From NCBI GenBank assembly GCA_951406725.2, contig OX597830.1:29388001-29452000 (forward strand): a stretch of DNA of 64,000 nucleotides, given 5' to 3'. The DNA is from Octopus vulgaris (lineage: Eukaryota). Shown piece after piece: positions 1 through 64,000 of this stretch; position 1 is the stretch's first letter, and each line of letters opens with the position of its first letter. A model generated the notes under the pieces. That model had not been told where the DNA came from, did not search any database, and was given only the letters and a program-made list of their open reading frames with translations. The position numbers and the translations under genes are program-made.

Positions 1-646
1 TTTCTACGACAAGTTTCCCTAATTCAAAGTGATGAAAATTCAATCCTCCCTTTAAATCTTTTTATTAATTTATGTTCCAAAGACTAATTTAATAAGTGTA
101 TTTCAATCGAAATATCGCAAAAAATTCTTAAATGTGACAGGCTTATAAGTTTTCAGGGTGATCTGTTTCTTCCTAATGAATTGTGTAACTTATCCTCAGT
201 ATTTTGCAGCTTGTAAAATATGTCCCAGATTCTTGAACCACTTAAACTTGGCTGACTGCAGAAATTATCATCGCAAGATCTTCTGCTCTGGCTTTCTGCG
301 TCTGCCTTGGAATTTTCGAGATTACTTGAATCTCACAGGCATTTGATTAACTTTGTTAAACACAGCTCTGCAGCTCAATCCGCAAGGTAGTGTTCAGTTT
401 ATTAGCATGCGTATTACGGGAGATTATTTACCTGTTCAGCGCTCAAATATTTCGTATAGGCCATAGGCCAAGGGAAAATTCATGTACTACAGTTTCAGTA
501 GAGCCATAAATGTGTGAATGAGTGTGGATATGCTTGTGTGTGCATATATCTATATATCTATAAATATATATATATGTATACATAAAAGCATATATATATT
601 TACATACAACTATGTTTATACATAAATGCATGCATACATACATACA

Positions 647-706
<60 letters not shown>

Positions 707-786
707 ACGTCAAAGGGTCATCAGTAATATTTGAATTTTCTAATGCCAGTGGCCAAGCGTGTCAAAATTTAGTCAATAGACTATAT

Positions 787-995
787 GCTCGAGCTGGCAG
801 AACCATTAGCACGCCGGACGAAATGCATAGCCGTATTTCGTATGCCATTACGTTCTGAGTTCAAATTCCGCCGAGGTCGACTTTGCCTATCATCCTTTCG
901 GGGTCGATAAATTAAGTACCAATTACGCACTGGGGTCGATGCAATCGACTTAATCCGTTTGTCTGTCCTTGTTTGTCCCCTCTGTGTGTAGTAAA
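787..995 (+). mobile_element. tRNA-derived SINE, family A (GGCGAGCTGGCAGAA head)
   Basis: Head with B-box-like GAGTTCAAATTCC, then the conserved block GTCGACTTTGCC..TCATCCTTTCGGGGTCGATAAATTAAGTACC; at least 9 copies in the window. Confidence 0.85.
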
Positions 996-1020
996 TAAAT
1001 ATATGCTATTCATAGAAATA

Positions 1021-1326
1021 AAGGGTAAAGACCCCCTTCGGTCATGAATGACCATGGGATTGCACCTAGAAAGTTACCCTCCTAGACACAAGTCCGGGCA
1101 AGGTTGTTTATGGAAGACCAGCAGTCGCCCATGCATACCAGCCTCCCCTCTCCACACCACCAGTGTTATCCAAGGGAAAGACAAAGGTCGATACAGCTTG
1201 GCACCAGTGACGTCGCAACTCATTTCTATAGTTGAGTGAACTGGAGCAACGTGAAATAAAGTGCCTTGCTCAAGAACACAACACGCAGCCCGGTCCGGGA
1301 TTCGAGCTCACAACTTCACGATAGTG
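1021..1326 (-). mobile_element. tRNA-derived SINE with CORE-like central domain (family D, tail type 1)
   Basis: Minus strand reads GCTCGAATCCCGGACC..GTGTTGTGTTCTTGAGCAAGGCACTT..TTGCTCCAGTTCACTCA; the same domain occurs at 22930 and 43680. Confidence 0.75.
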
Positions 1327-1597
1327 TACATTTAAACAGAGAAGAGGTATCCATCATAGGATTCCTTCAACGCTAGAGAGGACAGGTAAACAATTCTGCT
1401 GAAGAAGACTTCGCCTAACAAAATATTTCATTTGCTAACAAATGTCTGAAACCATTGTTCAAGGAGTTGGATAGTAAATGTTTTTATTTTTCATTCCCTT
1501 CGTTAATTTTATCCCTGATAGTGGTTGGGAATTTAACTGTCCTCTCTAGCGTGCAAAGAATCCTATGATGGACACCTCGTATGTTTTAAATGTACAC
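1324..1597. repeat. Fold-back mini-element with ~65 bp inverted arms around a hammerhead-like core
   Basis: Arm 1324-1390 (GTGTACATTTAAA..TCCATCATAGGATTC..CGCTAGAGAGGACAG) is the imperfect reverse complement of 1532-1597. Confidence 0.85.
1394..1464 (+). ncRNA. Degenerate type I hammerhead ribozyme motif
   Basis: CTGAAGA-AGAC[34 nt]GTCT-GAAA-CCATTG-TT; stem III is one change from the palindrome CAATTG; stem I is poor. Confidence 0.45.
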
Positions 1598-1620
1598 AGT
1601 ATTTATACCTACATACATAC

Positions 1621-1659
<39 letters not shown>

Positions 1660-1661
1660 CA

Positions 1662-1770
<109 letters not shown>

Positions 1771-2359
1771 TTATATATATCGATACATACACGGATATAT
1801 ACAATATACATGAATACATACATATATACATACATACATACATACATGCATATTAAGCTTATATACGCACGCGCATCATGCTTTTGTATATTTCAGGAAG
1901 TTTTCAAACGTTAAATGCATTCACATGCAAAACCTTGAGGCGCGAGTTTCATTGTCTAAAGTCGTCACAAAAGAAACGATATTTGCCGCTAAACCACAAA
2001 TGAAACCCCTTTGCCTGTTACTCCTTCAGCACTATTTAACGTACCTCCATTTTCTCCTTCGCTGCGGTTTTCGCCAGGGAGATGATATAGATATCGTTTA
2101 GCTTTGCTAACTTCTTCAGAATTATTATTTCTTTGTTGACGATCTCGAGATAATTAAATGTGGAGAAATATATTACTGACATTCCTCAGGAATTCATCAT
2201 TACAGAATTCGTTACATGGGTGGGCGTAAAAAATTGGCATACATAGAAGTTATTATACGTATGTACACATACATGCTCGCATACACTTATCAAATACATA
2301 CATTAACATTTGCATTCGATTGTGTATATATACACGCACATATTTATATGTAAAAACTG

Positions 2360-2427
<68 letters not shown>

Positions 2428-2474
2428 CCAGATACACAAATTAACATTTACATAAAAATTTATATGTATAATTA

Positions 2475-2507
<33 letters not shown>

Positions 2508-2922
2508 TAGATATATAGATAGATAGATAGGTAGATAGATATAGATATACACTGTTATATAAAATATATTTTATAAATCTGATATATATGTGCGTGTGTG
2601 TGTGCGGTCGTGCGTATCTATGTTTGTATATAGCTATAAATATAACGTACACTATATAATGTATGCTATATATATATATATATATCCCTCTGCGTAGGGG
2701 CGTGTGCTACTGCCTGGAAGTTATGACAGGAATTCCTCATTATAAAGTAATTAAAATATATTTAGTCATCACTTACGGATAAAGACAGGTCTGGATGATG
2801 TGGGGTATATAAATATGAGTACTTACATCTATTGAGACGCACATGCGTATATATAGACACACATACTTATCAACACGTTATATAATGGGAACCATTACAC
2901 TGATGAAATATATATATATATA

Positions 2923-2977
<55 letters not shown>

Positions 2978-3732
2978 GAAAACTATGATAATTAATAGAT
3001 ATGTATATGGAGATATATCAACACAACGCATACGTACACATGCACACGCGCTTGCATCATCCACAGCGAAACTGACGTATAAACGTATACGTACACACAC
3101 ATATATATATATATATTTATATATATAATAGCAATTTGCGCCCGGCGTTGCTTGGTTCTTATGACCTACAACCACATTGTATTATCTGTTCCTTTCTTAT
3201 GGGCGGAATCGGCACACGAGAATTATGAAGCAAACAACTCCTCTCTATAAACATGTTTTTCGGTCATTTTCTGATGAACAACGCTGTAGTTTCTGTTTAT
3301 CAATTTCGGTCGCAAGTCTGTTGTTGACCTAGAGCATAGTAGAAAAAACCTTAACCAAAGTACTATTTAGAGGAACTGAACATGGAACCATGTATTTGTG
3401 GAGCAAACTTATCAACCACACAGTTATTCTTGCAGCTAATATCCGCATGTGTTTACATTTGTTATTAAATCGAGTATTGTGTTCCACTATGTCTCAAAGC
3501 TATGTCTCAAAAGTCTATAAAATAATTGTCAAATTGAAATCCGTAAATTTTTGAAGGTGATACCCATCATGGCAATATTCGAAAGGTTAAACACAGTAAT
3601 ATGTTTAAATATTTCATGGCTTCAAATTTAAGGTAATGGATTGTTAACCACAAGATAGAAAGTTCAAAACTTCGTATATAACTTCCACTCTATACGATAA
3701 TACTATATGTACGTCACTTCCAACAATTAACA

Positions 3733-3791
<59 letters not shown>

Positions 3792-3795
<4 letters not shown>

Positions 3796-4165
3796 GGGAA
3801 GCTTTATGAAAATAAACAAAAGACGAAGGCAGGTGGAAAACAAACGAACAATTGTATTAGTATGGCGCTCAGGAAATATAAATAAAACAAGTCTTTAACG
3901 TTTCGAGCCTACGCTCTTCAACAGAAAGATACACAGAGAGAGAAAAACACAGAAAGAAGGAGAGAAAAAAATGCGTGCAGTAGCTAACGAATCAACATGG
4001 CGATCTGATTTCGGCCAGAGGTCAAAGATCAAACATGAGACGCGAGAGCGAAATAAGGGGAGATAATAGGGTTGATAAAAGGGTTGAGGGACCAGCTAAA
4101 AGTGCGTGGGAGGGGTCTGGATGTGTGTATGTATAGGGTTGGTGTATGTATTAGTATGTATAAGG

Positions 4166-4196
<31 letters not shown>

Positions 4197-4680
4197 TATA
4201 AGTGCGTATGCGGGGTCTGGACGTGTGTATGTATAGGGTTGGTGTAAGTATTAGTATGTACTGGTATGTATTAGTACATATTAGTATGTATTAGTTGGTG
4301 TGTGTATTAGTATGGCACATCATATGTGATGTGATGTGTAAAGTCATGTGGTGTAGTGAGGAGAAGAGGGGGAGGGGGAGAAGAGGGGGTAGAGAAGGCG
4401 AGGGGAAGAAGAGGGGGAGGAGAAGGGGGAAGAGGAGAGGAGGGGGAGAAGGAAGGGGAGGAGGGGGATGAAGGAGGAAAGAGGGAGAGGGGGAGAGAGG
4501 GATATATATATATATATATACCTTTCGGATTTTTCCTAATCTGATGTAACTCTTTGGTATAACAATTGCATGCGGCTGAAGAGAGCTTTAAACCATCCTT
4601 ATGTAAGAATAGGTCGTTTATAAAGCTTGAAACACGTGTACCGCGACATCCTTTGTGTTCTGTTTTTGATTTCATTTGAT
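3792..4680 (-). mobile_element. Penelope-like 3' end / pLTR remnant embedded in (TA)n
   Basis: 3792-3990 is homologous to 44868-45057, carries a hammerhead variant and is flanked by TA repeats; the right boundary is uncertain. Confidence 0.55.
3892..3929 (-). ncRNA. Minimal hammerhead variant (CTGTTGAA core)
   Basis: Minus strand: TCTTT-CTGTTGAA-GAGC GTAG GCTC-GAAA-CG-TT-AAAGA; 5-bp stem I, 4-bp stem II, palindromic ACGT. Confidence 0.75.
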
Positions 4681-4687
4681 ACATACA

Positions 4688-4738
<51 letters not shown>

Positions 4739-4763
4739 TTATATTTATTTATTTTTATTTATA

Positions 4764-5091
4764 TGCTCAGGAGTGGCTGTGTGGTAAGAAGCTTGCTTCC
4801 TAACCACATGATCTCGGGTTCAGTCTCCTACTATAGCCTCTGGCCGACCGAAGCCTTTGGCAGACGAAGCTGAAAGAAACCCGTCGTATATATGCATATA
4901 TATGTATGTGCGTATTTGTTGTTTTTGTCTGTATTTGTCGCCCTTACACCATCGCTTGACAACTGACATTTGTGTCTTTGTCTCCGTCACCTAGCCGTTC
5001 GGCAAAAGAGACCAAATATGTCCTAGGCTCGATTTGTGCGACTAAATGCGTGCTCCAGCATGGCCGCATTCAAATGACTGAAACAAGTAAA
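4764..5091 (+). mobile_element. SINE family B (GGCGCAGGAGTGGCTGTGTGGTAAG head), internally deleted
   Basis: Homologous to the near-intact copies at 22287, 32986 and 34401. Confidence 0.8.
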
Positions 5092-5118
5092 ACCAAGGCT
5101 GTGTGGAATTTATAGGTA

Positions 5119-5166
5119 GTCTTACAGCTGTTTCTGGGATATTGGCGATATCCCTTCATCAGAGAC
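5119..5166 (-). ncRNA. Type I hammerhead ribozyme, canonical core
   Basis: Minus strand: GTCT-CTGATGA-A GGGATAT CGCCA ATATCCC A-GAAA-CAGCTG-TA-AGAC. Confidence 0.85.
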
Positions 5167-5847
5167 GATATGAGAAAGTTAACTACAGGGAAATAGTTGA
5201 GTTCAGTATAAGGAGTTATTTTGGAGATGGATGGATGTATAAGGGGAGATAAAAGAATAAAAAATAAATGTAAAAACATATGTATGATGCTATAGTTGCA
5301 ATTCATAGCCTTAGCGAACCTTCTTGTATTTTTTCACCATAAACTTCACTCACAGTTTCTTCCTGTTTCTTTTGTACCTATATTTCGAAGTGTCAATTTT
5401 TATACACACAGCTTCACAGCCACTTACTCCTAAATCTTTGTTTTGAAATTGTTGACTTTTCTCTAAATGAGAATGAAATAGAATTTGGTAAGCACCAAAA
5501 CCGAGATGCACGTTCAGTGGTGTTGATGGTGGGGTAAGCGCGTTCTACCCAATTTCTTCTAGCCTCATCAATTGCCAAGTCCTTCCACATACCTTACTTA
5601 CATCGGAGATGAAAAAGAAAAGATGAATTAATTTATTATCGTATTAATTGCATGACGTTTTGGAATTTTGTTGTAAAATCTTGAAATCATTTGGTTTGTT
5701 ATAATTTTCCACTTTAATCTGATAAACAAACGCGATCGATCACATGCTCGAAGATTTTTCTATCAATTTCCATAAAATGTAGTGAACTCAAAGATGAACG
5801 ATTTATTAACTATTGTAAAATCTGTGAGAATATATTTTGTGACACTG

Positions 5848-6312
5848 AAGGCGGCGAACCGGCAGAAATATTAGCATACGGTGCAAAATACTTAGCGTCA
5901 TTTCGTCTGTCTTTACATTCTGAGATGAAATTCCGTCGAAGTCGACTTTACCTTTAACATTTTCGTGTTCGATTAAACAAGTAGAAGTTGAACACTGCGA
6001 TCGGTGACTTACCCCCACCTCAAAAATACTGGCTTTGTGCTAAAATTTCAAGCCAATATATTTTGTTACTGCTATTCTGCCATTAAGCACCCGAAGTAGT
6101 AACATGTTGTATTATAGGAACAGCACGCTGGTCAAAACGCTTAGTGGAATTTCGTCCGTTTTTACGTTCTGAGATAAAAAATAAATTCACTGTGATTAAG
6201 TTTGCCTTTCATCCTTTGGAAATCGATAATATTATTATTGAACACTGGTGCCGATGTAATTGATTTACCCCAATTCCAAAATTCCTGGCCTTATTCCAAA
6301 ATTTGAAACCGA
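5848..6312 (+). mobile_element. Two degenerate family A SINE copies
   Basis: GGCGGCGAACCGGCAGAA head at 5850 and a second body from ~6120; GTCGACTTTACCTTT / TTTGCCTTTCATCCTTT blocks. Confidence 0.65.
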
Positions 6313-7231
6313 TACCTTCTGCAGCAACAAAGGCTCTCGCGAAATATTTGTAGTTCATCTGCCGTAGTTTTTCTTTGGTTGCAAGAATTTAACGTGATAT
6401 TGTTTTCCACATATTAATACACACAACACACACACACACACGCACACACACACACGCGCGCGCACACAACACACACAAGTCCGAACGCACGCACGTAATA
6501 CTACAAGAATTCAAGAAAATGTATCTGTGTTGAAATATGTTTATGATTTAATCGTCGAGGATTTAGTGTTTGAATAACAAACTTTCAAGATTTTCGAACG
6601 AAGCAACAGATGAATACACATGGCCACACACTAAGACTTCTATGTTTCCATGTGTCACTGTATACGCATACATATATACACACAAATGTTCATAACGACA
6701 CTTACACTTCAATAGATTTATGATTTATAACCTTAAATTACATGTAAATTATGAAGAGGTAATTACGTAGGCACATTATACGTCTTAGTATATTATTAGT
6801 GCGTATATACATATATATGCGTATATACAGATGCGTGTGTATGTATACGTATAAATTTATGTGTGTATGTGTGGGTGTAATTGCGTATATTTACATATAT
6901 GTGCATGTTTATTTATATATGAATATCTATACGTACGTGTGTTCATGTATGATTCTCTGCATGCATGTATGTATATACCGAATGAGAGACATAGGATTCT
7001 GTATGGAGAGAGAGAGAGAGAAGGAGAGGGAGGAGCGTCACTGTTAGTGAGAGAGAAGGAGTTACAAAGAGTAGGAGGTGAAGAATTGTAGGAGGGTATT
7101 ATAGACTTGGAGTATCGGGTTGAAACAGAACTCCGATCGACAACTAATAGAATGTATTTTATGAACAAATATTAATGTTTTTCTCATTAAGTGCACATTC
7201 ATATGATCTAAATAGAATGATTTCTAATATG

Positions 7232-7296
<65 letters not shown>

Positions 7297-7356
7297 TACA
7301 TACATATGTGTGCATGAGAAGGAGGGAGTAACATAGGGAGAGAGAGAGAGAGAGAG

Positions 7357-7397
<41 letters not shown>

Positions 7398-7532
7398 CGG
7401 ATGATGACGAGCGTGAAAGAGGAAGAAAAAATACGAAAACGAATCGACAAAGGGAAATTTATATTCCTAGCTTGCGACGTTTCGACTTAAAATGAATAAA
7501 ATATACGTAATATAAAACAAATAAATAATCCA

Positions 7533-7753
7533 TATAGTTGGGTTGTGAAAACTTTTGCTGGCCTTAAGAGTCTCGCGGAAGGTCTGTCTGCTGGACCAAC
7601 ATCCTGCGTTCTTTTACAGGGCTTAGAAAAACGAAAGAACCACTACCATAAGTGTGTGAATTTTAGAAGGGAATATGTTGAATCAAAGCGTAATTAATTG
7701 ATCCTCCTGCATTTCCCGTTAATCAAAGCCAAAACCTTTTCACCAACCCCTCG
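7533..7753 (+). mobile_element. Mariner-derived MITE
   Basis: Encodes a remnant GLEKRKNHYHKCVNFRREYVE resembling the mariner C-terminus; imperfect TIRs; homologous to 30849-31068. Confidence 0.6.
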
Positions 7754-7813
7754 TGTATGTATAAATGTATGCATATATGTGTATATATATATATATATAT
7801 ATAATATATATAA

Positions 7814-7844
<31 letters not shown>

Positions 7845-7849
<5 letters not shown>

Positions 7850-8854
7850 CAAGTCAAAAATAGAAAATGCTAAGATAATTTTATAGTGAATCTTTCAGTA
7901 CCGGTTTCGGTCATTTTGAGACCTTTTCAACTGTAACGATTAAATAATTAAATTTAGAAAAATTAGAAGAAAAGTTTTTTAAAAGAATATTTCTATAGTA
8001 GTGTTCAGATGTAAGTGGCATTCTGCCTTTCTCTGACTCCCTTGTTTGCACTTGTGTGTTCGAGGTCGTTGTGAGTTCTTGGTAGGGTAGGTGAAGAAGA
8101 AGGCTGATGTGGAGAGGGGGTGGGGAAATCTGGGAATGCCTTGATGGTCGTATTTTGAATGGTCAGTGGCGGACAACAGTCGCAGTTCAATTTAGGAATT
8201 GTTTATGGAATTTGCGTAGGCGTTATATTGAGAGACATTAGTGACAAGGTTAAGGGGTAGAAGGTGGAGAAGTAGAAGAAGAAGAAGATGACGATGTTGA
8301 TGATGATGATGATGATGAAGAAGAAGAAGAAGAAGAAGAAGAAGAAGAAGAAGAAGGAGAAGGAGAAGATGATGATGATGGTGGTGATGATGATGATGAC
8401 GACGATGATGATGATAATGATGATGATGAAGAAGAAGAGGAAGAAGAAGAAAAAAACAGAGAAGGGAGAATATGAATGGGTGAAAGTATAGCTGTGATGG
8501 GGCTGATTAGTAATGGATTCTATGGAATGTAATATTTGTGTGTGTATATATTTCTTTTATTCTAAAGTTGAGGTATATTAATTGTTTGTCGTAGACCCGT
8601 TAAGAAGTGGCCTGTATTTTTTAATAAAGAGATTTTCTTTACTTATTCGTTGTCTCGAGGTTGTATCGTCCCTAAATTGGTAGAGGGGGAAAATCCTGAA
8701 GTTTGGTGTTTTTTGTTGGCGCAAGTATCTATGTGTTGGCTAAAAGCTATTTTTCTGTTTTGGGGAATTTTTATCTGGGATCTGTGCAGGGCCATTCGTT
8801 TACGCAAACCATTTTTTGTTTGGCCTATGTACTGCTCTTGACACCCGGAGCAGG

Positions 8855-8900
<46 letters not shown>

Positions 8901-8930
8901 TCGTTTATAGTCCGTTTGAAGCACTGTAGT
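7845..8930 (-). mobile_element. Penelope-like retroelement remnant (GIY-YIG endonuclease end + pLTR)
   Basis: ORF 8643-8924 contains ITCSGCQEQYIGQTKNGLRKRMALHRSQI..FSQHIDTC; downstream hammerhead at 7893-7936. Confidence 0.85.
7893..7936 (-). ncRNA. Minimal hammerhead variant (TTGAAAA core)
   Basis: Minus strand: TTACAG-TTGAAAA-GGTC TCAAAAT GACC-GAAA-CCGG-TA-CTGAAA. Confidence 0.8.
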
Positions 8931-9139
8931 GCATTCATATTATGTCATCGTAGGTAAGTTTTAAAAAATATTTGTGTATACATAGCTTTCGTTATTTAAA
9001 ATTTTTAGCGTTTGGTTTGGCACCAGAAGCAGCAGCAAGTCTTTAGCTGTTGATCGTGGTGGTTTGTTCTTACGGGAAAATGATGGTGGTGTAGGTCATG
9101 ATGTTGGTTGTAGTTGAAGGAGCCATAGTCCCATCTCCG

Positions 9140-9400
9140 ATCGACTACTAATTGTACGGGTTGAGGTGGTAGATCAATATAGCTTCTTCGATACTAAGAT
9201 TTCCTGAATGTCTCTCCGACGTTTGTATGGAGGCGTCTATCATTTGGTAGAGTTGCTGCATTTGATTAAGAGTTTGCAGGAGGAAAAGGTATTATACGAG
9301 ATTCAGTGCTCCAGATGCTATAACATCTGTAGCGCAGTCCGATAAATCCATGACCACAGGAAAGAGTTCCTCACTAACAACGCGTCTTTCTTGAAGAATC
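9140..9400 (-). pseudogene. Degenerate GIY-YIG C-terminus of another Penelope-like element
   Basis: Hand translation gives ..RHSGNLSIEEAILIYHLNPYN*, resembling the L-x-I-x-E-A-I-L-I..P-x-N end of PLE endonucleases. Confidence 0.4.
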
Positions 9401-9749
9401 GCGATCATAGAACTTCTGGTCCTTATCAGCCAAGATATGATGCAAGTGTAATTTCAGGTCATTATCATTATTGAAAGTTTTACCATTCAATGAATTTTGC
9501 AAACTTCGAAATAAATGGTAATCTGATGGAGCAAGGTCGGGGCTATATGGTGGACGTTAGATCACTTCCCAACCAGGCTCCAATAATTTTTCATAAGTTA
9601 CCAAAACGTCTGTGGTCTAACGTTTTTCGTTCACTGCTTCCTCCAGTTTCATTAGTTGTTGACAGTAAACATGTGAATGGTTCATTTGGTTCCTTGGAAG
9701 CAGCTCAAAATATACATCTTTGTAATCCCACCAAATTGACAGCATTACA

Positions 9750-10431
9750 TTTTGTTATGCATTTCAGTTTCCGGTGTGGTTCGTGCTGGTTCGTTACATT
9801 TGGACCACGATACCTTTCAAAACAAGATCGATATCATTGCGTTTGAGATGCATATCGCAAATATTGATGCTTTGTGTAAGAGAATCCCTTTCAATTTATA
9901 TGGAACCAAAATATCGGGCTTCTAAGCAAGTCTAAGATATTTAAGTGATTTTAAATTAGTGTTTGTGATATATTTAAGCTCTGCAATCTCTCGCGCAAAT
10001 TGCAAAATGAGATTGAATTATGCATTTGATTCGGTCATCATTAACTTCAGTAGATCGACCAGAACGTTGGCCATCTATGAGTCAACTATCCCCAGAACGG
10101 AATTTTAAAAAATAACATTTATGACATGTGCCTTCTGTTAAGAAACTAACACCATAAACTTCGCATATCTCTTCATGAGAGTCAGCAGCTTTCTTGCCTT
10201 TACAGAAATAGTAAAGCAAAATATGGGGAAAATGTTGCTTTCGCACTCCATTTTAAAATTGACACTGTACTAACAGCTGTAAACAAAATTACGCGCAGCA
10301 TGTTTCTAAAGTAAGCTAAAGTGAATGGCTATCAAATGTCGAAAGTAAAAAAAATCATAACATTGACAAAAGTAATTAAAAAAAAAGTCGTTGCTCTATT
10401 TGCAACAAGGGAAATTACTTTCTTGTCAAAT

Positions 10432-10435
<4 letters not shown>
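9750..10435 (-). mobile_element. Mariner transposon remnant (5' end)
   Basis: From the ATG at 10251, across a frameshift: ..PHILLYYFCKGKKAADSHEEICEVYG..KFRSGD..QRSGRSTEVNDD and ..INICDMHLKRND (mariner HTH region); TIR-like TATGGATTTGACAAGAAAGTAATTTC near 10410-10435. Confidence 0.8.
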
Positions 10436-10470
<35 letters not shown>

Positions 10471-10471
<1 letters not shown>

Positions 10472-10615
10472 CAACTCGGGCAGTAACTTCTGAGCTCGAG
10501 TCAGGCGCGTATGAATGATGGGGAGAGAATGCTTCCTCCGAATGATATTTTTTGACATAGATCACCTCTAAGACGACCGCCAGACGCTGAACAACAATAA
10601 ATGAACTGCAATATG

Positions 10616-10654
<39 letters not shown>

Positions 10655-11318
10655 TGCATATATATATCAGAGGCGACGCCAGGTCATCAGCGTCACTCGG
10701 GCTCAACACAGATGTCGTCCCTCGGGCTCATCTAAGATTTCGCATAAAAGACATGCCTGTTCGAAGAATTTCACCATTTTCCGCAGTCTTTCTAGCTCAA
10801 AATAGCTTATATTTTATATCTTCCACTATTTCTTCTCCATTTCTAACTTAAGCGTAAAAATAAAGCCCACCTACAAAACACAACTTATCTTTACACACAG
10901 GCTCATAGAATAACAGCAGTCAAATAACCACAGCTGAGTGCACAACAAACATCAGCGACCTGTCACCTGTACACTTGACACGAGATGCCAGTTAATCTTT
11001 TACACCTGCAAAGCTCCTTTGTATTAGCCCTAATGTCCGGATATTTTTTCGTTCCTTTAAGAATATTGTAGAGGAAAAATTTCATGTATTGGAATTTAAA
11101 TCCTAATCTCTATAGAAATTAACTGTTTCAAGAAAACATCAAATTCGAATTAATTTTAATTCTTATGATTATAGCTAACAATTCGAGCAGTAATTTCTGG
11201 GGCTCGAGTCAGGCACGTATGAACGATGTCGAGAGAATGCCTGCTACGAATGATATTTTTTTTGAAATAGAGCAACTCTAAGACGACCGCCAGACGCAGA
11301 AGATAATAAATGAAATGC
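10471..11318. repeat. ~140 bp direct repeat (10471-10610 and 11178-11318)
   Basis: Both copies read ACAA.TCG.GCAGTAA.TTCTG..GCTCGAGTCAGGC.CGTATGAA..CTCTAAGACGACCGCCAGACGC. Confidence 0.85.
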
Positions 11319-11447
11319 GACCAGGCTCAAGAGAAGGAGCCCGAATTATTAGATGCAATTGCATATGTTGGAGCCAGTGTTGGTAGAAATGAAATCAGCT
11401 AGCAAATACACGTAACTTTATAAAATTATGCTCGGGTTGAGTCACCA

Positions 11448-11509
<62 letters not shown>

Positions 11510-11524
11510 TATATATGTGTGTGT

Positions 11525-11711
11525 GTGTGTGTCTCTGTGCTTGTCCCTACTTCCAACATCGTTTGACAACCGATAGTGGTGTTTTTAGCGGTTCGGCAAA
11601 AGGGAACGATAGAATAAGTAATTACAAAGAATAAGTCCTGGGGTCGATTTGCTCGACTAAAAGTGGTGCTCCACCATGGCTGCTGTCAAATGACTGAAAC
11701 AAGTAAAAGAG
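11525..11711 (+). mobile_element. SINE family B, 3' half
   Basis: GCGGTTCGGCAAAA..AAGAATAAGTCCTGGGGTCGATTTGCTCGACT..AAATGACTGAAACAAGTAAAAGAG. Confidence 0.8.
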
Positions 11712-11738
11712 TATATATATATATATGTATACATGTAT

Positions 11739-11780
<42 letters not shown>

Positions 11781-11782
<2 letters not shown>

Positions 11783-12224
11783 TGGAAAAGGAAAAGAATG
11801 GCTTCACATGTAATTCTAATCAATTTGATTTCCTAATGATAATATCTTACATTTTGGTTTTTAGATCTAGTATGTTCATTGTTAACTTCGGTGGAAAGAT
11901 TTTTTAAAGATTGCTTGTTAACTTTTCTGGACAACTTTATCGCATTCGTCGGTGTCGATTGTCAAACTGATCAGAGTCTGCGTTGTTTTGTGCGATTCCG
12001 TATCATATATAGAATCACACAGCACAACCTGAGGTCAGATGACAATCGCCAACGACCAACGTGTGAGAGTTCTCCAGAAAAGTTAACAAAGAATCTTTAA
12101 AAAATCCCTCCATCGAAGTTAATGAAAAACTTACTAGATCTAAAAACCAAACTGTAAGATAATATTATTAGAAAATTAAATTGAGTAGATCTACCAGTGA
12201 AGTTATTCTTTTCCTTTCAATTAT
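11781..12224. repeat. ~440 bp imperfect palindrome (fold-back)
   Basis: Paired blocks such as TTGGTTTTTAGATCTAGTA / TACTAGATCTAAAAACCAA and TTGTTAACTTTTCTGGA / TCCAGAAAAGTTAACAA; centre near 12005. Confidence 0.9.
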
Positions 12225-12533
12225 ACCTAACTGTACGAATAATTTTACATAGATTCCATATATAAATACTCACACACACACACACACACGCACATACACA
12301 CACACATGCACTCACACACACACACATATCGGAATAAATATATATATATCGGAATAAATGCGCTAAGCGGTGTTTACTTATGATCACAAGTTTGGTTCGT
12401 TAAAATATGTTTGTCACATATTTCAACTGCTAACGGCAAATACACTGCAGTTACCGTGAAGAAAAAAATCTCTCTTATGTTAAAAAGGTGTGGAAACACC
12501 CCTTTCGTTCAGTGGAAACACCCTCTCTCGGGA

Positions 12534-12580
12534 ATCTGAGACATCGATGTTTCGAGTTTATCGTCTCTTGTCGATCAGAT
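12534..12580 (-). ncRNA. Hammerhead variant (TCGACAA / TTGANAA-type core)
   Basis: Minus strand: ATCTGA-TCGACAA-GAG ACGATAAA CTC-GAAA-CATCGATG-TC-TCAGAT; perfect 6-bp stem I and 10-nt palindrome ACATCGATGT. Confidence 0.7.
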
Positions 12581-12854
12581 GTACCTGAGAGGTAAAATCT
12601 TTATTATGATCATTAGCATCGTACATTAAAAAGGACATTACAAGAACAAATGCAGAAATGTTAAATGAGTTCGAATGAGATTATGTAAAAAATTAGCTTA
12701 AAAAAATATTTTATAGAAACGATTAACTTTTTACCTTTAACTTTTTACCTTTTTTTATTTTAAACGAAAACAAAGAAAGAAAAAAATAAATGTTCAAAAG
12801 ATCAAACCCGGCATCCTATAAGGCCCAGCAATTAGCTTTTCCTTTCATCGATGA

Positions 12855-13620
12855 TTAAGCTGGGTTACTGAAACTCACCTTTCTCATCCTATCCTTCCAT
12901 CGTTTCTCGTATTCCCTCGGTGGCAGGGTCTCCCTCTCCATCTCCATCTTGCTCTTCAGATGATATCTGAAGTAAGACAGCAAACCGAGGCCAGAGATGA
13001 AGGACCCTGAAAAAAACCTTCCAATCTCGTCTCCAAAAACGCTTTTTAAGTACTGCAACCGTAGAGTAAAAACAAGCCTTACCTTCTTTTGAGAGTCCAG
13101 TTGGCGGTATCATCTTTATTATAGATCCAGCCGACAGCGGTACTCGTCCCAGATGCGACAACACGTGTTCAACGTAACTTCTCAAGCTAGATTGCTCCCA
13201 ACATTGTACAAAAGCATTCTGAACGGTTTCATCGTCCAGCCCACATCTTGGACATGTCGGTAGCACTAACAAAACGTGCCTAGATAACTTATCGCGAACT
13301 GGTAATGCATTCCCGTAGCACTGCCAGGTCAGGGACTTTTGGAAGTTGTCCAAATACCCCAGCCTGAAAGTTTTTCTGAACAGGTTGGCAAATTGGTTCT
13401 AATCGAACCCCAGAGCCCCTCCTAGAACGTCATCGATTTTAGCCTCTACCAACCCTCTATAGAACACCGGGGTGGTATTCCCGCTGCCGCCCTTGCCCGT
13501 CTTTTGGATCAGCCAGAGTGCCTGACAGCACTCCTGCCATATTACGTATTTTAATGAAACCGGGTTTAAATCTCTTAGATGTACCTGAGATGTGCAACCC
13601 TGAACGAACTGACAAAGCCA
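12855..13620 (-). pseudogene. Tx1/L1-clade LINE ORF2 C-terminal fragment (zf-RVT-like zinc knuckle)
   Basis: ORF 12889-13353 FQKSLTWQCYGNALPVRDKL..TCPRCGLDDETVQNAFVQC; frameshifted flanking ORFs 13399-13626 and 12855-13058. Confidence 0.8.
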
Positions 13621-13767
13621 ACACATTGACTGATTTGCGCTAATAGATCGCCCGATCCAGAAAAATATCGGAGTAAATGCGCTAAGCAGTGTTTACGTAT
13701 AATCACAATTTAGGTTAGTTGAAATATGTTTGTCTCACTTCCATGCATTCGTCGTGTGTGGATTTAA

Positions 13768-14097
13768 AATTGAAGAAATTTGAGTCAACAAGGAGTACGG
13801 TTGGACAGCTACGTTTTAATCTCTACAATTGTTTCGACGCACCGTATTTCTCCAGGAATACAGGTATTTGATTATGCAACTACTTGCTGGCATAATGAGA
13901 TCTAGGTGATATGCTAACGGTAACAACATTCGCATATCGTCTGAGGAAACACAACTAGACCTCATTATGAAAACACACTGATGCATCATCAACTACAACG
14001 CAGTTCATGGAGAACTACGTTGCGTCGAAACAATTGAAACGATTAAAAAATAACTGTCCAACCGTACGTCTTCCTGTTGACTTTAGCTTCTTCGATT
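13768..14097. repeat. ~330 bp fold-back element carrying a hammerhead
   Basis: GTACGGTTGGACAG / CTGTCCAACCGTAC, CAATTGTTTCGACGCA / TGCGTCGAAACAATTG and CATAATGAG / CTCATTATG pair across the centre. Confidence 0.9.
13936..14043 (+). ncRNA. Hammerhead with long stem II insertion (decayed)
   Basis: ATCGT-CTGAGGA-AACACAAC..GTTGCGTC-GAAA-CAATTG-AA-ACGAT; the inverted arm retains GAAA-CAATTG-TA. Confidence 0.65.
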
Positions 14098-15094
14098 ATA
14101 TATATATATAAAATGAATCTCAAAATATACAATCTTATTGGTAACTGAACGGCTGCGACATTTAGAAATTCTGTGATGAATATGTACATGAAAGCAGGGG
14201 TATAGTTTGTTCTACTTATAGTGGCTTAAACCAATTTTGAGATATCTGGTAAATCATAAATAATGTTTCAATTTCTTCTGCAACTGTTTACTTTCTTCTT
14301 TGCAAATTGTATCAACTAATTTTCTTTGTTACCACAATACTGAAAGATATAAAACTTTTCATTTAAATTTTAGAGACATCTAATAATCATGATTAGATTT
14401 CTACTGAAATGCCATCTCTCATAAAAAATTACGCTCCCTTTCACTTCCTCATCTTCATCGCACGCTACCCTCGCTTCTCGGTCATTTTCACCGATTTTGT
14501 GTTTCTCTTTCTCGGTCTCTCTATCAATCTCTGCCTAAAGTTTTCTACCCCACCTAGACATCACCCTAAACCTGATGCATTTACTCTCATAATCAAGCAT
14601 GCACACACATACAAACACTCACACGCACATACATATATGCACACACAAGGGCACACACGTATATACAGCCACATATATAAATACATACAAATATATTTTC
14701 TATATTCGTAAACTCAAGAAATTCGATGCATTTCTATGTCTTCATATGACAACTGCATTACAATGATTAGCTAATTATCACTTCGATAGTAACTAAGATG
14801 ATATTTATTGTGTATATAATATCCCCATTTTGATCATAAAGATAGTGATAATAAGAGTGTAGTGGAAATCGAATGATCACATTAATCATGCTTCATTATA
14901 AAGACGTTGGCGACAATATAACACTGGAAACATTATGGCGGACAAAAAGAAATAATGGCATCTGTATAGTAATATTTTCAGCATAAACTTTAGATAACGA
15001 TTTCCAAATTAGCAAGAAAATTCGCGTTCAAGAAACTCTTGGAAAATATTGTAGCATATTGTAAACTTTAATCTGAACAGTCTTGGCTGGCACA

Positions 15095-15480
15095 ACGGGC
15101 TTGGCTGTGTGGTGCGCTCTTTGCTATCGCAACCATATACTTCCAGGTTCGGTCTCACAGCGTGACAACTTCAATATGTGTTTTCTATTGTAAATTTGGT
15201 AGGTGGAAACTGAAAGAACCCTGATCTATGCATTGTGTGTGTGAATGTGTATGTGTCTTTGTATCTGCGTTTCCCCACCACCACAACCACCACCACTACC
15301 ACCACGTGGCAACCGATACTGGCGTGTTTAAGTCACCGCAACGTAGGGCTTCAGCAAAAGAAAGTGATCGAATGAATAACAGGGTTAAAGAACATAAGTT
15401 GTGGGGGCGATTCGTTCGACTAAAATTATTGCCCCAGCATGACCGCAGTCAAATAACTGAAACACAAGTAAAAGATAAAA
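15095..15480 (+). mobile_element. SINE family B, degenerate
   Basis: GGCTGTGTGGT head; CCAGCATGACCGCAGTCAAATAACTGAAAC tail. Confidence 0.65.
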
Positions 15481-15552
15481 GTTCTCATGAGTCTTCTGAT
15501 ATTCTTCCTTTGTACACCTATACATACATAATTACACACACACACACACATA

Positions 15553-15583
<31 letters not shown>

Positions 15584-16468
15584 GTGTATGTATGTATGTA
15601 TGAATGTATGCATGTATATATGTATGCATGTATATATATATATATATACATATGTACGTGTGTGTATATATGCGTGTATGTATTATGTATGTATGTGGGC
15701 GTGCATGAGCGCGCGCGCGCGCGCGCGTGTGTGTGTGTGTGCGTTTCTGTCTATGTGTCTGTTATCATAATAAGAGCCACAAATCTTGTGAAATACAGCT
15801 ACCCAAGTTTTCCTGGACGAAAATTAATTACTTCGCAGTTTATCAAGCTGTTAGAAACAACAACGAGTTTTGTTAACTGCGTCCGATGCAATTGACTTTA
15901 TAATGAAAAGACGCATTTAGGAAAAGAGAGCGGAGAACACAGGGGAGATAATTAACTTCACAGTAAATATAACCAGTGCCTTGCGAATATCCAAATAAAA
16001 AATAGTACCTAACATTGGGATGGTTTCTGATGTGCCCGGTGGTCTTTCATCCCGTAGTTTACAACTAAAGATGGGAGCCAGTCCGAATGTTTGTAACACA
16101 CTTGGAAATTGAAGTTGCAAGAGAAATGTGAAGACAGCTTAGGCGTCCATACAAACATATCGACGAACGCAACCCACCCTCATTCGAGTAAGAATGGTTT
16201 GTAGCGGATGGAGCGGTTCAGAATCTCTAAGAATCTTTCTTGTATAATTCATTCATTAAAATATGCTGTGCTTTGTAAGAAACTTACCAGAAATTGTTGT
16301 CAGACTTCAAGAAAATATTTGCGGCATGCAAGTCAGAAGTCAGAAATAATTAAATCCAATTATAACATCTGATTAAGTTTTCCTGTTAATTTAGTAAGTT
16401 AGTTAAGTTAAGTATGACGGCGTAGCTGCTTATTTGCTAAAAATGTAAGTACCATATTACAATATATA

Positions 16469-16521
<53 letters not shown>

Positions 16522-16640
16522 TTAGAGATAAAACCACTACTAGGCAAATCATACAATGACAAACTTAAGCCAATACATAAGATTAATTAATTTATATTAT
16601 TTAAATATATATCGAAATTATTAAAAAAGATAATTAATAT

Positions 16641-16708
16641 AACACTACGATCGTTTCATGGCTGTCCAATTCTTAAAATTTCGAGTTACAGTCATTCTTC
16701 AGGTGGTT
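16641..16708 (-). ncRNA. Type I hammerhead ribozyme, canonical core
   Basis: Minus strand: CAC-CTGAAGA-ATGACTGT[22 nt]ACAGCCAT-GAAA-CGATCG-TA-GTG; lies in a ~290 bp island (16517-16802) between (TA)n runs. Confidence 0.8.
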
Positions 16709-16799
16709 TAAATATTTAACTTGGCGAGGTTTAATCAATGAAGTTCAATCAATCTGATTTTTCCCTGTAAGTTTGGATTTATTCCCTAATATTTTATTA

Positions 16800-16837
<38 letters not shown>

Positions 16838-16841
<4 letters not shown>

Positions 16842-17763
16842 TAAAAATAATTCCAACCTTGTCTGATTTTCACGTTTTATTTACAATCTTATAATGATAT
16901 ATTATAAGATAATATATTATAATTGAATAAAATAAAATGAAATAGTAGAATGTTAAATATTCATTCTGATTGAACTAGTACTTTCATGCATTGAATTCTG
17001 CAATCTTCGGGTTCATGTAGTAGTGTTGACAGTCATGCTTCACAATTTTTGACTGTAGCAAGATGAGTGATTCTGTGCTATAAATACAGCTGGGTAGGCT
17101 CCAGAGTGCTAGGTTTTGCGAAATCAGTGACCAATCAGTGTGTAGTATCACTCAATTACTTAAGCTGATTGGTTGGTTGAGCTGATTGGTTTAGGCATCA
17201 CGCTTTGTTGGACAGGTCAAGAGTCCTGTATCTTGACCCTGGCCGAAGCAGCAATTGTTGGGTTATTTTTAGAAATGTTGTAAATATCCTTTGTCAGAGA
17301 TTTTTATATTTTTATATTTCAATTGTCATCATCATCATTGTCAGCACCTTAATTATTGTTGCTAGTGGTGATGGTGGTGGCAATAGAACTTTTAACCCTA
17401 AATAAGATAATTTTCCTGCTATCTTCGTCTTGATCACCTTTAGTATTGTTCTTGTTGTTAGTGGTCATGGTCGTAGCAGTGGAAGTAATACCTCTAAGTA
17501 TTATTATTATTGCTTATTTAGCTTGGGTTCGAATTTATCAATAACATTCTTTTCTCTGATTTTCCTCTCGATTTCACTTGGGCTGTGTAATTTGTAGAAT
17601 GGAAATATTATATATATTTTCCGACCACATGTTGCTAGGTGGTTACTCAAAGGTATCTGACGGACCTCTGGGTCTCTAATCTGTTGCCGGTGTACACGTG
17701 AGCGTTCTAATAGTGCGTTTCCCGTCTGACCTACATATATTTCTTCACAATTTGGGCATTTTA
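16838..17763 (-). mobile_element. Penelope-like retroelement remnant (GIY-YIG + 3' region)
   Basis: [68 protein letters not shown]; hammerhead ~500 bp downstream. Confidence 0.9.
16971..17015 (-). ncRNA. Minimal hammerhead (core CCGAAGA, one substitution)
   Basis: Minus strand: TGAAC-CCGAAGA-T TGCA GAATTCAA TGCA T-GAAA-GTAC-TA-GTTCA. Confidence 0.75.
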
Positions 17764-17787
17764 TATATATGTATATATATATATATG

Positions 17788-17877
<90 letters not shown>

Positions 17878-18041
17878 CATATAAACACATCAGTGGATCC
17901 CTGCCGCATAATTCTATTGTGGTTTCGATTCCTCGAGAGAACATGCATTGTGCTCTTGACCAACAACCTCCATGTAACGTTCATCCAGTCCATCTAACAG
18001 GCAAACGTGAATAATACAGCGACGAACGTTCGGCATGCTAA

Positions 18042-18096
<55 letters not shown>

Positions 18097-18151
18097 GTAA
18101 TAATAATAATTTATATAACATAATAATGGAGGGCTCGTGGAAATCAAGTTG

Positions 18152-18210
18152 TAATATTAAAATAAATTTGTTTGAAATTTTACTGTGTCTCCATTATTTT
18201 GTCCAACTCC

Positions 18211-18212
<2 letters not shown>
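18152..18212 (+). mobile_element. Solo terminal fragment of the Tc1 family at 39249
   Basis: TGTCTCCATTATTTTGTCCAACTCCT matches the Tc1 TIR. Confidence 0.7.
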
Positions 18213-18269
<57 letters not shown>

Positions 18270-18271
<2 letters not shown>

Positions 18272-18657
18272 CGCAGGTGTAGTTGTGTGGCAAGAACTTT
18301 GCTTCTCAACCACATGTTTTCGTTTAAAGTCCCACTTTGCGGCAACTTGGTATAGTTTCTTCTACTGTAACCTCTGTCCGACCGAAATCTTGTGGGGGGA
18401 TTTGGTAGACTGATAGTGAAAGCAGCCTGTAGTGTGTATATATATTTGTACACTTGTGCGTCTTTGTTTGTTCCTATCCTCACCATCGCTTGGCAACCGA
18501 TGTTTGTGTGTTTGCGTCCCTGTTTGTTAGTAGTTCGCAAAAGAGGGTTGGAATAAGTAGTAAGCTTACAGAGAAAAAGTCTTTGGAGTCGATTTGTTCG
18601 ACTAAAGGCGGTGCTCCAGCACGACCACAGTCAAAGGACTGAAACAAGTGAAAGAAT
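18270..18657 (+). mobile_element. SINE family B
   Basis: Full head-to-tail homology with 22287-22738. Confidence 0.8.
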
Positions 18658-18801
18658 ATATATATGTATGTATGTACGTATGTACATCAATTACGATTTG
18701 ACGAAACAATTGCACCGTATAAGTGTTTGTCTGTCTACATATATATTCATTAATATATTTCACGCACCTTGCAGATATATATCGTATTTTAGTTCTAGAA
18801 C

Positions 18802-19030
18802 GCGGCGAGCTGGCAGAAACGTTAGCACGCCGGGCGAAATGCTAGCCGTATTTCGTCTGCCGTTACATTCTGAGTTCAAATTCCGCCGAGCATGACTTTG
18901 CCTTTCATCCTTTCGAGGTCAATAAATTAAGTACCAGTTACGCACTGGAGTCAATGTAATCGACTTAATCCGTTTGTCTGTCGCTGTTTATCTCCCCTGT
19001 GTTTAGCCCCTTGTGGGTAATAAAGAAATA
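18802..19030 (+). mobile_element. SINE family A
   Basis: GCGGCGAGCTGGCAGAAACGTTAGCACGCCGGGCGAAAT..GAGTTCAAATTCCGCC. Confidence 0.85.
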
Positions 19031-19498
19031 TATATATTTTATTTTATTTCTAAACTGATATGACAGCGATTTCAATCTTTAAAGAATTCCTTCGAAAATA
19101 TCACCATTATATTTGCACCCTTATATTTTACCTTCTTTCTTTGTTATAGCTCTTCAGCAATTACTGATATATAAAGGTTTGAATGTTGCCAATAAAGATT
19201 GCAAATTATTAATATGATCACACAAATTCAGAAATTTTCTGCAAACCCGAATCCGAATCATTCTACATAGAATCCACACAATTGCCGTGGCGTAAGTGCC
19301 TCGGGAGACATTTAATGAATCTATGACTTTATTATACACAAAATGCTACGCAGAGATGTATATTTTTTGACACAATTACATACACAAGCACACACACACA
19401 CACACACACTTACTTACACGCACATACTCATATATGTTTATATATACATGTGTGTGCACACATTTATATGATTATATACATATAAGCGTACGTATCAG

Positions 19499-19547
<49 letters not shown>

Positions 19548-19702
19548 TTGTATAGATTTGCAAATATGCTTGTATACATACACACAAATACAGGGTGTGT
19601 CCAGGAATTTCTGTAGACCGATATCATATATAGAGTTGGACTTTATATATAAACACACATACATATATCCATTTATGTAGTTTAATATATGTGTGCATAC
19701 CT

Positions 19703-19740
<38 letters not shown>

Positions 19741-19757
19741 GTTTTTGTGTGTTTATG

Positions 19758-19800
<43 letters not shown>

Positions 19801-20307
19801 GTGTGTGTGTGTGTGTGTGTGCGTGTATGTGTGTGTGCATGCGTGTGTGTGTGTGTGTGTGTGTACGTATATATGTATATATATGTGAGTGTGTGTTTGT
19901 AGGTGCAATATCACAATATTGCAAGCGTCTAGAAATATCGGCAATTTTTAATATAGTTCCAAAGCCTAGCCCTAAGCTAAGTAAGAACAAATGACAAGAA
20001 TATATATGGTAGAAATATACGTTCTTATATATTGATATATTTTTTTCTATAAAGTGAATTGGTTTCCTGTCTAAATTTATAAATTTAATGTTTCATATTT
20101 CACTCCTTGGTTTGTATTAGTCAAGTTTCTTCTCATGACTATGCAAAGCTGTGGATCAGTGGAAGATCTTAAACTTATTATTTGCATTCTCTATCCATTT
20201 CTTCAATTAACCCTGTTACAATCCTACAGGCATACATGCATAGAAATGCCAGCTCGCAAATAACAGACACCTCACCAAACACACTCCTGCATACATACAT
20301 ATCTATA

Positions 20308-20390
<83 letters not shown>

Positions 20391-20557
20391 GATACACGAT
20401 CCCTATTGATCCCTATTGATCGTCCCCACCTCTTTTTCTTTTCACGATCACTTTTGATCGGAATTCGACCCTTTTTTCCTTCTCTTCTTCCCGAAAAGAA
20501 AAGCTCTGCTTTGTATTTTGCCTCTTCTGTATTCAGCCCAGCGTGGCCAATAAAGAA

Positions 20558-20660
<103 letters not shown>

Positions 20661-20716
20661 GATCGATCTGTCTGTCAGTCTGTCTGTCTTTTTATCTCTT
20701 TCGCTCTATATGTATT

Positions 20717-20766
<50 letters not shown>

Positions 20767-20823
20767 TAATAGAAATATGTTACAAAAAGAAAATAGAAAA
20801 TAGACACTACACGTGGTAATGTA

Positions 20824-21896
<1,073 letters not shown>

Positions 21897-21926
21897 CGGT
21901 AGATAGATATTAGTCTTATTGTAAAC

Positions 21927-22455
21927 CAGTTGTTCTCAACCTATGGACTCCTTCTATTACTATTTTACGTGAGTGGATCCTGAAAGACATTGACAGTTTA
22001 AACAATCCTGTTATTGAAGAACAAGTAGAAGGATCATTTTTTTTCAACACGTAAATACTGAACAGTATATATAAAAGATAAAATCCTTTTAAGAGCAGAA
22101 AAATTTGCCGGCAACCAGCCATGGTTAGCATTTACGTGTTGAAGAACCATTATCTTTCTGCTTGCTCTACTGTACGTTTCACCACTTCAGAAACAATCTT
22201 ATGTTTCTTTAGATATGACGTAATCCTGTTATTATATTTTTTTTAATAAATATTAGTAGGAATTGTATTAAAAATATATATTTATAGGCGCAGGAGTGGC
22301 TGTGTGGTAAGTAGCTTGTTTACCAACCACATGGTTCCGGTTTCTGTCCCACTGCGTGGCACCTTGGGCAAGTCTCTTCTAATATAGCCTCGGGCCGACC
22401 AAATCCTTGTGAGTGGATTTGGTAGACGGAAACTGAAAGAAGCCCGTCGTATATA

Positions 22456-22515
<60 letters not shown>

Positions 22516-22837
22516 TGTATGTGTTTGTGTCCGTGTTTGTCCTCCTAGCATTGATTGACAACCGATGCTGGTGTGTTTATGTCCCCGTTACTTAGTGGTT
22601 CGGCAAAAGAGACCGATAGAATAAGTACTGGGCTTACAACAGAATAAGTCCCGGGTTCGAGTTGCTCGATTAAAGGCGGTGCTCCAACATGGCCGCAGTC
22701 AAATGACTGAAACAAATAAAAGAATAAAGAAAAAGAAATACTGAATTATAGAAATACAATTTCTTTATTTCACAAAACCTTTAACGAAGCTTACGGTGAC
22801 CCACAATGGTGATGTGGAACCCGGTTGAGACCCACTA
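21927..22837. mobile_element. hAT-like MITE with a nested SINE
   Basis: TIRs CAGTTGTTCTCAACC / GGTTGAGACCCACTA; near-matching 8-bp flanks TTGTAAAC / CTGTAAAT. Confidence 0.65.
22287..22738 (+). mobile_element. SINE family B, near intact, with internal (TA)n
   Basis: GGCGCAGGAGTGGCTGTGTGGTAAG..CCTTGGGCAAG..GGAAACTGAAAGAAGCCCGTCG-(TA)n-..GACTGAAACAAATAAAAGAAT. Confidence 0.9.
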
Positions 22838-22929
22838 CTGTAAATAAACTGTAAATAAACATAGATATCCTAACTAATGGTTATTATTAATATTTTCCCT
22901 TAGTTTATCTAACCCTTCTGTTCAAAAGG

Positions 22930-23150
22930 TGGAGGGGCTTGGCTTAGTGATTAGGGTGTTGGACCGGGTGACGCATTGTGTTCTTGAGAAAAACACTTCA
23001 TTTCACTTTGCTCCAGTCCACTCATCTGGCAAAAAGGAGTAATTCTGCGAGAGACCGGCGTCTTGTCCAGGTGAGTAATAGATTTGCCATGAAACCAGTA
23101 AACCGGCCCTTATGAGTAGGTATGACTCGAGAAAGTAGCTTCACCTTTTC
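22930..23150 (+). mobile_element. SINE family D (CORE-like domain, tail type 2)
   Basis: TGGCTTAGTGATTAGGGTG head; TTGTGTTCTTGAG..TTGCTCCAGTCCACTCA; tail differs from 1021 and 43680. Confidence 0.65.
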
Positions 23151-24007
23151 GGCCCGATAAGTAAATATCAACATGATCCTTCCCTTTATTTTTATTACGT
23201 TATATCTAGATTCGATATCGAAGATGAAATCAATTTGATTGTATATCTATGTGTCACTCCTCCCAATAAAATCAGTAATGGGAAAATAAATGTCGTAAAC
23301 ATCATTTTGACATAACCCTCCCATTATCCTTTTTCGAAGTGTTTGTGAAAACAATGGTTAAATACACACGCACACGGGCGTGCATACACACACACACACA
23401 AAGAAGCACACACACATACACACACACCTACAAATACACACTGGTGCACACACACTGACACACACACACGCACGCAGAGACACAGAAACACACATGCCCG
23501 CGCGCACAAAATCATTCGCACAATCAGAGGTTTTGTAAGCATTACGCATTTATGCTAATTTCATGAATAGTTTTGGAATTTTTATCCAGTATTTATATCT
23601 TCTCTGAAGATGGCGTGAATAGCAAGAACACAGTTTTGCTTATTAGCTGACACTTATCACTAATGCCCTCCTTTACATGTAGTTGCTTGTTCAACAATCC
23701 GTAATTTCTTCCAGAAATCAATTCTACGTTTTCCACTTCCTTGAAATCAACGTCGTCACCACCATTGCTATTGTCGTCATTGTCATCTGTATCATCACCG
23801 CCACCAGCACAAACACAACCATCACGATCATCATCATCCTCATCTGCAACCTTCTATTTCTCCTCCTTCTCACCATCGTATTCATTACGACCGCCTTCAT
23901 TATCATTGTCTGCACACATTCCGCAACTAGCTCCACCTGTATTTCTTACACCTTGAATTTAATTGAACAGAGAAATCTATGTAGTAGAAACAGAATCTGT
24001 TACTTAC

Positions 24008-24039
24008 CTGGTAAAATGACATTGAAACAAACTCAGTAA
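24008..24039 (-). CDS. Candidate 32-nt micro-exon of an unidentified gene
   Basis: Minus strand: tttatttattcAG|TTACTGAGTTTGTTTCAATGTCATTTTACCAG|GTAAGT; one open frame (x)TEFVSMSFYQ. Confidence 0.3.
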
Positions 24040-24078
24040 CTGAATAAATAAATATAATCACGTACATATACAGCCACA

Positions 24079-24198
<120 letters not shown>

Positions 24199-24301
24199 GT
24201 TCTCCATGCAAGAAATCTTTTATTCGGCAGCCATCTATAGTTTTGAATGACTTCACATATTAATTTTTCCGATTATATCTTGTTATGATATGTATATCAT
24301 A

Positions 24302-24377
<76 letters not shown>

Positions 24378-25389
24378 GTGTGTGTGTTTAAATATATATA
24401 CATATCTTTTATCATCTGCTTGTTGGTCGACTGACTGCAACCATGCTGGTTCGTCACCTTGAAGTGTTTTTAGTCGAGCAAATCGACCGACAACTTGTGT
24501 TTCTTAGGACTAGTACTTATTCCATATATATATATATATTCTTATATATATATATGTAAGAGCCAAAGTTCACAGTGTAGGGATTTAAGAAGCTTCTAGC
24601 GCTCCGTAGAAGTTATAAAAAACATCTTTCAGGAACAATAATAGTTTATTGACGTAGAAGCTTGTAAAAGTTTCTCCCAACCGATGTTCGATAAGCTGAA
24701 AAATGTTATTTTATAGCTTACAGTTTAGCAGCTCGTCTTGCTGTGTATACGAATAGAAATACGAAGTTAAGTATCAGTGTACATAAAATCTAGGCTACAT
24801 ATTTTTCATTCCTAACAGAACCTCGGAAGTAAGAATTATCCAGAAGAGGGGGTAATATGTTAGCTTTACGTCAGGCCAAAGATACCTTAATCAAATGAAG
24901 TTTACATTGTCTTGAAGGGATTCCATGGTACCTCGCTGGAGAATCGATCGAAAATACACAGGAAGCATGGAGATAGGGAAGAAAATTTACCAGTCGTTTG
25001 GACAGTGACCACTACCCAGGTTCTGCTAGCTATGAAATATGTACCCTGGGTTTAATCTACACCACTCTTTAATTTTGTTTACAAATACACACAGGCACAG
25101 ATACACACACAAACATAAACACACACACACATATGTTTGAAAACGTGGGAATTTGGACTGGCGATTGTTGGTGATGTGAACTACCGTGAAAAGAAAGAGA
25201 ATTTGCTAAGAAGCAGAAGGGAAGAAAAGTTTTCCCTCAAGGGGAGAGAACCGCTTAGTGCTCATAATCTTTGTTCCTTTCTCTCCTTTGCTTTATTACG
25301 ATCGATATTTTCAAAATATCTTTACTTATAACAGAGGAGAAGAGACAAAGAGGGAAAAAAGTAACCAATAGAATATATAAATATCGCGC

Positions 25390-25425
<36 letters not shown>

Positions 25426-25449
25426 TCTTATGTGTATACGCACTTGCAC

Positions 25450-25527
<78 letters not shown>

Positions 25528-26589
25528 GAAAATGAGAGGTGGTAGTGATGACATTTTAAGCTCTTAGGAACTAAGTAAGCCAAACTAAATGCAAAATAAA
25601 TTTTTCAGATCAAGCCATAGCTGGTTTATGTAAAATAATTATTTTGTGAGTGTACAATCTGTTTCGTTTCAAGAGAATGAATAGATGAGGCTAAACACAG
25701 AAAGAAAATCCGATAAATCCTCATTCAGAGGAAGAAGACTTAGCAAAAGTATAGGAGAAATTACGTTAATGTAATATCTATGAAGGATAGGTTTGAAAAC
25801 AGTTAGCCATTAGAGTTGGAAGTCTTGGAAAAATCAGATTTAATAAATTTCATTATAAACAGATGTAGGAAGCTAGATATTGTTGGAGAGGGAATAAATT
25901 TGTTACTATGTTGAGAACAGTTAATTGTTAGTGAGAACTGTTGATATGAAAATTAATTTAGTCTAATTAAAATGTAATTCTGTGTAAATGTATGAAATAG
26001 TTTTTGAAGGAACTTTCATAATATGACTAAATAAATGAAAAATAATAATTTATGATACGAAAGTAGAAATTTTAAAACGGTTACAGAAATCTAAGAAGAA
26101 AATGTATAAAGTCTTTAATGTACATTAAGAAATTAAGACGATTATGTATGTTTGTGATATAAGAGCGTTAAGTATGGTATATAATACTTGAATTAAAATA
26201 AAATAAATTAATGTATATAAATGTAAATTTTAAATTTTTACCTATGGAAAACATTGTCGAATACTAAATATGTAAAGGAGACTGACTATATTTCTTTTCT
26301 AAATTGTTAAGTGGATCGGAGAGTCGGGTAAAGGGAAATAATTGACTTAATTAAAATTGTCGCAAATTTTATCTGAGAAAGGAAATTTGAAAACAAAAAT
26401 GGAAAGAAAAGTAATGTTTGGGTAAAATGAATATATGGATGTATTAGTTTAAGTAATTAAATATATTAAAAGTAGATCGATGTGTTTATAAATTTTATTG
26501 AGAAATAAGATGAAATAATAGGTGCAAGCATGCTAATATAGTAATGTAACACGCTTTGCAAAGACTTGGTTTCACGTTCATTCCTATTG

Positions 26590-27125
26590 CTAGCGCCAGG
26601 CGTAATTTAGGTTAAGTAAAACATGTTTGTGTCATATTTCAACTACTATAAGGCAAATTCACAGCCAGTTACTGTAGAGAAGTTATCTTTCTTACGGTAA
26701 AAGGTGTGAAAACACCCAATTTCTTAAGTGTCGCCATTTATCAGGATACCCAAACAGCAATGTTCCAAGTTAGTTGGCTTTTATCAATGAGAAGTACCTA
26801 AGAGAAGTAACTCTGAACAAATGCTATAAAGCAGTAGCTTTATGTAAATTACAGTTAACAGCGTTGACTGATTTGCGCTGGGAAATCGACCGATCGCGTA
26901 AAATAATGAAATATTAGCGCCAATAGGGTGTTTTCACACCTTTTTACTATAAGAGAAATATTTTCTCTATGGTGATTGCAGTGAATTTGTCTTTTAGCAG
27001 TCTAAATTTGCCACAAACATATTTAAACTTTATTTATGCCGAAACACTGCTTGGCGCTCATATTTCGCTATTTTTCACGATCGGGTGATCTACCACGGCA
27101 ACTCATTTAACGTTGTTGAATAATT
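26590..27125. mobile_element. pLTR-like unit in direct plus inverted arrangement with a decayed hammerhead
   Basis: Homologous to 12347-12600 and 13620-13738; 26925-27125 is an inverted copy; minus strand 26747-26793 reads TTGATAA-AAG..CTT-GGAA-CATTGCTG-TT. Confidence 0.7.
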
Positions 27126-27474
27126 GACGACTACCCTATCAAAATTATTGATGCGAAATCAAGGGTTCTAAAGCAAAGAAATGCATGAAATAAATGTGGT
27201 GTATTTTAAACTTAATTAGCACCAGAAAGAAATTGTACCTCCTCTGTGAAACTTAGATTTATGTAAATGTTACTTTTGTCTCTAAAAGAAATCCAGATGG
27301 CCACGAGCTATTCAGCTGCTAGCAAAGTCATGTTGCTGAATATTGTAAACAGAAAGATTAAATAAGAAACCCTTATGAAATTTAAAAATCAAGAATTACA
27401 AAATATTGCGCATCAATAATGCTTTAGTGTAATATTAGTAATCTCTTAATTCAGAAACACTCGCATCAGCACAT

Positions 27475-28495
27475 ACTAGGTTGAGTCAAATGGGTCTTTT
27501 TCTGTGCTTCTATCTTTAATTAATAGTTCAAACAACTTAAATACGAAAAGCGTTTATTCATCAAAATATATCCCGTTGTATTATTTCGTTTACTACTACT
27601 GTTGAGCCAAATGCTCAGTTCCACGCCTATGATATTCATCTGGGTTAAAGGCAAACTTTTCCATCGCCCGTTTTCTGCCTCATCCGAATTTTTGAACCTC
27701 CGTCCGTGCAAGAAATGAACCATTGCTCGGAGAAGTTGGAATTCTGATAGTACAAGGTTTGGACTGTAGGCAGTGTGTGCTTAGACATTGTCAAGCTGCA
27801 GAAGCGTGCTCTTCGATTGACCCAACCGGTTAGCGGCCTATCAACGAATCATGTATTCAATGTAGCTGTTAAGCATAAAGCTTACCATTGACATCTGTGT
27901 CAAGCTCAAAGAGCAACACCCCCTCAAAATTCCACCAAGCACACAACATCACATTCTGTTCAAGCTGCCCTTGTTTGAAACAAGTTTCTTGAGCCTGATA
28001 TGAACGAAGCCACCGATTTCTCTTATTTCGAGGCTTACATAAATCCATATCTTTTATCTCTACTTACAATTTGACGTCAAAAATAGGCTTCTTTAGTATT
28101 TACCTGTTGCTTGTAACTGTTCACACGTCTTTGAGCCTGGTCACTGGTTTGTTCATGAGGAGCTTTTCAATAGCGTCTGTTCACAGGGCCAAGCTTAAGG
28201 AGTGTCAATTGATGCTGCTTTTCTGAAAGACCAAAATCTGCCGATAATGTAGGAATGCTTGAGCGTTTCTCAAACATATCAAGAAAGGCCACACTTTCCA
28301 CAATTGGTGTTCTTGAACTCAGCGCTCGTTGACAGTTCTTGGGCCTTTCATATAATTAATTTCTTTTGCCGCTGCCATTACACTCAGTCCTTTCCAAGGG
28401 TAGAGACCGTAAATGACTCTAATTGCAATTTTTCATTAGTCTTTTTTTTTTCACTTGCTAAGTATCAAAATTACTCATCCACTCAATCCAAACTA
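27475..28495 (-). mobile_element. Mariner transposon, decayed
   Basis: AYSPNLVLSEFQLLRAMVHFLHGRRFKNSDEAENG (YSPDLAPSD-like motif) and N-terminal ..WKGLSVMAAAKEIN..TVNER; many stops. Confidence 0.8.
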
Positions 28496-29320
28496 CTCAT
28501 CCGTTCAATATTTTGGTCGTTCCGAAGCTACAGTCGACGACACTTGTCCAAGATGCCACACAAAATCATCGAAACCCGAAACTATGTGGCCCTTAGTTAA
28601 ACTTCTTATAGGACAGCCACGCCCCTACCTACATACAAACACAAGCACACACACATAAAACACACACACATATATGCATATGCACACAGATTTATACATA
28701 AATTTCATATATACATATACGCGCATATACACACATATGCTATTAAACAGTGTTATATATAACAAATTTGTGGACTGAAAATAAAATACTAAAGAACGCT
28801 TGTTTGATGTGTTAAAAGTAGGATACAGTTAGCGTTTAGATGTTGATGGGTTTAATTTATTATTCCATTATCCATGCTTTTCTCAAATAGAACTGCGGAG
28901 TCATTTTGGGCGGCAACCTAGAAATGTTGCACATAAATTATCTGCTATCTGTAAACGATACCTGAAGATGAAGTTTATGTAAAACGTTTAAAAAATTATA
29001 TGCATAAATTAACTTGTTAAATGAAATTATGAATAACCCATTTGTTGAACACTCAATTGCAGACATGTATGTGTGTTTGTCTCTGTGTGTTTGTGTGTCT
29101 GTGTGTGAGTGCATGTGTGTGTGCACGACTCTATGTGTGGCTTGAGGTATATATTACACAAACCTCAATATGCAAAACTAGTAAATATTTAGTTCATTAA
29201 ATTCAGTTAATTGGTCACAAAGTGGGTGGAATTATTAAAGCTGTTCTTCTAGGAATTGTTTGCATACCCACACACGCACGCATTCAAACACACATAAAAA
29301 CACACACACATACACACACA

Positions 29321-30030
<710 letters not shown>

Positions 30031-30394
30031 TATATATTTACATATATGTTCATTTTTTATTAATTGTTTCAGTATTTAGACGGCTGCCATGTTGGGGTAC
30101 CAACTTGAAGAATTTTATTGGTCGAATTAATCGACCCCAAAGTTTATTTCTAAAGTTGGTATTTAATCCAGCGGTCTTTTGTTTTTGTAGCTCACGGCTA
30201 GCAACTTGAGTCTCTATGAATCTGAATAAAAGTCCAAACTTAGTGAGTTGGAGCAGGTGAAATCCAAGCTGAATATGTTTCGCCATTTATTGTATCGGGG
30301 CGTTAAATTAAGGACACAGACAAAACGAGTTTTCCCAAGCGTTGGTGAGAAATCAAACGCAGAGACACATACACATAGACATAGAAAGACACAG

Positions 30395-30426
<32 letters not shown>

Positions 30427-30848
30427 CTGATGGGCTTCTTCCAGTTTCCGTCTACCAGATCCACTCAGAAGGATTTAGTCAAATCGAGAAAATAGTAGAA
30501 GATACTTTCCCAAGATGCCAAGCAGTAGGACTGAACCCAGAATCATAGTGTTTTGAAGCAAGCCCCTTACCATACAACCATGAGTGTATATCGAGATATG
30601 TGTGTGTGTGAGTATGTATAAATACCACCGAGTAAGCTAGTTATCTCAGTATTTTCACACACACACACATACACAGATACATACACACGCACACACACAC
30701 ACACACATATGTAATAGGCTCCTTTCCAACATAGTTTTTACTGATTACTTCTGAATCTCTTCCTATCTTTCTTTGAAGAATTCATTTCCTCAGACGATAT
30801 ATTTTCAAAATTCTTCCAATTTTGTCTTTATATAAACTATACAGGGTC

Positions 30849-31068
30849 GTGGAGGGTGCTGAACTGTCCCTAGCTTTAAAGATATCGCGACAACATTGTA
30901 TGGATGCCCAACAATTGAAGTTCATTTGCAGGGTTTAGGAAAACTGAAGGACCGCCGAAATAAGGGTGTGAATATGAGAGACAAATATGTTAAATAAAAT
31001 TCATTATTAACTAATCCTACTGTATCTACTTTTGCCCAACGCCAAGAACTTTTCGGCACAACCTCATA
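30849..31068 (+). mobile_element. Mariner-derived MITE
   Basis: KLKDRRNKGVNMRDKYVK* remnant; TIR-like GCCAAGAACTTTTCGGCACAACCTC; homologous to 7533-7753. Confidence 0.6.
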
Positions 31069-31215
31069 TATTTTACCCATTCAGTCTTTCCCAAGCATCA
31101 GTCTCTCACCTCTACCTCTATATATCTCAGCCTCCTGTTTACCTTTGTTCCCTCTTCCCCCACTCTCTTTCACTCACTCTCCCGATCTTTCTCTGCCAAT
31201 TTCTTTCATTCTCTG

Positions 31216-31261
<46 letters not shown>

Positions 31262-32129
31262 TTCTTCACTACCTCTGTTCTTCAGTCTTTTTTCTTTTCG
31301 CACTTATGTCTCACTGGCAATCTGCTGGTGGTTTGTGTATTTTATTTGTAAGCGTTATAGACTTAAAGATGACGTAATAAGAATACATGAAAATTAAAAC
31401 AAAATAATTAGATAAATAAAAAAAAAAGACAAACAAAATGAAGAATGCATATTAATCAAATAAAGAGAAGAATGTAAAACGAAAAGAAAATAGAGGAGCA
31501 AGGGTGGTTACAGACTGACAGAAATGCAAATAGCAATAACAAAGAGAAATGTCAACAAGTTAAATATCCAATTTCTTCCAATAAGAAACAAAAGCAAAAA
31601 AAAAAGAAGCAAAAAACACAAGACAAAACAAATGAGACAAAAAACACCAGAAAACACATTATATTACATACTGTTTCGAAATCTACTTTTCTAATCAAAA
31701 CAAAGTCTTTATTTTTATAACACACTCATACAGCCATACACATACACACAAACATACACACTCAGACACACGTATATACACCAAGTGATAGAAAGGCATG
31801 TATTCACGTATGTATGTATATATGTGGGTGCCTAGATTTTTCTTTGGTTTTGATATTTCTTTTCGGTGTTCTATATTGAGGCTTCGTAATGCCAACTATC
31901 CGTCTAGTGATATTCGTAATATAAGCATTTATATGTTTATTATTACACTCCGGTGGATACCAATGTAAGCGTATAATAGTTATCAATACGTCTATATACG
32001 AAATATATGTACGTATGTATATGTGTGTCTGTGTGTAAGTGCACTTGTACACATACACATATATACATATACAACTATATACATACATTTGTGTGTGCTT
32101 AGACACACACACACACACACACACATACA

Positions 32130-32192
<63 letters not shown>

Positions 32193-32361
32193 ATATACAA
32201 TACACACACAGACACACAAATTCATATTAAGAAATAATTGAGATTCAGTTGAATTAGGTACTTAAGTTGATGCATCAAGTCAATCGGCTATTATCCGCAC
32301 AGTTCGAGCTATATACATACATACATACACACATACATACATACATACATACATACATACA

Positions 32362-32432
<71 letters not shown>

Positions 32433-32451
32433 TCAAGTGTACATATATATG

Positions 32452-32490
<39 letters not shown>

Positions 32491-32896
32491 ACGCACACAC
32501 ACACACACATATATATATATTAATGCATGCATATATATGTCCAGAGAGAGCGAGAAAGCGAGAGAAACAAACAGACAGACAGACAGACAGACAGACCGAC
32601 TGGAAGAGCAAAAAGAAGGAGTGATAATGGGAATTTATAGAGTGTCACCTGTGCCTTTGAAAACTTTTGCGCAACTTTAAAACTTGTAAGAAATTACTGT
32701 AGTTCCCATGCTTCAGGTTCAATATTTTTAATATGATATATGCATAACCCAAAGACATACAAGTGGTTTCGTCGGAATCAAACCTAATGAACTGTACTAC
32801 ATTCAGTCCTTCTATATTACAAATACATGTGTGTGTGTTTACATACACACACACACATTTCTCAGAGGTATTGAAATCCAGAAGACCCAAGCTAGC

Positions 32897-32985
<89 letters not shown>

Positions 32986-32987
<2 letters not shown>

Positions 32988-33395
32988 CGTAGGAGTAGCT
33001 GTGTGGTTAGTAGCTTGCAAACCAACCACATGGTTCGGGTTCAGTCCCACTGCGTGGCTTCTTGGGCAAGTGTCTTCTGTTATAGCCTCGGGCCGATCAA
33101 TGCCTTGTGAGTGGATTTGGTAGACGGAAACTGAAAGAAGCCTGTCGTATATATGTATATATATATATATATGTGTGTCTGTGTGTGTGTTTGTCCCCCA
33201 AGCATTGCTTGACAACCGATGCTGGTGTGTTTACGTCCCGGTCACTTAGCGGTTCGGCAAAAGATACCGATGGAATAAGTACTGGGCTTACAAAGAATAG
33301 GTCCCGGGGTCGATTTGCTCGTCTAAAGGCGGTGCTCCAGCATGGCCGCAGTCAAATGACTGAAACAAGTAAAAGAGTAAAAGAGTAAAGAGTAA
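32986..33395 (+). mobile_element. SINE family B, near intact
   Basis: Full head, body and short AAGAGT tandem tail. Confidence 0.9.
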
Positions 33396-33400
33396 ATATA

Positions 33401-33451
<51 letters not shown>

Positions 33452-33474
33452 TATATATATACATATATATATAT

Positions 33475-33675
33475 GGAGGCGCAAAGGCCCAGTGGTTAGG
33501 GCAGCGGACTCGCTGTAGTAGGATCGCGATTTCGATTCCCAGACCGTATGTTGTGAGTGTTTCTTGAGCGAAAACACCTAAAGCTCCACAAGGGTCCGAC
33601 AGGGTGTGGTGGCGCTCCTTGCTGTACTCTTTCGCCACAACTTTCTCTCACTCATTCTTCTGTTAGCCTGGTCGA
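33475..33675 (+). mobile_element. tRNA-derived SINE family C
   Basis: GGAGGCGCAAAGGCCCAGTGGTTAGGGCAGCGGACTCG..TTCGATTCCCAGACC (A and B boxes); homologous to 48180-48380 and 61380-61557. Confidence 0.85.
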
Positions 33676-33998
33676 TTTTTCTCCCTCCCCTCACTTAGCG
33701 GTCATTCAAATAGCTCTTTTGTCTTAATAACGGTCAATCACAAAGTAATTTCCGTTTGTATAACGGTAATCTTCCATAGTAGTTTTCCGATGACCAGATA
33801 ACTGAAGAGATGACGGCGTGGATTTCCACCTCGGCATCCGAAACTCGGAGTCTTATCATGGCTACCGCGCAATTGTCACATATTACAATTACAAATAAAT
33901 TCCGCTATTTACATAATATCGATTTTTCTTTCATTCTTTTGTTGTCTTACCATTTTTATCAATATATGTATGTATGTATATATATATATACATACATA

Positions 33999-34039
<41 letters not shown>

Positions 34040-34103
34040 TATACATATACATATATATGGATATATAAGAGAGAGTAAAAGAGTAAAAGTGAGAGTATAT
34101 GTA

Positions 34104-34145
<42 letters not shown>

Positions 34146-34321
34146 CATATGTATATATATATGTATATATATATACATTAATAGTAAAAAGATAAAGAGA
34201 TATAAGTAAAAAATTTCAAATATAATATGCAATTATAAAACTGATATAAAGGCAGGTATAAATGAGGCATTACAAGATGCCCACGGCCTAGAGAATTAAA
34301 TTAAATTTGTTATAATTGGAA

Positions 34322-34354
<33 letters not shown>

Positions 34355-34400
34355 CATATGTATATATATATATATATAGATATATATATATATATATATA

Positions 34401-34845
34401 GGCGCAGGAGTGGCTGTGTGGTAAGTAGCTTGTTTACCAGCCACATGGTTCCGGGTTCAGTCCACTGCGTGGCACCTTGGGTAAGTGTCTTCCACTATAG
34501 CCTCGGGCCGACCAAAGCCTTGTGAGTGGATTTGGTAGACGGAAACTGAAAGAACCTCGTCGTATATATGTATATATATATATGATTTCTTTATTAAACA
34601 AACATATGTATATATATATATGCGTGTGTGTGTTTGTCCTCCTAGCATTGTTTGACAACCAATGCTGGTGTGTTTATGTCCCCGTTACTTAGCGGTTCGG
34701 CAAAAGAGACCGATAGAATAAGTACTGGGCTTACAAAAGAATAAGTCCCGGGGTCGAGTTGCTCGATTAAAAAAAAAAAAGGTGGTGATCCAGCATGGCC
34801 GCAGTCAAATGACTGAAACAAGTTAAAGAATTAAAGAATTAAAGA

Positions 34846-34847
<2 letters not shown>
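34401..34847 (+). mobile_element. SINE family B, near intact
   Basis: Very similar to 22287-22738; AAGAATT tandem tail. Confidence 0.9.
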
Positions 34848-34888
<41 letters not shown>

Positions 34889-35248
34889 AAAAATATATAC
34901 AGATATGTACGTGTATGTGTGCGTGTGAGCGTGTGTGTGTGCGTGTATGTCTACGCATATACACCTAAGGGGCGATTTGAAAACTAATGTTTTTCATAAA
35001 CCAGGTAAAGCGCATGTTATAAATACAATCTGTAAGCGGAACAGTTAAATTATGCAAGTGTTTTCTAAAGTTCAAGATGTGACATTGATTTCGGTAGCAG
35101 TGTTGCAACAACGGAGCTCTGTATTTGAAACCAGCTCCATTTTTACAAGAACAATTCAAATAATTAAAAAGAAGTGAATATACATAACAATAAAATAAAA
35201 AGACACACAATGTTTATTGTTAGATAATATTGTTATATGTACTGAGAG

Positions 35249-35279
<31 letters not shown>

Positions 35280-36912
35280 AAGAAAGTGAGAGAGATAGAG
35301 GGGTGGAGCGCTGTATTAGAAAAACAAATGATTTAGGAATGAATTTTCGAAGCGATCCGTATTATATAAATATTGTATTACTCATTATTTTTCTCATTTC
35401 TTGTTTCTTTGTAAAATAACGCAAGCTTTCAAAATTTCGAAGCAGAAATAGCACAAGAAACCAGAGTTTAATCTCCCCCTTTAAAAATTAAATACACACT
35501 AGGAGATTCTGGATCAACAACACCACTGTGAATCGATTATTTTTTTTACATATGACTGTAAGGAAAACATTGTTACCTTTATTTACGTAATTCAGTAAAT
35601 TATATTTATCAGCTCAAGATATAGCACAGGCGGATGAGAAAAAAAAATACGAGAAAACAGGAGACACAATACAGAAAAACATTCTTGAGGACTCGTCAGT
35701 TATCGATCAACCCTTATCACAATGTCGTTACCTACCGTTATCTATCAATCTATCTATCTTCTGTACTATATGCACACACACGTACACACACACACACACA
35801 CGCTCGCGCATAGTCGCGCGCAAATACACATAATCAATCACATTTATATTGTTGCGGAAATATTTCTTAATATGTTACCACAGATCTCTCCAATCATATC
35901 TGGATCTGAAAAGATGATGGTTTTATAAAGCGCATTGCACTAATACAACAGGCGCTCGCACTTACATCAGTAACACTTGAGGAGTGTGATTTTTCTCTCA
36001 GCGAGATTTATGGTATCAAGTTTCACTCTTGGGGAATTGTAAATAATAGATCAGCATTGTTGAATTCTTGCTGACACTTCCACATACCAAATGCCTAGTA
36101 AATTTTACTCCCACATAATGGCTTTCCCATGTTTTGAAGACTTGCTGCATATAATTAATAATCCAACAAACACACACACTCACAGACTTATATACATACA
36201 CACACACACACACAGACACACACGTACACATACTCATATATGTATACATATACATATATGTAGACTTATACACATATATACATATAGTGAGACGGTGAGA
36301 GCGAGAGAGCGAGAAAATGTATATAATGTATATATACGTATGTATATATCCACGCACACCTAGTTTACTTCCTTACGTGTGATGTGCATTTATGATACAC
36401 ATGATATCAAATCATTCACGTGAAGTGCTGAATATACCAAAAAAAAAAAAGAATTAACCTGCATTTTGGGTGTGATCAATGTATGAAATAGTATGCCACG
36501 CACTTTAAAGAACGTTTCTGCTAATATTCAACTCCCGATGTACTGTTGGCTATTAATATTTCGAGTAATCCATGATAGTACTGAATCTATACTGTTACAC
36601 AGCTTACATATTGCGTGCCTTTTTCAAGATTTAAAATTCCAAGAAAGAAGAATTTCAGGAAATATATAAACAGTTATTATTAAAAATACATACACACGCA
36701 CACAAAGGCATACGCACACACATACACACGTACACACGTACACACACTCACATAAACCTGGCGATGTTGCTTTGTAATGCTCCTTTAGTTCAAACCAGTT
36801 GATTGTGAGTTCGAACACAGCTAGAGGCGGTTTCATTTTTTTCATGATTTTAACAAAACAAACACTAAAACTAATATCAAGCGCGCAAAGAATTTCTGGG
36901 GAAAATTTGTAG

Positions 36913-36995
<83 letters not shown>

Positions 36996-37914
36996 TACAC
37001 ATACACACACACAGAAAGATCTGTGTATAAAACGCTTTCGTTCTTTGTTTCAAGTGCTTATATACCCTCGAGCTGACGTACTCTAAATTATGGCATCCTT
37101 GGACCTAGTATCATGTCTAGGCCGTGAAATCCGGGAGAGAAATGCTGCTGGTGCTAATATTTAATGGACTTAGCTGTGTGCAAGGGCCTGTGTATGAGTA
37201 TGATAGTTTGAGTGAGCGTGTGAAGGAACAAGGGCTTAAGAAGAGGGATTGTAAAATATTTAAGAGAAATTTGAATCTACTGTTTGAATTTTAAGTTACC
37301 CTAAAATCTCAGGAATTCTTTCGAATTTTGACATGAGGACAGCAAAATTATAATGGTAAATTTGTCGGTAACTTCGATTCCAGTTCACGACTGCAACAAT
37401 TTTTCTATTGATCTGCTGGAAATCAATTCTCACAAAAGAGCAACATCATTTGAGGACAAATGGAAAAATAATAGGTAGAAATCTCATTCAGGATCAGACA
37501 AAAATAATGAGACCGCAGGACAGAAGAAAAACCCATGTGGAAAAAGTGGCATGAAAAGAAGGAGGAGGAGCAGAAGAAGAAGAAGATAAAGAGGAACAAC
37601 AATAACAACAATACCAAGAGCAAAAATAACAACATTAACTACAAGAGGAAGGGAAGAATGACATGCATGATAATATAGCCTGAAGAAATAAGAGAATCCG
37701 ATGGAAACAAGCACAAGTGTTGTTTTCGACTAATGAAAGCTAACCCAAACGTCCTGCATAACTTCATTTTTCTAGCAATTCTGGAAACGCCTAATGTTAT
37801 CTTTAGATGATAAACGTGGCAATAAAATTGCCCCCTCTTCCTCTCACTCAGGCCCATGCATATAACTGCATATATAAATACATATATACATATATAAATA
37901 CATATATACACACA

Positions 37915-37970
<56 letters not shown>

Positions 37971-37977
37971 TATATAC

Positions 37978-38008
<31 letters not shown>

Positions 38009-38167
38009 AATACATATATATATATACATATATATATATAAATACATACATATATATATATATACATACATATATATATATAAATACATACATATATATA
38101 TATATATATATATGTATGTATATATAATGTATGAGTCTATACCTATAAGTGTACACATTTATATGTC

Positions 38168-38210
<43 letters not shown>

Positions 38211-39104
38211 TATATATATATATATTCATATATATACGCACATACATATCTATATATATGTATGCATACATATATATGTATATAAATGTGTAAGCGTGTG
38301 CTTCTATATAAATGTTTGTAGAAATGCATGTCTGTGTATTTGTTGTATGTATTCGTATCTATGCGTGCGAGCACATTATAGAAAAGAAGATGAATACGGA
38401 GAATAGAACTTGAAATAAAAGAAATTAACAAATAATGGTACTCCGTCTGTTACGACGACGAGCCTCACAGTTGATCAAATTCACCGTACAACATTCTGAA
38501 ATGAATATGCAAGTGTCTGAGTGGTCCACAGACATACATACCATTAACGTAGTTCTCAGGTAGAATAGGCGGAAAACGAAATGTTACAAGGCTTGGCATT
38601 AGAAGAAAAAAATACAGCTCTTTGCAATCTAAGTGGACAGAAGTAACGTGAAATAGAATTTCTGTCTCAATGATACAACGCGCCACTGACAATCGAACGT
38701 AGTATCTAAAAATCGGTGAGCCGAATAACCTAACCACTAACCCAAGCGATGGCATGAACGTAATAACGTATTTAATACAAACGAAATAAAACCAGATAAA
38801 GACAAATGCAGTATACGAGTGTACATCCTGTAACCTACACTTCCAAACTAGGAAGCAAATTCTAGGAATAAAATTCTTAGCAGATTAAACAGGCGCAAGC
38901 AATGTTGAGTTCTGCAGAGACGTGTTTTCGGTTTCAGACCCGTTGCGTGGCACCTCAGAAAAGTGTCTTTTAATATAAGCCATCCAAAGGCCATCTGTAT
39001 GAATTTGGCATACAGAAAATGAGTAGGCACACATACACACACAGTTGCCTGCATAATTCAGTTGGTAGAGTATCACATTTCACATGTACTCCTGCATATA
39101 TATA

Positions 39105-39240
39105 TTTATTATATTTAAATGGAGTCAAAAGGAAGAGGGAGTACGATTCGACAGCTATTTAATGAAGACTACATATGTTTCTAAGGGTAAACGAGCTCTA
39201 TTTTGTACTCTAATACGTTCTTAACGGAATACTCCTCGAC
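39105..39240 (-). repeat. Partial copy of the 13768 fold-back family with a hammerhead 3' half
   Basis: GAGTCAA..GGAGTACGATTCGACAGCTA resembles GAGTCAACAAGGAGTACGGTTGGACAGCTA; minus strand GAAA-CATATG-TA at 39170-39181. Confidence 0.6.
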
Positions 39241-39248
39241 TATATATA

Positions 39249-40543
39249 CAGGGGATTGACAAAGTAATGGAAACACCTTAAAATTCCAAACAAATTGATT
39301 TTAATATGTGGTAGAACTGCCTTTGGCAGTGATTAGAGTTTGAATTCTACGAGCTATTGGCTCGTACATAGTTTGATTTGTTTCCAAACGAAGTTTTGAC
39401 CACTTGTCATCTAAAACAGTCTCCATTTTGACGATTTTCAGCTAAACAGTTCATGATTGTGGAGGATATCAACGCATTGTTTGTTTTCTTAAAATGCATC
39501 ATAAATGTTCAATAATATTGAGCTCTGGTGACTCTGGTTGACAGATAAGATGTTCAACTTCACTAGAATGTTCTTCATGCCATTCAGTAACAAACTTAGC
39601 TGTGCGAATTGGTGCATTATCATCCTGCAAGGTTGCTTTTCCTTCCGGAAACAGCTGCGCAACCATAAGATGTATTTGATCAGGTAAACTGCTTAAACCG
39701 TCTTGACTATTAATTCTGACATGAAGGGAAGCCATTTGGCTGGCGAATTTCCAATATATCCCACCCCACGCCAGATCATCACATATCCTCCTCCATGTTT
39801 AATAGCAAGAAGTAGGCAGTCTGGGTCAAATGCTTCTTTTAGTTGTCTCCACACGTATACTCGGCCGGTGGTCGAAAATAAGATAAAGGAAGACTCTTCC
39901 AAGAAAATAACATTCTTCCACTGCTCTAGGGATAAATTCTGTAGGTTTTTACTCCACTCTAAACGCTTTCCAACGTTTGGTTTTGAAAGTAGTAGTTTTC
40001 TGATTGTAGCCCTCCCATAAAATCCGGCTTTGTGCAGCTCCCGGCGAACAGATTTTGTGGAAACTGGTTTCTCGATGTGGTCATTAAGCTCTGCAGTAAT
40101 ATTGGGAGCTGTACTTTTATGATCCTTCCTAACAATTCGTGTAAGAATCCGATGGTCCTTATCTGAAATTTGTGGTTTTCTTCTGAAGTTTTGTTTCGAC
40201 AAGGAGCTTTTTCTGTCTTTCTCAAAGGCTGTCATTAGTTTCGAGGCAGTACTTCTTGATAAACCAAATATTTCGGCTGCTTTCGTTACGCTAGCACCTG
40301 CCATACGAGCACCAACTATTTGGCCTCTTTGAAAGTCCGATAGATCTGGCATTTTAATGAGTTTTAATTACCTTTTTCTGATGATATCGGAAAAGAATAA
40401 GCAATTTTAGCAAAACATATTCAGCAATACTAGTAATAAATTTTTAAAAAAACATCAAAAATGAAGATTTTGACGCTTATATAGCTATTTCAAAATTACG
40501 ATGCTATGATGCTAGGTGTTTCCATTATTTTGTCCAACCCTTG
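39249..40543 (-). mobile_element. Tc1-like transposon, full length but defective
   Basis: TIRs CAGGGGATTGACAAAGTAATGGAAACACCT / AGGTGTTTCCATTATTTTGTCCAACCCTTG with TA flanks; ORF 39693-40352 (MPDLSDFQRGQIVGARMAG..KHGGGYVMIW) frameshifts to 39499-39735 (QDDNAP..SPELNIIEHL). Confidence 0.95.
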
Positions 40544-41271
40544 TATATGTGTGTGTGCGCGCGCGTGTGTTTATATGCGTGTGTGTATTTATGTATATAT
40601 AATACACATATATACATATATAGATACATGTGTGCGTGTTTGTACTATACATAATTTAACAGCTGTTGTTGGTTCACTAATTGCCTTGTAAACTAGCAGT
40701 TCGGGGGAAAGGGAACGACTGCTAAGAAAAAGGACCAGAAAGAATAGCTGGGTTCAGTTTTTGCCGACTAAAACCCTTCAATGCTGTGCCCAGCATGCCT
40801 GCAATCCAATGACTGAAGAGAGTAATTAAGATTAAAATTAAAGAGAAGGCGTAGTACCATTCTAACTAACACATCTTTAGTGCACACACATACTATGAAC
40901 TAAATTCTAAATAGAAAACAAATAATTATAGTAAATAACAAAGTATTACACAAACAATTTGAATGTATAAATAAATTAGTAACATAAATATAAAATAAAA
41001 GCTGATGTGTGAACGTCATACATTGGTGGAAGTTTAAGAAAAATACTCGGTTATCTGGCGAATATATTCTAATTATATATTTCTTTCTCGTTAGCTGGAA
41101 TTGTCTGAGAGGGTATTTAATCATTTTTTTAAACCTACCCTCTCCCAACTCTACACAGAAACCGAACCGTACCCCGGTATTATCTTCGTCTTATCACAGT
41201 TTGTTGGCGGCCTCTGCAAAAAATAAACACAAAAAACCCCAGCTCTTTTCTTACTCGAAAGAAATGTTTTA

Positions 41272-41307
<36 letters not shown>

Positions 41308-41857
41308 GGTGACATAGACTCCCGAACAGACATTCACAAGCATGTACGCGTGCACACTTATCAACATACACACATACATATGATAAATATGCATCCTTAT
41401 GTATGTATATTCATAGCATATAAATAGATTTCTAGGAACATATTTACACTCACGCACTTATCTATACATATGCATACATTTCTACCCACCTCCCTACTTA
41501 ACGGAAATACATAAGTACCTATATATATATATATGTAAATGCATGCACACCCACACATATGTGTGTGTTTATATGTACGTGCGTGTGTGTACTGAAAAAC
41601 ATAGAAATGCGCAATATATATATACATATATATATGTGTGTGTGTGTGTGTGTGCGTGTATATGTGTGTGTGTGTATGTGTGTGTGTTTGTGTGTGTGTG
41701 TATGCATGTATGTATGTATATAGATTGGTAGATAGATAAATATATATATAGAGAGAGAGATAGATATAAAGATAGATAGATAGATAGATAAATCGATAAA
41801 TATATATATGTGTATTTGTGTGTGTATAATACATACGCATTAGATGTGATAGATAAC

Positions 41858-41917
<60 letters not shown>

Positions 41918-41972
41918 CAAATACACAGACCGATTGATAGACAGACAAATAGACAAACAGACAGATAGGTAG

Positions 41973-42017
<45 letters not shown>

Positions 42018-42020
42018 TAA

Positions 42021-42094
<74 letters not shown>

Positions 42095-42710
42095 GTGGAT
42101 CTTTCATATGTGTGCATTTACACAGGAATATATGTGCATGTGCGTGTGCGTTTGTGTGTTTATTAGGAAATTTATTGCAAAATGCAAAAAAGTAAATAAA
42201 AATAAAGAACATTTGTTAGGTTGTAAGAGAAAAGTTTAGTATAGTACATGAGAAGAGAATTAATGAATAACACAGAGAGGGAGAGAGGAAGAGAGCAAGA
42301 CGAAGAAAAACGGGAGGAGGACAGAACGAGAGAGAGTGAAAGAGAAAGGCAAAGAGACATGGAGATAGAGTGAACGAGAAAGTGGTGGAGGAGGGAAAGA
42401 GAGCTACGGTATAATATATATATATATATATAGAAGGAGGAAGAGAAAGAGAGGGGGCAGAATGAACGGGGCGGGAATTATGGGAATTATGAGAATGTAA
42501 AATTATATAGTGTGATAGCGAGAAGTGAAGGGAAATGAAAGACAGCGAGAAAGAGAGAGAAAGAGAGAAGGAGAGAGGAGAGAGAGAGAGAGAGAGAGAG
42601 AAGGAGAGATGGAACGAAAGAAACGAGGGAGGGGCAGAAAAAAAACGAGTAACTGAGTAATCGAGTGAGATTAAGATTGTCTGGCGTACAGAAGCCCACC
42701 CAGAATGCTG

Positions 42711-42853
<143 letters not shown>

Positions 42854-43194
42854 CATATATATATATAGATATATATATAGAGAGAGAGATACATACAGAT
42901 ATAACATATAAATATACTATATTCGAATACGTACACACGCACAAAAAAACATATGCACACACGCACGCACACAAGCACACATACACATATATGGATGGAT
43001 GTGTTATTCCATTTATGCATGTATGTGAGAAGTGTGTCTCTTAGTCTACTAGTGGACGTGTCCTCTTCGTCTGTCTTCTATAAACATGTGAATACATATT
43101 TCGCTAGACCTATATCAGAGGTAATTTATACGTGTGCAATCAATACGTTTATATACGTTACGCATTCAGGGATTATGTGAACGTTTCTATCCGG

Positions 43195-43413
43195 AAGGCG
43201 GCGAGTTAGCTGAAACGTTAGCACGCCGGGTGAAATGCTTCGCAGTATTTCGTCTTTTCTTTTACATTATGAGTTCAAACACCACCAAGGTCGACTTTGC
43301 CATTTATCCTTTCTGAGTCAATAACTTAAGTACCAGTTGCGTACTAGTGTCGATCTAATCGACTAGCCTACTCCTCCAAAATTTCGGGCCTTGTGCCTTG
43401 TTTAGAAAAGAAT
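43195..43413 (+). mobile_element. SINE family A with target-site duplication
   Basis: TSD GTTTCTATCCGG at 43183-43194 and 43414-43425. Confidence 0.9.
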
Positions 43414-43503
43414 GTTTCTATCCGGGCATACATTCATATACATAACCAGACACTCACATTACAGGTATAAAATGCTCAAATATCTGTGAAGTTACGCATG
43501 CGC

Positions 43504-43559
<56 letters not shown>

Positions 43560-43679
43560 TTAATCCGAAAAGACACTAGAGAAAAACAACGCGAGGATGG
43601 TGTACATGCAAAGTATTGAAATATATATATATACTTTTATACTGGATCTAGTATAGATGTATATTTATAACAAAAAGGA

Positions 43680-43965
43680 GCACTCCGTCCGTTACGACAA
43701 CGAAGGTCCAAGCTGATACGATCAACCGAACAGCTTCCTTGTGAAATTAACGTGCAAGTGGCTGAGCACTCCCTAGACACTTATACCCTTAAGGTAATTC
43801 TCGAGGAGTTTCAGCGTGACACAGAATATGACAAGGTTGGCCCTTTGAAATACTGGTATTACTCACTTTTGGCAGCTGAGTGGACTAGAGCCAGGGGAAA
43901 TAAATTGTCTTGCTCAAGGACACAACGCCTGGCCGGTAATTGAACTCACGACCTTACAAACGTAA
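43680..43965 (-). mobile_element. SINE family D head with the tail shared by 61173 (tail type 3)
   Basis: CORE-like TGTCTTGCTCAAGGACACAAC plus CACTCCGTC.GTTACGAC tail, also seen at 38440 and 61180. Confidence 0.75.
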
Positions 43966-44417
43966 GCCTGAGATTATTCACGTTTCTCCAATTATTCAAT
44001 TTCTTCAGTTCGTTGTGATACGTGGTTTGCGCCTGAAGATATGTTTGAGTTTTCTCAGCACTGTTAGTAGTACTTTAATACATGTATTGTTACATTTCAA
44101 TGGATAATGCATACATACATGTGTGTATAAATATTTATACATACGTCCATATATACGTGTGTGTGTGTATAAATATTTATTTGATTTCGTCTTTGTGTCT
44201 GTGTTTGTTCCCATCCTATCGCCTGAAAGATAGATGTAGGTGACCCTTACATCACCGTAACCTAGCCATTTGGCAAAAGAGCCGATAGAGTAAGTAGTGG
44301 GCTTACAAAGAATAAGTCCTGGGGTCGATTTCTTCGACTAAAACCTTTAAGGCGGTGCTTCAGCATAGCTGTAGTCATATGACTGAAACGGATAACATAA
44401 TAAAAGAATATGTATAA

Positions 44418-44462
<45 letters not shown>

Positions 44463-44804
44463 AAATTCTTACATCGATTTGACCACCTGTGTTAGTTCGT
44501 TTACGTCCTCGTAACCTCCCGGTTTTATATAAGAGACGAATAGCCTAAGTAGGAGGTTTAAAATAAGTATTAGTGTTGACCATTTCGACTGAACGCTTCT
44601 AGGTGCTACCCCAGCGTGACTACAGTCGAATGAGTGGAACAATTAAACGACACAAGTTAATATATTGCTGCTACTCAATCTCCACATGCACTTAATTAGA
44701 GAAGGAAAAATGAAACCTAAGTTTGAGCCAGTAACAGACTCGAGACAACAAATGATACCTTGCGATACACTCGAGTTTCTTCTAACTCATATATACATAC
44801 ATAT

Positions 44805-44867
<63 letters not shown>

Positions 44868-44870
<3 letters not shown>

Positions 44871-45053
44871 AGAGTTTAGTTTACGAAAAAAACCCATCAA
44901 AAGACGAAGACAGGTGATGTACAAAGCAAACAGATGTATTAGTATAACGCTCAGGAATAGAAAAAGTCTTTTACGTTTCGAGCCCTCGCTCTTCTACAGA
45001 AAGGGACACGGAAAACAAGGAGAGAAAAAAATGTGTGTAGTGGCTAACGATCT

Positions 45054-45057
<4 letters not shown>
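44868..45057 (-). mobile_element. Penelope-like pLTR fragment in (TA)n
   Basis: Homologous to 3792-3990; flanked on both sides by TA repeats. Confidence 0.7.
44968..45003 (-). ncRNA. Minimal hammerhead variant (CTGTAGAA core)
   Basis: Minus strand: CTTT-CTGTAGAA-GAGC GAGG GCTC-GAAA-CG-TA-AAAG. Confidence 0.75.
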
Positions 45058-45093
<36 letters not shown>

Positions 45094-46811
45094 TCAATTG
45101 GAAACAGCTCGAGATCTATGAACAGAATCGAACACATATACATAAAGAATGTTTTAGCTCATGGGTCGGCTGCATTTTTAGGCGTAAGCAAATATATTCT
45201 CAATGCGCCTGGTGTTATAGGTAGGGTGTGGTGCACGAGTAGCAGTATAGTATTGATAAAATACAAAAAGAAATAAATGTTACTTTATTTTTTAGAAAAC
45301 AAGCGCGTTTCGATAGGTTAACTGCCAAGATTGCATAAGTTCTTGTTCAAATATGATTTATTCTTATTAAGGCGCCTTCACTATGTTTTAAAGTAAAATA
45401 GAAAGAATGCCGTTTTGTGCTACATATATTTCCCAGTATGCAAATTACCAACAAAATAAGTGGAATGACTGAAACTGGGGTACAGCATAGTAGGAGGTAG
45501 ATACACGTACAAATAATTTTCGGTAAGAGATAAATCTACGGTACCTATAGTATATTTGCGACAATGTTATTTTTTAAAGGTTGAAATTCTAATCCTATAA
45601 ATATTTCAAGTTTCAGGGTTTGTAATAAACAGAATAAGGACTTTAAAAAAGTTTACATCTAAAGGGTTTAATTTGTTTTATATGTAAACATTTTGCATTA
45701 ATCTAATGCTGTACGTAACATTCCTGCAAGGAATTGTTGTTTTACAAATATGTATACTAAAGTTCATACAGAACATTTAATATATAAAGCATCAAGTAGC
45801 TCTTTCTATACTGGTATCAACTAAGTTCAGAATGGCTTGTGATAATTAGGTACTTACAAAAACTCTATTGTATTCTTATCGGGTTAAGTGGCTCGGCGAA
45901 AAAAAAAGGGGAGGATAGTGAATGGTATAGCTGTGCGAAAATAAGAGAAAGATATATCAGAAAAAAAAGAATTTAGTAATAAATAAATAAATAAATAAAT
46001 AAAATGAAGACAGCATATATAAAGAGAAATGATCATAGCAGGACCCTAAGTCAGAAGGGTGTGATAATGCTTAGATAAGTGTCATAGCAAAAGAGTTTCC
46101 TAGGTGCGTTCTAAAACAAAAGGAGACTGGAAAAACTATTCTGATATTATTTATTTACCATTACGCCTTTTTTTTTCTTTTTTTTCTTTCTTTTTTTTTT
46201 TTGCTAAGAGGAATACATGAGGAGAATGATGTAAGATGTTTCCTATTTGGAATTATTCATATGAAAATCAAGTATTGCCAAATTTACATTTGGATGAAGT
46301 TTTACTCTGAATTAAAGCTTCATCTTAATGTAAATTTGACGTTTGAATTTCCTCTCCGCATTTCATCGACCAGTTTTGTTTTAAACCGATTGTTAAGCAG
46401 CAGTCTCTTCTAAATGAAGCTGCGCATTAATTTCGAAATCCACATTTCCTTATTACGAATTAACATGTTTCATAACTTGGCTAGTATGCACTTCGTTTTC
46501 ATTTAGCCGCGTATTTTATCACCGTACTAAATCCACGACTAGGTTTCATTATCGTATGCAACAACATCATTATTCTTTCGAGATAAATTGCTTTTACTAA
46601 AAATAAAGACATCATAGTTTCTTATTTCCTCTCCAAAACATCAGAAATTTCTTTTGTGCTTGATTTTTTATTCCTCGGTAATAAAATATCGCTAATAGCT
46701 TTGGTAGAGTTCATTATTTCGAACGATCATTTTAATTCTTAAGCAGAATAAAGTTCAACCGCTCGTTGATGCAGATACAATTAAGACAACTTTATTTGCA
46801 ATTACAAAGTT

Positions 46812-47691
46812 GGCGAGCTGGCAGAAACATTAGCACGCCGGACGAAATGATTTGTGGTATTTCGTGTGCGGTTACGTTCTGAGTTCAAATTCCGCCGAGG
46901 TCGACTTTGCCTTTCATTCTTTCGGGGTCGATTAAATAAGTACCAGTTATGCACTGAGGTCCATATAATCGGCTTAATTCGTTTGTCTATCCTTGTTTGT
47001 CCCCTCTATGTAGCCCCTTGTTGGCAGTAAAGAAATAAGAAACGTTAGCACTCCGAGCGAAATGCTCCGCCTTATTTCGTCTGCTGTTACGTTCTGAGTT
47101 CAAATTCTGCCGAGGTCGACTTTGCCTTTTATCCTTTCGGAGTCGAAACATTAAATACCAGTAGTGTACTGGAGTCGATCTAATTGAGTGACCTCCTTCC
47201 CCAAAATTTTGAGCCTCGTGCCTAGAGTAGATAAGAAATGTTAGCAGGTCGGGCGAAACACTTATCGGTATTTCGTTTGCCGTTACGTTCTGAGTTCAAA
47301 TTCCGCCGAGGTCGACTTTGCCTTTCATCCCTTCGGGATCAATAAATTAAGTACCATTTACGCACTGGTGTCAGTGTAAAATTCTACCTGACCTAGAAAC
47401 GATACACCGTTTGCTAAAACGTGCTCCAATAGGCCGAGCTTGATATTGCTCCAATTGACCGTGCATAAGATCGAGCCCGGTTTATTCTTTTCAGATCTAG
47501 GCACAAGGCCCGAAAATATTGGGGTGGGGCCAGTCGATTAGATTGACCGAAATACGCAAATGGTGCTTAATTTATCGACCCCGCAAGGCAAAGTCGACCT
47601 CGGTGGAATTTGATCTCAGAACGTAGTGGCAGATGAAATATCGTTAAGCATTTCGCCCGGCATGCTAACGATTCTGCCAGCGCGCCGCCTT
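46812..47691. mobile_element. Cluster of four family A SINEs (three tandem +, one -)
   Basis: Units at about 46812-47037, 47038-47234 and 47235-47378 (+), and 47496-47691 (-). Confidence 0.9.
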
Positions 47692-47822
47692 AAGCATATT
47701 ATACCTATATGATTATACATATATGATTTTATATATATATATATAAATATATATTTATATCTATATCTATCTATCTATTTATCTATATATATATGTATAT
47801 ATATATATACATATATATATAT

Positions 47823-47945
47823 CTCCGTGATCACCGTGACCGACCAGGCTATCAGTTGTTGTTACACATCGCTGGTCACAATGCGCTTCGCATTGTTTTA
47901 GCATTCAAATGACGCCACCCCGCTGGCTAAGCGAGCAGGCCAACA

Positions 47946-48023
<78 letters not shown>

Positions 48024-48380
48024 TTATATGGCTTGGCTGTGTGGTAAGAAGTTAACATCCCAACCACGTGACTCCGGGTCGAGTCCCATTGCGAAGCACC
48101 TTGGGCAAGTATCTTCTACTGTAGCCTCGGGTCAAGCAAAGCCGTGTGAGAGGATTTCGTAGACAGAAAGAGATAAACAAGCAGAAAGAGATAATAAGAA
48201 AGAGTGAGAGAAAGTTGTGGCGAAAGAGTACATCAGCGATCGACACCACCCCCTGCCGGAGCATCGTGGAGCTTTAGGTGTTTTCGCTCGATAAACACTC
48301 ACAACGCCCGGTCTGGGAATCGAAACTGCGATCCTACGACTGCGAGTCCGATGCCCTAACCACTAGGCCATTGCGCCTCC
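47823..48380 (-). mobile_element. SINE family C interrupted by (TA)n and a duplicated SINE B piece
   Basis: Head at 48380 (GGAGGCGCAATGGCCTAGTGGTTAGGGC); probable 3' part at 47823-47948. Confidence 0.7.
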
Positions 48381-48392
48381 ACACCACACACA

Positions 48393-48508
<116 letters not shown>

Positions 48509-48521
48509 TATATATATATAT

Positions 48522-48561
<40 letters not shown>

Positions 48562-48565
48562 TTAT

Positions 48566-48972
48566 ATGGCTTGGCTGTGTGGTACGAAGTTAACATCGCA
48601 ACCACATGACTCCGGGTCGAGTCCCATTGCGAAGCACCTTGGGCAAGTATCTTCTACTGTAGCCTCGGGCCAAGCAAAGCCGTGAGAGGATTTAGTAGAC
48701 AGAAACTGAAAGAAGCCTATCGTATAGATGTATGCATAATTATATACGTATATATATATCCATGTAAGTGTTTTCTGTGTCTGTGTTTGTCACCTCACCA
48801 CCACTTGACAGCGGGTGGTTGAGCCAAAAAGACCGATAGAATAAATAGTAGGCTTAATATTAGTATAAGTAGTAGGCTTAACGAAATAAGTCCTACAGTC
48901 GATTTGTTGGACTCAAATCCTTCGATGTGCTGTTGCAGTATGACCACAGTCAAATGCCTGCAACAATAAAAG
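48566..48972 (+). mobile_element. SINE family B, degenerate; 5' part duplicated at 48020-48167
   Basis: Both copies share private variants such as GAAGTTAACATC and CCCATTGCGAAGCACC. Confidence 0.8.
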
Positions 48973-48990
48973 AAGATCTATTAATATTGC

Positions 48991-49057
<67 letters not shown>

Positions 49058-49060
49058 TAC

Positions 49061-49640
49061 ACACAGAGACATCCAGGAAGTAAATAGACATCTTAAATTT
49101 TCAAAGTTTCTCATCTAAGCATCTTAATATGCTTTCAGCGTTGTAGAATCTACAATGTAATTATTCTTGTTCATTCCAGGTGCCATTATATTAAATATTT
49201 GCGAATAGTATCCATGCCAGGCACAAAAAATTCAGCAGAATTGTTAGATTTTCAAACAGGTCGTATTGTTGGGCAATCTGAAGCTGTTCTTAGCCAGCGA
49301 AATATTGCGGAAAATCTTCAAATTCCTCTTGCTACTTTTAATAGAGTTATAGTGCAATTGGAAAGCCAAGGAAAGGAATCAACAGATTGATGTCCCGGTC
49401 GACCTGGGCCCTTGGAAAGGAAGCTTCACTGTTTGAAGAGAATTGTGGAAACCGAACCCCGTTCGAAGGCTTCTGTCATTGCAAAACAGCTAGAAGTTAG
49501 ACCACCAAGAACGTGTGTTACATATCTGCATAAGCTTGGATATTATGGACGCGCAGCTAGAAGAAAACTTCGCTTTCAGCGTATTAAAATCAAGTAAAAG
49601 ATTTTGAAACTTACAGGTGTCTATTTATTTCCTGCACCCC
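49061..49640 (+). mobile_element. Internally deleted Tc1-like element (second family)
   Basis: TIRs CAGGAAGTAAATAGACATCT / AGGTGTCTATTTATTTCCTG; [31 protein letters not shown]; no DDE domain. Confidence 0.85.
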
Positions 49641-49645
49641 CCCCC

Positions 49646-49692
<47 letters not shown>

Positions 49693-50357
49693 TGTATATA
49701 TGCTATCGAGATAATTATTATCTGTAATTATAAAGATTACAGACGTTAAGAGTTAAATATACTTTGCTGTAGACAATGGTGTGTCGATGATTTGTATATA
49801 GGCCGGCGACCGCTACGTGGTTTCATGCATGCTGTATTTTGATTGGATAATATTTTAATTAGTTAAAAGTATTTCCTCGGTATCTGGTTCCCTCTCTTCC
49901 TTCAAATATTAATTCTTTTTCGCTTTTCAGAGCTTTTCTCTTTTTTTTTTATAAATGTACCCAACGAGCGTTTTCATATTGCTTTGACTGATCTCATTCG
50001 TAAATTGTTGTGTATTGTGTTTGCTCATAAGTATCACGTTTTTTTATTTAGCATAATAATAACGTACACATGTGTATATCACGTACACATTTTATATATG
50101 CACTCTTTTACACTTCTATTTGTTTCAGTCATTTGACTGCGGCAATGCTGGAGCACCGTCTTTCAGTCGAACAAATTGACCCCCAGATCTTATGTTTTGT
50201 AAGCCTAGTATTTATTCTATCGGTCTATTTTTCCGAACCGCTATGTTACGGGGACGTAGACACACGAACATCGGTTGTCAAGCGACGGTTTGTGGGAAAA
50301 ACACAGACACGAACATATACATTCATATATGTTAGTATATGTATATGTATATACAAA

Positions 50358-50404
<47 letters not shown>

Positions 50405-50728
50405 TTATATATATATATATATATATGGAGAGAGAGACACACACACCCTTATATATATCCATCCATTTGTGTGTGTATATATATATAAACACTTACGTAT
50501 ATATCTCTGTGATACGTTTTTGGTAATTAGGTTTATGCGTGTATATTTCAATATCTCGGTTTCACTTTAACTTTCATTCTATCAAAGGCAATAAAAATAG
50601 AAACAAGCAGAAAACCGCAAAACACATATAACTATACTGTTTTGTCGAAATAAAATGGATAGGCGAAATAAGTCTAAGCGAGTGACATAAGGCAGACGCT
50701 TAGAGTGAAATGTAAGGAAGGATTAAAT

Positions 50729-50762
<34 letters not shown>

Positions 50763-51339
50763 GGGGAGAATAAGAATAGAGAAAGAAAGAGGGACGAGAG
50801 AAAGAGATAATTGTAGTGAGGAGGAGGATTCTTCATTTAACGAACAAATTAAGTTATATGGCAATTGCAATCGGCACATTTAAAGGTATTAGATGGCAAT
50901 TTATTATTTAATTCCAGCTTAGCCTGCAAATTTCAATGATAGCTCAATATCACAAAACTTCCCGAGACTGTGTTTCTATGAGCGTTTACGTGATGTATAT
51001 TTAATTTCTACTGCTTCTTATCTGTTTTATTTATTCATCTTAAAGATTTGCTCATTTTATTTAACGTTCATTTATTTATAAATTCATTCTCATTCCCTCC
51101 TCCTCCGCAGCTGCTTCAGGCATCACTGACATAATTTTCATCGAAAATAATTCCGACTTTGGAGAAAATGTTATTTAGGAGTTTTAAGCAAGAAAATGTG
51201 AGAAAAATTAGAGAAAATATATTTAAATAGAGAAAGGAGCAAGAGAAAAACAAAACCAAAAAAAACGTAACAGAAGGTGAGGAGGAGGAGGGGGAGGACG
51301 GCAATGACAACGACGAAGGGGTAAAGTAGTGGCAGCAGT

Positions 51340-51418
51340 AAGAGCAGCTGCAGTAGTAGAAGAAAGAGCAGCAGCAGCAGTAGTAGCAGTAGTAGTAGTA
51401 GTAGTAGTAATAGTAGTC

Positions 51419-51460
<42 letters not shown>

Positions 51461-51461
51461 A

Positions 51462-51515
<54 letters not shown>

Positions 51516-51670
51516 AAAAAGATTATCTGATGATGATGATGATGATAAAGAAGAAAAAGAAGGATGAGGAGGGCTAGCAGGAGGGGAGGAGGAGGAAGAA
51601 GAAGAAGAAGAAGAAGAAGAAGAAGAAGAAGAAGAAGAAGAAGAAGAAGAAGAAGAAGAAGAAGAAGAAG
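51340..51670. repeat. Compound (CAG)/(TAG)n, (GAT)n and (GAA)n microsatellites
   Basis: Direct inspection. Confidence 0.95.
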
Positions 51671-52039
51671 AGAAATAAATTGGAGTTGGGTGGAAACAAA
51701 TGATTAATATTAACATAGAAATTAAAGTTAAAATACCGATTAGAAAAGAACCAGGTGACATTCTATAAAAATATATGAAATAATATACAAAAATTCCAAA
51801 TGTATATTCATTCGAGAACGGAAATTTTTAAGCCAATTTCCCAAAGTTTATGAAAAGTTATTTCATCTTATAATCTATATAATATCCCTAGACATTAGTT
51901 ATTTATATTTTGTTAAGTGTTAACTTAAGTGTGTCATTCCGATGATGTCTTAGTTTGGATTATAATTACGATTAAGCTTATTAAATAGTGGTGAGATTCT
52001 AGTTGAATGTGTCATGTGCAAAACATATAAAAAATTGTT

Positions 52040-52110
52040 ACATATTAAGATACCTAGATGAGAAATGTTGAAAATTAAAGGTGTCTATTTACTTCCTGCA
52101 TGTCTGTGTA
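52040..52110 (-). mobile_element. Solo 5' end of the 49061 Tc1 family, inverted
   Basis: Reverse complement matches 49061-49130. Confidence 0.75.
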
Positions 52111-52216
52111 TATATATATATATATTGCGATAATAAATCTTTTATTGTTGTCATTTGACTTCGGCCATACTTCAGCACCACATCGAAGATTTTAGTCCAA
52201 CAAATCGACTGTAGGA

Positions 52217-53180
52217 CTTGTGCGTACTTCTCGAGATTTTTGCGAACTGTTCCCAGGGCTCCGACAATTATTGGTACTACTGCCACTTTTTAATCGACCA
52301 CAACTGTTTAAATTCCCAAACTAACCTGTCATCTCTCGACTTTTCTTTCTTCCTTATCGCATACCTTGTTGTCAGCTGGGCATGCTATGTATATGATCCA
52401 GTGTAGTTTGTTTTCTTTCTCAATTAAAACTATACCCGACTTCCTATTCTTCATCTCATGGTCGCACTGAATCATAAAATCCCACAGGATCTTTGCATTT
52501 CTGTTTTCGACGATGACTTCAGGTTTGTGATCGTTCCAATTTTTTGGTCTGTCAGGTCCTTACTTGTGGCAAAGTGTCCAATGGACAAGCCTGGCTATAT
52601 TGTCGTGGTGTCTCTTATATTCCTTCTAGGCTAGTGGCGTACATTGGCTGGTAATATGCCATACGGTTTCACCGTTATATTCCTTCTAGGGTAGTGGTGT
52701 ACGTTGGCTGGTAATATGCCATACGGTTTCACCTTTCTGTCCATAGATTCTGCACATCACTTTCTGCCGTGTTGTCTATTCTGTATTTTATGTAATTTGT
52801 TCTTAGTGCTTACTCTTCGGCAGTACAAATTAGAGCCTCCGTTTCCGGTTTTTAACCACTTTTAGTCATCCACAGCCATGTTTTTTCTTTGTCATACCTT
52901 CAACATCCCTATGAAGTTGATCCTTCATTCTTTTCTTTGCCCACCTATTTTCAGTTTCATTCGTTTACTATTTCTTGTATAGTGCTTTATCTTTACAATC
53001 TTTCATCCTGACCTTCTTACTTCTAATAATAGCAGTTCTGTGGCATTTTTCACATACCATGCTATGTTGTTTTCTTCTGCTATAATGCTGTGTTCGCATC
53101 CAATAAGTCCTCTTCCCCACCTCTTTTTCTTGGTACATACAGTTTGTGTCACTTTTTCACTTTCAACGACCTCCGAAATG
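52217..53180 (-). pseudogene. R4/Dong-like non-LTR retrotransposon 3' fragment (zinc knuckle + restriction-like endonuclease)
   Basis: GRGLIGCEHS..EENNIAWYVKN; GQKGETVWHIT..RHHDNIARLVHW; KILWDFMIQCDH; VVPIIVGALGTV; many stops and frameshifts. Confidence 0.85.
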
Positions 53181-53210
53181 AACATATTATTTTTATTATT
53201 ATTGTTAGTT

Positions 53211-53271
<61 letters not shown>

Positions 53272-53395
53272 CAGCAGCAGTAGTAGTAGTAGTAGTAGTG
53301 GTGGTGGTGGTGGTGGTGGTGTTAGTAGTAATAATATTAGTGGTGGTAGCAATAGTAGTAGTAAGGTTGTGGTGGTGGTGATGGTGGTGGTGGTT

Positions 53396-53460
<65 letters not shown>

Positions 53461-53830
53461 TGTAGTAGTAGTAGTAGTAATAGTAGAATACATTTTTGAT
53501 CATATTTGCTTAACCGAAGATCTGGCAGAAGTGGAAGAATGTCGGAAAATATGTTTTGTGGGATTTGTTCCGATTCCTTAATTTTTTGCATTCAATGACG
53601 TCCGAAATCACCTCATTCTTTCATCTTCCTAAAAATCGTTGTCAATAAAATGAAGTACGAAAGAAATAATTTGACTCTCTGACTCGACTTACCACATCCT
53701 CAAAATTGCTAGACTCATGCCAAATTCAGATAAACTTTTATAGTTGCATTCCAACTATAACTACTAAATTTTATATATTTTTTCCTATTTTTAGTTCTCC
53801 ATTTTCTAATTTCAGTTTCTTATTTTCCTC

Positions 53831-53899
<69 letters not shown>

Positions 53900-54724
53900 G
53901 ATTTTGTTTAAATATTCGTATGTTGCTTTCTTTAATTGTTTCTCGGTCGTCAAAGCGTTAAATATATCTACATCAAGCTTTGAGTGTGAAAGCAATACCA
54001 GTAGAGACGGTGAAAATCAACACCAATTTGTGAAACAAACTAATTCGAAAACGTCAAACAAAGAAATCCCAGTTGTATTTTCAATACGATCAATCAGAAA
54101 GCTCGCTTGCATCTGGAAGTTTTAATATGTACGGTGTATGGGTAAGCAATTCTATTATACATATATACATGAATACATACTTATAAGTATATATATAACA
54201 TATTACTACACTTATGTGCATACACATAGAAACACATATATACGTGTGTATATGTGTATATATATATATACATAAATACATACATATTTTCCGTAGACAT
54301 ATATAAATACATATTCATATCTAAATGTAATTATATGTGTATGTATGTATATATGTATATATATATACATACATACTTACCTATGTATGTATGTGTGTTT
54401 GAGTGTGTGTCTGTGAGTGTATAATATGCAAACATGCGTTTGCGTACAGTGTATGCGCCTGTTTACATTTTTGTATATGTATGTGTGCGTGCTTGTATAT
54501 ATATATGCGCTTGTGAAAATGGAGGCATGTATACGTATATGCCGATATATTTGAAGATGTTAACAGCAAAGTGTCAGTGGTTCAGGAAAAAAGATGTGTA
54601 AAATGCCAAGAATTGTATAAGAATTTTTGCCTGTAAATACATTTGTCAGCGCGAAATATATATGAGCACTTATGGATACTTTCACGGACAGATGAATTAA
54701 AGACTATAAATGCACATTTAAATA

Positions 54725-54948
54725 GAGTAATTTCTCGCCATATCGCGGTTCACCTATCGCGATTTATCATTTAAGCTTACGTCGAAACTCTGTGGTGTTG
54801 TTTTGCATTTATAATAATATAAATATATACAAATTCTAAAAATAATAAAAGAAATATACTGCACAGTTTCTACTTCGCGGATTCTCATGTATCACGGGGG
54901 GTGGGGAGCGGCTGGAATGTAAAACCCGCAATAGTCGAAAGATTACTG
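54725..54948. mobile_element. Pogo/Tigger-like MITE
   Basis: TIRs (C)AGTAATTTCTCGCCATATCGCGG / CCGCAATAGTCGAAAGATTACTG with an internal CGCGG repeat; TA on the left. Confidence 0.7.
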
Positions 54949-56952
54949 ATATAAACTCAAACACTCACGCACATACACACAGACACACTCGCACACATAT
55001 ACACACATACACACAAAAACTTATTAAAATACAGAACACAATACAAGATTCTCGTTTCCTCAGCTTTTGAGGCCAAATGTATTTTAGCGTCTCGCGATAA
55101 TATCTCTCTACCCAAATGACGTTTAAAAATTCATGGCCACGAAGTAGGCTCGTTAGAGTTTAGCTGTACTTAAACTTAGCGTCGTCAAACGATATTCTTT
55201 GACTGCGGGAAATCTTGTTACAGATATATACATCACAAACTTACTAAAAGTATGACGTTTGTGTTTTGCATTCCAATCTGCCCTATAATGCCTTCTGTTA
55301 GCAGGATAAGCTGTGAGTAAAATAAGCATTTGGGTTTATCCAATAATTCTTCCTATATGGATCAAGTACTGACACATTCAGGCCTTCCCTCTCATCCATT
55401 GGTCGGAACCATTGATCCGTGATGGTGGGTGCGTTTACTTAATTATCAAAGGTGCTGATTGTCTTTTGAAACGATTTCGAGGTGTAAAGTTGCTAAATTA
55501 TTACTGAACTATATCTTGAATGTTGCCGTAATTTAAGCGAAAACCTCACAGGTCTCGAGTCTCGAGGTCCCCTTGATGCCATAACTAGTGTTTTCCAAGC
55601 ACATATGTCATAATAAACATTCCGATATCGTTAAGACTTTTCATTAAATTACTTAAATATTCTGATTAAAATGCGATAATGACACTTAAAAAGAAAGTAA
55701 TTGTTGTTTTTTAAATAAAAAAACAATATTATTAATTGTACTCTTTAATTACATTTCAGAAAGTTACATGACGTGGTCTAAGTATTTTCAGTTATTATAT
55801 GAAAGGGTCAATTATGTAAAAAGAATGCCAAACCCAATTGTTCTACAATTTAAGCCGTCTTGAATCTTGCTTTCTCCTAAAATTAAGTTGGTTATGGTAG
55901 GTCAGCACTGTCATAATACATAGCATTATGTAAACATGACCATGCTTACATCAGAATTTCTATGCAATCAGAAGAAATGCAGAACATGGAATGCACCGCA
56001 AAAAGCTTCTTGGAAAATTCCTTAGGTAATTTTAGACTCCCTCGGATAAGTCGACACATCCCACATACGGTCTCTTAATTTGTTACACACCCCACTGATT
56101 TATGTAGATTATAACTGAAAGTTTTATAACCAACATACATCCTGCAAGACTAGAGTGTGCTAATGCCTTATGCTAATGGATTAAGACTTAAATGAAATTG
56201 ATAAATGAGTAAGAAATACAAATAACACGTTCCGCGGTAGGCAATTAGACAAACCTATATAAATACAGGTAAAAAATGCGTTTAAGCATGAGATTGTGTA
56301 CAGTGAAATATGGCAATACTTGAAATGCTAGACGAGGGGGAGGGGAGAATCCTTTTGTTTCTGGATGTATGAATAACGATATAATCAACAAAATATTTGA
56401 TAAAAGATTACTTCCATCAAATTTAAGTTGGTATATTTAGAGGTTGTTAAGAAAACGCATAAATATTATAAATATATCACTTCATATATAGATACATAAA
56501 GGACGTCAAGATAAAAAAAATATATGCTTTCAAATATATTCAGTCAGACACACGAAGGCACACAATTTCATGTATGCATATTTTAGCTTTAATGAAACTT
56601 TCGAAAACATACCATTTTAAAACTATTTTAAAATGTTTCAATTAACGTACGTTTAGAAATGCGATGTTGCGTACCTTCATATACAACTATGTAAGAAGTA
56701 CGTAATTACGAGACGTATAAATACAGAAGTATGTCACTATCAGCTTGGATTGGTATTTATTTATGTATCTGTTTTAATTACTCTTTTTCTTTGTGATAAT
56801 CATTGTATGAATGAGAGTGTGAATTTGAATGTGGCGATACATGCATATTTATAGAAACATATGTAGGTAACTCTCTAAGCAAGTATGCATATGTCAATAT
56901 GTGTGCATTTATGAATATTTTTGTAACTACGTACGCAATCTATCTATCTATC

Positions 56953-56997
<45 letters not shown>

Positions 56998-57035
56998 CTG
57001 TGCGTGTGTGTGTGTATGTATGTTTGTGTGTATAC

Positions 57036-57067
<32 letters not shown>

Positions 57068-57092
57068 CTGTGCGTGTGTGTGTATGTATGTT

Positions 57093-57129
<37 letters not shown>

Positions 57130-57511
57130 ATATACATATAAACACGTATACACATAAGTAAAATAAGTAGAAATGTATGAAGATGTAGGAAGATTTTTTT
57201 ATATAATGCATGTATATTTATATGTGTATGTCTCTGTGCATCTATACCTATATACATTCATATATGAAAAATTGCATATATATATATATATGATGCTGGC
57301 CGCGGGTATAGATGGTGAAAGAAGAATAGCATATGTGAATTTTTATGATTCTGGCAAAGAAAACAATTAAGAATATTTCACGCTCAGCATATTTCACAAT
57401 TGGATTGATGCACTAATTATTAAACTATCTCTGATGAACGCATCGTAAATATTCGCAATATCCACATTAAACATTATGAACCAGCAAATCATATATGTAT
57501 ATATACGTATG

Positions 57512-57561
<50 letters not shown>

Positions 57562-57841
57562 CATTCACACAGATACACACATGTATATTATATATATAAG
57601 TATGTTTGAGTGCATATGTGCGTTTGTGTGTGTGTGTTAATAGCGGTAACTCATTAAACTGTATGATCATTTAAAAGTGTTGATGAAGATTGCTGTAAGC
57701 CAGTAAAGAAGTATATAACAATCAGCGAGGTGCGTAGTTTACGTTCTTATTTATGGATGTCTGCAGTATTTCACTTAATTTCTATTATCATTACCCTCAT
57801 TTTCTGGATGCTTTTGTTGTCGTCTTGTTATTGTTATTTGA

Positions 57842-57879
<38 letters not shown>

Positions 57880-57974
57880 CCATCATCATTATCACAAATA
57901 TCATTATTCGTATTAATTTCTTTTGTTTTTGCTGCCTTTTTATAATCACTTTCGTTTTATTCAAGACTAATATA

Positions 57975-58220
<246 letters not shown>

Positions 58221-58699
58221 TTATTTTTATTTTGTTGTTGCTGTTGTTATGGAGTCATATCATCATCAGTTGTCAAAGTATATATTTGTTTATTTATATA
58301 TTTCGTATTTTATTACGTTTGTGCTTTTGAATTTGTATATTTTCCTTTAAGATATCCAACATTAAAAAACTTCTTAAAAGTTTCTCTATTTTAAATGATC
58401 AAATGAATATAATTTTGCCTTGCCATCAGAGATTTTAGAGAACAGAGTGAAATAATAAGAATCATAGTCATTATAAATATGTTGGTGTCATTAAATGCGA
58501 TTAATTGGCACTATGTGGTGTGACATATGTATTTCATTACTTCAACATTTCATCATTTAAAATACAGACACATATACGCATAATTATATAATTATATATA
58601 TATATATATATGTATATATAACTAGAATTATATGTATGTATCTACCGTCTACCTATCAATCTATCTCGTAGTATGCATGTATACATATGTATATGTATG

Positions 58700-58764
<65 letters not shown>

Positions 58765-58849
58765 ATATATATATATATATATATAATTGACTCTACACAC
58801 ACACACATAATTCTTTTCCTTCAGAAGGATTTAAAACATTTATAAAAAG

Positions 58850-58876
58850 GTCTTACAGCTGTTTCCAGGATATTAT
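58850..58876 (-). ncRNA. 3' half of a hammerhead of the 5119 family, truncated at the Tc1 junction
   Basis: Minus strand ATATCCTG-GAAA-CAGCTG-TA-AGAC versus ATATCCCA-GAAA-CAGCTG-TA-AGAC. Confidence 0.65.
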
Positions 58877-58879
58877 TGC

Positions 58880-60044
58880 TTGAATTCTACGACGTATAGA
58901 CTCATACAAAGTTTGAATTATTTCCAAATGAATTTTTGTCCCTTCTTCATCTAAAATAGTCTCCACTTCTTGTAGTGATGATGGTGGATGATATCGACTC
59001 CTTACTTGTTTTTCTAAAATTCCCCATAAATGTTCAATAATACTGAGAACTGGGGACTATATGGTGGTCAGATACGATGTGTAACTTCACTAAAATGTTC
59101 CTCGTGCAATTCAGTAACAACTTAAGCTGTGTGAATTGGTGCATTATCATCCTGAAAGATTGTGTTTCCCTCCGGAAATAGTTTCGCAACCATAGGAGGA
59201 ATTTGATCATATAAATTGCTTTAATAGACTTGACTATTAATTCTGGCATGAAGGGAAACCATTGGACCGGCTTTTTTCCAAGATATTGTCACCCAGATCA
59301 TCGCAGCTCTTCCTTGATATTTAAAAGTCTGGGTCAAATGCTTCTTTGGGGTGTTTTCACTCGTTTCCTCGGCCGGTGTTCAGAAAGAAGAAAGACTCGC
59401 TCGAGAAAATAATATTCTTCTACTGCTCTAGGGACCAATTCTGTAGGCTTTTACTCCGCTTTAAACGCTTTGCAACTTTTTTTTTTTAAAGTAGTGCCTT
59501 TCCGATTGCAGCTCTCCCGTGAAATCCGGCTTTGTGCAGCTCACAGCGAACAACTTTTGTGGAAACTAGGTTCTTGAGGTGGTCATTAAGCATTGCAGTA
59601 AATTTGGGAGTTGTACACTTGAGATGATTTCTAACAATTCGCGAAAGAGTCCGACGGTCCTGATCTGAAAATTTTGGTTTTCTTCCGGAGTTTTATTTCG
59701 ATGAGGAGGTTTTTCTGTCTTTCTCAAAGGCTGTCTTTACTTTCGAGACAGTACTTCTTGATACATCAAACATTTCGGCTGCTTTAGTTACGCTAGCTCC
59801 TGCCATACGAGCACAAACTATTTGACTACTTGAAAAGTCTGATAGATGTGTCATTATAATGAATTATAAATACTATTTGGCTGATGATGTCTGAAAAGAA
59901 ATAACAATTTTAGCAAAACATATTAAGCAACTTTAATAATAAAACAAACAACATGTAAATAAACAAAATTTTCACGGTCCTATAGATATTTCAAAATTAT
60001 GATGCTATGATGCTAGGTTTTTCCATTATTATGTCCAACCCCTG
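58880..60044 (-). mobile_element. Second, more decayed copy of the 39249 Tc1 element
   Basis: Colinear with 39340-40543; TIR TTCCATTATTATGTCCAACCCCTG-TA on the right; the other end is missing. Confidence 0.9.
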
Positions 60045-60047
60045 TAT

Positions 60048-60078
<31 letters not shown>

Positions 60079-60229
60079 AGTTGGGAAAGTATATTCTGCT
60101 GTAGCCTCGAGCCGAGCAAGGCCTTGTGGGTGGACTTGGCAGACCGCAACATATATATATATATGTGTATATATAAATATATATATATATATGTGTGTGT
60201 GTGTATGTGTATATGTTTGTGTGTGTATG

Positions 60230-60359
60230 TGTGAAGTATATTTGCCAGCTAAATGTGGCTAACAACTAAAGATGGATGCTACTGTAGCTTGTAGCCCCAA
60301 GACACAGTAGCATCCATCCTTAGTGGATAGCCACATTTAGGTGGCATATATACTTCACA
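60230..60359. repeat. 130 bp hairpin with ~56 bp arms
   Basis: TGTGAAGTATAT.TGCCA.CTAAATGTGGCTA..GATGGATGCTACTGT, an 18-nt loop, then its near-exact reverse complement. Confidence 0.9.
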
Positions 60360-61172
60360 TTGTCGTAAAGCAACTGTTTATACCTCGTTCAGAGATTTAT
60401 ATATATATATATATATATATATAACGTGTGTGTGTATGTATGTATGTATATATGTGTGTGTGATTGTGCGTGTGTGTGAGTGTGTTTGTGAATACATATG
60501 TTGAAACAATTTACGCTAAGATGTCCGGTTTCGCTTTTCCATTAAATTTCAGTTAAACTTTCCACGTCTTCATACAGGGCGATTTCTTAGTAATTGTCAG
60601 AAAAAAATCACATATATCATTTACATTAATTCATCACAATATACATAATGTATGTTACAAAATAAGTATAACATATTACTTTATCCTATGAATTGTTGAT
60701 TATTATTATTATTATTCACCCATGATCTCTAACCGCTTAGCTTTCCCACAATCATAACAATCAACATTTAAAAAGTTTAATAGCATCGGTAAACAGTACT
60801 ATATGTATCTCTTGGGTGGAATATATACATATTTACAGAGAGAAAGGAAGAAAAACATATATCTGTGTCTATACATGCATCTGAGTTTTATATGCGTGTA
60901 GATGCATGTATAGACCGTCTATGATCATATATATACATATATGCGTCTAAATACAAATGCATATTGGAATATATACACGTTTTATTTTCATATACATGAC
61001 TGCAGTCACATGACTGAACATGTGAAATTAAGTTTATTTTTCTCGAATGTAGACTTTAACTAAAAGACTCGTATGTGCTTTCTATGTTCACATGCATGAA
61101 TTGAAGTCATAACCTGTAAAATGTTAGAGATATTTTTTGTACATTGACTCTCAAGGTTACAAATTGTATATA

Positions 61173-61557
61173 CTCGTGTCACTCCGTCGGTTACGACGAC
61201 AAGGGTTCCAGTTGATTCGATCAACGGAACAGCCTGCTCATGATATTAACGCGCAAGTGACTGTGCACTCCACAGACACGCGTAACATTAGCGTAGTTCT
61301 CGGGGAGATTCAACGTGAGATAGAGTGTCTTAAGGCTGGCCCTTTGAAATACTGGTACAACAGAAACAGGAAGCAAGAGGGAAAGAAACTTATGGTGAAA
61401 GAATACAGCAGAGTTCACCACCACAGTCTGTCTGAGCCTCGTGGAGCTTTAGATGTTTTTGTTCGATAAACACTCACAACACCTTGTCTGGGAATCGAAA
61501 CCGCGATCCTATGACCGCGAGTCTACTGCCCTAACCACTCGGCCATTATTTCTCCAC
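61173..61557 (-). mobile_element. SINE family C head with type 3 tail, with TSD
   Basis: TSD ACAAATTGTATATA at 61159-61172 and 61558-61571. Confidence 0.85.
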
Positions 61558-61874
61558 ACAAATTGTATATAAGATATATAAGACAGATAAACTGGCCTCA
61601 CAGATTAAATTTGCTCTCTAGGTTCCAGTTGTTCTAAGATTAATTAATCTTCCTATCACACCCGGGGTAATAGCGGAATAATAATTAACAAACACTATGC
61701 GGTTCAGTGTGGACTATTGTGGCCTCTACTTTAATAACCTATATTCATCAATGCCCCACTGATAAATGAAAAACTTTTAATAGAATAAAATATAGCTAAA
61801 TAAAATAATGCTAAGTGTAAGACTTGATAAATGTTAGGGCATGTGTTTGTGTGTTTGTGTGCGTGTAAATATAC

Positions 61875-61920
<46 letters not shown>

Positions 61921-62360
61921 CTAGGTGTACACACTCACACACGCACTTATACATACGCATATTTACCCGCTGTATATTTTTATATGTGTGTGTGTGAGTG
62001 TGCGTGCGTGTATTATTTTATACATATATACAAGCATACATATAAATATATACATATACATGCTACAAAGAACGATAAAGAATTAAGAAATTCACCTGAG
62101 GTGTTAAAGGAAAAAGTGAGCATAGAACAATGGTTGCATGTAAGGAAAAAAAATTAAGAAAAATGAAAAAATATAAAAAAAATTTAAATGTTACCATCCA
62201 AACAAAAACACTGTTAGAAAAAGTAGACAGAATGAACGAAAAAAAAGTAAAAAAGGAAGAAAAAAAATCAAACAAATATTATTAAAATTAATATCAATTA
62301 TGCACACATATTTGAACACATTCTTTTTCAGCCTGAAATAATATAAGCATATATGATATT

Positions 62361-62408
<48 letters not shown>

Positions 62409-62840
62409 ACATATATGTATATATGCATATATTCATATATACATATATGTATACATACATACATACACATATATATGCTTACATATATACGTATGTGTCT
62501 ATATATATATATAAGATATTCAAGACATATGTATAAATACATAATGCGTGCATAGAGGCATTCATACTTAGTATACGTCTTCACATGGTGCCAACGTGTA
62601 ACAATGGCAGAAACATCTAAAACTCTGAATGGAAAATTTATACAATCTAAGGAGATCCCAATTATAATAGAATATTTGTAAGACCTCTATATATAATGGG
62701 TTCATTATTATTAAGTTGCCTCAAATATTCAATGAAACATCATGGTGTGAGGAAAAATTAGGTCACATATCATATAAAATGCGAGTTCTGATAATTTTTT
62801 TTTTTTACAAATATATATACGAATATGTGTGTCTGTATGC

Positions 62841-62930
<90 letters not shown>

Positions 62931-63230
62931 GATTATGTGAAAAACAAAATGCTTGTTGTAACACAGCTTGTAAGACCTCATTATAGATATGAAGAGAAGT
63001 GCGTTTAAAAAAAAATCTTATGTGAAGTGTCTTCAAGGAAAATGAAAATTCTTCAGATATACAGGACGAAAGAATATTACACATGGTTTTTAACGTTTCT
63101 GATATTAACTTCCGTCAAATCGAGCCGATTTCATAGCCCAACTAAGTCATCATTGCTTTTCATCACTTGGGGTTCATAAGTTAAAATAGCAATCAAAAAC
63201 TGGTGTAGATATATTAGTCATGTACTTTCG

Positions 63231-63350
<120 letters not shown>

Positions 63351-64000
63351 CGTTTGTGTGTACGTTCATTTTAAAGTAGCTGAATAGCCTATTGTTGTCA
63401 TTCAATTTTTACAATAGAATATTTAATATAAATCTTTATTTATTCCATGTTCCTTGCTTTCGTTTGTTAAATAAAGATTCTTCTTCCTCATGATTTTGTT
63501 TTTATTTTGAGATAGACAGATATCATGTAGAAAATACCGTCTTCCTAATCCTGTTTTCTGATTACGTAAAATTAATCAAGGTTATCTTAAGTAACATTTT
63601 CCTGCAGTTTGTCTTGCAAAATTGGATTTAACTTGGAAAATTATTTCAATATACCAAATTTCGAAGTTTCTCAAATTACGTAAAACAGGGAAGACCTTGG
63701 AAAGTCGAGAGACAATTATAGGACGTCACACACACACGCACACTCGCGTGCACACACACACACAAAAACACACTCACACACACTGAAACACACACACATT
63801 TACAAACGTACACAGGTGATCACGTGTTTAAAATGGTGTGTAGTAGGTATATGTATGTATGTATGTATGTATATATATGTGTGTGTGTGTCTGAGTGTGT
63901 GTCTTTGTTTGAGTGTTTCTTTTGCGATGGAAAGCAGAAAAGCCACCTACTCCCACATTTCTTTCCCTTCCTCGTCTATGTGCATGTGTATGTGCGTATG

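Follow-up and report, generated by a model that had tools for sequence, protein, structure and literature searches.

An old LINE insertion bounded by a target-site duplication within a putative hammerhead retrozyme of Octopus vulgaris

On the minus strand of a 64,000-nucleotide stretch of Octopus vulgaris DNA (hereafter the window; contig OX597830.1, positions 29,388,001 to 29,452,000), a piece of a LINE lies between two parts of a repeat, termed U, and is followed directly by a hammerhead ribozyme. The locus raises the question of which element moved the other. The original prediction proposed that a Penelope-type ribozyme terminus had captured the LINE and mobilised the resulting chimera, with the flanking U pieces as pseudo-LTRs, and named as the alternative a Tx1 element that targets the repeat.

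Read along the minus strand, the locus begins with a partial U monomer (13594–13737), delimited by BLAST to other U copies, which is followed by the 5′ copy of a 17-nt target-site duplication (TSD; 13577–13593), a 5′-truncated and decayed L1-group LINE (12594–13576), probably of the Tx1 clade and assigned from a zf-RVT match, its relatives and a tree, and the 3′ copy of the TSD (12577–12593). A type I hammerhead with a variant core and a palindromic stem III (12534–12580; predicted cleavage after 12540) was recognised by its fold and covariation, and the rest of the U monomer (12342–12533), placed by the U alignment, consists of the 3′ arm of a long stem and then the part that is repeated upstream. 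The predicted ORF2 3′ fragment with its trailer was confirmed at about 13576–12594 by its zf-RVT domain and by 83–85% identity to the 3′ ~1 kb of three full-length copies, and the predicted hammerhead was found at exactly 12580–12534. The U pieces had rightly been described as repeated (13737–13665 and 12418–12346; 87.7% identity over 73 bp), but the upstream piece reaches 13577, and the downstream part continues it. A direct-repeat search revealed an exact 14-bp repeat at both LINE ends (13590–13577 and 12590–12577), absent from the original prediction, which can be extended to 17 bp with one mismatch (16/17 identical). The flanking repeats are one continuous U copy rather than two copies of one terminus, and the site is unbroken and empty in at least 19 of the 29 other U copies (from the best 30 of 1514 candidates). 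The LINE piece lies inside a U retrozyme copy, and U did not capture and carry it.

The LINE itself comprises the 3′ end of ORF2 with zf-RVT, a 3′ UTR and AATAAA at 12605–12600, with no poly(A). Full-length copies of its lineage, termed alpha, are 5.25–5.45 kb long with TSDs at L126, L128 and L129, and Pfam searches with pieces of the L127 copy returned Exo_endo_phos, RVT_1 (below the cut-off, in a fragment) and zf-RVT. A relative, P0002, best matched human L1 ORF2p with an E value of 9e-63, compared with 1e-27 for R2. The cephalopod Argonauta hians supplies a close, named relative of the LINE protein, and metagenome relatives mostly show 24–32% identity, with two at 42–44%. With an APE endonuclease, a reverse transcriptase and a C-terminal zinc domain in ORF2, variable 5′ truncation, a fixed 3′ end and a TSD, the focal LINE is classified by sequence as a member of the L1 group. 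A poly(A) tail is typical of the L1 clade proper; it is absent from 74/74 alpha ends, and the lineage ends in AATAAAGATTT. The label Tx1, which we take over from the original prediction, is presumably the right one. The lack of poly(A) combined with target specificity fits this clade as described in the accessible text of PMC4494074 and PMC4640811, and the focal LINE probably belongs to it.

The 74 alpha ends are exact matches to the 3′ end motif (control, 5). Duplications of 9–21 nt are present at 31 of them, 18 of these measuring 16–18 nt, and the 5′ truncation points vary among loci. A fixed LINE 5′ end at query base 2 was considered and rejected, the copies concerned simply extending further upstream. 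No sign of RNA-templated 3′ TSD copies was seen; the TSD mismatches are spread along the repeat. In a tree of 51 rows, each with at least 200 bp of one region and with a bootstrap that had not fully converged, the focal copy fell within the alpha clade (support 97/91). A second lineage, gamma, formed a clade of 14 rows (95/90) split from alpha with 100/100 support, although its rows had been chosen for U downstream and the clustering of the gamma label is partly circular.

The host repeat was surveyed with the downstream part of U in the 2.8-Gb genome (227 contigs, microsatellite-rich); the best 40 of 1514 candidates were scored and 30 loci were fetched. Its monomer is ~340 nt, with a period of 334–342 nt in L036, L040, L051 and L056, which lies inside the range of 170–400 nt for tandem monomers used to define non-LTR retrozymes. 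Among the best-scoring empty copies, 14/28 have an inverted 5′ segment and 14/28 a microsatellite 5′ flank. The Penelope-type insertion signature that the original prediction had invoked is borne out for U itself in its partial tandems, 5′ inversions and microsatellite flanks, a geometry matching that of Penelope-type retrozymes in the accessible text of PMC7229834, PMC4209133 and bioRxiv 10.64898/2026.07.22.740005.

The focal hammerhead consists of stem I (ATCTGA/TCAGAT), the core TCGACAA, stem II, GAA and a palindromic stem III, with C17 at 12540 and the core numbered U3-C4-G5-A6-C7-A8-A9 at 12574–12568. The CTGA at 12578–12575 belongs to stem I and not to the core, because it covaries (of 23 copies, 11 have G-C and 9 have C-G). 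In alignment A1, which covers 23 of the 30 U loci, the type I fold pairs 88.9% of cells compared with 27–46% when the fold is slid, and the covariation was matched in 2/500 shuffles, a statistic that ignores relatedness. The U core reads TCGACAA in 12/23 and TTGACAA in 5/23 copies and departs from the canonical C3 U4 G5 A6 N7 G8 A9; the accessible text of PMC3088659 and PMC4209133 records U3:A8 as a covariation with activity and U4C as a weaker variant found in nature, and a search on the terms of this core variant found no paper. Counting against the ribozyme, a single-sequence fold of the focal copy does not form stems II and III (z = −0.29). Rfam hammerhead models gave zero matches in the window and region and likewise zero in canonical copies of another hammerhead repeat, group A, and are hence uninformative. 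The focal host is an ordinary 1.2-unit U copy with one hammerhead, not the two complete tandem hammerheads by which the accessible text of the 2026 preprint defines an 'active' copy.

We regard U as a non-LTR-type hammerhead retrozyme that is predicted to self-cleave. It resembles the non-LTR retrozymes and Penelope pLTR hammerheads covered by the accessible text of PMC7229834, PMC4209133 and bioRxiv 10.64898/2026.07.22.740005 in its ~340-nt monomer, type I topology, palindromic stem III, partial tandems and 5′ inversions and in that no coding capacity was seen; it is unlike them in its U3:A8 and C4 core, its dispersal as 1–1.5-mers among the loci seen and its U2-like upstream motif. The genome also holds a GIY-YIG (Penelope-like) family with many intact 781-aa frames, for example in L212 and L217, and a 3′ hammerhead with a U3:A8 core (TTGATAA) is present in 7/30 of the GIY-YIG loci (L213–L216, L222, L224 and L230).

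A sister locus in the window had been described as carrying the same U and hammerhead. U is indeed present (26604–26923, minus strand, by BLAST; 71–74% identity), with a single target copy at about 26805–26790 and hence an empty site, but its hammerhead is decayed (GAA to GGA) and the adjoining U stretch (26926–27118, plus strand, by BLAST) is an inverted 5′ segment of Penelope-type geometry, not a direct repeat. This locus is an older empty U copy with an inversion. Nor was the LINE–hammerhead junction of the focal locus encountered elsewhere. The many loci with the same LINE–hammerhead junction that capture would leave came down to one pattern match genome-wide, with up to two mismatches allowed; there were no U junctions among the other ends of 85 alpha 3′ ends, and 0/29 in other copies of the focal LINE 3′ end. 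A poly(A) or a TSD near 12600 had been proposed as a sign of simple insertion, and the TSD is there while poly(A) is absent, as in the relatives. The original prediction had itself named a unique junction and a TSD belonging to the LINE as contrary to a chimera; both are found, the TSD being 14–17 bp, and empty sites are common. The capture model is rejected for the focal locus, which is an old, dead, ordinary insertion in a U copy that ends at the family's common 3′ end (~+245) within an (AT)n/(GT)n tract.

The alternative, a Tx1-type element that targets the U repeat, is supported by the insertion counts of both lineages. Hammerhead repeats follow 25 of the 74 alpha ends and fall into five groups (A 14, A′ 2, B 5, C 3 and U 1), with two more ends in a possible sixth. 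When duplicated loci are collapsed, these are 25 of about 63 events, because ten ends are near-identical copies (94–97%) of one zinc-finger-cluster junction. All alpha insertions in hammerhead repeats are co-oriented. A relaxed hammerhead descriptor matched 18/85 junctions compared with 7/1500 random and 5/850 shuffled 100-mers; the 85-junction set left out L016 and 14 loci overlapping the pattern set, and no end was found in L017, L027 and L028. The hammerhead core lies +25 to +28 downstream in 17 descriptor matches and at +20 in U. Group A has a canonical hammerhead fold with covariation (alignment A2, 20 of 25 loci), and the upstream repeat was recovered by BLAST in 15/21 group A and A′ loci, plus L129 and L098. 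Target specificity has been defined as one repeat type in more than 20% of flanks (PMC4494074, accessible text), and here U takes 17/30 flanks of the gamma query and hammerhead repeats 25/74 flanks of alpha; group A alone accounts for 14/74 alpha ends, or 14 of about 63 events. Further hammerhead-like targets beyond A, B, C and U were noticed in L075, L015, L180 and L182, two of them with U3:A8-type cores. Two LINE lineages have entered group B retrozymes (L023, L178, L204 and L172), at a pair of sites separated by about 10 nt, and L023 seems to carry both insertions.

The gamma lineage came to light in a U copy, L046, which has a 65% identical LINE at the focal insertion site. A LINE-only query from this copy retrieved 30 loci (the best-scoring candidates), of which 17 join U at the focal base; the remainder lead into other hammerheads (3), the 5′ end of another LINE (3) or (TC)n (2), have lost the end (3) or are unassigned (2). 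The gamma–U junction pattern has 23 matches against 0 for the control. In seven gamma loci the upstream U is retained and ends at the +14 base, as in the focal TSD. The focal site is a hotspot, with one base used by two LINE lineages. Tandem insertions separated by the TSD were seen at L176/L199, L173/L198 and L191. Large internal deletions with differing breakpoints mark nearly all gamma loci in which both ends survive (L189–L192, L201 and L202) and may reflect decay or template jumping.

It is at loci with a LINE and a U tail but no upstream U that capture could apply at most. Upstream U is missing from 10 of the 17 gamma–U loci over 7 kb or as far as a preceding LINE, which counts against insertion; these orphans have no TSD either and stop at the 3′ ends usual for U, and intact 781-aa GIY-YIG frames with 3′ hammerheads are at hand in the genome. 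However, a microsatellite flank was found at 0/10 orphans compared with 14/28 empty U copies (p = 0.006; the 14 include one case of U's own AT run), and an inversion at 0/8 compared with 14/28 (p = 0.013). Large internal deletions in 6/7 gamma loci with intact flanks show that deletion can explain the orphans, and the 30 GIY-YIG loci, searched for a partner Penelope-like element, share no similarity with U or group A. Co-mobilised chimeras are one possible reading of the orphans, but deletion is the more probable cause, since microsatellite flanks and inversions are missing and six of the seven intact-flank loci are themselves deleted. Together with the focal TSD, the empty sites and the unique junction, this leaves capture of the LINE by a Penelope-type terminus highly improbable.

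What marks the target within U may be a promoter. The motif ATCAGT (at most one mismatch) occurs between −67 and −57 of the target in 18/18 U2 upstream regions, which fall into few promoter types, in 10/13 group A and 11/13 U copies, compared with 0/15 U6 upstream regions and 322/5000 random windows. It is a short motif measured from a start that is only predicted, and it sits at −57 to −61 in U2 and group A and at about −66 in undeleted U. A TATA-like tract in U lies mainly at −38 to −43, with a second at −30/−31 in 6/13 copies. In the focal copy the motif, a predicted proximal promoter element (13629–13634, minus strand) common to U2 snRNA upstream regions, is at −41, the upstream U having lost ~24 nt including the TATA-like tract relative to empty copies, a deletion that may pre- or post-date the LINE. 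A sister LINE that is 85% identical to alpha ends at U2 +1 in 2/20 U2 loci (L241 and L248, position 1500). The upstream ATCAGT shared with U2 promoters and the sister LINE at U2 +1 make it likely that the target is a transcription start; both the shifted motif spacing in U (−66 rather than −59) and the focal loss of the TATA-like tract count against this, and on balance we lean slightly towards the LINE target in U being a predicted transcription start of an snRNA-type promoter. In the tree, the LINE of L100 groups with L241 and L248; the 11 nt that follow it have no Rfam match, and we take them to resemble the U1 5′ end.

These observations are best explained as a 5′-truncated LINE between 17-bp target copies in a retrozyme, inserted by target-primed reverse transcription at a predicted promoter start. 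We consider this explanation probable as a whole and its anatomical part nearly certain; it rests on the observed duplication, empty sites, shared site, co-orientation, constant core spacing and U2-common motif. The retrozyme U would have inserted first, by Penelope-type machinery, and the LINE later by ordinary target-primed reverse transcription at the predicted start of U's snRNA-type promoter. The LINE APE endonuclease may nick at a YC/AYCTC-like start sequence, helped by pairing of a few bases with the tail-less RNA end TTTTA[C/T]C, and the host promoter would drive transcription of a full-length copy at the site.

About 60% of alpha ends lie outside hammerhead repeats, which counts against promoter targeting and, with the MITE-like sites and (TC)n ends, means that sequence preference alone may explain much. 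An endonuclease preference for GC/AYCTC-like sequence combined with 3′ microhomology would produce the same focal anatomy, its overlap with a promoter start being incidental because retrozymes are abundant and carry such a motif. Starts of the AYCTC/TACT type recur at the off-target alpha sites, the ATCTCT-like site at which the focal alpha copy entered U is motif +66 rather than motif +59, and copies with beta-type tails lie in a MITE-like repeat, one site of which holds 7/74 alpha ends; ATCAGT was at the expected distance in 0/3 MITE-like sites with a clear TSD. However, the spacing is kept in the group B and U2 targets even though ATC is all that they have in common with group A, the sister lineage sits at U2 +1, and the insertions in hammerhead repeats are all co-oriented. 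We judge sequence preference as the sole cause to be rather unlikely. The MITE-like repeat itself is ~280 bp long with ~60-bp terminal inverted repeats and 693 candidates, recalling Tx1 in Tx1D; it hosts copies with CATTTTA-type tails in L126, L091, L110, L117, L123, L070, L086 and L026, and empty copies are found in L359–L366.

A second alternative reads the site as the 3′ splice acceptor (pyrimidine tract and YAG) of a Penelope-derived intron, so that the LINE would be expressed or removed by splicing. The targets read YCTCTAG or CTCTCAG-GT, full-length alpha copies start with the acceptor-like TTTTTCCTCAG, and the Drosophila virilis PLE intron ends at the 5′ end of helix I in the accessible text of PMC4209133. 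By contrast, the group B and U2 +1 targets have no acceptor, and this reading is very unlikely. The focal TSD contains AG-GT (13593–13577 and 12600–12577), which places the insert between a GT and a pyrimidine tract with AG, and exact splicing-out would be possible in principle.

Beyond promoter-start insertion, a bolder extension, possible but doubtful, is that Tx1-type LINEs have radiated as parasites of ribozyme retrozymes, exploiting both ends, promoter and hammerhead alike. Transcription from the host's snRNA-type promoter would give a LINE RNA that opens with the first base of the target duplication and whose 3′ end would be cut by the hammerhead of the host repeat, ~55–60 nt downstream. 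The RNA would thus carry target sequence that guides the next insertion and allows hops between retrozyme groups and U2, and the focal copy, an alpha element at gamma's exact base in U, would be a fossil hop. None of the group A and A′ junctions (0/21) has a LINE end at the ribozyme cleavage site, as 3′ transduction would give, and processing of the LINE RNA by the ribozyme is so far unsupported.

The targeting system documented at the focal locus is real and can be set beside known ones. Keno and Utopia insert inside the U2 gene, unlike the insertion found here at U2 +1, and Ty3 and the Dictyostelium TRE5-A target small-RNA promoters. Like R2, Ty3 and TRE5-A, the octopus LINEs occupy a fixed place in a transcribed multicopy unit and likely use host transcription; unlike them, they occupy a ribozyme repeat that is itself selfish, and it is this host repeat, not the element, that carries the ribozyme. 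R2 is co-transcribed with its host (PMC4494074, accessible text). Keno and Utopia share one site in the accessible text of PMC4640811 and PMC4494074, and the close sister lineage in U2 genes is a likeness to the U2 snRNA-targeting Keno. In the accessible text of the same two papers, Tx1 targets comprise Tx1D, Mariner, Harbinger, LTR elements, U2, U5, 5S, microsatellites and 'satellites', the last named in the Fig. 3 legend of PMC4494074 and possibly including ribozyme carriers. Target-specific Tx1-clade LINEs in other transposons include Xenopus Tx1 in Tx1D, the crocodilian Tx1-Mar in Mariner-N4_AMi and Tx1-9_AMi in Harbingers (PMC4494074, accessible text), and the beta-tailed copies in the MITE-like repeat are a likeness to these. 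The octopus LINEs share with the Tx1-clade elements of that text an APE-type L1-group structure, a fixed site in a multicopy transposon, TSDs and TSD-separated tandems, and are unlike them in targeting hammerhead retrozymes of several unrelated groups, co-oriented and just 5′ of the ribozyme.

We found no literature report of hammerhead retrozymes as LINE targets or of snRNA-type promoters driving animal retrozymes, in a search to which Repbase, subscription papers and supplements (such as Kojima's target tables) were outside scope. To the known targets of target-specific LINEs, which comprise rRNA, snRNA, tRNA, microsatellites and transposons of the DNA or LTR type, hammerhead retrozymes add a class. 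The fixed distance to the ribozyme and the U2-like motif suggest that snRNA-type promoters may drive animal retrozymes. The focal locus contributes a variant-core retrozyme target, a shifted promoter spacing and one base used by two lineages; with −66 rather than −59 spacing, U is a useful case for separating promoter tethering from sequence recognition.

Several minor observations accompany these results. Rfam snRNA models matched none of 20 other alpha targets; the single Rfam match there was 5S rRNA. L004 has a whole 5S rRNA (2986–3104, minus strand) fused almost directly to the last ~415 nt of an alpha LINE (2566–2980), a SINE3-like chimera, and the 15-mer at this junction is seen again around another LINE piece at a distance of 1 kb. 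Ten near-identical copies on C27 and C29 (L111–L114, L119–L122, L124 and L125) have a 68-bp LINE end joined to coding sequence for C2H2 zinc fingers, probably one event spread by gene-cluster duplication. Elsewhere in the window, arrays of repeats with a 9-bp period occupy 51258–53400 and 57838–58280.
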